DNA of 64,000 nucleotides from NCBI RefSeq assembly GCF_009914755.1, contig NC_060931.1; one strand, given 5' to 3'. Made by a program: the position numbers and the translations under genes. Below the pieces are notes generated by a model, which searched no databases, was not told where the DNA came from, and worked only from the letters and a program-made list of their open reading frames with translations. This document shows positions 1-64,000 of this stretch, one piece after another (the stretch's first letter is position 1; each line of letters opens with the position of its first letter). The DNA is from the human T2T-CHM13v2.0 reference genome, Homo sapiens.

Positions 1-285
1 TCACAGTTCCATGTGGCTGGGGAGGCCTTGCAAACATGGCAGAAGATGAACGAAGAGCAAAGGTACTTCTTACATGGTGGTGGGCAAGAGCACATGTGCA
101 GGGGAACTCCCCTTTATAAAACCATCAGGTCTCATCAGACTTATTCACTGTCATGAGAACAGCACAGGAATGACCCGTCCCCATGATTCAATTATGTCCC
201 ACTGGGTCCCTCCCACAACATGTGGGAATTATGGGAGCTACAATTCAAGATGAGATTTGGGTGGGGACACAGACAAACCATATCA
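1..285 (-). mobile_element. THE1-family MaLR LTR (cut by window start)
   Basis: Ends ...GATGAGATTTGGGTGGGGACACAGACAAACCATATCA, the reverse complement of the THE1 LTR 5' end. Confidence 0.9.
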
Positions 286-1269
286 CAGGTTATCTGTGCA
301 TCAGAGATTCTCCTCATGGCCAAGGTTATATTTGCTCTAGGTGTTGAAGAATAGGTAGAATTTCCATATGCGTGGATGTGAGTAGGATATTCTAGACTAT
401 AAACAAAAAGTAGGGGTTTCAACCAGTGCCAACTGATACTTTATACTGCCTGGGCATGCCAGGAAAGGTGGAAGTCAATGCATTCCAAGGACTGAGGGGT
501 TCCTGGGTGGTCTTTTATCTTAAGAGGTGAAGGAATGAGACATGGCGAGCCCTAACCATCCAGTTGGAGTCATGATGAGATCACAACTGCATAACTAGAA
601 AGATTGGTCTGCAGGACCTATAAGAGATATTGAGTGGAGAGACTTAGGGTTGGGAAGGTGTAAGGAGGACATTGAGAAAGTTCAGGTCAGGGGTCATTAT
701 GTCTTTGACTAGGGCTGTAACCAAGGAACTTGAACGTATGAAATAGTGGCTGTAGAACTTGCATGTAGGAGGTACTTGGGGCTGGCAATTGGCTTGGAGG
801 GATGCCTAGAAGACTTGGCTTGAAATGGGTGTGCAGAGCCAGATCAGGGCTCTAACTCAGATTCAACATCTTGGTTATTTACAGAAGCTGTGTATGTGTA
901 TGGCAGGGAGTGCTCATGGAGAGATAATGAGAGGTAGAGTAAATTACCCCCAAGATACACTTTTAGCATTTTCACTAGAAAAGAGGGTGGAGATGAGTTT
1001 GAAATCAAAATCGTTATCACCTTCAATGTCTTAATTAGGTTTCAGACTTCTCTTTCTTCCCTTGTAAAATGAGAAGAATCTAATGGATTTTATGCAATGT
1101 TACTTTAAACATTATGAATCTATGGATTTCATGCTTGTTTCCCTTGAGAGTCTGTCAATTCTGTGGTTTGATTTGTAAGAGTAGATCTTGCCAATTTTTG
1201 TCATTTTCATGGTTGCTACCAGAGGCTTCAGGAAGCCAGAGGATGGTTGTAGCTGTAGTTTTGAGGTGG

Positions 1270-1613
1270 TTTTTCTTTTCTTTTTTTAATTTTAATTTTA
1301 ATTTTATTTATTTATTTATTATTATTATTATTTTTGACATGAAGTCTTGCCCTGTCACCCAGGCTGGAGTACAACTGCGTGACCTCAGCTTAATGCAAAC
1401 TCTGCCTCCCGGGTTCAAGCAGTTCTCCTGCCTCGGCCTCCCAAATAGCTGGGACTACAGGAGCGTACAACCACGCCTGGCTAATTTTTTTATTTTTAGC
1501 AGAGATGGGGTTTCACCGTGTTAGCCAGGATGATCTCAATCTGACCTTGTGATCCGCCCACCTCAGCCTACCAAAGTGCTGGGATTACAGGCATGAGCCA
1601 CCGTACCTGGCCG
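1270..1613 (-). mobile_element. Alu (S-like) with T-rich tail
   Basis: Dimeric Alu, reverse orientation. Confidence 0.93.
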
Positions 1614-1757
1614 CTTTGAGGTGGATTTTCTAAGCATAACTTGCTGGGCTGTGCTTCCATAACCTCTATTTACACAGAATTTCTTCTATGTCCCTAAAAT
1701 TCCTGGTGTCTCTGTGGAATACATAGTCTGTTTTATATTCCAAATTAAATTAGAGTC

Positions 1758-2205
1758 TGCTGTGGTTTGAATATTTTTCCTTTCCAAAACTCATGTGAAA
1801 TGGAGACATTTAATTCCAGTGTGGCAGTATTGAGGGGAGGGGACCTTTAAGAGATGATTAAATCATAAGGGCTCTGCTCTCATGAACAGATCAATCAATT
1901 CATGGATTAATGGTTTAATGGGTCAATAGATTAATGGGTTATCATGGGAGAGGAACTGATGGCTTTATAAGAAGAGGAGGATGGGAGACCTGAGCTAGGA
2001 TGTTAGCACACTAAGCCCCCTCTCCACTTGCCCTCTGATGCCTTGGGACTCTGAAGAGAGTCCCCACTGTCAACAAGGCACTCACCAGATGTAGACTCTC
2101 AATCTTGGCCTTCTCAGCCTCCATCATTATAAGAACTAAATTTATTTTCATATAACTTACTCAGTTTCAGATATTCTCTTATAGGCAACAGAAAATGGAC
2201 TACAA
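1758..2205 (+). mobile_element. MSTD-like MaLR LTR
   Basis: Starts TGCTGTGGTTTGAAT, has repeated GATTAATGG blocks, ends GCAACAGAAAATGGACTA. Confidence 0.8.
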
Positions 2206-3602
2206 GTGGTTGCCACATAGAATGCACATGACCCATTGTGAATAATATTTCATCCATATTTTTCCCCGGCAAATAATGTATAAGACAAGAGAAGTTTGTA
2301 TTGTATGCTGATAATTTCAAAGTAACCTGTTGCCAGTTCTGGAAGTTAAGGGGCAGGGAGGTGCTCTATAAGATTTTTAAATTTGTAGGATCCTGTCCAA
2401 GACAGATTTTAAGCTTTATGTATGTCTTATGTATGTCTGGAGAGGGCAGGTGAAAGGTATAAACCTACGGATATCCTTCAATGTTTTTCTTATGAAAATA
2501 CTTAGACATACAGAGAAGTTGAAATAATTATACAGTGAATATCCATATACCCACCATCTGGATTCTACTGTTAACATTTTACTGCATTTTCATTTTCACA
2601 TCTCTATCCATCTACTTGTTCATCAATCTAGCTTATCTTTTTGTACAATATAAATTGCAGATATTAGAATGCTTCTGCCTAAATATTTTAAGCTTGCTGA
2701 TTTTAATAACCTAATAATAAGAATTGATAACTTTGTTGAGTGCTTACTGTATTTCAGGCACTGCGCTAGATACTTTACACTTTATTACCTCATTTCCTTC
2801 TCACAATAATCCACAAAGCTAATATAATCTCCATTTGTCTCTTATCTCCATTGGACAGATGTGGTTTGAACCCAGGTCTGCATGATTCTCAAGTCATACT
2901 TCAACAAACACAATAAAACTCATATCAAATGTTGGACAGCATTACTTGGCATTATTGGGTTGCAAAACTCCAAGCCAGTTACAGGATTAGGTTTGATTCT
3001 AGCCTGGAAATAGGCTTATCACCTAAGTCGAGGATGGTTATAGACAAGACCTATGTTTAAAATGAACTGAAGAGGAAAAGTAACAAAAACAGACTAAGAC
3101 CCAGAGTCCCAGGGAATCTGAGGCCATAATTAGCAAGGACTGATACAGGGTAAATACTAAGAAATTAGACATATATGTTGGAAGTTTAGGTGAGGAACAG
3201 AGTCTCTTGGTATCCTTTTTCCTCTCTCCTCCACTCACTTGTAGTTCCAGTAATCTGTGCCTTAAATCTAAATGACATTCATAAGTAGAACAAGTGATGC
3301 CACCATTATGATCAATAGGCATGTACCAAGATCAAGCTTCCAGATCAAAAAAGTATAAGGCCTTTGAGACTGATCCTTCAGTAGAGAGATTTCATGTGGT
3401 AGAGAAAGTGATAGTTGTCTTCATACTCTTAGGCAACCCCTCACCATCCCCTACATCTTCCTAATTTCCTTGCAGTTAGACAGATTGGCGTAAGAGTGGT
3501 TTTGGCAAATGGGCTATGAGTGGGAGTCATGTCATCACTTCCAGGCTAATGTGTTTAAGAGATGGCACAGAACTGCCCAAGAGCCTCTTCCCTTGCCACA
3601 TA

Positions 3603-4712
3603 TGAGAGGACTTCAAAATCTGGAAAAATGGAAATTAAATTAAATGGAATTAAAAGTGTAAAAATATAAACTTCATTTCTTTACATAAGCTCCATCAAGT
3701 TCAAGACACTTTTGTAAGTGTTGAGACCAGTACTTTAGCTCATCTCTGAAGAACCAAGAGTCTTGAAAATTTAACCATGTCAATGTAATCTTTTTTACAT
3801 TATTATCTGAAGAAAAATGGGTGCCCTTCATAGAATTTTTTAAGATTGGGAAACAAAAAGAAGTCAGAAGGGGCCAAGTCAGGACTGTTACATGAAGCCT
3901 AATGATTTTCTATTGAGACTCTTGCAAAATTGGCCGTGTTTGATGAGAGGAGTGAGCAGAAGCATTGTCGTGGTGGAGAGAAACTCACACTTCCACCTCT
4001 TCGTAGCCATTGCTTTGATTTTGCTTTGTCTTCAGGATCGTACTGGTAAAGCCGTGTTTCATCTCTTATTACAATTCTTTGAAGAAATATTTCAGGATCT
4101 TGATCACACTTATTTGAAATTTCTATTGAAATCACTGCCCTTGTCTGCAGCTTATCTAAGTGCAATCACTTTGACACCCATCCAGTGGAAAGTTTGCTTA
4201 ACTTTAATTTTTCAGTCAGAATTGTGTAAACTGAACCAGTTGAGATGTTCATGGTATCAGCTATTGTTTCTGCTGTTATGTGTGGCTCCTTTTCAATGAA
4301 GGCACAAACAAGATTAATCTTTTTTTTGCAAATCGATGTGGATGATCTGCCATTGCAGGCTTCATTTTCATCATCTCATCTTTTCTTAAAATGATGTATC
4401 TATTTGTAGACTGATGATTTCTTTGGGGCATTTTCCCCATAAACTTTTCGTAAAACATCAATGATTTTGCCATTCTTCCACCCAAGCTTCACCATAAACT
4501 GTATATTTGCTCCTTCTTCAATTTTAACAGAACTAATGTTGCTCTGATAGAGGCTCTTTTCAGGATGATTTATCTTTAGTGCCTCAAAATAGATCCTGTT
4601 CAGATATGTCATAACAAGTCAGTATGAGTTTATTTTGATGCAAAACAAAATAAAATCTGTGCATAATTTTTCCATAATATGTATTTTCTGTGAACCTTTT
4701 GAAGACACTTCA
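3603..4712 (-). mobile_element. Hsmar2 mariner DNA transposon, internally deleted
   Basis: Degenerate TIRs at both ends, each flanked by TA; minus-strand peptides KIEEGANIQFMVKLGWKNG and RIVIRDETRLYQYDPEDKAKSKQW match Hsmar2 transposase. Confidence 0.93.
3700..4537 (-). pseudogene. Decayed Hsmar2 (DD34D) transposase, left boundary approximate
   Basis: Start codon appears mutated to ATT; frameshifts; DET, HHDNA and SPDLAPSDFFLF motifs readable on the minus strand. Confidence 0.85.
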
Positions 4713-5180
4713 TATACCATATAACCCTGAGTTGGTGGAGCCACAAAAAGGAATCCCTGAGTCACTGCTTAGTCACTGGGCTGCCTTGGAGAGTTGATGA
4801 GACCTCAGCAAACTTTGTGTAAATAAAGAAATGAACGCTTACATTTTAACTACCGGAACTTGGAGGTTTGTTTGTTACTGCAACAAAGGTTAGCTTTATT
4901 GACTAATGCACTGTAACAATACAATGGATAATGAATGCCAAGAGGTGGAAGAATAATCAGGAGTAGAGAGGGAAAACTTTGTAATGAGCTAGAGAATTAA
5001 AAATATGAGAAGGTTTATACAAATAGGAAGGAGGGAAATTCAATTAGAAGGATAATGGGAAAAGAGGTACAGAGGTTGTAACATAAGTCAGTGTTTGCTG
5101 TGGGCTACCAGGCTGCAGCTACAGACGAGTATCATAAACCATTCCATGCAGTTGCTTATCCCTTATTAAAAATCTAGAGA

Positions 5181-5400
5181 GGGCCAGGTGTGGTGGCTTA
5201 TACCTCTCATCCCAGCAATTTGGGAGGCCAAGACGGGAAGACTGCAGTAGCTCAGGAGTTTGAGACCAGCCTGGGAAACAGCAAGGCCCCATCTCTTCAA
5301 AAATAAAAATTAAAAAAAAAAACTAGCCAGTCGTGGTGGCATCACTGCACTCCAGCCTGGGTGATAGAGTGAGACTCTGTCTCGAAAAAAAAAAAAAAGA
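5181..5400 (+). mobile_element. Alu (J-like) with internal deletion in the right arm
   Basis: Left arm, then GTGGTGGCATCACTGCACTCCAGCC and A-tail. Confidence 0.85.
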
Positions 5401-5954
5401 AAATGTAGACAGTAATACCATGATCTTTCTAGGTGCTGATTTTCTTCATTCCCAGACATCTACTTTTGAAACTCCTACTTTAAATCCAGTCTGTCTTGTT
5501 CTAACATAAGGTCTTCTTGTTCTTAGAATAAAAAATACAGTTGCTCACGATCACCCATAAAATATTGCTTCATTAACTTGAAGACTGTAATTAACTACGT
5601 ATCAGCCTGTGGCTCCAGGCAAATATCCATAATTCCTTTAGTCTTTCCTTACAGTCTGCTTCTAACCTGTTAATCATTTCCCATGTCCTCTTACTATCAT
5701 CAGCAGAAGGAAAAGAAAAACAAAAAGCCCCTTAAATAAAAGCTAATCACACATGACATTCTGTTAAACACTTTGCAGATGCTTCCATATTAAACAATAT
5801 CAGATTTACACACAAGCACACACAAGCACAGGGACGTGTGTGTGTGTGTGTGGGTGTGAACAGACTCTATTTTTAAAGATAGATTAGCAGTCTATATAAG
5901 CAAGAAAAAGAGATTATTTATTTCAAAAAAGGTTTAATGTGATTATTTTGTCTT

Positions 5955-6259
5955 TTCCTTTTTTTTCTTATAGAGACAGGATCCCAGTCCTTCACCCAGA
6001 CTAGAGTACAGTGCTGTGATCATAGCTCACAGCAGCCTTGAACTCCTGGGCTCAAGCAATTCTCCTGCCTGAGCTTCCCAAGTAGCTGGGACTGTAGTTG
6101 TGCACTATTTCACCAGGCTAATTATTATTTTTTTGTGGAGATGGGATTTTCCTATGTTGCCCAGGCTGGTCTTGAACTCCTGGTCCCAAGCAAACCTCCT
6201 GGCTCAGCCTCTCAAAGTGCTGGGGTTGCAGGCACGAACACCTAAAACTGCACCCAGCC
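5955..6259 (-). mobile_element. AluJ-like
   Basis: GATCATAGCTCACAGCAGCCTTGAACTCCTGGGCTCAAGC. Confidence 0.9.
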
Positions 6260-6317
6260 AATATGTGATTATTTCAAAAAGCAAACCCTCCTAGGTACCT
6301 TTAAAAATGAGATTTAA

Positions 6318-6598
6318 GGCCAGGAGTGGTGGCTTATGTCTGTAATCCCAGCACTTTGGGAGGCTGAGGCGGGTAGATCACTTAAGATTAGGAGTTCGAG
6401 ACCAGTCTGGCCAACATGGTGAAACTTTGTCTCTACTAAAAATACAAAACTTAGCTGGGTGTGGCGGCACATGCCTGTAATCCCAGCTACTCGGGAGTCT
6501 GAGGCAGAAGAATCACTTGAACTTAGGAGGTGGAGGTTGCAGTGAGCTGAGATCACGCCACTGCACTTCAGCCTGGCTGACAGTGTGAGACTCTGTCT
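6318..6598 (+). mobile_element. AluS-like
   Basis: Full dimer; tail replaced by a microsatellite. Confidence 0.93.
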
Positions 6599-6623
6599 CT
6601 CTCTCTCTCTGTCTCTCTCTCTG

Positions 6624-6670
<47 letters not shown>
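6593..6670. repeat. Compound (TC)n(CA)n microsatellite
   Basis: Directly visible. Confidence 0.97.
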
Positions 6671-6671
<1 letters not shown>

Positions 6672-8219
6672 GAGATTTAGTTTATCCTCCTTTAAAAATG
6701 CTTATTGTTGCTTACTTTGCCAAGGTGTTGACTGCAAATACAACTCTGTTTGAAGAAGGAGTTCCCTGATCTCTGAAACCAATTTTATGGAATATAATTA
6801 TAGCAAAACAAAAAATTGAAGATATAGGAGAAGAAAAGGGATGCCTAGACTTTAATCTATTAAGGGTGATGAGATTTATCTGGAAGAGGAGAAATCAAAG
6901 CTGCTATTAGGAAAAGAGAGGTGAGGTGGTTGCCAGGAGAAGGGAGTTTATTTCTCTCAAATAGAGGAAGATGAATGAATGAAAAGTGGAGGCAGTTGAA
7001 GGGCAAGAAAGGTTCTCTATATAAGCATATGATCGTTACTATATACTACCTGGTATGGTGTATTTGTCAGGACAAGCTGGCCAATGTGGCAGTAACAAGC
7101 TCCTGGCTTGCAGGAGTCTTGACCTTGCCTAGGGACTAGATCCAAGGGCCTTTAGCACCCTAGTATAATGTATTTAAGAATCACCTGGTTAAGTTTTTTT
7201 TTTTTACCACCCCATGAATTCTGATCCTTTGGTTTAGGGGTGGGCCCATGGATTCAGTTGAACAAAACTCCAGGTGACTGACTTTTTTGCTGGTGCCCCA
7301 AGGAACAGAAGGATAAGCAGAAGTTGGAAATAACAATGGGGCTGGGCTTTATGGCTGCAGTACTTTTTCTGAGCAAGAAAGAAGTGTCTCTGTATCACTG
7401 GGGACAATGACACCTGCCAGGATAGTGGTGGCTCCAGCAATGAATGAAGTCTTGGGAAGCAAACAGGGGTAGAATGCTCTGGAAATGGCATCCACATGAA
7501 TCAGTGACCCCCTCCACTTTACGTAGACTGTAAACTCCAAGAGGGTAGAAGGTGACATGGCCTGGGTCACTGTTACATCCTAATGCCTACCACAGTGCCA
7601 GCGCATGGTAAGTGTGCAATAAACATCGCTGAATTGAAGTGGAAAATCATCCAGGGACCTGGGAACTCGGGACAAATGTGAAAAGAGGGAGGAAACGTCA
7701 GAGGAAGGAATTCACTGGGGAGGAATGTTCCAACCATTCTGTGAGTAGAACGAGCTGTGGAATTAACTGCTTTGCTTTCGTTTTATGCCATCTCTACTAG
7801 TAAGCCTGCAATGGCCAAGAGAAACACCCTTTTCCCAAAAGCCAGAAGGAACAGATTATGTGTTGACTTTAAAAGAAAAGTTAGAAAAGTGAGTTTTGCC
7901 AAATTGCTTGAATTGGCCAAGTTCCCTTAGCTTCCCCAGGTCCTAATCAACAATGGGTCCCCTGGGAACCTCCTCTCCCAGCAATCGATGACTTGACTCT
8001 AGATTTGGTCTTTCCAATGCTCATTTTTAATCAATGAATTTGGCCCCCCATACCCCAAACAACTGTTTTAAGGCAGTGGATAATTCTGTCATCACAAAGT
8101 GGCCAGTATATAGTTCCATTAAAGATTGGAACCAAAGATACCCTGAAATATGACTGTTTAACCAAAATTTCCAATTGTCATCTGGTGAATTCCTCTATGT
8201 ACGTGCAAAAGTTAAGCAT

Positions 8220-8978
8220 TACGATGGTGAATATTGAGTGTCAACTTGATTGGATTGAAGGATGCAAAGTATTATTCCTAGGTGTGTCTGTGAGGGTGTT
8301 GCCAAAAGAGAATAACATTTGAGTTTGGCCGGATGCAGTGGCTCACACCTGTAATCCCAGCACTTTGGGAGGCTGAGGTGGGTGGATCATGAGGTCAGGA
8401 GATCGGGACCATCCTGGCTAACATGGTGAAACTCCATCTCTACTAAAAAAAAATACAAAAAATTAGCTGGGTGTGGTGGCACACGCATGTAGTCACAGCT
8501 ACTCAGGAGGATGAGGCAGGAGAATCGCTTGAACCCAGGAGGTGAGGCAGAGGTTGCAGTGAACTGAGATCACGCCACTGCACTCCAGCCTGGGCAACAG
8601 AGCAAGACTGTCTCAAAAAAAAAAAAAAAATTTGAGTCAGTAGACTAGGAAAGGCAGACCCACCCTCAATCTGGATGGGCACCATCTAGTCAGCTGTGAG
8701 TGGCCAGAATACAAAGCAGGCAGAAGAATATGGAAAGAGTAGACTGGCTTAGCCTCCCAACCTACATCTTTCTTCTGTGCTGGATGCTTCCTGCCCTCGA
8801 ACATCAGACTCCAAGTTCTTCAGCCTCGGGACTCAGATTGGCTTCCTTGATCCTCAGCTTGCAGACACACTATTGTGGGACTTTGTGATCCTGTGAGTCA
8901 ATACTCCTTAATAAACTACCCTTTATATATACATCTATCCTACCAGCTCTGTCCCTCTAGGGAACCCTCACTAATACA
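8220..8978 (+). mobile_element. MLT2A (HERV-L) solo LTR, MLT2A1-like, interrupted by an Alu
   Basis: GAGTGTCAACTTGATTGGATTGAAGG...CTAATACA; 5-bp TSD AGCAT at 8215-8219 and 8979-8983. Confidence 0.9.
8327..8630 (+). mobile_element. Alu (Sc-like) inside MLT2A
   Basis: Full dimer; flanking ATTTGAGT duplication. Confidence 0.93.
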
Positions 8979-9569
8979 AGCATATAGCACTAAACTTCTA
9001 TGGCCATCTTTGTAGAGATGATCTTTGTCTTTGAAGCAGAGGTCATCCATTCTGCTGAATATGCAATGCACAGAAGTTAGCAAGGTTGAATGGAAAAGAC
9101 AAGGCCATCCACTCTTAAACCACACATTAATCCAGCCTTAGGCTCACACGATTACTCATTCCTCTCATTTGGGCTTATTAAGTAATTACTACGTAAATTA
9201 TTAGGATAATGTAATATGCATGACTTTAAGGAATGACAAATTGTAGCTAACTTTTTAAATTTGTTGCCATAGTTACATTTCTAGAAATTCTAAATTGTTC
9301 TTCTTCCCGTGTATAAATTACTGCCACCCTGCTATTTGTTTAGCTTTGATTGGTGGGATGGTAAATGCATGCCAGTAAAAGGACTGCAAGTCTAGTGTGG
9401 AAAGCTTTGCTCTGATTTCTCCTTCTATGTCAAGTGTGATGTCCATCTGGGTCAAGGGTCTGAGTGACCTCAATCAGAAGGTGAGAAAGGTCTTGAAAGA
9501 TAAATCAGAATTAGGCAGCCCGTCTTCATCTAGCGGTACCTTAATGCTACCTTCTTTCCTTTGGGCCAC

Positions 9570-10128
9570 TGTGATGGTTAATACTGAAGGTCAACTTCAT
9601 TGGATTGAAGGATGCAAAGTGTTGTTCCTGGATGTGTCTGTGAGGGTGCTGCCCAGGGAGATTAACATTTGAGTCAGTGGACTGGGACAGGCAGACTCAC
9701 CCTCAATCTGAGTGGGCGCCATCTAATAAGCTGCCAGCACGGCTAAAATAAAGCAGGCAGCAGGAGAACGTGGAATGACTTGACTTGTTGAGTCATCCAG
9801 CCTTTATCTTTCTCCTGTGCTGGATGCTTCCTGCCCTTGAACATCAGACTCCAAGTTGTTTAGCTTTTGGACTCTTGGACTTACACCACTGGTTTGCCAG
9901 GGGCTCACGGGCCTTTGGCCACAGACTGAAGGCTGTACTGTGGGCTTCCCTACTTTCGAGGTTTCAGGAGTTAGACTGATCCACCAATGACTTCCTTGCT
10001 CCTCAACTTTCAGACAGCCTGTTGTGGGACTTTACCTTGTGATTGTGTGAGCCAATTCTTAATAAACTCCCTTTATAGATACATGTATCCTATTAGTTCT
10101 GTCCCTCTAGAGAACCCTGACTCATACA
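9570..10128 (+). mobile_element. MLT2A (HERV-L) solo LTR, MLT2A2-like
   Basis: TGTGATGGTTAATACTG...CTCATACA; TSD GCCAC at 9565-9569 and 10129-10133. Confidence 0.9.
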
Positions 10129-10574
10129 GCCACCGAGTTGGTATTTAACCAGAAGCAAGAGGCTATTGTGGAAACCCAGCATCATTTGCTCCCACAAAAA
10201 CTAAAGAAAGATAATCTCTGCACCGTTGGATTAGGTGTCAAGTAAAGGTGTGAATATCTCTTTTTGCTTTCTATAAAATATTAAAGGACGTATTAGTGAC
10301 ATCTGTGCCAAAAGGTAGATTTGCCAGAATACAAGGGAAGGTATGAGGTTGGAGTTTTCTAACTATCTGCCTGAGGATACAAGACTCATTTTTATCACTA
10401 CATATTTTTTCTATCCTATCTTTTGAAGGATGAGCAAAAATATATTGGACATTATGGGGAAAGTACAAACAAAACAAAAGCAAGAATGAGAAATCTCATT
10501 TGAAAAAGCAGAACTCAAGGTAAAAGGCGTTAGAAACAGTCAAGTTCAAGGCAAATACATTAAATAATATAAAG

Positions 10575-11406
10575 CGGCACTCCCCAGCCATTTTGGTACC
10601 AGGAACTGGTTTTGTGGAAGATGATTTTTCCACGGACTGGTGGGAAAATGGTTTTGGGATGATTCAAGTACATTACAGATATTGTGCACTTTATTTCCAT
10701 TATTATTATATTGTAATATCTAATGAAATAATTATACAACTCACCATAATGTAGAGTCAGTGGGGCCGGGCACGGTGGCTCACGCCCGTAATCCCGGCAC
10801 TTTGAGAGGCTGAGGGGGGCCGATCACGAGGTCAGGAGATCGAGACCATCCTGGCTAACACGGTGAAACCCCGTCTCTACTAAAATTACAAAAAATTAGC
10901 CTGGCGTGGTGGCGGGCGCCTGTAGTCCCACCTATTCTGGAGGCTGAGGCAGAGAATCACCTGAGCTGGGGAGGCGGAGGTTGCAGTGAGCCGAGATCGC
11001 ACCGTTGCACTCCAGCTTGGGCGACAGAGCGAGACTCCGTCTCAAAAAGAAAAAAAGAAAAAGAAAAAAAAAGAATCAGTGGGACACCTGAGCTTGTTTT
11101 CCTGCAGGTAGACGGTACCATCTGAGGGTGATGGGAGACAGTGAAAGGTCATCAGGCGTTAGATTCTCGTAAGGAGTGTGCAACCTAGATCCCTTGTATG
11201 CACAGTTCACAACAGGGTTGGCGCTCCTATGAGAATCTAATGCCCTCACTGATCTGACAGGGGACAGAGCTAAGGCAGTCATGTGAGCGATGTGGAGAGG
11301 CTATAACACAAATGAAGCTTCGCTCACTTACCAACTGCTCACCTCCTATTGTGTGGCCCAGTTCCTAACAGACCACGGACCAGGTACCAGGGATTGGGAA
11401 CCCCGG
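10575..11406. mobile_element. MER1A hAT-Charlie element interrupted by AluY
   Basis: MER1-type termini; perfect 8-bp TSD ATATAAAG at 10567-10574 and 11407-11414. Confidence 0.88.
10764..11073 (+). mobile_element. AluY-like (CpG-rich)
   Basis: GATCGAGACCATCCTGGCTAACACGGTG; TCAGTGG duplicated on both flanks. Confidence 0.93.
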
Positions 11407-11493
11407 ATATAAAGGCACATGTCATTTTCATAATAAGTATAATATTGAATAGCATCAAATATATACAATCACAGCTATTAGAAATAGAAAAGA

Positions 11494-11832
11494 GGCCAGG
11501 TGAGGTGGCTCACGCCTGTAATCCCAGCACTTTAGGAGGCTGAGGCGGGCAGATCACCTGAGGTGGGGAGTTCCGGACCAGCCTGACCAACATGGAGAAA
11601 CCTCGTCTCTGTGGAAAATACAAAATTAGCCAGGAGTGGTGGCAGGCACCTGTAATCCCAGCTACTGGGCAGGCTGAGGCATGGGAATCGCTTGAACCCG
11701 GGAGTCGGAGTTTGCGGTGAGCTGAGATCACGCCATCGCATTGCACTCCAGCCTGGGCAACAAGAGTGAAATTTCATCTCAAAAAAAAAAAAAACAACAA
11801 AAAACAAACAAACAAAAAAGAAACAGAAAAAA
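11494..11832 (+). mobile_element. AluSp-like
   Basis: ACCAACATGGAGAAACC diagnostic; A-rich tail. Confidence 0.92.
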
Positions 11833-11949
11833 AATTACCAGAAAAACATTGTGAAAGAAGATGCAACTCCTTAAGCATTTCTGTGGTTTAAGATTAAATA
11901 CAGTATTTGAATACTAAAATAATTAAGATTGGAATCATTGATATCTATG

Positions 11950-12470
11950 TCTATCTATCCACTTCTGTCACATCTCTATGTATCTGTAATGTAAACCTTT
12001 CCAATCTACAGAGAATTAATTTCTGATTAAGCGTTCATGAAAGAGTTGGCTGTATACCAGGCCTTGAGGAAAACGTAATAAATTTCAAAAAGCAGAAATT
12101 GTAGGGTTCAGATTTTCTGATCACAAAGCAAATAATAATAATGATTATAAATGCTTAAAATACCCACTTGCTTAGAAATTAAAACAAAAACTATAATAAG
12201 TTTTTGAGTCCAAGAGGAAATCAGAGCCATAATTATAGGCCATTTAAAAAAATAATGACAATGAAACAGTGTCTATCAACTCTTACGGAATGCTGTTAAA
12301 GTAGAAGCGAGAGATAAGTGTACACTTGTGATCACTTAAATTTTTAAACAAGAGAGAAGGTAAATAAACAAACCGCACATTCAACCCAAGAAATCAGAAA
12401 CTCCCATCCCAGCACTTACAAGAAGGAAGTAAATAAACAAACTGCTTATTCAACTCAAGAAATCAGAAAC
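11950..12470 (+). mobile_element. Old L1 (L1M) ORF2 fragment
   Basis: A-rich, L1-like TTTTCTGATCACAAAGCAAATAA and CAACTCAAGAAATCAGAAA. Confidence 0.55.
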
Positions 12471-12472
12471 TC

Positions 12473-12756
12473 TAATCCCAGCACTTTGGGAGGTTGAGGC
12501 AGGAGGATCACTTGAGCCCAGGAGTTTGAGACTAGCCTGAGCAACACAGTGGGACTCTGTCACTACACAAAATTTTTTAAAAAATTAGCCTGTTTTGGTA
12601 GTGTGCTCCTATAGTCCCAGCTATTTGGGAAGCTGAGGTGGGAGGATGGCTTGAGCCCTGGAGGTCCAGGCTACAGTGAGCTATGATCGCACCACAGCCC
12701 TAAAGCCTGGGTGACAGAGCAAGACCCTGTCTCAAAAAACAAAAACAAAAAAAAAA
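12473..12756 (+). mobile_element. 5'-truncated AluJ-like
   Basis: Begins at TAATCCCAGCACTTTGGG; AAACTC on both flanks. Confidence 0.9.
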
Positions 12757-13809
12757 CTCCTTTTCTCAGAAACAGTGCCTGGAGAAGGGGAGGAGGAAAG
12801 GGTTGGAGGGAAGGGATGGACTTTGCCTGCTTCTTCTGTAATTAGCTAGATCTGTCTGCAAAGATGGGCACAGAAGGAGGGGTGCAGAATTGCAGGCTAT
12901 TTCTATAAAATCTCCAGTTCTTTATGTTTGCCCAACCAAACCCTGGCTTTCCCCTTACTTCTTTATTCAACTGGAACTTTATACCTTTTTGCCTCCCTTC
13001 CTGCACCCATTCACATATGACACGGTAACCTAAGGTATGATTATTTGGAGGGGTTTCAAGTCTAACTGCCCCATGTTTATAGAACAACCTATAATTACAA
13101 TTAATAGCAGATACCAATTCATGGCACAATTAATTCAAGCACAGAGGGACATCTGGGCAATGAGGTTTTTTTAAGATGACAAATGGATTCAAGTGAACTA
13201 ATGCGTGTGAAGTGTAGTGCTTAGCTGGTACATTTCAAGTGCTCAATACACATCAACTATTAGATCATTTACTTCATTACATATATTTGTGCACATAGAA
13301 AAATTATAAAGCTATTAGAACTAATAATGGAGCTCAGTTAAGTGTCAGAATAAAAGGCAAATGAACTAAAATAAATATATTTACTATGTTCTATCAATAT
13401 GCTCAAAGATGTAGTGAGAAAATTCCACCTAGGAAAGTTTTTTAAAAATGAAGCAAAACAAAATAGAGAAAAGTGAAAATGAGTAATGTACATAATAATA
13501 TTTATGATATGCATGACCTATATGAAGGGAAATATAAAACCTTATGGAGAAAAATACTGATGAATAAATGGAGAGATTCTTTGGTTAGAAGACTTCCTGT
13601 CTTAAAACTGTAGATTATTCACAACTAAAGGTATATTTTAACATAATCCAATAAAAATATTAATGGAAGTTTTTGGGGAAATCTTTGGATCATGTTCATC
13701 TGGAAAAAATTAAGAGATAAGATTATTCAATATCATTGGCAATTAGGAAAATACAAATTAAAACTACAATGTCATTTTTTACTTTTTGGAGAGTCACTCA
13801 CTTTACTTT

Positions 13810-14441
13810 TTAGGGTCTCACTCTGTGATATGGTTTGGCTGTGTTCCTACCCAGATCTCATCTTGAATTGTAACTCCCATAATACCCATGCATTCTGGGC
13901 AGAACCTGGTAGGGGGTGATTGACTCATGGGGGTGGGTCTTTTCCATGCTGTTCTCATGGTAGTGACTAAGTCTCACAAGATCTGATGGTTTTAAAAGAT
14001 GGGAGTTTCTCTGCACACGTTCTCTTGTCTTGTCTGCCACCATGTGAGATGTGCCTTTCACCTTCTGCCATGACTGTGAGGCCTCCCCAGCCACATGGAA
14101 CTGTAAGTCCAATAAACCTCTTTCTTTTGTAAATTGCCCACTCTCAGGTATGCCTTTATCAGCAGCATGAAAATGGACTAATACCCTCTGTCATCCAGGC
14201 TGGAGTGTAGTGGAGCGATCATTCCTTTATGCAGCCTTGACTTCCTGGGCTCAAGCAATCCTCCGACATCAACCTCCCTGGTAGCTGGGACTACCAGCAC
14301 CTGCCACCAGGCCTAGCTAATTTTTAAAAAAATATAATGTAGAGACAGAGTCTCACTCTGTTGCCCAGGCTGGTCTCAAAATCCTGGACTCAGCCATCCA
14401 CCCGCTTCAGCCACCCAAAGTGCTGAGATTACAGGTGTGAG
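13810..14441 (-). mobile_element. AluJ-like split by a THE1 LTR
   Basis: AGGGTCTCACTCTG | LTR | CTCTGTCATCCAGGCTGGAG. Confidence 0.85.
13826..14185 (+). mobile_element. THE1 solo LTR
   Basis: TGATATGGTTTGGCTGTG...GGACTAATAC; TSD CTCTG at 13821-13825 and 14186-14190. Confidence 0.93.
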
Positions 14442-14595
14442 CAAAAATCACAATGTTATGGCACAACTATGAGAACAGCTAAAATAAAAAATAATCATGG
14501 CAAATGCTGACAGGAGGCAAAGAAACTGTATCTCTCATACATTGTTGGTGGTGGCAAAAAATGGTACAGCCACTGTGAAAAGCTGTTTGGCAGGG

Positions 14596-14884
<289 letters not shown>

Positions 14885-15341
14885 GGTTTTTAATAAAACT
14901 AGACATACATTCACCATACTATCCAGAAATTGCACTGTTGGGCATTTATCCCAGATAAATAGAAACAATATTCACACAAAAACTTGAACACCAATGTTCG
15001 TAGCAGCTTTGTTTGTAACAGCTCCAAAGTGGAAACAGTGTCCTTCCATAAATGAGTGGTTAAACAAACTGATACAATGGAATACTGTTAAGTTATAAAA
15101 AGGAATCAGCTGCGGATACACACAAAAACCTGGATGCATCTCAAGGGCATTATGCTTAGGAAAAAAAAAAAAGTCAGTCTTAAATGGTTATATAGTCCAT
15201 GATTTAATTTATAGAATTTTTTTAAATGTCAAAACTATAGAAAAGATTAGTGGTTGCCAGGGGACTCTGGTGGAGATGGTACAAATATAAATGGTAAGAC
15301 AGGGGAGAGAGTTCCTTTGTGGGATGGGGCAGGTCTGTGTC

Positions 15342-15640
15342 TTTTTTTTTTTTTTTTGAGACAGAGTCACCTTCTGTCTCCCAGGCTAGCGTGCAGTGGC
15401 ATGGTCTTGGCTCACTGCAACCTCCACCTCCCAGGTTCAAGCCATTCTCCTGCCTCAGCCTCGTGAGTAGCTGGGATTACAGGCACCCACCATCACACAT
15501 GGGTAATTTTTGTATTTTTTAATAGAGGTGGGGTTTCGCCATGTTGGCCAGGTTGGTCTCAAACTCCTGACCTCAGGTGATCCACCCGCCTCAGTCTCCC
15601 AAAGTGCTGGGATTACAGGAGGGAGCCACCGTGCCTGGCC
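15342..15640 (-). mobile_element. AluS-like
   Basis: Dimer; TSD TCTGTGTCTT. Confidence 0.92.
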
Positions 15641-15922
15641 AGCTCTGTGTCTTGAGTGTGGTTATGTCTCATGAATCTGTGCATGGGATAAAACTGCATA
15701 AAACATCACACACACAAGCACACACGAGTGAATGCACGTAAAAATGGTGAAACAGAATCATGTTGGTTGTCTACTTAGCAGTATTATAACAATGCCAATT
15801 TTCTGGCTTAATATTGTCCTATGTTATATAAAATGTCACTGTTGGGAGACGATGGATAAAAGTTACGATATGTATAACTTCCTGTGTATCTATTATACAA
15901 CTATTATAAAGTAAAAAGTTTT

Positions 15923-16290
15923 GGGCCAGGTGCGGTGGCTCTTGCCTGTAATCCCAGTGCTTTGGGAAACCAAGATGGGAGGATTGTTTGATTCCAAGAG
16001 TTTGAGGTTACAGTGAGCTATGATAGCATAGCACCACTGCACTCCAGCCTGGGCGACAGAGCAAGACTCTGTCTGTGCCCCCACCGCCCACCCCCCCAAA
16101 AAATTAAGTGGGCATGATGGTGCACACCCATAGTCCCAGTTACTTGGGAGGCTGAAGTGGGAGGACTGCTTGACCCCAGGTGTGTGAAGTTTCAGTCTGC
16201 AGTGAGCTATGATGGCACCACTGCACTCCAGCCTGGGTGAGAGAGCAAGACCCTGTCTCTAAGGAAAAAAGAAAAAAAAGAAAAGAAAAA
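15923..16290 (+). mobile_element. Tandem Alu monomer/AluJ-derived pieces
   Basis: Two Alu-monomer blocks separated by a C-rich linker. Confidence 0.75.
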
Positions 16291-16324
16291 AGTTTTAAAA
16301 TAAATAAAAAGGTAAGAATTAGGT

Positions 16325-16626
16325 TGGGCCCAAAACTCCTGGCTGTAATCTCAGCACTTTGGGAGGTTGAGGCAGGAGGATCTCTTGAGCCCAGGAGTCT
16401 GAGACTAGCCTGGGTAACACAGTGAGACCTCATCTCTACAAAAACTAAACAAAAAAATAGCTGAGTGTCGTGGCATGCCCCTGTAGTCCTAGCTACTTGG
16501 GAGGCAGAGGTGGAAGGATCACTTCAGCCAAGGAGGTAGAGGCCGAAGTGAGCTATGATCATGCCACTGCACTCCAGCCTGAGAGATAGAGCAAGACTAT
16601 CTTAAAAAAAAAAAAAAAAAAAAAAA
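16325..16626 (+). mobile_element. AluJ-like
   Basis: Dimer with A-tail; TSD GGTAAGAATTA. Confidence 0.9.
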
Positions 16627-16734
16627 GAGTGGTAAGAATTACAAAGAATTATGAGATTCAAAAAAAATATGAAGTTTAAAATAAGAAGATTGGTGTGATC
16701 TGATGCACCCTGGCACAGACAGAGCATATCATAA

Positions 16735-17207
<473 letters not shown>

Positions 17208-17430
17208 GGAAACTCTTTCTATATATAAGATAATGATGAAAGAAAAAGAAATTTGGGAAACTCCTTTGGAGCAAAATTTTGTTAAGTTTTTACCTTATAA
17301 TACACTCCCCAATAAATCCCAGATGTATTAAAGTGTCGAAGATAAAAGTAAGTTCACAATAAATTTGAATAAGTTAAATGATTGCTATAAAAAGAAAAAA
17401 ACTTACTATTCTAATCATATAAATCTATAG

Positions 17431-17770
<340 letters not shown>

Positions 17771-18391
17771 AAAACAGTATTCTATGAATATCTCAAACTT
17801 ATATCTGTGCAAAACATCATAAAAAACAACATAAATATTAAGGGGAAAGGGCTATTATCATTTCTTTATTTAAAATGATATTTAAATCTATAAGGAACAG
17901 AACATCTCAACGGAGAAATGTAAAAAGAACATAAATAGACAAATAACAAATGAGAAACAATTAAAATTGTTCAACCTAATAAGGAAACAAAGACATAAAA
18001 AATTAATGAAACACAAAAGTTGATTTTTCCTGATCAAATGTATGAAGAAATAAAACACAGACAATAGTATCAGGCAGTTTATGGTGAGAGTGTAGTTCTC
18101 CAAACAGCTGTTGAGAACATAAATTAATACCAATTCTGAAAAGCTTTCTGGCAATATGTATGATGCTCTTTTAAATTGTTTATGCCCTTTGCAGAGTGAT
18201 TTAATGCTGAGGAATCTGTCTCAAGAAAATAATCAGAGAGGTGGACAAAGACGTATGAACAAGACTATTCATATTTCTCTATTATTAATAAGCTAGTAGA
18301 GAAAATTAGAGAGAAACTAAATGTTCAACAGTAGAAGAATGGTTGGCTAAATTGAACATGTTCAAACAATCGATTATCACCCAGCCCCTAA

Positions 18392-18753
<362 letters not shown>

Positions 18754-18923
18754 TGACCTGGGAAAACGTTCCTGGTGAACAATACAGTCATCACTAGGTA
18801 TCTGTAGGGGATGGATTCCAGGATCCCTTGAGGACACCAAAATCCATGGATGTTCAAGTCCTTTACATAAAGTGACATAGTATTTGCATATAACGTACAT
18901 ACGTCCTCCTGTATACTTTAAAT

Positions 18924-19536
<613 letters not shown>

Positions 19537-19790
19537 TGGTGATCACTGCTTCAAATCACCTCTAAATTACTTAAAATACTTCATATAATGTAAGTGCCAT
19601 GTAAGTAGTTATTATACTGAATGTTTAAATGTATGTCATATTTCATGGTAGTGTTGTTACTCTTTATTTTTTGGAATACTTTCCATTCAAAGTTACAGAA
19701 AGCTGATTATATATGCATGATGGAAACAATATAAAATGGCAAATGAAGATACATGCAAAGCCATGTGCTAGCACATGCATACATATGTGC

Positions 19791-20468
<678 letters not shown>

Positions 20469-20784
20469 CATACACTCATATGTACAGACACACATACAAC
20501 TACATGCATAAAGCTTTATAAAAAGACATCAGACTATTTAGAGTGAGGCTATTCCTCTGTGGCAGTGGCTATTAATTTCTTCTTTGCCCTTTTAAGTATT
20601 TTACTAATATTATCCAACAAGAATAATTACCTTCCCAATAAGAAAGAGAAGCAAGCACTCAAGTGCATGAAGAGTGAGCAAGGAAAATGGCAAGATGGAT
20701 GTGTCAGATCTAGAACAAAATTAATTAAAAATAGATTCAAACTACATTTATGGATCATTTCATGAATACCAGGTCCTGGGCTAG

Positions 20785-21109
<325 letters not shown>

Positions 21110-21598
21110 TAGGGTCTGTTTTCTAACATACCCATTTCATATGCTGACCTGCCAGGAAGGTTTTCTCCCCATATTATGTATAATAATGACAGGTTCAGAG
21201 AGGTTGAGTCAGTGGCTCAGAGACTCCCAGCAGGCAGGCAACAGAGCAGGAACCAGACCCTTTCATGCTAATTTTGGTGACTTTTCCATGACTACTGCAC
21301 CATGTTCTATTCAGGTATTTGTTCAGACAGACTTGGTCAGGTTATAGCTGGTACGACTCAACCCAGTGGACAGGAGTGAAATTATTAGCTCAATTAAAAA
21401 GAAAAGATGGTTTGATGAAAACTTTACTACCAGACATAAACAAAGTGTTTAGAGCCTAGTCTCACAGACACACAGGAACTTGGAAACATCGATTTCACTG
21501 ATGATTTGTAAAGCAGGCATCAATTTAAACTTTTACTCTCCTGCCAGTTCAACTGTAAAAATGCAGCCGAAGCTCAGCTGTGGCCAGAGACACGGTAG

Positions 21599-22011
<413 letters not shown>

Positions 22012-22168
22012 ACTTTGTCTCTCTTTTTTATCTCCACCCTGAACCACAGTGCCTTCCATCTGCATTTTCTCTATGTTCAACTCTGTCCTGAACTTGTATC
22101 ACTGTGTCCCCCCAAAAGGGAGACATAAGCCCTCATAAGGGCTTTGCTAATGGAATAAACAAAAGCCT

Positions 22169-22609
<441 letters not shown>

Positions 22610-22622
22610 TCAAAAGATTTGG

Positions 22623-23097
22623 TGTAGTGGTTTGGAAATCAGGTCTGCAAATTCTATGCCATACTTCTTATCAAGAGGAGGGGTTTCTCTCTCATCTCCT
22701 CATGCTGAACTTGAGCAGGCATTTGTGATCACAGGAATTAATAGAATGTGGCAGAGTGATGCTGATGCATCAACATCAGGCTGAATGGGAGAAGGGCCAA
22801 CTACCTTCTGTGCTGTTTTCTAGGGATATTTGCTCTAAGCCCTGAGCTGCTGTGGAAGAGGTTGGGCTGGAGAGACCAACTCTTTGAGTCTTCCCCGAGT
22901 TCAGGTAACAGACATGCTAGTAAGCCAGCCTTCAGGTAACCCACCTTGGCCACAGTATGACCACAACGTCAGGAGAGACCTAGGTGAGAATCTAGCCGAA
23001 CCCATCAACCCCAGGAGATCATGATAAAATGATTGTCATTGTTTCATGCCACTCAGGTTTGGGGTTATTTGTTACACAGCAAGAGATAACTGAAACA
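22623..23097 (+). mobile_element. Old MLT1 (F/G/H-like) LTR
   Basis: Ends TTTGGGGTTATTTGTTACACAGCAAGAGATAACTGAAACA. Confidence 0.7.
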
Positions 23098-23506
23098 TCT
23101 GGATTCTGCCACCTGCAAACACTGGATGATAGATAACTGAGTCATGTTGCTTCTTTGCCAACTCCCCTTCTTCATTTGTAAAATGAAGATGATATTATCT
23201 CCTGTTAAATATGAGTTGCATATGAGATGACATGTGAAAAGTGGTTGGTAAATGGTTGCAACCTCTTCTAATGCTGACATTAGAAGGCATCTATCAGAGG
23301 CAGCAACTACTCTTTAGAAAACATATCCCTAATGATATGTTTCATTAGGAATTCAGGGAATAAGAGTTGGCTGGGACATGGAGCATGTTTAAGAGGCTCC
23401 TACTGAGTTCATATCCAATTGGCACATGGCAGAGCCACCCCACAAGCTCAGTGCTAAAAGAATGTCCATTTCTCTTCTTAGAAAATATATATTCTCTGTA
23501 ATTTCT

Positions 23507-23795
23507 GGGCCAGGCACAGTGGTTCACACCTGTAATCCCAGCAAACTTTGGGAGGCCAAGGTGGGCGGATCACCTGAGATCGGGAGTTTGAGACCACCCT
23601 GACCAACATGGAGAAACCCCATCTCTACTAAAAATACAAAATTAACCGGGCGTAGTGGTGCATGCCTGTAATCCCAGCTACTAAGGAGGCTGAGGCAGGA
23701 GAGTCACTGGGAGGTTGTGGTGAGCCGAGATCACGCCATTGCACTCCAGCCTGGGCAACAAGAGCGAAACTCTGTCTCAACAAAAAGAAAAAAAA
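23507..23795 (+). mobile_element. AluSp-like
   Basis: Long flanking duplication ATATTCTCTGTAATTTCT. Confidence 0.92.
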
Positions 23796-25031
23796 TACAT
23801 ATTCTCTGTAATTTCTAACAGAGTCCAGAGAAATGTGTCTGAAAATGTCTTGTTTCTTGATATAGCTAGTCTTCATTGTCCTTTTACTCATTAAGTGTCT
23901 TTCTTTTTCTTGATCTATTTATTCATTCAGGAGACTCACGTTGAATGCACTGTGCTTATTTTTTCATCTTGGATTGCTGTTTGCTCAGGAATAATCGAGG
24001 TGTGCTGGAGAGAGCTATGGCAGGTGGCCACATTTTTCAAGTGTGTTGTCTGCAGCACAAACTTTGATAGAGCCTCTTTATCTCACCTTTCCTGTCCTCT
24101 CCCTTAGGGATGAGCAGAGAACTCAAGTAGGAGAGCAGGCTCAGAGGGAAGCTGGGATATGCAGGGCTTTTGCTGGTGATTTAATGCTAATTTATCTCTT
24201 TTCAGTTACAAAGAGAGTATTGCTTTTCTCACCCTTCCTAGGGTAGAACCCCTTGCCTTGTAGCTGTCTTCCCTGAGTCTGGAGAGGGTGGTAAGGACTG
24301 GATCCTGGTGTGGTGATGCCAGCTCTTAAAAGTGTGGACCCTGGCCCACCCCAGTCCCTGTCTTTAGAACGGTGATGTGAGAGAAATGTAAATTCACTAC
24401 GCTTAAGGTAAAAAAGAAGCAGAGACTTCTTTTTTTTTTTTTTTTGACATCCTTCCTGAATGTGGTATAAATTTCAAGTGTCTGGCAGATACTCTTTGCA
24501 AAACAAGGCTAGCAGTTGTAGCTGCCTATCAACCTCCCTGTCGAGGACGTTTTTTCTCTCTAATTTTTATTCCTTAGGTTCAGGATCACCAGATTTCAGA
24601 AAGGCATTGGCCACCTTCTGTATCTTCCTTATTTTTCCCTCTCTCTCTCCTGCCCCTCTTTCTAGCCCCTTTTTCTTTGTACACCAAGTTCATCTACTTC
24701 TAACAAGGATTAGACTCTTGTAGAGTTCTAGAGAGGACAGAATGTGAGCTTCCAGAGGAGCTGATGTGTTTTCTCCCATGGCAAAAGATAGCTATAATTG
24801 TCTCTCCAGGTCAAAATAAAATTTCACCCAGAATTTTTATTTTTTGTTTGTTTTTTTATTTTTGTTTTTTGTTTTTTTTGTTTTATGTTCTTGTTTTATG
24901 TTTTTATGTATTTTTATTTTTGTTTTATGTTTGTCAAAATAACAGTAACATCATTATTAATCATAGTTTCTAGTGAGTGAAAATCAACTAAGTTCTTGCC
25001 CTGAAAAAAAAAAGTGACTATTTTGTCGTGA

Positions 25032-25484
<453 letters not shown>

Positions 25485-25759
25485 TGAACAAAACCCATTG
25501 AAAGGCCTTCTAGAACAATCAAGCTTGTTCTTCTTTGCTTAGTTTTAGGATGGTGCCAGACATGGTGTAGTTGTTCAATAAATATGTTGAAAGTCTTGGT
25601 ACAGAAACTATGTATATCTTCATCAATATTGTATTCCTGGGATCTAGCACAGTGCCTGCCACATACTATTTGAATAACTAAATGGATCTTCAATCTTCCA
25701 CTTCTGCAACAGCCTGTACCACCCTGTAACATCCCTGGTATAGCACGAAGCCTTCTGGA

Positions 25760-25985
25760 GAGGCAGTATAGCAGGTGGTTGGGAGACAGATTTGGAAGGC
25801 AAGTACACTGAGTATAAAACCCCATTCTATTACTTACTGACTGTGTGATCTTGGGTAAGTTACTTAACCTCTCTGTGACTTATAAGTAAAAAGTAGAAAA
25901 TAATGTGTACATCATAGGGTGTTGTGAATATTAAAAGGGCTCAAACATATAAACCATGAAAAAGAGGCAATGCTGGCCCACGGTA
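25760..25985. mobile_element. MIR
   Basis: CTGTGTGATCTTGGGTAAGTTACTTAACCTCTCTG core. Confidence 0.75.
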
Positions 25986-25987
25986 AG

Positions 25988-26405
25988 TGATATGGTTTGA
26001 ATATTTGTCCCCTCCAAATTTCATGTTCAAATATGACCTTCAATGTTAAACGTGGGGTCTGGCAGGAGATGTTTGGGTCATGGAGATGGATCCCTCATGA
26101 GTGGCTTGGTGCTCTTTCTGCAGTAATGAGTGAGTTCCCACTCTATTAGTTCATGTGAGAGCTGGTTATTTAAGTGCATGGCACCCCTCCCATTGTTCTC
26201 TCCAGTGCCCTCTCTTGCCATGTGACACATTGGCTGCCCTTCACCTTCCACCAGGAGTGGAAGCTTTCTGAGGTTCTTACCAGAGGCAGATGCTGGAGCC
26301 ATGCTTCTAGTATAGCCTGCAAAACCATGAGCCAAATAAACCTCTTTTCTGTAAATTACTCAGCCTCTAGTAATCTTTTGTAGCAACACGAACTGGACAA
26401 ATGCA
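25988..26405 (+). mobile_element. MSTB-like solo LTR
   Basis: TGATATGGTTTGAATATTTGTCCCC...; TSD GTAAG at 25983-25987 and 26406-26410. Confidence 0.88.
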
Positions 26406-26616
26406 GTAAGTAAAGATTCCACACACAAAACACATTCCACTCAGTGGCTGCACAGCTATCCCTACCCTTGGCTTCTCCTTCTGGCTTGGCCAAAATTGAC
26501 CCCTTCTTCCTCACTCCTGGATCCTAGCTCTTTCTCCAGAAAAAGAGAGAGGAAGTCTTAACTGCTCTTTCATGAAAAATCCCTTCAGATATCTAAAGAA
26601 ACCTAACATAACTCAG

Positions 26617-27700
26617 TGTTATAGGTGGAATGATGTCTCTTCCTGATACATTGAAGTCCTACCATCCAGGACCTCAGAATATGACCTTATTTGGAAATGG
26701 AGATGTAGATGTAATTAGTTAAGATGAGGTCTTACTTGGAGTATGGAGGGCACCCAATTCACTGTGACTGGTGTCCTCATAGAAGAGGAAAGAAAAAGTG
26801 AAGAGAGACACAAAGGGGTCACCCTGCGAGGACGGAGGCAGAGAGTGGAGGGATCCATCTAAAAACCAAAGAAGACCTGGGCTCCCACAGCTAAAAGAGA
26901 TAAGGAACAATCTCTCTGGAAGCTTTGGAGGGATGGGAGCTTAGAGATGAAGTGGCGTCATTGTCTGGGATAAATACCCGGGGTTCGTCGTCTCACGCCA
27001 AGGGAATCAAAGACGCAGACACAAGAAGTGGGTTTAGGAGCGGAGGTTTAACAGGCAAAAGAAAGAGGAAAAAAAACAGCTTTCTCTTTTGTGAGAAGGA
27101 GGGGTGCCCAAATGGGACTTTTGGCCCACAGTAGGGTGCACTGGATTTTATAGACAGGCTTGAGGAGGCAGTGTCTGATTTACATAGGGCCCAAAGATTG
27201 GTTGGACCAGGTGTGACGTTTACATAATGCACGAGGAAGCTGGCCACCCTGCCCTAATCTTATTATACAAATGGGGTCTTTTCCTGGCCGGTACCATGTT
27301 GCCTGCTCCTTACTGTACATGTGGCTGGCAAAGAGAAGGGAAGATGGAGTGGCCATGTTGAACGTGCCTAGTCCCAGGTAGCCTTTTCCTATTGGCACAG
27401 CTGCCCGCATTCACCCCTGCAAGCTTCCTGCTTGCTTGTGTATGTCTGCAGCTCGACTTCACAGGCTACTCTTTGTTAGAAAAGAAAATTATTTGGTGGC
27501 TCCTTTTCATTAAAAGGAAAATCTTACCAAGGACTTCCTTACCCTTACTATCTGCCTAAATAAGTTCTTTTTAACTCCTATATCACCGACCCCTTAATTT
27601 TGGGTCTCTGGACTCCAGAACCGTGAGAGGATAAACTAATGTTGCTTTAAGCCACCCAGTTTGCAGTGCGTTGATACGGTACCCACGTAAGACTATTCAG
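26617..27700 (+). mobile_element. MLT1B/C-like LTR split by an ERV1 LTR
   Basis: GACCTTATTTGGAAAT...; resumes TTTAAGCCACCCAGTTTG. Confidence 0.75.
26942..27585 (-). mobile_element. ERV1 solo LTR, MER61-family-like
   Basis: Minus strand starts TGATATAGGAGTTAAAAAGAACTTATTTAGGCAGATAGT. Confidence 0.7.
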
Positions 27701-27771
27701 TCTGCTTGACCATTTCTCAGATTTCTCACCCCAGGTCTTTTAACTATTTTTAACTGAAAACATTTTTTAAG

Positions 27772-27910
27772 GAGCTTGGCACGCTGTCCCATGCCTGTAA
27801 TCCCAGCACTTTGTGAGGTCAAGGTGGGAGGATCACTTGAGGCCAGGAGTTTGAGACCAGCCTGGATCACACAGCAAGACCCTGTCTGTACAAAAAAATA
27901 AAATAAAATG
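27772..27910 (+). mobile_element. FLAM / Alu left monomer
   Basis: Single monomer with A-tail. Confidence 0.8.
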
Positions 27911-28076
27911 AAACAAAAAATGTAAGGACAACAGTCAGGACCTCAAATGTTTTTCATGTGGCTTAATTTCTAGAACATCTCTTCATTCCAATCATTATTT
28001 TCTGAAATTAATCAGCATCTCTCTGTGATGTGTCTCCCAGCCCAGACTCGGGGGCATAAAGGGCGAGCAGAAAGAT

Positions 28077-29239
<1,163 letters not shown>

Positions 29240-29364
29240 TTAAATTATATATGTGGCTCACCCTTGATTTCTACTGGACAGCCTGTGCTACTCCCAGCTA
29301 CGGGAGAATCTGCGGCATCCTAACATTGGGCGGATGGTATTTCAGGAGGTGAAGGATCTTCAGC

Positions 29365-29383
29365 TTACAGCAGGGGGCACTGT
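29365..29383 (+). promoter_or_regulatory. Candidate CTCF site
   Basis: TTACAGCAGGGGGCACTGT matches the CCASYAGRKGGCRS core with one mismatch; motif evidence only. Confidence 0.45.
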
Positions 29384-30662
29384 GAAAAGCAGAAAAGCCA
29401 GGATGGACGTTAGGTTTTCCAACTTACTGGGCTGCATGCCTGTGTGTGTGAGTGCAGGCGTGCATATGTGTGCATGAATGTGTGTGCAAGTGAATGAATG
29501 TGTGTGATAGAACTTTCTTTCATTTTTGCTCTAGTCTTGCAGAAAACTCCCGGGCTGATTTTAGGGAGAAACTAGAACATTCTCTGCTTATTCATCAGGC
29601 CCCTACAAAAGCTCTACTTTAATGCCAAGGTAGCCCATCCTGCAAACCATCCACTACAGAGAGCATCAGGTCACCCCTTTAACAAGTGGTCCATGGCAAC
29701 AAATACTTTGTCATAGTGTATCCCAATGGGATTATCCCATTGGGTGGGATTTGAAGTGATCATCTCTACCACTTCAAATTTGTTTCACCTGGCCTCAACT
29801 CAGTCTATCCTGGGATAGGTCAGCCTGTTCCATACTAGTGTTCACTCCGTTTCAACCTAAGTCATGCTATTTTTCATATTTTTACACTTACTGAGATCCT
29901 GAAGCCCCTGAGCTGGACCTGTCGGGTTTTCCTTCAAGCATAAGACCTAGTTCTTGTCCAGGATCCTGCTTCTGATTTTTAAACTCATTTCCACCTACTT
30001 CAACTGTACCAACCCCTACTCCTGCCAGTGGAGGGGTTCCTGGCCTGCTTTAGGCCACACCTCAATGGATGCTGATATGTCCACAGGGGACCCTGGACAG
30101 CTAATGTACCTTAATGTGAACCTAGGCCTATCCAAGACCTGAGCAAATTCTTAGCCCTGAAAGACAAGACTCCCACCTGTGCTTGGGGTGGCAGGCCCAA
30201 GACTTTGCAGTTGACCCTCTTTATCTCAAATCTGTGTGATACAAGGGTCTCATCACTGTGCACGTCACCCCCTTCCGATCCCTGTCCTAAAACCCTGGCT
30301 GGCTTCAGATCAACTGGCTAATTACTCATGCTGTAATGATCAACCTGTCTAATTTATCACTTCTTTGAACATTTAATTAGCCAGCAGTGCAAGACAATTA
30401 GGTTCTGAATTAGGATAAATTAAATTGCTAGCTTAGCAGCTCTGAAGACATGGAAACTATAACCAATTACGTCTACAAAAAGATTTGACAGAACCATCAA
30501 AGAGCAAGAGCCTGACATGGGCCAACAGCCAGATGTGCCAAATATTCTGGAGAATCTCATGGAGCCAGTCGTTTTAGCTCAGAAAATAGAGAACAAAATC
30601 TGGAAGAGAAAAAAAACCTCTGCATGGAGCAGAGCTTCTGGTCTTCTTCAATTAAAAAAAAA

Positions 30663-30952
30663 TTTTTTTTTAGAGACAGGGTCTTGCTTTGTCACCCAGG
30701 CTAAAGTGCAGTGGTGCAATTATAGCTCACTGCAGCCTCGAACGCCTGGACTCAAGTGATCCTCCTGCCTCAGCCTCCTGAGTAACTGGGACTATAGGTG
30801 CACCATGCCCAGATAATTAAAAAATTTTTTCATAGATACAGTTGTATCTTGTATGTTGTCCAGGCTGGTCTTGAACTCCTGGCCTCAGGTGATCCTCCGG
30901 CCTCAGCCTCCCAAAGCGCTGGGATTACAGGCACGAAGCACTGAACCCAACC
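30663..30952 (-). mobile_element. AluJ-like
   Basis: Dimer, reverse orientation. Confidence 0.9.
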
Positions 30953-31899
30953 GGAGCTTCAGGTCTTTATCCCTGGTTGTAGGGTGCTTGTGGGGTCTGT
31001 GACAATTCACCATACTATTAATTTTAAAAGGTCAACTAGAACTAGAAATGTGCATATTAGCATTCCCAATGGTCATAGCTGAGATTATTGTTTTGCCAGT
31101 CCAAAAAATATGAAAGGTAGCCTGACATAAGTATATATAGTGTAAGTCTATGCCGGGAAGAAGGCCATTTCTCATCTAGCTATTTAAGCCCAGTTAACTC
31201 TTGGATATTCATACCACAATGTTGTCTAAAGAATAATAAATTCTTATGGATAAAGTAATATAGCAGAAGACATCAGACCATGTTGATTTAGCTTTAGGAT
31301 GGGCTGTGATTTTATTATTATTAACTTGGATTTTTACCTTTTGAAAAATGATTTTTCATGGCTGTATTTGAAAGTTATTTGTGCTCCCCAGAAAGACACT
31401 GAGCTAGACAGCAACTGGGATGGGTGGTTCAACTTTGGCTTTGACTGTGAAGTTATGTTTCTCTCTACCCAATGATTGATTGACGTACTGTTGGTTTCCC
31501 TTCCAGACAGGGTAGTGAGGGCCCAAGAGAAGAGGAAAGAAGAAGGTAGGAGAGTGAGTTGGAGCCTTCTGTGCTTTATCCCCTCTCTCCTGGGATTTTC
31601 CAAGAATGAAGTGGGATCTGAGAGGCTCGGGGAATAAATTGCCTCATAAACCAGGCTTTCAGCTTCCTGTGATTCTGCGCGTCTTCCTTGCTTGCAATTT
31701 AATGCCTTTAGTAAAGCCTTGTTCAGATGTTTCAGATTTGGTTCAGCTGCACTATGAGTTATTAACAGAGAGTTTGTGTTTGCGCTTGCATTCAAGGAGG
31801 TCCTCCCATCCCCCATTTTCCATGCTTGGTGTGATCAGTGGTAATATTCAAGACATTCACAAGCAAAACAAGAATTTCAACATAAAAAAGAGTTGCCAA

Positions 31900-32196
<297 letters not shown>

Positions 32197-32944
32197 TTAT
32201 GATGCTCCCTGGCCTGACTTGCAGCCTTCCTTTTTAACAACCTTTTTTTTTTTTTTAATCTTATGGAACTCATGTCTAGAACCTAGCTATGACTGTCCAC
32301 TGCAGACCCAACAACCACACCAGGATAGTGTGATCAGTGGAATGAAGGCAACATGGATGTGCAATGTGTATGGACACACAATTAAAGGCAGCTTCCACAG
32401 CTGTGAGCCAAGTAACAGACTCCGCAAAGGCACTGTCACTCTTCCGAATAGCTAAGAAGAGGACCGATTCATGAGACAACAGTGGAAGATGTTTTCATTA
32501 TGATCAAAGGACAAGTTTGATCACTTCAGGGAGAGAAGTAGGTGGCCTGCTGTGACTGTTTGGAGGGAACTGAGAAGTACAAAGGCAGGAAGCTACCCAG
32601 TTAGGAAAAATCTCTGTACACTCATAGTCAGGAAGCCTATTAAGCAGAAGGCAGCTCCCAAGAGTCAGAGATGAGTGGCTCAGTTGGCTGTCCCCAAAGG
32701 GTGGCTCTCTGCACATTTCCAACTTTTAAGGTCCTGTTTATTTGGCATGGTTTACATCAAGAAAATCAGCAAGACTCATTCATATTTCAGCATGCCTATT
32801 TCTAGAGTAAGGAATATATTTTCAGTCCTCCTTTCCTCACTAAATATGTTGGAAGACAAATCCCATCCCAGACATTAGCTCAACTGCAGCAAAAAAAAAA
32901 AAAAAAAAAAAAAAACTTACTGAATTCTTATTGTACTCTGTTTT

Positions 32945-33571
<627 letters not shown>

Positions 33572-34617
33572 AGAATTCTTATTGTAAAACAGGATCATGG
33601 TCACTTGAAATGTCTGAGAAATGAAGAGCAAAAAGCAGACTTATCTTTAGGAAATTCTGCAAAGAACACAGGTTCATACTCAAGCTCTAAAGCAAATGAC
33701 ATAAACCCACCACATCATCTTAGAAAATGTTTGCAAGTATGCATTTCACTGACATATTTAGAACAAATTAGTCTCTTCTGCATTGTGTATCCAAATTGCA
33801 TCATATTGTTGCTTCATTAAAAATGTTCCAATTAGGGAAAGAAGGAAGTTACTGTAGGATAGCTCTCTGTACATATTAGTATGATGCTTTCAAATTAGAG
33901 ACCAAGTTGCGGGTTCCTGTTACCATGAGAACCACCGCATTTCTCCAGCTGTTACAATTATTAACTCAAAGAACATGCATCTTCTTAAACTCTGCCTGTT
34001 ATTTATCTACTGTTCTATGGGCTTGAGTGTGCCTAGAGTGAACTCTATTAATCACCAGTTGAAGAAAGTACAAAGACTGCAGGAGAGAGAGCAGTCGTGC
34101 CTTCCTTTCTGTCGGGAGAAGCAAACAATAGCAATTCATTTTCCCATTTTGTTCCATGTCTCTTGGAGAGTAGAGAAGAGGAAGGACTGAGAGTCTGGAG
34201 GATCCCAACATGGCATGCAGAGATAAGCAACACCAGTTGTTGGTGACATGCAGACCCTGTCTGCCCTGCAAGCTCAGGAAATACAGACTGGTGACCAGAA
34301 GTCTCTTTCCTCCTACTAGATGATTTGGCACTGGTCCCCAACTCCTTATCTAAACACAAAGACTAGGAGTAACAAACTACAATACGTATATCGCCTTGAT
34401 ACTGTAAAAGTCGTTACACTCATTAAGCTACTATGAAAGAGTTATGCTTCGAGAATCATTCACTCTTTTAATCTACTGTGAAGTATTTGGTATCTCCATT
34501 GCACAGACAAAGAGACTGAGGCTTAAAGAAATTCTGTAACTTGCTCAAGAAGTCAAGCCAGCAGGTGGAGAAACAGGATCTCAAAGTGGGATATATTGTT
34601 TTAAAATCTTATTATCT

Positions 34618-34935
34618 GGCTGGGTGCAGTGGCTCACACTTGTAATCCCAGCACTTTAGGAGGCCAGGGTGAGTGGATCGCTTGAGCTCAGGAGTTCGAG
34701 ACCAGCCTGGGCAACATGGCAAAACTCCGTCTCTACTAAAAGATACAAAAAATTAGCTGGGCATGGTGGCATGCACCTGTGGTTCCAGCTGCTCAGGAGG
34801 CTGAGATGGGAGGATCACCTGAGCCTGGGAAGTTGAGGCTGCAGTGAGTCTTGATGGCACCATTGTACTCCAGCATGGGCAATAGGAGTAAGACCCAGTT
34901 TCAAAATAAATAAATAAATAAACAAACAAAAAAGC
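34618..34935 (+). mobile_element. AluJb-like
   Basis: Dimer. Confidence 0.9.
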
Positions 34936-34969
34936 AAACAAATAGTCTCATTCTCCCCACATTAAAAAA

Positions 34970-35620
34970 AAACCCTGCATACGGATTTTTATAGCAGCTT
35001 TATTATAATTGCAAAACATGGAAGTATCCAAGATGTCCTTCAGTGAGTAAATGAATAAAGAGATGGTGCTATCTCCAGACACTGGAATGTTATTCAATGC
35101 TCACATGAAATGAGCTCTCAAGCTATGAAAAGACATGGAGGAAACTTAAACGCACATTGCTAACTGAAAAAAGACAATCTGAAGTGGTACACACTGTATT
35201 TCAACAAAGTGGCCTTCTGGAAAAGACAAAACCATGGAGACAGTAAAAAGATCAGTGGTTACCAGGAGTTGGGGTGAGGGGGAGAGAAGGATGAATAGGT
35301 AGGACACAGAGGATGTTTAAGGCAGTGAAAACGGTCGTGTGAGACTGTAATGGTGGATACATGTCATTACACATTAGTCCAAGCCCATAGAATAAGCAAC
35401 AACAAGAGTGAACCCTCATTAAACTGTGGACTTCGATTGATAATGATGTGTTAGTGTATGCTCATTGGCTATAACTGATGTACCACTCTGGTGCAGGAGG
35501 TTGACAAAGGGGGGTGCTGTGTGTCGGGGGGGCCAGGGGGACATACAGGAAATCTCTGTGCCCTCTATTCAGTTTTACTATGAACTTAAAACTGCTCCAA
35601 AAAATTATAAAGGCTTTGAA
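34970..35620 (+). mobile_element. L1MB-type 3' end
   Basis: AAAAGACATGGAGGAAACTTAAA, GATCAGTGGTTACCAGGAG, GAACTTAAAACTGCTC. Confidence 0.85.
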
Positions 35621-35646
35621 AACAATTCCCATGTTCTCTCTGTCTC

Positions 35647-35925
35647 TCTTTTTTTTGTGTGGACAGAGTCTCGCTCTGTCACCAGGATGGAGTGCAGTGG
35701 TGCGATCGGCTTACTGCAACCTCTGCCTCCCAGGTTCAAGCGATTCTCCCGCCTCAGCCTCCCGAGTAGCTGGGACTTCAGACACTCACCACCACACTCA
35801 GCTAATTTTTGTATTTTTAGTAGAGACGGGGTTTCACCATGTTGGCCAGGATGGTCTCGATCTCTTGACCTTGTGATCTGTCCGCCTCGGCCTCTCAAAG
35901 TGCTGGGAGTACAGGTGTGAGCCAA
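35647..35925 (-). mobile_element. AluSc-like
   Basis: GGCCAGGATGGTCTCGATCTCTTGACC. Confidence 0.9.
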
Positions 35926-36290
35926 ACCATGCTCTCTTTTTGTTACCACTTTGCAGAGAAACAAAGACAACTGCATTTAACAAGGTGGACACTGTGGTAA
36001 GACACAGTGATGGGAAAAAATGGAGCCGGAGAAATAAGTGTCAGAAATCAGTCGGGTTCTGCAGGAACCAGGATGCAGGCGCACAGGAACACAGCACCTC
36101 CTTGTCAAAGGCCCTAGCTTGGCTGACACCCCTTGCTCTCCATTTGGCTCTGGTCATTTATTTCTCAAGTCTTGCAACACATAACGTGCACTTCTCATAG
36201 TAGACTCATTTTCCTAAGTAATTGTTTATCTGTTTGTTTTAGAATTATCATTTTTGTTTATTTATTAAATAAGCATTTGAGTGTCTTCTA

Positions 36291-36734
<444 letters not shown>

Positions 36735-37106
36735 CTAAGTAAGCCATAAATTAGGTTGGAGATTGATAATTGGTATAGAAAAAAGAGAAAAGAGAGCAGG
36801 TTGAGGGGAGCATGTTATTGCCTGAGAGTTGAGAGATTCAGTGGAGGAGAATTCGCCCAAGATCACAGCACCAGAAAGTAGTGGAGCAGAAATAAAACTC
36901 AGATCTGCTGGAATCCAGAGTCCTGATTGGATCCTCCTTCTAGGCTGGTTGAAAGCTCGGCTCCACTTTGCCTATTAGGATTCCCCCATTTTTCTAAGGG
37001 AGAGGGTTCCTCACTGCCAGAAAGTTGCTGTCAGTCTGGGTTTCATATTTTTAACTCCTATCCCATCTCTCCAATATAACATGCCAGAGAGCTAGGGCCA
37101 GTCTGA

Positions 37107-37610
<504 letters not shown>

Positions 37611-37614
37611 AGTG

Positions 37615-38470
37615 ATTTTTAAATTAAACTCTAACAGACGTATAGACAACTGCACGTATCGTGTATGTAGAGCATGATGGGGTCTTACCAAGTGAACACA
37701 CCATGCTCCCAGATCAAAATAGAATCTTATCATCCTAGAGCCTCCTGTGATATTTTTCTCAGTCACTGCCACTGCCCTGATTGCTAATACACCATTTATC
37801 AGTTTTGCCTGCTTTTGAGCTTTGAATAAATGGAATCCTACATGGTGTCCTCTTTTCGGTTTTCTTGGTGTTTAGCATTATGCTTGTCAGATCCATCCAT
37901 CTGTGTGTAACTGTAGTTTATCCATTGTCTTCACTGCATACTATTCCCATGGATGCATAAACCCTAATGCACTTTTTTCTACTACTGTTGGCATCCATTT
38001 GGGTAGTTTCTAGTTAACTGTTATGAATCATGCCAATGCTTGCATTCTTCTATTTTTTTGGTTGTGTTTTTTTTTTTTTTTTTGGAGACAGGGTCTTGTT
38101 CTGTCAGCCAGACTGGAGTGGAGTGGGACCATCATAGCTCACTGCAGCCTTGATCTCCTGGACTCAAGGGATCCTTCCCCCTCCAGCCTCTTGAAGAGCT
38201 GGGACCACAGGCACTTGCCACCATGCCTGGCAAATTAAATTTTTTTTTTTTTTTTTTTTTAGATGGAGTCTTGCTATGATACCCAGGTTGGACTCAAACT
38301 CCTGGGCTCAAGTGATCCTCCCACCACAGCTTCCCAAAGCACTGGGATTACAGGCAGGAACCGCCATGTCCAGCCTCTTCTGTATGTTTTTATGTTTATA
38401 TTTCTTTTTAGTATAAATCTCAGAGTGGAATTGCTGGATCATGAAAGAGCTTATGTTCAGCGTTAGTAGA
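37615..38470 (-). mobile_element. Old L1M 3' region with an AluJ (38065-38374)
   Basis: AATGGAATCCTACA, GAGTGGAATTGCTGGATCAT. Confidence 0.65.
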
Positions 38471-39069
38471 TTTGTAGTAAAGTACTTTTGGGTTTTGCTC
38501 TATAGTTGTGTAACTGAGTATGCATTTGTAAGTGTTTTTCTAGGTATTTTTTGTAAATTAGTCTGTGCTTTTGTGTGTCACATGATATTAAAGGGAGGTT
38601 GTTTGTGCCTCAGTTTCAGCTGAAGCCCCAAAAAGCAGAGAACAAAACTATTAGTGGCTAGTGCTTTACATTCTAAGGTGAGTTTGTAGATTATTTGGAA
38701 GTGGTCTAGAATTTCAAAGATGGCAGAAAATGGGTTTTGTGCTCTTAGCCCAACATCCTCATGGGAGGCCTCACAAGTTCACAAGTACAAGTGGGAGCGT
38801 CCAAGACAGGGTTGGTGGCTTCACCATTTTCCCATCCCAAGGCTTCTAACATCACCATGCATCATAGCACATCTACCTGGACAAGACTTCAGCCTCCTAG
38901 TTCCGTGGGGAGTGGGTGGGGTGTTTAGGGAGAGGAGCTTCAGGGAGGTCAAGATAGCTCCTTATGGGTCTCTTGGAGTGCAGTTTCTCAAATGTCTGAG
39001 AGTAAAGATGGGAGGCCACTTGGGCTGCTGTTGCACCTGCTCTGAGAGCAAGGCAAAAGTGTAGGTTTC

Positions 39070-39437
39070 TGATGTGGTTTGGCCCTGTGTCCCCACCCAA
39101 ATCTCATCTCGAATTGTAATCTGCATGTGTCAGAGGAGGGGCTTGGTGGGAGGTGATTGAATTATGGGGGAAGACATCCCCCTTGCTGTTCCCATGATAG
39201 AGTTCTCATGAGATAAGTGTGTAGCTCTCTCCCCTTCTCTCTTTCTCGCTCTCCTGTTCCACCATGGTAAAGACGTGCTTGCTTCCCCTTCACCTTCTGC
39301 CATGATTGTAAATTTCCTAAGGTCTCCTAGTCTTGCTTCTGTACAGTCTGCAGAAGTGTGAGTAAATTAAACCTCTTTTCTTCATAAATTACCCAGTCTC
39401 AGGTAGTTCTTTATAGCACTGTGAGAATGGACGAATA
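39070..39437 (+). mobile_element. MSTA-like solo LTR
   Basis: TGATGTGGTTTGGCCCTGTGTCCCCACCC...; TSD GTTTC. Confidence 0.88.
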
Positions 39438-39469
39438 GTTTCCCTGGAGCATGTGTGGGCTCTGTGAGG

Positions 39470-40154
39470 CTGTTACCAGTGGAGGGTGTCCAGGTTCTTG
39501 GCATCTTGAACAAAGAATTGGACAAAACACACTAACAAAGCAAGGAAATAATGAAGCAACAGAAGCAGAGATTTATTGAAAACGAAAGTACACTCCACAG
39601 GGTGGGAATGGGTCCTTGCATAAGGGCTGAAGAGCCTGGTTGCAGAATTTTCTGGGGTTTAAATACCCTCTAGAGGTTTCCCATTGATTACTTGGTGGAA
39701 ATGAAGTAGTGGCTCCCAATCAGTCTGGTTTCAAAAAGCAACTAATCAGAGGCTGAAGGGAAGTTACAAACGTTGCACCCTATGCCAGCATGTGATTGGA
39801 AAGCAACCAATCAGAGGCTAAAGTGAAGTTAAAAAGTTACACTTCTATGCAAATGAAGACTTGCCCTGCAATCAGTCCGGTTGGTTGCTTTCCTCAATCA
39901 GAGGCTGAAGTGAAGTTACAAAGTTACGCTCCTATGCAAATTAGTTGCTTTCTGCAACCAATCAGAGATACTTTCAATGTTCCATCTGCCATGCAGAAAA
40001 GGTGGGCGGGGGGGTCGGGGGTGCAAAGGTAGTAGCCTCCAGTACTTTTTTACTTAGGTTTGGAAAGTTGGGGTTTTCCTTTCGATTTAGTTTTAGTAAG
40101 TCAATGTGAATCGGCCTTAAGTTCCCTGCCTGCAGACCCTATTCTCCTGCCTCA
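39470..40154 (-). mobile_element. MER51-family ERV1 solo LTR
   Basis: Minus strand starts TGAGGCAGGAGAATAGGGTCTG; repeated CCAATCAGAGGCT boxes; TSD AGGC/AGAC. Confidence 0.85.
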
Positions 40155-40620
40155 AGACACACAACCTCCTAAGAGAGAGAGAGGCCATTTCAGCAGAAAG
40201 AAGCTGGAGAAGACAGGAGTTGTAAACAGCCTAAAGAAGGGAGGTCCTGCCCAGTTAAGGGAGCAGGAGTTTGGTGGGTCACAAGAAGAAGCTTAGAAGC
40301 ATTTAAAAAATGATCCATGAGCAAGACGTAGCTGTACATTTCTGCTATGGGCAGAGGATACGGCAAGTAACACAGGAGCACTGACCAGTCCTGCCCCTTC
40401 TCTGTCCTGGTGTCTGGCACCTTTTCCCAAGCAGGAGGAGCTAAAGGCAGCCTACAAATGAAAGGAGGATAGCATTGCTTGGCAGGGACAGAGAATTATT
40501 CATCCACTGCCACCCCGTCCTAGCTTCTCCCATCTTTCCATCCTGAAGCAAGTACAGCTGGCAGCAAAAAGAGTTTAACTTTATATGCAGTTTGGAGTTT
40601 AATTTGACATTCTTCTGGCC

Positions 40621-40908
40621 TTTTTTTTTTTTTTTTTTGACAGTCTATCGCCCAGGCTGGAGTGCAGTGGCGCAATCTCGGCTCACTGCAAGCTCCGCCT
40701 CCCGGGTGCACGCCATTCTCCTGCCTCACCCTCCTGAGTAGCTGGGACTACAGGCGCCCGCCGCTACGCCTGGCTAATTTTTTGTATTTTTAGTAGAGAC
40801 GGGGTTTCACCATGTTAGCCAGGATGGTCTCGATCTCCTGACCTCGTGATCCGCCCGCCTCGGCCTCCCAGAGTGCTGGGATTACAGGCGTGAGCCACCG
40901 CGCCCAGC
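40621..40908 (-). mobile_element. AluY (young, CpG-rich)
   Basis: Near-consensus AluY with a small 3' deletion; TSD TCTTCTGGC. Confidence 0.95.
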
Positions 40909-41321
40909 CTCTTCTGGCATCTTAACTATAAGAATGAAATTACTCTCAGGACTAAAATTCAGCCACTGGATTTTTAGTTTCTAAGGGTGACCTGAGCCAT
41001 TTGGGAAACCCTAGCTCTACAAGCTGGGAAATGGAACACCACGACTGACTGGGCTGTTCTTGGGGATGGGGTTGGGGGTGTCCAGGCACAAGTGGCTGGA
41101 TGCACGGTAATGTTAGAGGCCTTGGGATGGGAAAATGGTCATTGTGTAGTCGCTAGGGATGCAGACAGGCCTCACCCGCAAGGCTGGGCGGAGTGGCTGC
41201 ATCACCCTGAGGTTCTCATTCTTCGCTTAGAAGGAGGTATCTACCCACACCATCCAGAGCATGGACACCATCACTGGTGGGGTCCTTGGTGCCCCAGGCC
41301 CCGCAGTTAGAAGTCTGACCA

Positions 41322-41912
<591 letters not shown>

Positions 41913-42441
41913 CTAATCCGAGTATTCTAGGACTCAGGAGAGAAAGTGAAAATGACCCAGGAGGTTCAGTTACACGCACCCAGGTGCTGACTCTACAGCA
42001 GGCAGACAAACTCAGCAAGCCCATTGCAGTTGTTACTTTTATGCACTAATTTGCTGGGCCACAGAATATCTGATTACACATTATTGTGGATGTGTCTCTG
42101 AGGGCGTTTCTGGAAGTGGTTAGCATTTGAATTCATGGACTGAGTAAAGCAGATGACCCCCACTCCCTAATGTGGGTGGGCATCATCCAATCCATTGAGG
42201 GCCAGAACAGAACAAAAGGCAGCAGAGGAAGAAGACAGTCACCTCTTGTTTCTGCCTCACCTCTTAAGTTGGAACGTCTCATCTCATCTTCTCCGGTTCT
42301 CAGACTGGCATTCACACCATCAACTCCCCCGGTTCTCAGAGGCCTCTGAACTCTTACTGAATGATGACATGGTCTTCTCTGGGTCTCCAACTTGAAGAGA
42401 GCAAATCGTAGGTCTTCTCAGCTTGTGTGAGCCAATTCTAC

Positions 42442-42533
42442 TACATATATATATATATACACACACATATATATATACACATATATATACACATATACAC
42501 ATATATATATACACATATATACACACACACACA
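42442..42533. repeat. (TA)n/(CA)n compound microsatellite
   Basis: Directly visible. Confidence 0.95.
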
Positions 42534-42899
42534 CAGATGCTTCTCAATGTATGATAGAGTTATGTCCCAACAAACCCACCATAAGGTGAAAGTATGGTAT
42601 GTCAAAAATGCATTTAATACACCTAACCTACTGAATCATAGCTTAGCCTGGCCTCCCTTAAATGTACTCAGAACACTCACATTTGCTTACAATTGGGCAA
42701 AATTACCTAATACAAAGTCTATTTCATAATAAAATGTTGAATGTTTCTTGTCATTTATTGAATACTTTACTGAACATGAAAATCAGAATGCTCGTATGGG
42801 TATTCAAAGTGTGGTTTCTATGGAATGCATATTGCTTTTGCATCATTGCAAAGTTGAAAAATTGTATGTTGAGCTACCATAAGTAAGGGATGCTGTGTG
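42534..42899 (+). mobile_element. MER47A TcMar-Tigger element
   Basis: CAGATGCTTCTC...AAAATGCATTTAATACACCTAACCTAC...TTGGGCAAAAT. Confidence 0.82.
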
Positions 42900-43221
42900 T
42901 GTGTGTCTGAGTGTGTGTTTGTGTGTGCATCCTATTTGTTCTGTTTCTCTGGAGAGCCCTGAGTAATATATCCACCATGCCTGAGTTCCTTGCAGAGGAG
43001 TTTCTTGAGTTGATTGTACCCAAGATAAACTTTCAAGTTTGATCCCTGAACTTGAGAAAAATGAGCTAGAATAGTAATTCCCAAGCTGTGGGTCACAGAC
43101 CACTGGAGTGCAAGGGTAGGACTGTGCTCAGGGTTAGAGCAAAATGTCTAAATAGCTCTATTCGTCTTGAGATGAAGCATTGACAGTAAACCAACCTAGC
43201 AAAATATCGTATTGTGGATGG

Positions 43222-43914
<693 letters not shown>

Positions 43915-45099
43915 GATGGTATCCAAGAAATGTGTAATAAGACCACATTCTTCAAATGCATTAATTTTTTATAACATTATGCCATTATGCAATTCGCAAT
44001 CACAAACATTATCATGTGCAACTCCAACACTTTCACTTTCTTATTTTGTTTTGTTTCTTTAAAGAGATGTCCTTAAACCAGATGAAAGGAAAAAGACATG
44101 CAGGATCACGATACTCTTGGTTAACACTAAAATGCCATTTAGCCAGCATGCAGGCTGCCAGATAAAACTACGAGGTACTAATAGGATGAATTGACAATTG
44201 TCATTTCATCAAACGTAGTGACAACATTATCTGCAGATCTTAGAAGAATCAGCTCAGAAAACTCCCTGGTTGGTACTGATCCTCTCAGATAGATTGAAAT
44301 CTTTCCAGGCTAGTCCTCAGAGCTCATCAATCAAGGGCAGTTGTCATGGTGAAGAGTTGAATAGATGGCTTCCGTTTAATTGTCCTCAGCCCTCTAGATA
44401 TTGAATGCACTTGGGAACAGCGGGCTGCGCTGGCCCCAGTCTCCCCAGCTAAAATAGTCATTCCTTTCTTACTCCATCTTCACCTGGAGGCATTTATTCA
44501 TTTGTTTATTTAATAAATACATACCAAATGCCTATTATGTGACAGGCACAGGATTCCTGCCAAAGATATCATTGTGAAAAGGTCAGGTGCAGACTTTGCC
44601 TCTACTCACTTCTGTGTGGCAGAAGACAGACCCACAGGCAATCAGTGGGGTGGTGAGTCTGTGCTGTGCATGCTCAGAGAAGGGTGCTGGAGCCCAGAAG
44701 TTACCATCGGGTGTCAACCAAGTGGCTGGGAGCTGGGAGTTGGGTCCTACATGGTCAATAGCTCAGATAAGGATCTCAGCTAAGTGAGGAAGTTCATGTC
44801 CAATTCCCTCCAAAGCACTGAAGCTAAAAGCTATCTTCTCTGAGTCTTCTAAGCAAACAAAGGGAGTAGAAGCCCATCTGCCAAGGAGAAGAAGCTGGTG
44901 ATGAGGAATCGAGTGGTAAAACGAGGAAAACAGAAGAGTGTTGGCGAGGAAGGAAGAAGGGTCCTGGGACTGTCCAGTGGGCAGTACCGTGGTTTCTGCA
45001 GCCCCCATTCATTTGATATCAAGGTTGTAATCAAAGCACAAGCTTGTCCTTGAGAAGCAGAGTTAGGGAGAAGACCACGCAAACAGTGATGTGTCTATC

Positions 45100-45640
45100 C
45101 ATCTACCTATTTGTGTATTTGTCCATTTAGCAAATGATTTCTGAGTTTCCATGTGCCTGTCTTGTGGAGGAGACACACGTTAAACCAAGAGTTACACAAA
45201 TGCTTATTTAGTCCTAAGTATGCATCATGCTCTACAAAGTCCATGATCAGAGTGTCACGGGAAGCTTTCCTGGGGCAGCGACACTCAGCTGAGACCTGGA
45301 AAGTGAGGAGGAAGGAACTAATGAGAAGAGGCAGATTGTGGAAAAGTTTCCCAGGCAAAGTGGGGAGCCTGGCTGAGGACTTCACAGAGAGCTGTATGTA
45401 CAATGGGCAAAAGAAGATGCCCATCACATCATGGAGGGCCACTGGGACTTTACACTAAGTACACCTGGATGATTTTGAATGCGTGGAAAGCTGTGGATGG
45501 GTCTTCATTTTTAAGTGATCACTCTGGCTGCTGTAGCAAGAAGGTGGTGGAAGAAGGCAAGACTGGAGGGGTGGAAGGTGATTAGGAAATAAATATGGCA
45601 GCCCAGGGAAGAGCCATTCACTGGTGGCTTAGCCCTGGGA
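45100..45640 (-). mobile_element. L2 LINE 3' fragment
   Basis: CATTTAGCAAATGATTTCTGAG...GGAAGCTTTCCTGG...GCTGAGACCTG...GATCACTCTGGCTGCTG. Confidence 0.65.
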
Positions 45641-45822
45641 GGGGGTGGGGGTAGTGCCAGTGGAAGTACAGAGTGAACGTCATTTTCATCCAGGGTCAGA
45701 GGTTGCAGTTCTTCCACCTCCATGGGCATGTGACAATAGGTACTTTCACTGCACATAACAATGTGTGTTTAGCAGATGAGAGACAGCCAGCTCCACCTGC
45801 AGTAGACACACTTGTTCATACT

Positions 45823-46143
45823 CTTTTTTCTTCTTTTCTTTTCTTTTTTTTTTTTTTTTTTGAGACAGAGTCTTGTTCTGTCGCCCAGGCTGGAGTGCAA
45901 TGGTGCTATCTTGGCTCACTGCAACCTCCACATCCCAGGTTCAAGCAATTCTCCCTGCCTCAGCCTCCTGAGCAGCTGGGATTACAGGTGCCTGCCACCA
46001 TACCCAGCTAATTTTTATATTTTTAGTAGAGACGGGGTTACACCATGTTGGCCAGGCTGGTCTCGAACTCCTGACCTCAGCTGATCCACCCCCTCGGCCT
46101 CCCAAAGTGTTGGGATTACAGGTGTGAGTCACTGTGCCTGGCC
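45823..46143 (-). mobile_element. AluS-like
   Basis: TSD CACTTG(T/C)TCATA. Confidence 0.92.
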
Positions 46144-46419
46144 CACTTGCTCATATTCAAACCACACAGAAGGCTACATGTCCCGTCAGGGAGCAGAGGG
46201 TTTCACGTTGTAGGCAGGGAGACTCTCTCAGTAGAGGACTTACCTGGAAAGTACCTTAAAACCAGGATGAGACTCCCTGGTAGCACCCAGAAGGAAACAG
46301 AACTGTCATTGGCTGGACACTTAGAGAACCAGTCCAGCGGTGGAGGTTGGGGAAGTTTCTGCAGCTACTGGGCTTTGCATCTGATTAATGTCTGCTTTCT
46401 AGATTGATAAGAAAGAGAA

Positions 46420-46725
46420 GGCCAGGCACCGTGGCTCATGCATATAATCCCAGCAGTCTGGAAGGCTGAGGTGGAAGGATCACTCATGCCTAGGGGTTTG
46501 AGACCAGCCTGGGAAACATGGCCAAACTCCATCTTTAAAAAAAAATACGAAAATTAGCCAGGCATGGTGGTGCATGCCTGTGGCCCCAGCTACTTGGGAG
46601 GCTGAGGTGGGAGGATCATTTCAGCCCGGGAGGTCAAGGCTGCAGTGAACTGTGACCACCCCACTGCACTCCAGCCTGGGTGACAGTGAGACCCTGTCTC
46701 AAAAGAAAAGAAAGAAAGGAAAAAC
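46420..46725 (+). mobile_element. AluJ-like
   Basis: Dimer. Confidence 0.9.
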
Positions 46726-47099
46726 AAAACAATGCAAAACAAGCTAAAAGGAAAGCTTTTGTCATTCCTGTCTCTGGAGGGTTGAGGATGTTCTGGCCTG
46801 TGATTAAACGGAAGTAGCTTCAGCTGTGAGAACAGGAGAACGTGGGAGGAGAGAGAAGAGACTAGCTGTTTTTGGTTTATCCTATGTCAGTTTTATTTTT
46901 CCCTCCATATTTTCAAAAGAAGGGACTTTAGAAAGCAAATATAAGTCTCTCCAATTTTATGTTTAAAGTGTCATTTCCCAACTGAACTGGCATTTGGATA
47001 CAAGGGTAATAACTGCTGATGAGCATTTCTCTGACCTTATTAGCCAGAACTGGACTCCTCTTCCTTTCCCTCCCAGGCTTGGTCCTGGGGCTTCCAAGA

Positions 47100-47826
<727 letters not shown>

Positions 47827-47912
47827 AGAAGGGAAGTCTCATGTCTGTGAAGAGAGAAGGTGGTGGGGGAGGAAGGCAAGTGTGGAGGGGTGGATAGTGG
47901 GCTCATGGTGCT

Positions 47913-47950
47913 TGCATACTTAGGACTAAATAAGCATTTGTGTAACTCTT
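47913..47950 (-). repeat. 38-bp perfect inverted copy of 45187-45224
   Basis: TGCATACTTAGGACTAAATAAGCATTTGTGTAACTCTT is the reverse complement of AAGAGTTACACAAATGCTTATTTAGTCCTAAGTATGCA. Confidence 0.95.
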
Positions 47951-48059
47951 TCTTTCTTGGGCATGTCCAATCTCTACATGTTTCCCCCTGTGTCATAGAT
48001 TTCATGTTTGTTCCTCCCCACTGCCAAATTCGTATATTGAAACTCTAATCCCCAATGGG

Positions 48060-49665
48060 CTGGGATGTGAGGAGCGCCACTGCCCGGCTGCCCATCGTCT
48101 GGGATGTGAGGAGCGCCTCTGCCCAGCCGCCCTTCATCTGGGAGGTGAGGAGCACCTCTGCCCGGCTGCCCCATCTGGGAGGTGAGGAGCGCCTCTGCCC
48201 AGCCACCCCGTCTGGGAACTGAGGAGTGCCTCTGCCTGGCCGCCCCGTCTGGGAACTGAGGAGCGCCTCTGCCCGGCCGCCCCGTCTAGGAAGTGAGCGC
48301 CTCTGCCCAGCCGCCCTTCATCTGGGAGGTGAGGAGCACCTCTGCCCGGCCACCCCATCTGGGATGTGAGGAGCGCCTCTGCCCAGCCACCCTTCATCTG
48401 GGAGGTGAGGAGCACCTCTGCCCGGCCGCCCCATCTGGGAGGTGAGGAGTGCCTCTGCCCGGCCACCCCGTCTGGGAACTGAGGAGTGCCTCTGCCTGGC
48501 CGCCCCGTCTGGGAACTGAGGAGCGCCTCTGCCCGGCCGCCCCGTCTAGGAAGTGAGCGCCTCTGCCCAGCCGCCCTTCATCTGGGAAGTGAGGAGCGCC
48601 TCTGCCCAGCCGCCCCGTCTGGGAAGTGAGGAGCGCCTCTGCCCGGCTGCCCATAGTCTGGGATGTGAGGAGCGCCTCTGCCCCGCCACCCATCGTCTGG
48701 GATGTGAGGAGCGCAGCTGCCTGGCCGCTCCGTCTGGGATGTGAGGAGCGCCTATGCCCGGCCGCCCCATCCAGGAAGTGGGGAGCGACTCTGCCCAGCC
48801 GCCCCATCTAGGAAGTGAGCGCCTCTGCCCGGCTGCCCCATCTGGGATGTAAGGAGCGCCTCTGCCGGGCTGACCCGTCTGGGAACTGAGGAGGCGCCTC
48901 TGCCTGGCCACCCATCGTCTGGGATGTGAGGAGCGCCTCTGCCCCGCCACCCATCATCTAGGATGTGAGGAGCGCAGCTGCCTGGCCGCTCCGTCTGGGA
49001 TGTGAGGAGCGCCTCTGCCCTGCCACCCATCATCTGGGATGTGAGGAGCGCCTATGCCCGGCAGCCCCGTCCGGGAAGTGGGGAGCACCTCCGCCCGGCC
49101 GCCCCGTCTAGGAAGTGAGCGCCTCTGCCCGGCCACCCCATCTGGGATGTGAGGAGCGCCTCTGCCCGGCCGCCACCCCATCTGGGATGTGAGGAGCACC
49201 TCTGCCTGGCCGCCCCATCTGGGATGTGAGGAGCGCCTCTGCCCCGCCACCCATCGTCTGGGATGTGAGGAGTGCAGCTGCCCGGCTGCTCCATCTGGGA
49301 TGTGAGGAGCGCCTCTGCCCGGCCGCCCCGTCTAGGAAGTGAGTGCCTCTGCCCGGCTGCCCCATCTGGGATGTGAGGAGCGCCTCTGCCCGGCCGCCAC
49401 CCCGTCTGGGAGGTGAGGAGTGCCTCTGCCCGGCCGTTCCGTCTGGGATGTGAGGAGCGCCTCTGCCCGGCAGCTGCCCCATCTGGGAAGTGAGGAGCAC
49501 CTCTGCCCGGCCGCCCCATCTGGGAGGTGAGGAGTGCCTCTGCCCGGCCACCCCATCTGGGAGGTGAGGAGCGCCTCTGCCCGGCTGCCCATCGTCTGGG
49601 AGGTGAGGAGCGACTCTGCCTGGCTGCCCATCTTCTGGGATGTGAGGAGCACCTCTGCCTGGCTG
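48060..49665 (+). repeat. SVA VNTR, about 37-40-bp GC-rich units
   Basis: Roughly 40 tandem variants of TCTGGGA(T/G/A)GTGAGGAGCGCCTCTGCCCGGCCGCCCC. Confidence 0.97.
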
Positions 49666-50353
49666 CTGTGCAATCTTCCAAGTGTGAAGTGACAGCCTTT
49701 CTGCAGGTGTACCCAACAGCTCAGAAGAGACAGTGACCATTGAGAACGGGCCGTGATGATGATGGCGGTTTTGTTGAAAAGAAAAGGGGGAAATGTGGGG
49801 AAAAGAAAGAGAGATCAGATTGTTACTGTGTCTGTGTAGAAAGAAGTAGACATAGGAGACTCCATTTTGCTCTGTACTAAGAAAAATTCTTCTGCCTTCG
49901 GATGCTGTTAATCTATAACCTTACCCCCAACCCCGTGCTCTCTGAAACATGTGCTGTGTCCACTCAGGGTTAAATGGATTAAGGGCGGTGCAAGATGTGC
50001 TTTGTTAAACAGATGCTTGAAGGCAGCATGCTCGTTAAGAGTCATCACCACTCCCTAATCTCAAGTACCCAGGGACACAAACACTGCAGAAGGCCGCAGG
50101 GTCCTCTGCCTAGGAAAACCAGAGACCTTTGTTCACGTGTTTATCTGCTGACCTTCTCTCCACTATTATCCTATGACCCTGCCACATCCCCCTCTCCGAT
50201 AAACACCCAAGAATGATCAATAAATACTAAAAAATAAAAAAATATTTTTCCTATGCATACAGATAAGTAGTAAAATTTAATTTATAAATTTGGCACAGTA
50301 AGATTTCCAGGTGATGTAGTAATACAAAATAAATAAATTAATTAAATGAAAAA
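48060..50353 (+). mobile_element. SVA retrotransposon (SVA_A-like), 5'-truncated, with 3' transduction
   Basis: VNTR then SINE-R (GTGCAATCTTCCAAGTGTGAAGTGACAGCC...GAATGATCAATAAATAC); no CCCTCT hexamer or Alu-like domain; 13-bp TSD AATCCCCAATGGG at 48047-48059 and 50354-50366. Confidence 0.95.
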
Positions 50354-50579
50354 AATCCCCAATGGGATGGTATTTGAAGATGGTGCCTTTGAGAGGTGAT
50401 TAGGTCATCACCATCAACAGGGGCTCATTCTGTTGCCCAGGCTGGAGTGCAGTGGCCTGATCATGAGTCACTGTAGCCTCCAACTCCTGGGCTCAAGCCA
50501 TCCTCCTGCCTTGGCCTGCACAGTAGCTGGGACTACCCACACCTGCTACCATATCCAGCTAACTGAAAAAAAAAAAAAT

Positions 50580-51020
50580 TGAGAACAAGCCTCTTGGATC
50601 TCTCATGTTTTTGTGTTTTCCTCCTTGCTTGCTCTTGCTCAAAGCTTGCATCCTGCCAAGGCATTTTTTTCTCCTTCTGGAGCCATATGCAGGCTGCTTA
50701 TACAGAGGCATCAGTGACCAGTGTCACAATGTTGTTGACACTGGCCCTGACACCACTGTCCCAGCATATCACTGCTGATGTCCCCAGCCCCAAGCCCACT
50801 CCCCTCGATACTGCTGGTGCTACCATTGGCACCAACACAATGTCTCTAGTCTGCCATGGTGGCAGCCTATGTATTTCTACCAGCATATTTTTTTGAGACT
50901 GAGTCTTGCTCTGTTGCCCAGGCTGGAGTGCAATGGTGCAATCTTGACTCCCTACAACCTCCACCTCCTGATCTACCAACAATCTTCATGGCTGTAGAGA
51001 TTATAGAAAATGGGCCCTGT
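50580..51020 (-). pseudogene. Putative CpG-decayed retrocopy 5' fragment, parent unidentified
   Basis: Minus strand GCTGCCACCATGGCAGAC Kozak start, TG/CA-rich body, charged helix-like frame LQKEKKMPWQDASFEQEQARRKTQKHERSKRLVL; interrupted by a short Alu. Confidence 0.4.
50888..50970 (-). mobile_element. Short 5'-truncated Alu
   Basis: Alu 3' end only; TCTACCA(G/A)CA duplicated on flanks. Confidence 0.8.
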
Positions 51021-51043
51021 TTCTTCATTTTTTTTAATTAAAA

Positions 51044-51338
51044 TTTTTTTTTGAGACAGGGGCTTGTTCTGTGTCCCAGGCTAGAGTTCAATGGCCTGAG
51101 CATGAATCACTGCAGCCTTCAACTCCTGGGTTCAAGCCATCCTCCTGCCTTGGCCTCCTAAGTAGCTGGGACTACAGACACATGCTACCGTATCTAGCTA
51201 ACTAAAAGTATATATTTTTTTAGAGACAGGGTCTCGCTCTGTTGCTCAGGCTGCTGTTGAACTCCTGGGTTCAAGTGATCCTCCCTCCTTGGCCTCCTAA
51301 AGTGTTGGGATTACAGGCATGAGCCACCGCACCTGGCC
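51044..51338 (-). mobile_element. AluJ-like
   Basis: Dimer; apparent donor of the fragment at 50417-50565. Confidence 0.9.
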
Positions 51339-51505
51339 TGTTGCTTGCTTTGTTTTATCATCTCTTCATCCTGGTTCCCAATTACAGGCACTGAGGTGCA
51401 GAGTGAGGAGCAAACGCTGTGCTGTCCTTGGAGCTACTCTATCCATAAACAATGGTCATTCTTGGGCCGATCTTGGGCATCTCCAAACTCTACATGTTTC
51501 CCCTC

Positions 51506-51861
51506 TGCCATGACTGTATGTTTGTCCCTCCCTACTGCTAAAATTATATATTGAAACTCTAGTCCCCAATGGGTATTTGAAGATGGTATTTGAAGATGGG
51601 GCCTTTGAGAGGTGATTACATCATGAGGGTGGACCCTTTATGATGGGAATAAAGCTCTTCTAAGACAAGATAGGAGAGAGCTTGTTTTTCCTCTCTCTCT
51701 CCATGTGAGCAAGTCAGAAAGACGCCTCTCACCAGAATCTGACAATGCTAGCACGCTGATCTTGGACTTTCAGCCTCCAGAACTGTGAGAAATAACTATT
51801 TATTGTTTAAGCCACCCAGTCTATGGCATCCTTGTTACAGCAGCCCCAGCTGATGAGGACA
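51506..51861 (+). mobile_element. MLT1A-like MaLR LTR
   Basis: GGGGCCTTTGAGAGGTGATTA...CAGCCTCCAGAACTGTGAGAAATAA...TTTAAGCCACCCAGTCTATGG. Confidence 0.85.
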
Positions 51862-51915
51862 GCCTGTATCAGTTCAAATCTCTAGACAAACAGAAGAAAA
51901 GAAAGAGTTAGACAT

Positions 51916-52215
51916 GGCCAGGTGTGGTGGCTCACCCCTGTAATCCCAGCACTTTGGGAGGCTGCGGTGGGAGCATCACTTGAGCCCACAAGTTCATGAC
52001 CAGCCTGGGCAACATAGAGATCCCATATCTACAAAAAATTAAAAACTTAGCTGGGTGTGTTGACGTGCACCTGTAGTCTCAGTTACTCAGGAGGCTGAGG
52101 TGGAAGGATCTCTCGAGCACAGGAGTTGAAGGCTGCAAGTGAGCTATGACTGCATCACTGCATTCTAGCCTGGGCAACAGAGGCAGATCTTCTCCAAAAT
52201 AATAAATAAATAAAA
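51916..52215 (+). mobile_element. AluJ-like
   Basis: TSD AAAGAGTT(A/G)GACAT. Confidence 0.9.
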
Positions 52216-52427
52216 AGAGTTGGACATGAACAGGATTCGTTGAGGGGAAAAGCCTCCGAAGAATAAAGAGAAGAAGGAGCAGGAGCTGGTGAGGAGCACC
52301 TCTGGATTGCTGTGCAGGTCTGACACCTGTGAGTGGAGACGGAAAAGGAGAAGAGCCTGGATGGAAAAAGCCCTGGGCCACAGCACAGCTCTGGAAGAGT
52401 CTTGGCTAGGTCTCTGCAGAGTCCCTG

Positions 52428-52996
52428 AACTAATTATCTTTTATTGTGGTACAAATCACCCTGAAATGCAATGGCTTAAAACAACAAACTTTTCTTATGT
52501 TACAGTTTCTGTGGATCAGGAATTCAGAAGACGCTGAGCTGGGTGGCTCTAGTTCCTGTCCTCTCATGAGGTTGCAATGAAGATGTTGGCTGCAGTCATT
52601 TGAAGACTTGATTTGGGTGGGAGGAGGTACTTTCAAGGTGGCTCACTCATGTGGCTGGCAAATTGGTACTGGCTATTGACAGGAGGCTTCATTTCCTTGC
52701 CATAGAGACATCCCCAAAGAGCTGCCTGAGTGTCCTCAAGGCATGGTAGATAGCTTCCACCAGAGTGAGTGATCCAAGAGCATGCAAGACAGAAGCTATG
52801 GTGTTTATTATCATGTAGCTTCTAAAGACTGACAGCATAAGTTCTGTAGATCCTACTGAATTCTACAGAGTTGCATGGGTTTGCCTATCATGGGACCCAT
52901 GGTTGCATGGGTCAACCTATCATGGGAGTGGCCTACATGGGGTGTGAATACCACGAGGCAAGGATCATTAGGGTTATCTTGGGGGCTGACTGCCAC
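52428..52996 (-). mobile_element. MLT1F/G-like LTR
   Basis: GGCTTAAAACAACA...GGATCAGGAATTCAG...GGGGGCTGACTGCCACA. Confidence 0.75.
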
Positions 52997-53843
52997 ACTC
53001 CACAAGCAAAAATGGACTGCTGGAGGAGCCCCACCGTGAACAGAAGTAGCTTGGCTTGGTTGTCTTGCTCTGCTTAGCCACTGTGAAGAAAACATGGCCT
53101 CCACGTAAGTCTTGCATTAGATTGATGGAGGATCTGAAGGGACAGCCTCTGGCCATCAACTATTGTGAGCAGAACCCTTCACAATAGGTTCTATTGAAGG
53201 AAGATCTAAGCTGCTCAGCTCCCTGGCTTCTACATGCCCCCATTCCTTTATGTAAATAAACCCTGAGAATATCCAGTCCACAAGCCCCCAACTTTCCAAG
53301 CTTCCCTAAGTCCTAGAATAAGCACATCTTCAGGTTGAGCTGAGAACATTGTCATATTAAGACAAGGAAACTGAAGCACAGAGAGAGATGATATACCCAA
53401 GGTCCCCCCGAAGATGACAGAAGCAGGAATAACATGAAGGTTTTAAAATTCCAAGCCTGATACTCTTTTGTTTTATGCCATGAAGTCCCCATAAATCCAG
53501 CCTTCTGTGCAAAGGACCGGCTTGCTAGGACACTCCAGACTGCTAAATACGCCATTATCTATGATGTACATTCCTATTTTTACTGTTGTGGCTGCTACGG
53601 CAACAGATTTGATTTCCTAATTATGTTTTTCTTTGGCTAATGTAAAAATTAATTTCCATTCCCTGAACAGCCATCAACTACTGGTAAGAGGAGATCACTC
53701 AGGAGATTGAGCGGTAAACCCATTGGATACCAGTGTTATCTAAAAGTGAGGGCAAGAAGCTGCCATCTGTTACCTGCTCATTCTGTGCCATACTCCGTGC
53801 AAGGTAACTTCTTTCTCCCAAGGATGTGAAGCGAATTTCAATG

Positions 53844-54112
53844 TTTTAATTTAATTTAATTTAATTTAATTTAATTTTTGAGATGGAGTCTGGCTTTGTT
53901 GCCCAGGCTGGAGTGCTCTTGGCTCACTGCAACCTCCGCCTCCCGGGTTCAAGCGATTCTCCTGTTTCAGCCTCTTGAGTAGCTGGGTTACAGATGCCCA
54001 CCACCACGCCTAGTTAATTTTTGTATTTTTAGTAGAGATGGGGTTTCACCGTGCTGGCCAGACTGGTCTCGAACTCCTGACCTCAGGTGATCCGCCTGCC
54101 TCAGCCTCCCAA
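53844..54112 (-). mobile_element. AluS-like with (TTTAA)n tail
   Basis: Reverse dimer, 5'-truncated. Confidence 0.9.
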
Positions 54113-54274
54113 TCCATGTTCCCATTTTAGAGTTTAGAATATGGAGATGACAGAGGTGAAGCAACTTGCTCAGAATTATATGTGATGTAAGTGGCAGGAC
54201 AGAATGTAAGCACATCTGCCTGACTCCAAGTTTCATCATTTTTTTCCTATATGAGATTGTTTCCAAGTCTAACA

Positions 54275-54794
<520 letters not shown>

Positions 54795-55369
54795 TTGAAA
54801 CTAAGAAAGCAAGCCACCTGCTTGGTCAGAGGGGACTTTATTCAGTAGTTTATGTTGGAGTTACTGATGTTCAGAGTCTACTTCTCAGCCTTGGTTCTGC
54901 TGCCTAACAGTTGTGGGTCACAAAGAAGTAGGTGAGTCTCAGGGGAGCTGATTCACATTAATTAAACTCACAAGAGACTGATGTATATGCCTAAATGACA
55001 GTCTATTCTCTTGCAAGAGAGTGAGCAAAATGTTCATGTTTATCCTCCAGATGAGCCTCTTCCCATAAGCCTGATAAGTTGAATGACTAAGCAGAACGCT
55101 GCTTAGCAAATGTAAAATCAGAACCAAAGTCTCTGGGAGGCAGCTTTGAAGAATCTTACAGCTCACAGATGACCCTTTCTTGAAGTCCTCTCTTATGTGA
55201 TAGGGAAATTTCAATGTCTCTTTACACACACACACACACACACACTCATGTCAATGTCTCATTGCTTTGTTTCACCGGACTTTTTTTGATACCGTCCCAA
55301 TATAGAAATGTTTTTTCTTCAAATATTTTATTACCATTGATTAGGCAACAACTTTATTTGCTATGCAAC

Positions 55370-56960
55370 TGTGTCCAGAATTGGTGGGTTCTTGGTCTCA
55401 CTGACTTCAAGAATGAAGCCGTGAACTCTGGCGGTGAGTGTTACAGCTATTAAGGTGGCATGTCTGGAGTCTGTCCCTTCTGATTTTCAGATGTGTTCGG
55501 AGTTTCTTCCTTCTGGTGGGTTCGTGGTCTCGCTGGCTCAGGAGTGAAGCTGCAGAGTTTCGCGGTGAGTGTTACAGCTCTCAAGGTAGTGCGTCTGGAG
55601 TTGTTCGTTCCTCCCGCTAGGCTCGTGGTCTTGCTGGGCTCAGGAGTGAAGCTGCATATCTTCACGGTGAGTGTTACAGCTCAGAAAAGCAGCGTGGACC
55701 CAAAGAGTGAGCAGTAGCAAGATTTATTGCAAAGAGTGAAAGAGCAAAGCTTCCACAGTGTTGAAGGGGACCCCAGCGGGTTGCCAATGCTGGCTCGGGC
55801 AGCCTGCTTTTATTCTCTTATCTGGCCCCACCCACATCATCTGATTGGTAGAGCCCAGTGGCCTGTTTTGTCAGGGCGCTGATTGGTGCGTTTACAATCC
55901 CTGAGCTAGATACAAAGGTTCTCCACAGTCCCCATCAGATTAGTTACATACAGAGTTTCCACACACAGGTTCTCCAAGGCCCCACCAGAGTAGCTAGATA
56001 CAGAGTATGGACTGGTGCACTCGCAAACCTTGAGCTAAACACAGGGTGCTGATTGGTGTATTTACAAACCTTGAGCTAGATACAGAGTGCCGATTGGTGT
56101 ATTTACAATCCCTGAGCTAGACATAAAGACTCTCCACGTCCTCACCAGAGCAGCTAGATACAGAGTGTCGATTGGTGCACTCACAAACCTTGAGCTAAAC
56201 ACAGGGTGCTGATTGGTGTATTTACAAACCTTGAGCTAGATACAGAGTGCCGATTGGTGTATTTACAATCCCTGAGCTAGATATAAAGACTCTCCACGTC
56301 CCCACCAGACTCAGGAGCCCAGCTGGCTTCACCTAGTGGATCCCACAACGGGGCTGCAGGTGGAGCTGCCTGCCAGTCCTGCACCGTTCGCTCGCATACC
56401 TCAGCCCTTGGGTGGTCGATGGGACTGGGCGCCGTGGAGCAGGGGGTGGTGCTCGTCGGGGAGGCTCGGGCAGCACAGGAGCCCATGGAGTGGGTGGGAG
56501 GCTCAGACATGGCTGGCTGCAGGTCCCGAGCCCTGCCCCGTGGGAAGGCAGCTAAGGCCCGGCGAGAAATCAAGCACAGCACCGGTGGGCCAGCACTGTT
56601 GGGGGACTCAGTACACCCTCCGCAGCCACTGGCCCGGGTGCTAAGTCCCCCATTGCCTGGGGCCAGCAGGGCTGGCCGGCTGCTCCGAGTGCGGGGCCGG
56701 CCAAGCCCACGCCCACCCAGAACTCCAGCTGGCCCGCAAGCGCCGCAGGCAGCCCCGGTTCCCGCTCACGCCTCTCCCTCCACACCTCCCTGCAAGCTGA
56801 GGGAGTGGGCTCCAGCCTTGGCCAGCCCAGAAAAGGGCTCCCACAGTGCAGTGGGGGGGCTGAAGGGCTCCTGAAATACCACCAAAGTGGGAGCCCAGGC
56901 AGGGGAGGTGCCGAGAGCAAGTGAGGGGTCTGAGGACTGCCAGCATGCTGTCACCTCTCA
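55370..56960 (-). mobile_element. LTR12C (ERV9) solo LTR
   Basis: Minus strand TGAGAGGTGACAGCATGCTG...CCACCAATTCTGGACACA; TSD CAAC at 55366-55369 and 56961-56964. Confidence 0.95.
55800..56310 (-). promoter_or_regulatory. LTR12C U3 tandem CCAAT (NF-Y) repeats and AATAAAA TATA-like box
   Basis: About seven GATTGG copies in ~41-bp repeats; GCTTTTATTCTCTT at 55806-55819. Confidence 0.75.
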
Positions 56961-57183
56961 CAACCATATTAATTTCAGGATGCGTTCTTACTATTTTGGC
57001 TTGGAAACTCTCTGTCTTCTAATATTGCATCTACAAGATGCATCAATCTAATTCCTACAAGGCCTCACTCTTTTCCAGAGTCATGAACATTTCCTGAACC
57101 CCCACACCTCCCAGATAATGGGATGCAATCTGTTTTAAATCACAGCTGATTGAACCAGGCATGGGTCCCTAACTTATCCAATC

Positions 57184-57462
57184 TTTTTTTTCATTGTTGA
57201 GACAGAGTCTTGCTCTGTCGCCCAGGCTGGAGTGCAATGGCACGATCTTCGCCTCCCGGGTTCAAGCTATTCTCCTGCCTCAGCCTCCTGAGTAGCTGGG
57301 ATTACAGGTACGTGCCACCATGCCTGGCTAATTTTTGTGTTTTTAGTAGATACAGGGTTTCACCATGTTGGTCAGGCTGGTCTCCAACTCCTGACTTTGT
57401 GGTCTGCCCGACTCGGCATTCCAAAGTGCTGGGATTACAGGCATGAGCCACCGTGCCCGGCC
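57184..57462 (-). mobile_element. AluS-like
   Basis: TSD TTATCCAATCTTT. Confidence 0.9.
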
Positions 57463-57603
57463 AATTTATCCAATCTTTGCATGATGGGTAGGCAAAGAAG
57501 AGGTAGACCAGATTCTTTCTCTAAAGAATTAGACATGAGAAATAGAGGGAGAACCATTGTTAGTAGGGAAAACTGAATGACGGGAGGTCAGGAGGTAAAA
57601 GGA

Positions 57604-58370
57604 TGTGCCCTATGTGAGTCTCCTAGAATTGCCACAACAACGTACCACAGATGGAGTAGCTTAAACTACAGGAACTTATTGTCTCACTGGTCTGGAGCTA
57701 GAAGTCTGAAATCAAGGTGTTAGCAGGGTTGGTTCCTTTTGAGGGCTGAATCTGATCCATGCTTCTCTCCTGGCTTCTGGCAGCCTCAGGTGTCCCCTAG
57801 CTTATAGATGCCTTCACCTTGTGTCTTCACAGCACTCCCCCTCTATGTGTGTCTGTTTCTGTGTTCAAATTTCCCCCTTTTCTAACGACACCAGACATAT
57901 TTGTCCATCTACCCTAATGACCTCATTTTAACTTGATTGAGTCTGTCATGACTCTATTTCCAAAGAAAGTCACACTCTGGATTGGGCATGGTGGCCCACA
58001 CCTGTCATTCCAGCACATTGGGAGGTTGAAGCAAGAGGCTTACTTGAGCCCAGAAGTTTGAGACCAGCCTGGGCAACAGAGCAAGACCCCATCTCTATAA
58101 AAATTAAAAAAAATTATCCGGGCATGACTGCATGCGCCTGTAGTTCCAGCTACTCAGGAGGCTGAGGTGGGAGGATCCCTTGAGCTGAGGAATTTGAGGG
58201 TGCAGTGAACTGTGATCACACCACTGCACACCAACCCAGGAAACACTGCAAGACCCTGACTTTAAAAACAAGCAAAAGAAAAGAAATACAAATAAGGTCA
58301 TGTTCTGTGGTACTGGGGGTTAGGAATTCTACATATATTTTTGGGAGAAGGCAATGCAGTTTATAACATC
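57604..58370 (-). mobile_element. MLT1C-like LTR with an AluJ (57983-58290, +)
   Basis: GAAGTCTGAAATCAAGGTGTTAGCAGGGTTGG...TACTGGGGGTTAGGA. Confidence 0.8.
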
Positions 58371-58651
58371 TCCTCCCCGTTGGACCAAACTCATAAAGTT
58401 CAGGAAGGGGCCAAGGAAAGTCACTGTGGGGCCATGGGCTTCAGTGAGGAGCCCCACCATGTCCTCAGCATTGGGCCTACCTTTTGGCCGACTTCCCCAC
58501 CCAAGGCAGCCTCAGGATTACGGCCATGAGAACAGCTGTGAGAGAGGCCCTAGCAAGGCCATCAATGAGGGGATAATTAGGTATAATAGAAAGAGGAGGT
58601 GCCCCACAGTGAGCCACTACAACACTCTTATAATAACCTCCTTTCTTTCTT

Positions 58652-59230
58652 TTTTGAATTTAATTTTACTTTAAGTTTCTGGGATATATGTACAGAACAT
58701 GTAGATTTGTTATATAGGCATACATGTGCCATGGTGGTTTGCTGCACCTGTCAACCTGTCATCTAGGTTTTAAGCCCCACATGCATTATTTGTCCTAATG
58801 CTCTCCCTCCCCTCAACAGGCCCCAGTGTGTGATGTTCCCCTCCCTGTGTCCATGTGTTTTCATTGTTCAGCTCCCACTTATGAGTGAGAACATGCGGTG
58901 TTTGGTTTTCTGTTCCTGTGTTAGTTTGCTGCGAATGATGGTTTCCAACTTCATCCATGTCCCTCCAAAGGAGAGGAACTCATTCTTTTTTATAGCTGCA
59001 TAGTATTCCATGGTGTATATGTACCATATTTTCTTTATCCAGTCTATCATTGATGGGCACTTGGGTTGGTTCAAAGTCTTTGCTATTGTAAATAGTGCTG
59101 CAATAAACTTAGTGTGCATGAGTCTTTATAGTAGAATGATTTATAATCCTTTGGGTATATACCCAATAATGGGATTGCTGGGTCAAATGGTATTTCTGAT
59201 TCTAGATCCTTGAGGAATCACCACACTGCC
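58652..59230 (-). mobile_element. 5'-truncated L1PA (3' end)
   Basis: ORF2 C-terminus FIAALFTIAK...[10 protein letters not shown] plus 3'UTR; 18-bp TSD TAACCTCCTTTCTTTCTT at 58634-58651 and 59231-59248. Confidence 0.95.
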
Positions 59231-60425
59231 TAACCTCCTTTCTTTCTTAAGGTGACTAGTGATGATGTGTCCTGTACAATTAAGAAATCCAAGTATGACA
59301 GCGACCTACCTCCCAGACCTGGGATTACTGTAGCAACACTACTAGTGATCAAATACATTGTCCAAGCAGGTAGTCTAGTAATAGAAATTCCAAGCAACCA
59401 GTTAGATTTCTCTTCCAATCTACCCGCTGCCATGAGTTAATTGCATGACCCTGAGCTCCAATCCCTTCATTTGTCAAACGACGGGCTCTTCCCAGCTATA
59501 AAATTCTGTGATTTTATCATAATTGATCAATTAAGCCCAAATAGTCCCTCCAACAGACAGCCTCAAAGATGCACTTTAGAAAACTCATTGAGTGGGTAAA
59601 TCGTGTGCCCTTAAGTGAGAGTTTATTATCTAACTCTCTGGGAAGCAGACCAGAATTTTCCTCCCAAATGTGAGATTTACTTTAAGCTTAAGTTATTTTT
59701 AAAAGGTAGACAAAACCCATGATATCATCCCTCTATTAATTTGTAGATGTGAAAAGAGACTCCTACCAGTTCTGAGCCTTAGATAAATACACAAGAATAA
59801 TAATAACCTTCGAAGGAAGGTATTGAACGTTAGACAGTTACCAAAGGCAAACGTTATTTGTTCCATGGGAACTCCTCGACTGGGTCTTTTGATTCTGTGT
59901 GTAAGCTGCTAGAGCAGGCAATTACTGTTCTTTTTCTATTCTGGGCCTTAAAATACCTTAGAATTCTTTCTATTGTGGTCCAACGGTTAGGAGGAAGCCT
60001 CCAGCCCCAGTGTGGGAAAGATTCCATGTAACAGTTCTTAAATGAAAACCCCAGGCATGTGGCAGGTGGGCAGAGGCTAGGAGAAGAAGGCTCTTCATTC
60101 ATTCAGTCTGCCCACCATCACCATGTTCCCACTGAGCCATGGCGCCTGGGGTCCATAGACCTCCCCTTGGGGCTCTCAGAGTCAATAGGAGGGACACACA
60201 GTTAAGCAAATTATTTCAATGCAGTATAATGGTTTCTGTAAAATACACATTCAATAACAAGGGAATGATTGAGTACATTATAGTCGATCTATAGAATGGA
60301 GGATTATGCATCAATTAAACGCCGTGTTTTGGAAGAATATTTAATATGGCTTGCTTTTTTTTCACTGACTTTGCTGTTAAGTCAAAGGCAAAGAAAAAGG
60401 CAGGCTACAAAGTTCTATACAGTAT

Positions 60426-60715
60426 GGCTGGGTGCAGTGGCTCAAGCCTATAATCCCAGCACTTTGGGAGGCCGAGGCAAGTGGATCATCTGAGGTCAGG
60501 AGTTTGAGATCAGCCTGGCCAAAATGGTGAAACCCCATCTCTACTTAAAATACAAAAATTTAGCCGAGTATGGTGGTGTTTGCCTATAATCCCAGCTACT
60601 TGGGAGGCTGAGGCAGGAGAATCCAGGAAGTGGAGGGTGCTGTGAACCAAGATTGAACCAATGCACTCCAACCTGGGCAATAGGGTGAGACTCCATCTCA
60701 AAAAAAAAAAAAAAA
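60426..60715 (+). mobile_element. AluS-like
   Basis: Dimer; CTAT(A/G)CAGTAT duplicated on flanks. Confidence 0.9.
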
Positions 60716-60873
60716 TGCTATGCAGTATGAATCCTACGATATGTAAAATATATTATGTATGCATATATACATATGCATATACACACATAGAACATATACT
60801 TCTCTATTGTTTACATATGTGTATAAATACGTGTGTATATATATAATATATATATATATATAGCGAGAAAGAA

Positions 60874-60944
60874 CCACATAAAAGGATAAACATTATATCC
60901 TACCATATAAAGAATAAACATTTATCCACATAAAAGGATGAACA
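60874..60944. repeat. About 3 copies of a ~25-bp unit (CCACATAAAAGGATAAACAT...)
   Basis: Directly visible. Confidence 0.75.
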
Positions 60945-61116
60945 TAGTAGCAAGTAGTTATTGAACTCTTAATACATTCCTTAATATACTCGGGATACTC
61001 TCCTACTCTCTTTATATTCTATATGCCATTTAAGTGCTAAATTTATTTTACACAAAATTATATATGCAAAAGTGTAGCTCTAACATGTGTACAATGTAAA
61101 CAACAAAAATAAATAG

Positions 61117-61555
61117 GGCCAGGCATAGTGGCTCACATCTGTAATCCTAGCACTTTGGGAGGCCAAAGCAGGAGGATAACTTGAGGTCAGGAGTTCAAGA
61201 CTGGCTTGGGCAACATAGGGAGATACCGTCTTTACCAAAAAAAAAAAAAAGTTAGCAGGGCAGGCGCCATGGCTCAGGCCTGTAATCCCAGCACTTTGGG
61301 AGGCTGAGGCGGGGGGACCACCTGAGGTCAGGAGTTCAAGACCAGCCTAGCCAACATGGCGAAACCCCATCTCTACTAAAAATACAAAAATTAGCCAGGT
61401 GTGGTGGCGCATGCTTGTAATCTCAGCTACTTAGGAGGCTGAGGCCGGAGAATGGCTTGAAGTTGGGAGGCAGAGGTTGCAGTGAGCCAAGATTGCACCA
61501 CTGTACCACAGCCTGGGTGATGAGAGTGAAAAAAAAAATTAGCCAGGCATGGTGA
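61117..61555 (+). mobile_element. AluJ left arm with an AluS (61258-61538) nested in the linker
   Basis: AAAA(G/A)TTAGC duplicated around the inner Alu. Confidence 0.85.
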
Positions 61556-61721
61556 CAAACTAACATGGGAACAGAAAACCAAACACCGCATGTTCTCACT
61601 TATAAGTGGGAGTTGAACTATGAGAACACATGGACACAGGGAGGGGAACATCACACACCGGGGCCTGTCCGGTGGTGGGGAGCAAGGGGAGGGAGAGCAT
61701 TAGGACAAATACCTAATGCAT
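61556..61721 (+). mobile_element. Internal L1PA fragment (ORF2 end/3'UTR), no poly-A
   Basis: CAAACTAACATGGGAACAGAAAACCAAACACCGCATGTTCTCACT...ATACCTAATGCAT. Confidence 0.85.
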
Positions 61722-62156
61722 CCACTTTTATTATTTAAATATATTCATTTTTATAGTGTTGCTCATAATCCCAGTATCTACAGTCTTTGTAGATCTGATT
61801 CTATACTTTGTTGTTTCTGTTGGCTCTTGCTCCTAGTGACTTGTTTTCTCCAGAGATGTGTTTGTTTATTCCAGGGTCCAAGGAAATATACCTGTGTGAG
61901 TTTGCTTTAACCTAACATTTTTGGTTGAAGTTTTCCAGGACACGTATGTGGTATGAATTCTGGCCCAACTCCTCATTATATATTTGTCATTAGGGATTCT
62001 CAGAGACTATTTTCTTTGTTCAGTCACACAACTCAGACCTAAGAAAAAGATGGACAATTTTTCCCACACTTATCTCTATAGAACAGGATTTTCATTTAAT
62101 GTATTCACCGAGGGTTTCATCCCTCTAGGGCCCTATCTCTATGAGAAGGCTTCTGA

Positions 62157-62692
<536 letters not shown>

Positions 62693-62801
62693 CATCATTC
62701 TTTATTATTGTTTTTCATTTTCAACTTGTATTTAAGCTCAGCATACTTAAAATATGCTTTAAATATGTTGTTCAGCATTTTTAGGTGTTCTGTATTAGGA
62801 G

Positions 62802-62833
<32 letters not shown>
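62802..62833. repeat. (TG)n microsatellite
   Basis: Directly visible. Confidence 0.95.
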
Positions 62834-62837
<4 letters not shown>

Positions 62838-63843
62838 GGTCTGATATATAGCTTTAAGTAAAAGTTTGCCCACAGTTTTTTTCTAAATTTACTATAAAAT
62901 AATGCTAATAAGCACAGCAAATATCAGCAGTGGTTTAATTTTGAAAGTACTAATGAGTTATTTTTTCTTTATTTTCATTTATATTTTCAGAAATTTAAAG
63001 AGGATCGTTTGTTATTTTTATGAAAGAAACATTATGGCAAGGAATTACATGGTGTAAAGGCAGCAAAACAGGAAGTTAACAATAAAGGAATGAGATGAGA
63101 GAATTCTTCAAAAAGGAGGGAACTGTTGAGCTGATTGTAAAATTCTTACCTGAATTCTGTTAAATATACAATTAAATTTCTAATAAATTATACCTCAAAG
63201 AAGTATACATTAAATTTTTTGTTAAAGGTAATTTGAAGTGTACTTCCATTACTTGTACTGAATATAACCTTGACTAAATCTGACTTCATAGAATTTTTGC
63301 AAAATTTATTTGAGATAATAATTGAAAAATGCTAGCTTAGATGAAATACAGAGTTTTGAAATTTTTAGTAGCATTATATTATAGCAATAAGACTTAAGTA
63401 ATGAAATGAAAAAGCTGCTGGTTATTAAGTTGCTGATTGTATCAGAGTCAAATGGCGTACACTTTTGTTTGAAATTCAGGTGCAGACTTGCAATATAAGA
63501 GAGTACACTTTCCTATATTCCAGTAAACAGTATCCTAATCGCCATCAATAGCATTTGTCAGGCACATGATTCGGGTGTCAGCATTGTGCTAAGAGAGGCA
63601 AAGGTTATATAAGGAAGTATTTACCCTTGAATTTCAAATAATTGTTATGGGGATATGAAAATATAGACAATCCCACTATGGGCTCAGAATTTATTTTTTC
63701 CCCATATTTATTTCCTTCCCCACAACACTTTCTCAGCCTATCCAGTATGCCTTGACGTTACTCCGATTATCCTGATGCATACACCACATGAAATATTATC
63801 TCATCTGTAGGCTCATTTATCTCACTAACAGCAGTTATACTAA

Positions 63844-64000
63844 TTTTTTTTTTTTTTGAGATGGAGTCTAGCTGGAGGTCAGTGGCGAGATCTCAGCTCA
63901 CTGCAAGCTCCACCTCCTGAGTTCACACCATTCTCCCGCCTCAGCCTCCCCAGTAGCTGAGACTACAGGTGCATGCCACCGTGCCCGGCTAATTTTGTTT
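63844..64000 (-). mobile_element. Alu (Y-like), cut by window end
   Basis: CTGCAAGCTCC...GTTCACACCATTCTCC. Confidence 0.88.

What the first reader, a model, noticed from the sequence alone, without database searches (positions are those of the whole stretch)
47913..51624. Patchwork of locally templated, order-permuted copies joined by microhomology
Seen: with the SVA removed, 47913-50565 reads as three pieces copied from nearby DNA. (A) 47913-47950 is an inverted copy of 45187-45224. (B) 47955-48059 plus 50367-50408 copies 51471-51624, including ~35 bp of non-LTR flank before the MLT1A 5' end, so it is not an independent LTR insertion. (C) 50417-50565 copies the AluJ arm at 51056-51206, sharing unusual variants (ACAGGGGCT, GGCCTGAnCATGAnTCAC, GCTACCnTATCnAGCTAACT). 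The donor order is C then B; the copy order is B then C. The A/B junction is TGTAAC-TCTT-TCTT-TCTT-GG-GCATG. Both donors carry TCTTGG at that point, giving 6-bp microhomology plus a TCTT stutter. Inference: a fossil multi-template-switch repair event (FoSTeS/MMBIR or Pol theta-type templated insertion). It postdates AluJ and predates the SVA, and probably came with a deletion.
Basis: partly seen in the sequence, partly recalled or inferred. Interest (0 to 1): 0.8.

Follow-up and report, generated by a model that had tools for sequence, protein, structure and literature searches.

The report
Fossil patch of locally copied DNA
A roughly 440-base stretch of human chromosome 7 is stitched together from short copies of DNA lying within 3 kb on either side, an old scar of error-prone break or replication repair of a kind already known from patients and tumours.

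Summary
A' (47913-47950) is a 38/38 inverted copy of 45187-45224, and this sequence occurs nowhere else in the genome. B' (47955-48059 plus 50367-50408, split by the SVA) is sister to the neighbouring LTR at 51471-51624 with support 99/95. C' (50417-50564) is sister to the neighbouring Alu arm at 51056-51203 with support 100/93. I add a fourth local copy, Z' (47829-47899, from 45513-45580). With it, everything between an older LTR edge (47828) and an A13 run (50578) is templated pieces plus 4-13 nt fillers. The 6-bp TCTTGG microhomology is real, and three junctions each show a short re-copied "stutter". The best reading is DNA-level template switching at a break or stalled fork (MMBIR/FoSTeS-like or polymerase-theta-like). 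It postdates the Alu and predates the SVA. The single-event claim is weakened: A'/A has 0 of 38 differences against 50 of 360 for the other three pieces (p=0.005), so the A/A' link is probably younger. The patch has no target-site duplication and no poly(A) signal, which argues against L1-mediated insertion. Outgroup genomes, the decisive test, were not available. This is a known kind of event and of modest interest.

The parts
47829..47899 (+). Z': direct local copy of 45513-45580 (new here). It starts at the edge of the older LTR.
   Evidence: 72 columns at 75%, E 3e-7, the only hit for this stretch in the 64-kb window; the only other candidate in the genome; score 33 against a shuffle maximum of 21 (0 of 300 reach it).
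47900..47912 (+). 13-nt spacer between Z' and A'. Its CATGGTGC resembles CATGATGC just outside the A donor, followed by a repeated TGC (possible stutter).
   Evidence: Read from the alignment. Not statistically significant.
47913..47950 (-). A': inverted copy of 45187-45224, 38/38 identical.
47951..47960 (+). Junction J2: an extra TCTT unit, then the TCTTGG microhomology carried by both the A donor (reverse complement) and the B donor.
47955..48059 (+). B' part 1: copy of 51471-51573. It holds about 30-41 nt of non-LTR flank plus the 5' end of the MaLR-type LTR.
48060..50354 (+). Later SVA insertion, 5'-truncated in the VNTR, with the SINE-R part and a tail of about 115 nt of non-SVA sequence. 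It splits B'. Target-site duplication at 48048-48059 and 50355-50366.
50367..50408 (+). B' part 2: copy of 51583-51624, 39/42.
50409..50416 (+). Junction J3: 8-nt filler CACCATCA that re-copies the CATCA at the end of B (stutter).
50417..50564 (+). C': copy of the right arm of the neighbouring minus-strand Alu (51056-51203), 128/148 ungapped.
50565..50578 (+). Junction J4: G plus A13. The donor reads AAAAG at the matching point. No poly(A) signal upstream and no target-site duplication.
45187..45224 (+). A, the partner of A'. The direction of copying is not settled.
45513..45580 (+). Z, the partner of Z'.
51056..51207 (+). C donor: right arm of a full-length minus-strand Alu (51026-51340).
51471..51624 (+). 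B donor: flank plus the 5' part of a full-length MaLR-type LTR (to about 51860). It carries an extra 9-10 nt tandem repeat that B' and other family copies lack.
47102..47828 (-). Context: an older THE1/MST-type LTR, interrupted by an Alu, whose edge is the left limit of the patch.
   Evidence: 39 other genomic hits end at query positions 146-158, mostly 148-150, which is window 47827-47829. The left end at 47102 is read by eye.

Best explanation
The interval from the LTR edge (47829) to the A13 run (50578), with the later SVA taken out, is a patch of about 440 nt. It holds four short copies of DNA lying within about 3 kb on either side, joined by fillers of 4-13 nt.

The pieces are Z' (about 70 nt, direct), A' (38 nt, inverted), B' (about 147 nt, direct) and C' (about 148 nt, direct). 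The most likely origin is DNA-level template switching. A broken end or stalled nascent strand primed on nearby DNA through a few bases of homology, copied a stretch, fell off and primed again. This is MMBIR/FoSTeS-like replication, or polymerase-theta-like synthesis-dependent end joining.

Shown: the local origin of each piece; the permuted order and mixed orientation; the TCTTGG microhomology; an origin after the donor Alu and before the SVA; and roughly equal divergence on the donor and copy branches.

Inferred: the enzyme pathway; an age of very roughly 35-60 million years for Z', B' and C'; and that the A/A' link arose later, either as a second small templated insertion at the same joint or as a copy made in the opposite direction.
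For: Local origin of B': B and B' are sisters among 28 family copies on LTR-only columns, support 99/95, stem 0.092, tips 0.079 and 0.088.

Local origin of C': C and C' are sisters among 110 Alu right arms, support 100/93, stem 0.10, tips 0.093 and 0.13. They share 22 departures from the majority base. Only 3 of 5994 other pairs share as many, and all three are pairs of copies from duplicated loci.

A is unique in the genome apart from A'. Z' matches Z with score 33 against a shuffle maximum of 21, and it is the only other genome candidate.

The donors are complete elements, a full LTR and a two-armed Alu with its tail, while the copies are fragments. This sets the direction of copying for B and C.

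Junctions: TCTTGG is present in both donors at J2. J1, J2 and J3 each carry a re-copied run of 3-5 nt: TGC, TCTT and CATCA.

No homology continues beyond the patch on either side. No target-site duplication and no AATAAA or ATTAAA precede the A-run. By contrast, the truncated Alu at 50887-50968 does appear to carry an imperfect flanking repeat, read by eye.

MMBIR-type templated insertions with several templates, inverted copies and microhomology are described in PMC8421209 (abstract and passages read).
Against: A'/A has 0 of 38 differences against 37 of 293 for B+C (p=0.008) and 50 of 360 with Z added (p=0.0046). At least one step is therefore either later or a roughly 1-in-100 accident. Two events at one joint is itself an unlikely coincidence.

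The A13 run at the 3' end of the patch is what a reverse-transcribed RNA would leave.

Pieces of about 150 nt from templates 0.6-2.7 kb away are longer and more distant than typical polymerase-theta insertions.

The genome searches scored only 40 of 362 candidates for B and 40 of 2783 for C. So "best in the genome" is a lower-bound statement.

No outgroup sequence was available. The pre-event state, any deletion and the number of events are all inferred.
Confidence: 0.5

Rival explanations
1. One reading: one multi-template-switch event laid down all the pieces (now Z', A', B', C') at once. On this view the zero divergence of A' is chance or a locally low mutation rate.
For: A' sits between old pieces, Z' 13 nt to its left and B' to its right. 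Its joint with B' uses a microhomology present in both donors. All three inner junctions carry the same kind of 3-5 nt stutter. A second independent templated insertion at exactly this joint is improbable a priori. A is AT-rich and has no CpG, and with the non-CpG rate p rises to 0.014-0.019.
Against: A has 0 of 38 differences against 13 of 67 for its immediate neighbour Z' (p=0.0018) and against 50 of 360 for all the other pieces (p=0.0046). The longest perfect run in B and C is 25 nt.
Confidence: 0.3
2. An RNA-templated patch. A reverse transcriptase (L1 ORF2p) copied local transcripts, jumped between templates, and the cDNA was used to seal a break. This would be a class 2 templated sequence insertion, or an endonuclease-independent L1-type event.
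For: The patch ends in A13. Class 2 insertions show microhomology and small fillers and lack a target-site duplication (PMC5110952, abstract and passages). Template jumping gives chimeras whose 3'-most piece carries the A tail.
Against: No AATAAA or ATTAAA in the 45 nt before the A-run, and no shared run of 6 nt or more at the patch boundaries. The donor itself has AAAAG at that point, so the run may be templated and then expanded. One piece is inverted, so both sense and antisense transcripts would be needed. No gene is annotated here (hub table). The piece ends are not splice sites.
Confidence: 0.1
3. Reintegration of a small circular or linear DNA fragment excised or copied from 51056-51624. 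A circle joined from the end of B to the start of C would give the B-then-C order in one step.
For: The permuted order B'-C' equals the junction of a circle made from C...B.
Against: The 264 nt between C and B (51207-51470) are absent from the copy. This reading does not explain Z' or A', which come from the other side. The donors are still in place.
Confidence: 0.05
4. Nothing special: independent repeat insertions, or an ordinary tandem duplication later eroded by deletions.
For: B and C belong to abundant repeat families. Two of 28 other LTR copies show weak similarity to the flank of B.
Against: Sister relations at 99/95 and 100/93. The shared flank scores 30 for B' against 15 or less for the others. 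C' has no T-tail on the side where an Alu insertion would have one, and no flanking repeat. A and Z are not repeats. The permuted order and an inverted piece do not fit duplication plus deletion. No homology continues outside the pieces.
Confidence: 0.03

Closest known systems
MMBIR/FoSTeS templated insertions at rearrangement junctions (MMB-TIs; PMC8421209, abstract and passages read)
   Same: Several short templates from nearby DNA in direct and inverted orientation, joined at microhomology with small fillers. There is no target-site duplication.
   Different: This one is an old, fixed germline event with no accompanying large copy-number change that can be seen. The pieces (38-150 nt) and template distances (0.6-2.7 kb) exceed the 100-bp search radius used in that paper. 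The pieces do not all have the same divergence.
Short-range template switches in great-ape genomes (PMC7954356, abstract only)
   Same: Evolutionary fossils of a nascent strand switching to a nearby template. These often produce inverted copies.
   Different: From recall, not read here: those events involve tens of bases within one small window and a single there-and-back switch. Here there are four pieces, two donor zones several kb apart, and about 440 nt inserted.
Templated sequence insertion polymorphisms, classes 1 and 2 (PMC5110952, abstract and passages)
   Same: A patch of sequence templated elsewhere fills a break. Class 2 shows microhomology and non-templated bases and no target-site duplication.
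   Different: TSIP templates are distant, usually on other chromosomes, and are RNA-derived single pieces. Here the templates are local, multiple and on both strands. Of the four class 1 features, only the A tract is present.
Polymerase-theta-mediated end joining with templated insertions
   Same: Microhomology priming, and aborted and repeated synthesis giving short stutters at joints.
   Different: From recall, typical insertions are under about 30 nt from templates within tens of bases. B' and C' are about 150 nt each.

Membership tests
MMBIR/FoSTeS-type multi-template insertion | Inserted segments are copies of other genomic DNA, not of a mobile element's own transposition. | tested here: met
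   each piece is closest to a neighbour within 3 kb. Two of the pieces are unique DNA.
MMBIR/FoSTeS-type multi-template insertion | Microhomology or microhomeology at the switch points. | tested here: inconclusive
   J2 has 6 bp (TCTTGG) in both donors. J1, J3 and J4 have 0-2 bp plus fillers and stutters.
MMBIR/FoSTeS-type multi-template insertion | All segments laid down in one replicative event. | tested here: not met
   A'/A has 0 of 38 differences against 50 of 360 for the other pieces, p=0.0046. This is a clock argument, not a direct observation.
MMBIR/FoSTeS-type multi-template insertion | Absence of the patch in an ancestral or pre-event allele. | not testable with these tools
   No primate outgroup genomes are held.
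Class 1 TSIP / L1-mediated retro-insertion | Target-site duplication of 5 bp or more at both junctions. | tested here: not met
   no shared k-mer of 6 nt or more at the junctions. The only 6-mer hit (CTCATG) lies 23 nt inside the right flank.
Class 1 TSIP / L1-mediated retro-insertion | Poly(A) tract 10-40 nt long, preceded by AATAAA 10-20 nt upstream. | tested here: not met
   A13 is present, but there is no AATAAA or ATTAAA in the preceding 45 nt.
Class 1 TSIP / L1-mediated retro-insertion | Insertion at a TTTT/A cleavage site. | tested here: inconclusive
   The target cannot be reconstructed without a target-site duplication or an empty site.
Independent LTR / Alu insertions | Each copy relates to the family as a whole, not to one neighbour, and carries its own termini and flanking repeat. 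| tested here: not met
Tandem or segmental duplication | Colinear order and orientation of the copied block, with homology continuous across it. | tested here: not met
   The order is permuted and one piece is inverted. There is no homology between the pieces or beyond them.

The most novel reading that the evidence does not exclude
The whole 440-nt interval is one micro-scale, chromoanasynthesis-like event: at least four consecutive template switches between two donor zones that flank the break. It was fixed in an early anthropoid ancestor. The 3-5 nt stutter at every inner joint would be the preserved footprint of a low-processivity polymerase. On this reading the undiverged A' would need another cause, such as local constraint. 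Such fossils would then let the enzymology of ancient germline repair be read from present genomes.
Probability: 0.3. Interest if true: 0.45.

Novelty: new member of a known kind. Interest (0 to 1): 0.3.

Why it matters
This is a clean worked example showing that fragments which look like repeats (a piece of LTR, an Alu arm) can be locally templated repair patches rather than transposon insertions. Repeat annotation would miss this. It also shows that piece-by-piece divergence can test whether a complex scar was made in one step. The locus lies in a gene desert and nothing suggests a function. The only annotated enhancer belongs to the later SVA. The mechanism class is already well described in patients, tumours and great-ape comparisons, so the value is illustrative rather than conceptual.

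Tried and rejected
1. Extending the copies. I looked for homology continuing left of the LTR (46730-47101, 46160-46410) or into the right flank (50579-50886, 50960-51030), against both donor zones. All scores fell within the shuffle range.

2. Testing whether the flank of B is really part of the repeat. L008 and L028 show short similarities next to their LTR starts. Comparisons over 300 nt upstream are not above shuffles. A genome search with 51341-51515 found only itself. This is left as a caveat.

3. Target-site duplication, poly(A) signal and splice-site reading of the piece ends: none found.

4. Short exact matches around the junctions. A 10-mer at 50582-50591 equals the reverse complement of donor C at 51061-51070. 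TCTTGG recurs at 50592-50597. An 8-mer, TCTCATGT, occurs at both 47837-47844 and 50601-50608. Each is near chance expectation and was found post hoc, so none is used as evidence.

5. The shuffle was meant to preserve dinucleotides but did so in only 5 of 300 draws. It is a composition-preserving control only.

7. The tools hold no repeat library (RepeatMasker/Dfam), no primate genomes and no population data. The family names and all dating in years are recalled or inferred.
Full report
**What is there.** I read 44.9-52.1 kb and ran a repeat search over 44-52.5 kb.
- inverted arms 45182-45224 / 47913-47955, 43 nt at 95%;
- direct pairs 47955-47987 / 51471-51503 (94%), 48004-48059 / 51518-51573 (88%) and 50366-50408 / 51582-51624 (93%);
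- 50417-50568 / 51056-51207 (86%, 152 nt ungapped).

The SVA (48060-50354) is 5'-truncated in its VNTR. It is flanked by a perfect 12-nt target-site duplication at 48048-48059 and 50355-50366. It was therefore inserted into an already existing B'.

**Piece A.** A whole-genome search with 45140-45300 returned two places only: the query itself and the inverted 38-mer at 47913-47950, at 100% (2 candidates, 2 scored). A wider query, 45000-45720, gave the same result plus one more local match, described under Z below. A is therefore unique DNA, and the 38/38 match cannot be chance.

**Piece B.** With 51440-51640 as query (362 first-look candidates, 40 scored) the best non-self hit is the local copy: 85% over query 32-134, 111 bits. 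The next best hit is 86 bits at 76%, and every other hit starts at query position 56 or later.
- Re-aligning 28 fetched family copies to 51400-51900 gave 31 alignments. Family homology begins at 51501-51515 in 20 of them, later in 10, and at 51474 in one, L008.
- The 60 nt upstream of the LTR start aligns to B' with score 30. It aligns to the 28 other copies with scores of 5-15. Only L028 and L008 exceed their shuffles, with 0 and 1 of 200 shuffles reaching them.
- Viewed directly, those two similarities are short. They vanish in a 300-nt comparison.
- So about 30-41 nt of non-LTR flank is shared with B'. One caveat: the true LTR start could lie some 10-18 nt further upstream.
- On LTR-only columns (107 kept) B and B' are sisters with support 99/95, a shared stem of 0.092, and tips of 0.079 and 0.088.
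- The donor carries an extra 9-10 nt tandem repeat. It is absent from B' and from the three other family copies viewed (L028, L008, L004), so it arose in the donor after the copying.

**Piece C.** The genome search with C' scored only 40 of 2783 candidates and did not list the neighbour. That search is therefore not exhaustive.
- On identical scoring, C' against C gives 180 bits, compared with 152 for the best of the 30 fetched loci. Within the window the next best Alu reaches 116 bits against 159.
- Among 110 Alu right arms, C' and C differ from the majority base at 34 and 37 columns and share 22 of these.
- Of 5994 other pairs, the mean is 5.6 shared and the 99.9th percentile is 19. Only three pairs share 22 or more. 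All three are copies from duplicated loci: contigs C23 and C24 (read as X and Y) and two C15 sites.
- The tree places C and C' as sisters at 100/93, with stem 0.10 and tips 0.093 and 0.13.
- The donor is a complete two-armed minus-strand Alu with its T-tail (51026-51340). C' is the right arm alone, without a T-tail and without a flanking repeat. Copying therefore ran from donor to C'.

**A fourth piece.** Just left of A', 47829-47899 aligns in direct orientation to 45513-45580. There are 72 columns, with 13 mismatches and 5 gap positions.
- It is the only hit for this stretch in the 64-kb window and the only other candidate genome-wide.
- The local score is 33, against a shuffle mean of 15.3 and maximum of 21. 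These shuffles preserve composition only.
- The THE1/MST-type LTR to the left ends at 47827-47829: 39 other genomic hits end at query positions 146-158, mostly 148-150.
- So the whole interval from that LTR edge to the A-run at 50578, with the SVA removed, consists of four templated pieces and fillers. The layout is Z' (71 nt), 13 nt, A' (38), 4 nt, B' (147), 8 nt, C' (148), then G plus A13.
- No homology continues beyond either end. Both flanks are unique in the genome.

**Junctions.**
- J2 reads GTAAC-TCTT-TCTT-TCTTGG-GCATG. The A donor, reverse-complemented, reads GTAAC-TCTTGG-TTT. The B donor reads CCGA-TCTTGG-GCATC. This is a true 6-bp microhomology with two extra TCTT units.
- J3 is GGTCAT-CACCATCA-ACAGGGG. 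The filler repeats the CATCA that ends B.
- J1 may begin eight bases earlier. CATGGTGC there compares with CATGATGC in the donor, followed by a repeated TGC.
- Short re-copying at three joints fits a polymerase that primes, aborts and re-primes. Apart from J2, none of this is statistically strong.
- J4 is AGCTAACT-G-A13. The donor has AAAAG there, so part of the run may be templated and later expanded.

**One event or more.**
- Divergence is 17 of 145 aligned bases for B, 20 of 148 for C and 13 of 67 for Z. These figures do not differ significantly from one another (Z against B+C, p=0.17).
- For A it is 0 of 38. Fisher one-sided tests give p=0.008 against B+C, p=0.019 for non-CpG differences only, p=0.0018 against Z, and p=0.0046 against all three pooled.
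- The longest perfect run in B or C is 25 nt.
- Donor and copy tips are about equal in both trees. The divergence is therefore time, not sloppy copying.
- With 0 of 38 differences, the 95% upper bound for A/A' divergence is about 7.6%. That is roughly half the value for the other pieces.
- I conclude that the A/A' link is probably younger. The alternative is a roughly 1-in-100 accident.
- The direction is open. A' could be a later 38-nt inverted insertion at the Z'/B' joint. Equally, the 40-mer at 45185-45224 could be a later copy of A' plus the first six bases of B'. On that second reading TCTTGG in "donor A" would be copied sequence, not microhomology.
- Against two steps: a second templated event at exactly this joint is a priori rare, and the junction style is uniform.

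**RNA or DNA.**
- The A13 run made me test the L1 route. I used the class 1 criteria from PMC5110952 (abstract and passages): target-site duplication, a poly(A) signal 10-20 nt upstream, an A tract and a TTTT/A target site.
- Only the A tract is present.
- For contrast, the truncated Alu nearby at 50887-50968 has its T-tail and an imperfect 11-nt flanking repeat (read by eye).
- A class 2, RNA-derived patch cannot be excluded. It would need transcripts of both strands in a region with no annotated gene.
- DNA-level template switching accounts for the inverted piece, the two donor zones on either side and the microhomology without extra assumptions. PMC8421209 (abstract and passages) describes the human signature as templated insertions from several templates, often inverted, flanked by microhomology.
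- PMC7954356 (abstract only) shows that template-switch fossils are widespread in great-ape genomes.

**Age (inferred).** Tips of 0.08-0.09 per site for B suggest very roughly 35-60 million years at commonly quoted primate neutral rates (recalled). This fits an origin after the donor Alu and well before the hominoid-specific SVA.

**Verdict.** The single-event claim is doubtful, and the deletion claim is untestable here. This is a new example of a known kind of mutation in non-functional DNA. No search for this locus in print was made. The three literature searches (one search was rejected) were aimed at mechanisms.

Noticed in passing
window 50236-50354; L066 (contig C2:135565851-135565958): About 115 nt follow the SVA's own A-rich end, with a second A-tail after them. 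They match one place on contig C2 (read as chromosome 2) at 95%. They look like a 3' transduction. In this assembly no SVA lies upstream of that C2 site, where the sequence continues as an old DNA-transposon-like repeat. The source element is therefore absent or lost there.
   Followed up: partly
window 51574-51595: The donor LTR has a short tandem repeat, with the unit TATTTGAAGATGG read twice. It is absent from B' and from the three other family copies viewed (L028, L008, L004). It is a later slip in the donor and a useful polarity marker.
   Followed up: yes
window 50887-50968: A 5'-truncated minus-strand Alu: a T-tail plus about 75 nt. It has an imperfect flanking repeat of about 11 nt (TCTACCA...), read by eye. 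It is an ordinary retro-insertion and served as a contrast to C'. Its best window match is the Alu at 45855-45935, at 90%.
   Followed up: partly
window 50582-50608 and 47837-47844: Three short coincidences at the right edge of the patch. A 10-mer equals the reverse complement of the start of donor C (51061-51070). The junction motif TCTTGG recurs at 50592-50597. The 8-mer TCTCATGT occurs near both ends of the patch. Each is near chance level, but together they may mark the re-entry point.
   Followed up: partly
window 49776-50283: The RefSeq 'enhancer' in the hub table lies wholly inside the SINE-R part of the SVA. It is not in the patch.
   Followed up: no
window 48098-48617: The SVA VNTR contains a higher-order duplication: 260-nt blocks at 48098-48357 and 48358-48617 are 97% identical.
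   Followed up: no
window 47097-47101 and 47829-47833: The 5-nt sites flanking the THE1/MST-type LTR (AAGAG and GAAGG) do not match cleanly. It is therefore unclear whether the LTR went in before or after the patch formed at its edge.
   Followed up: no
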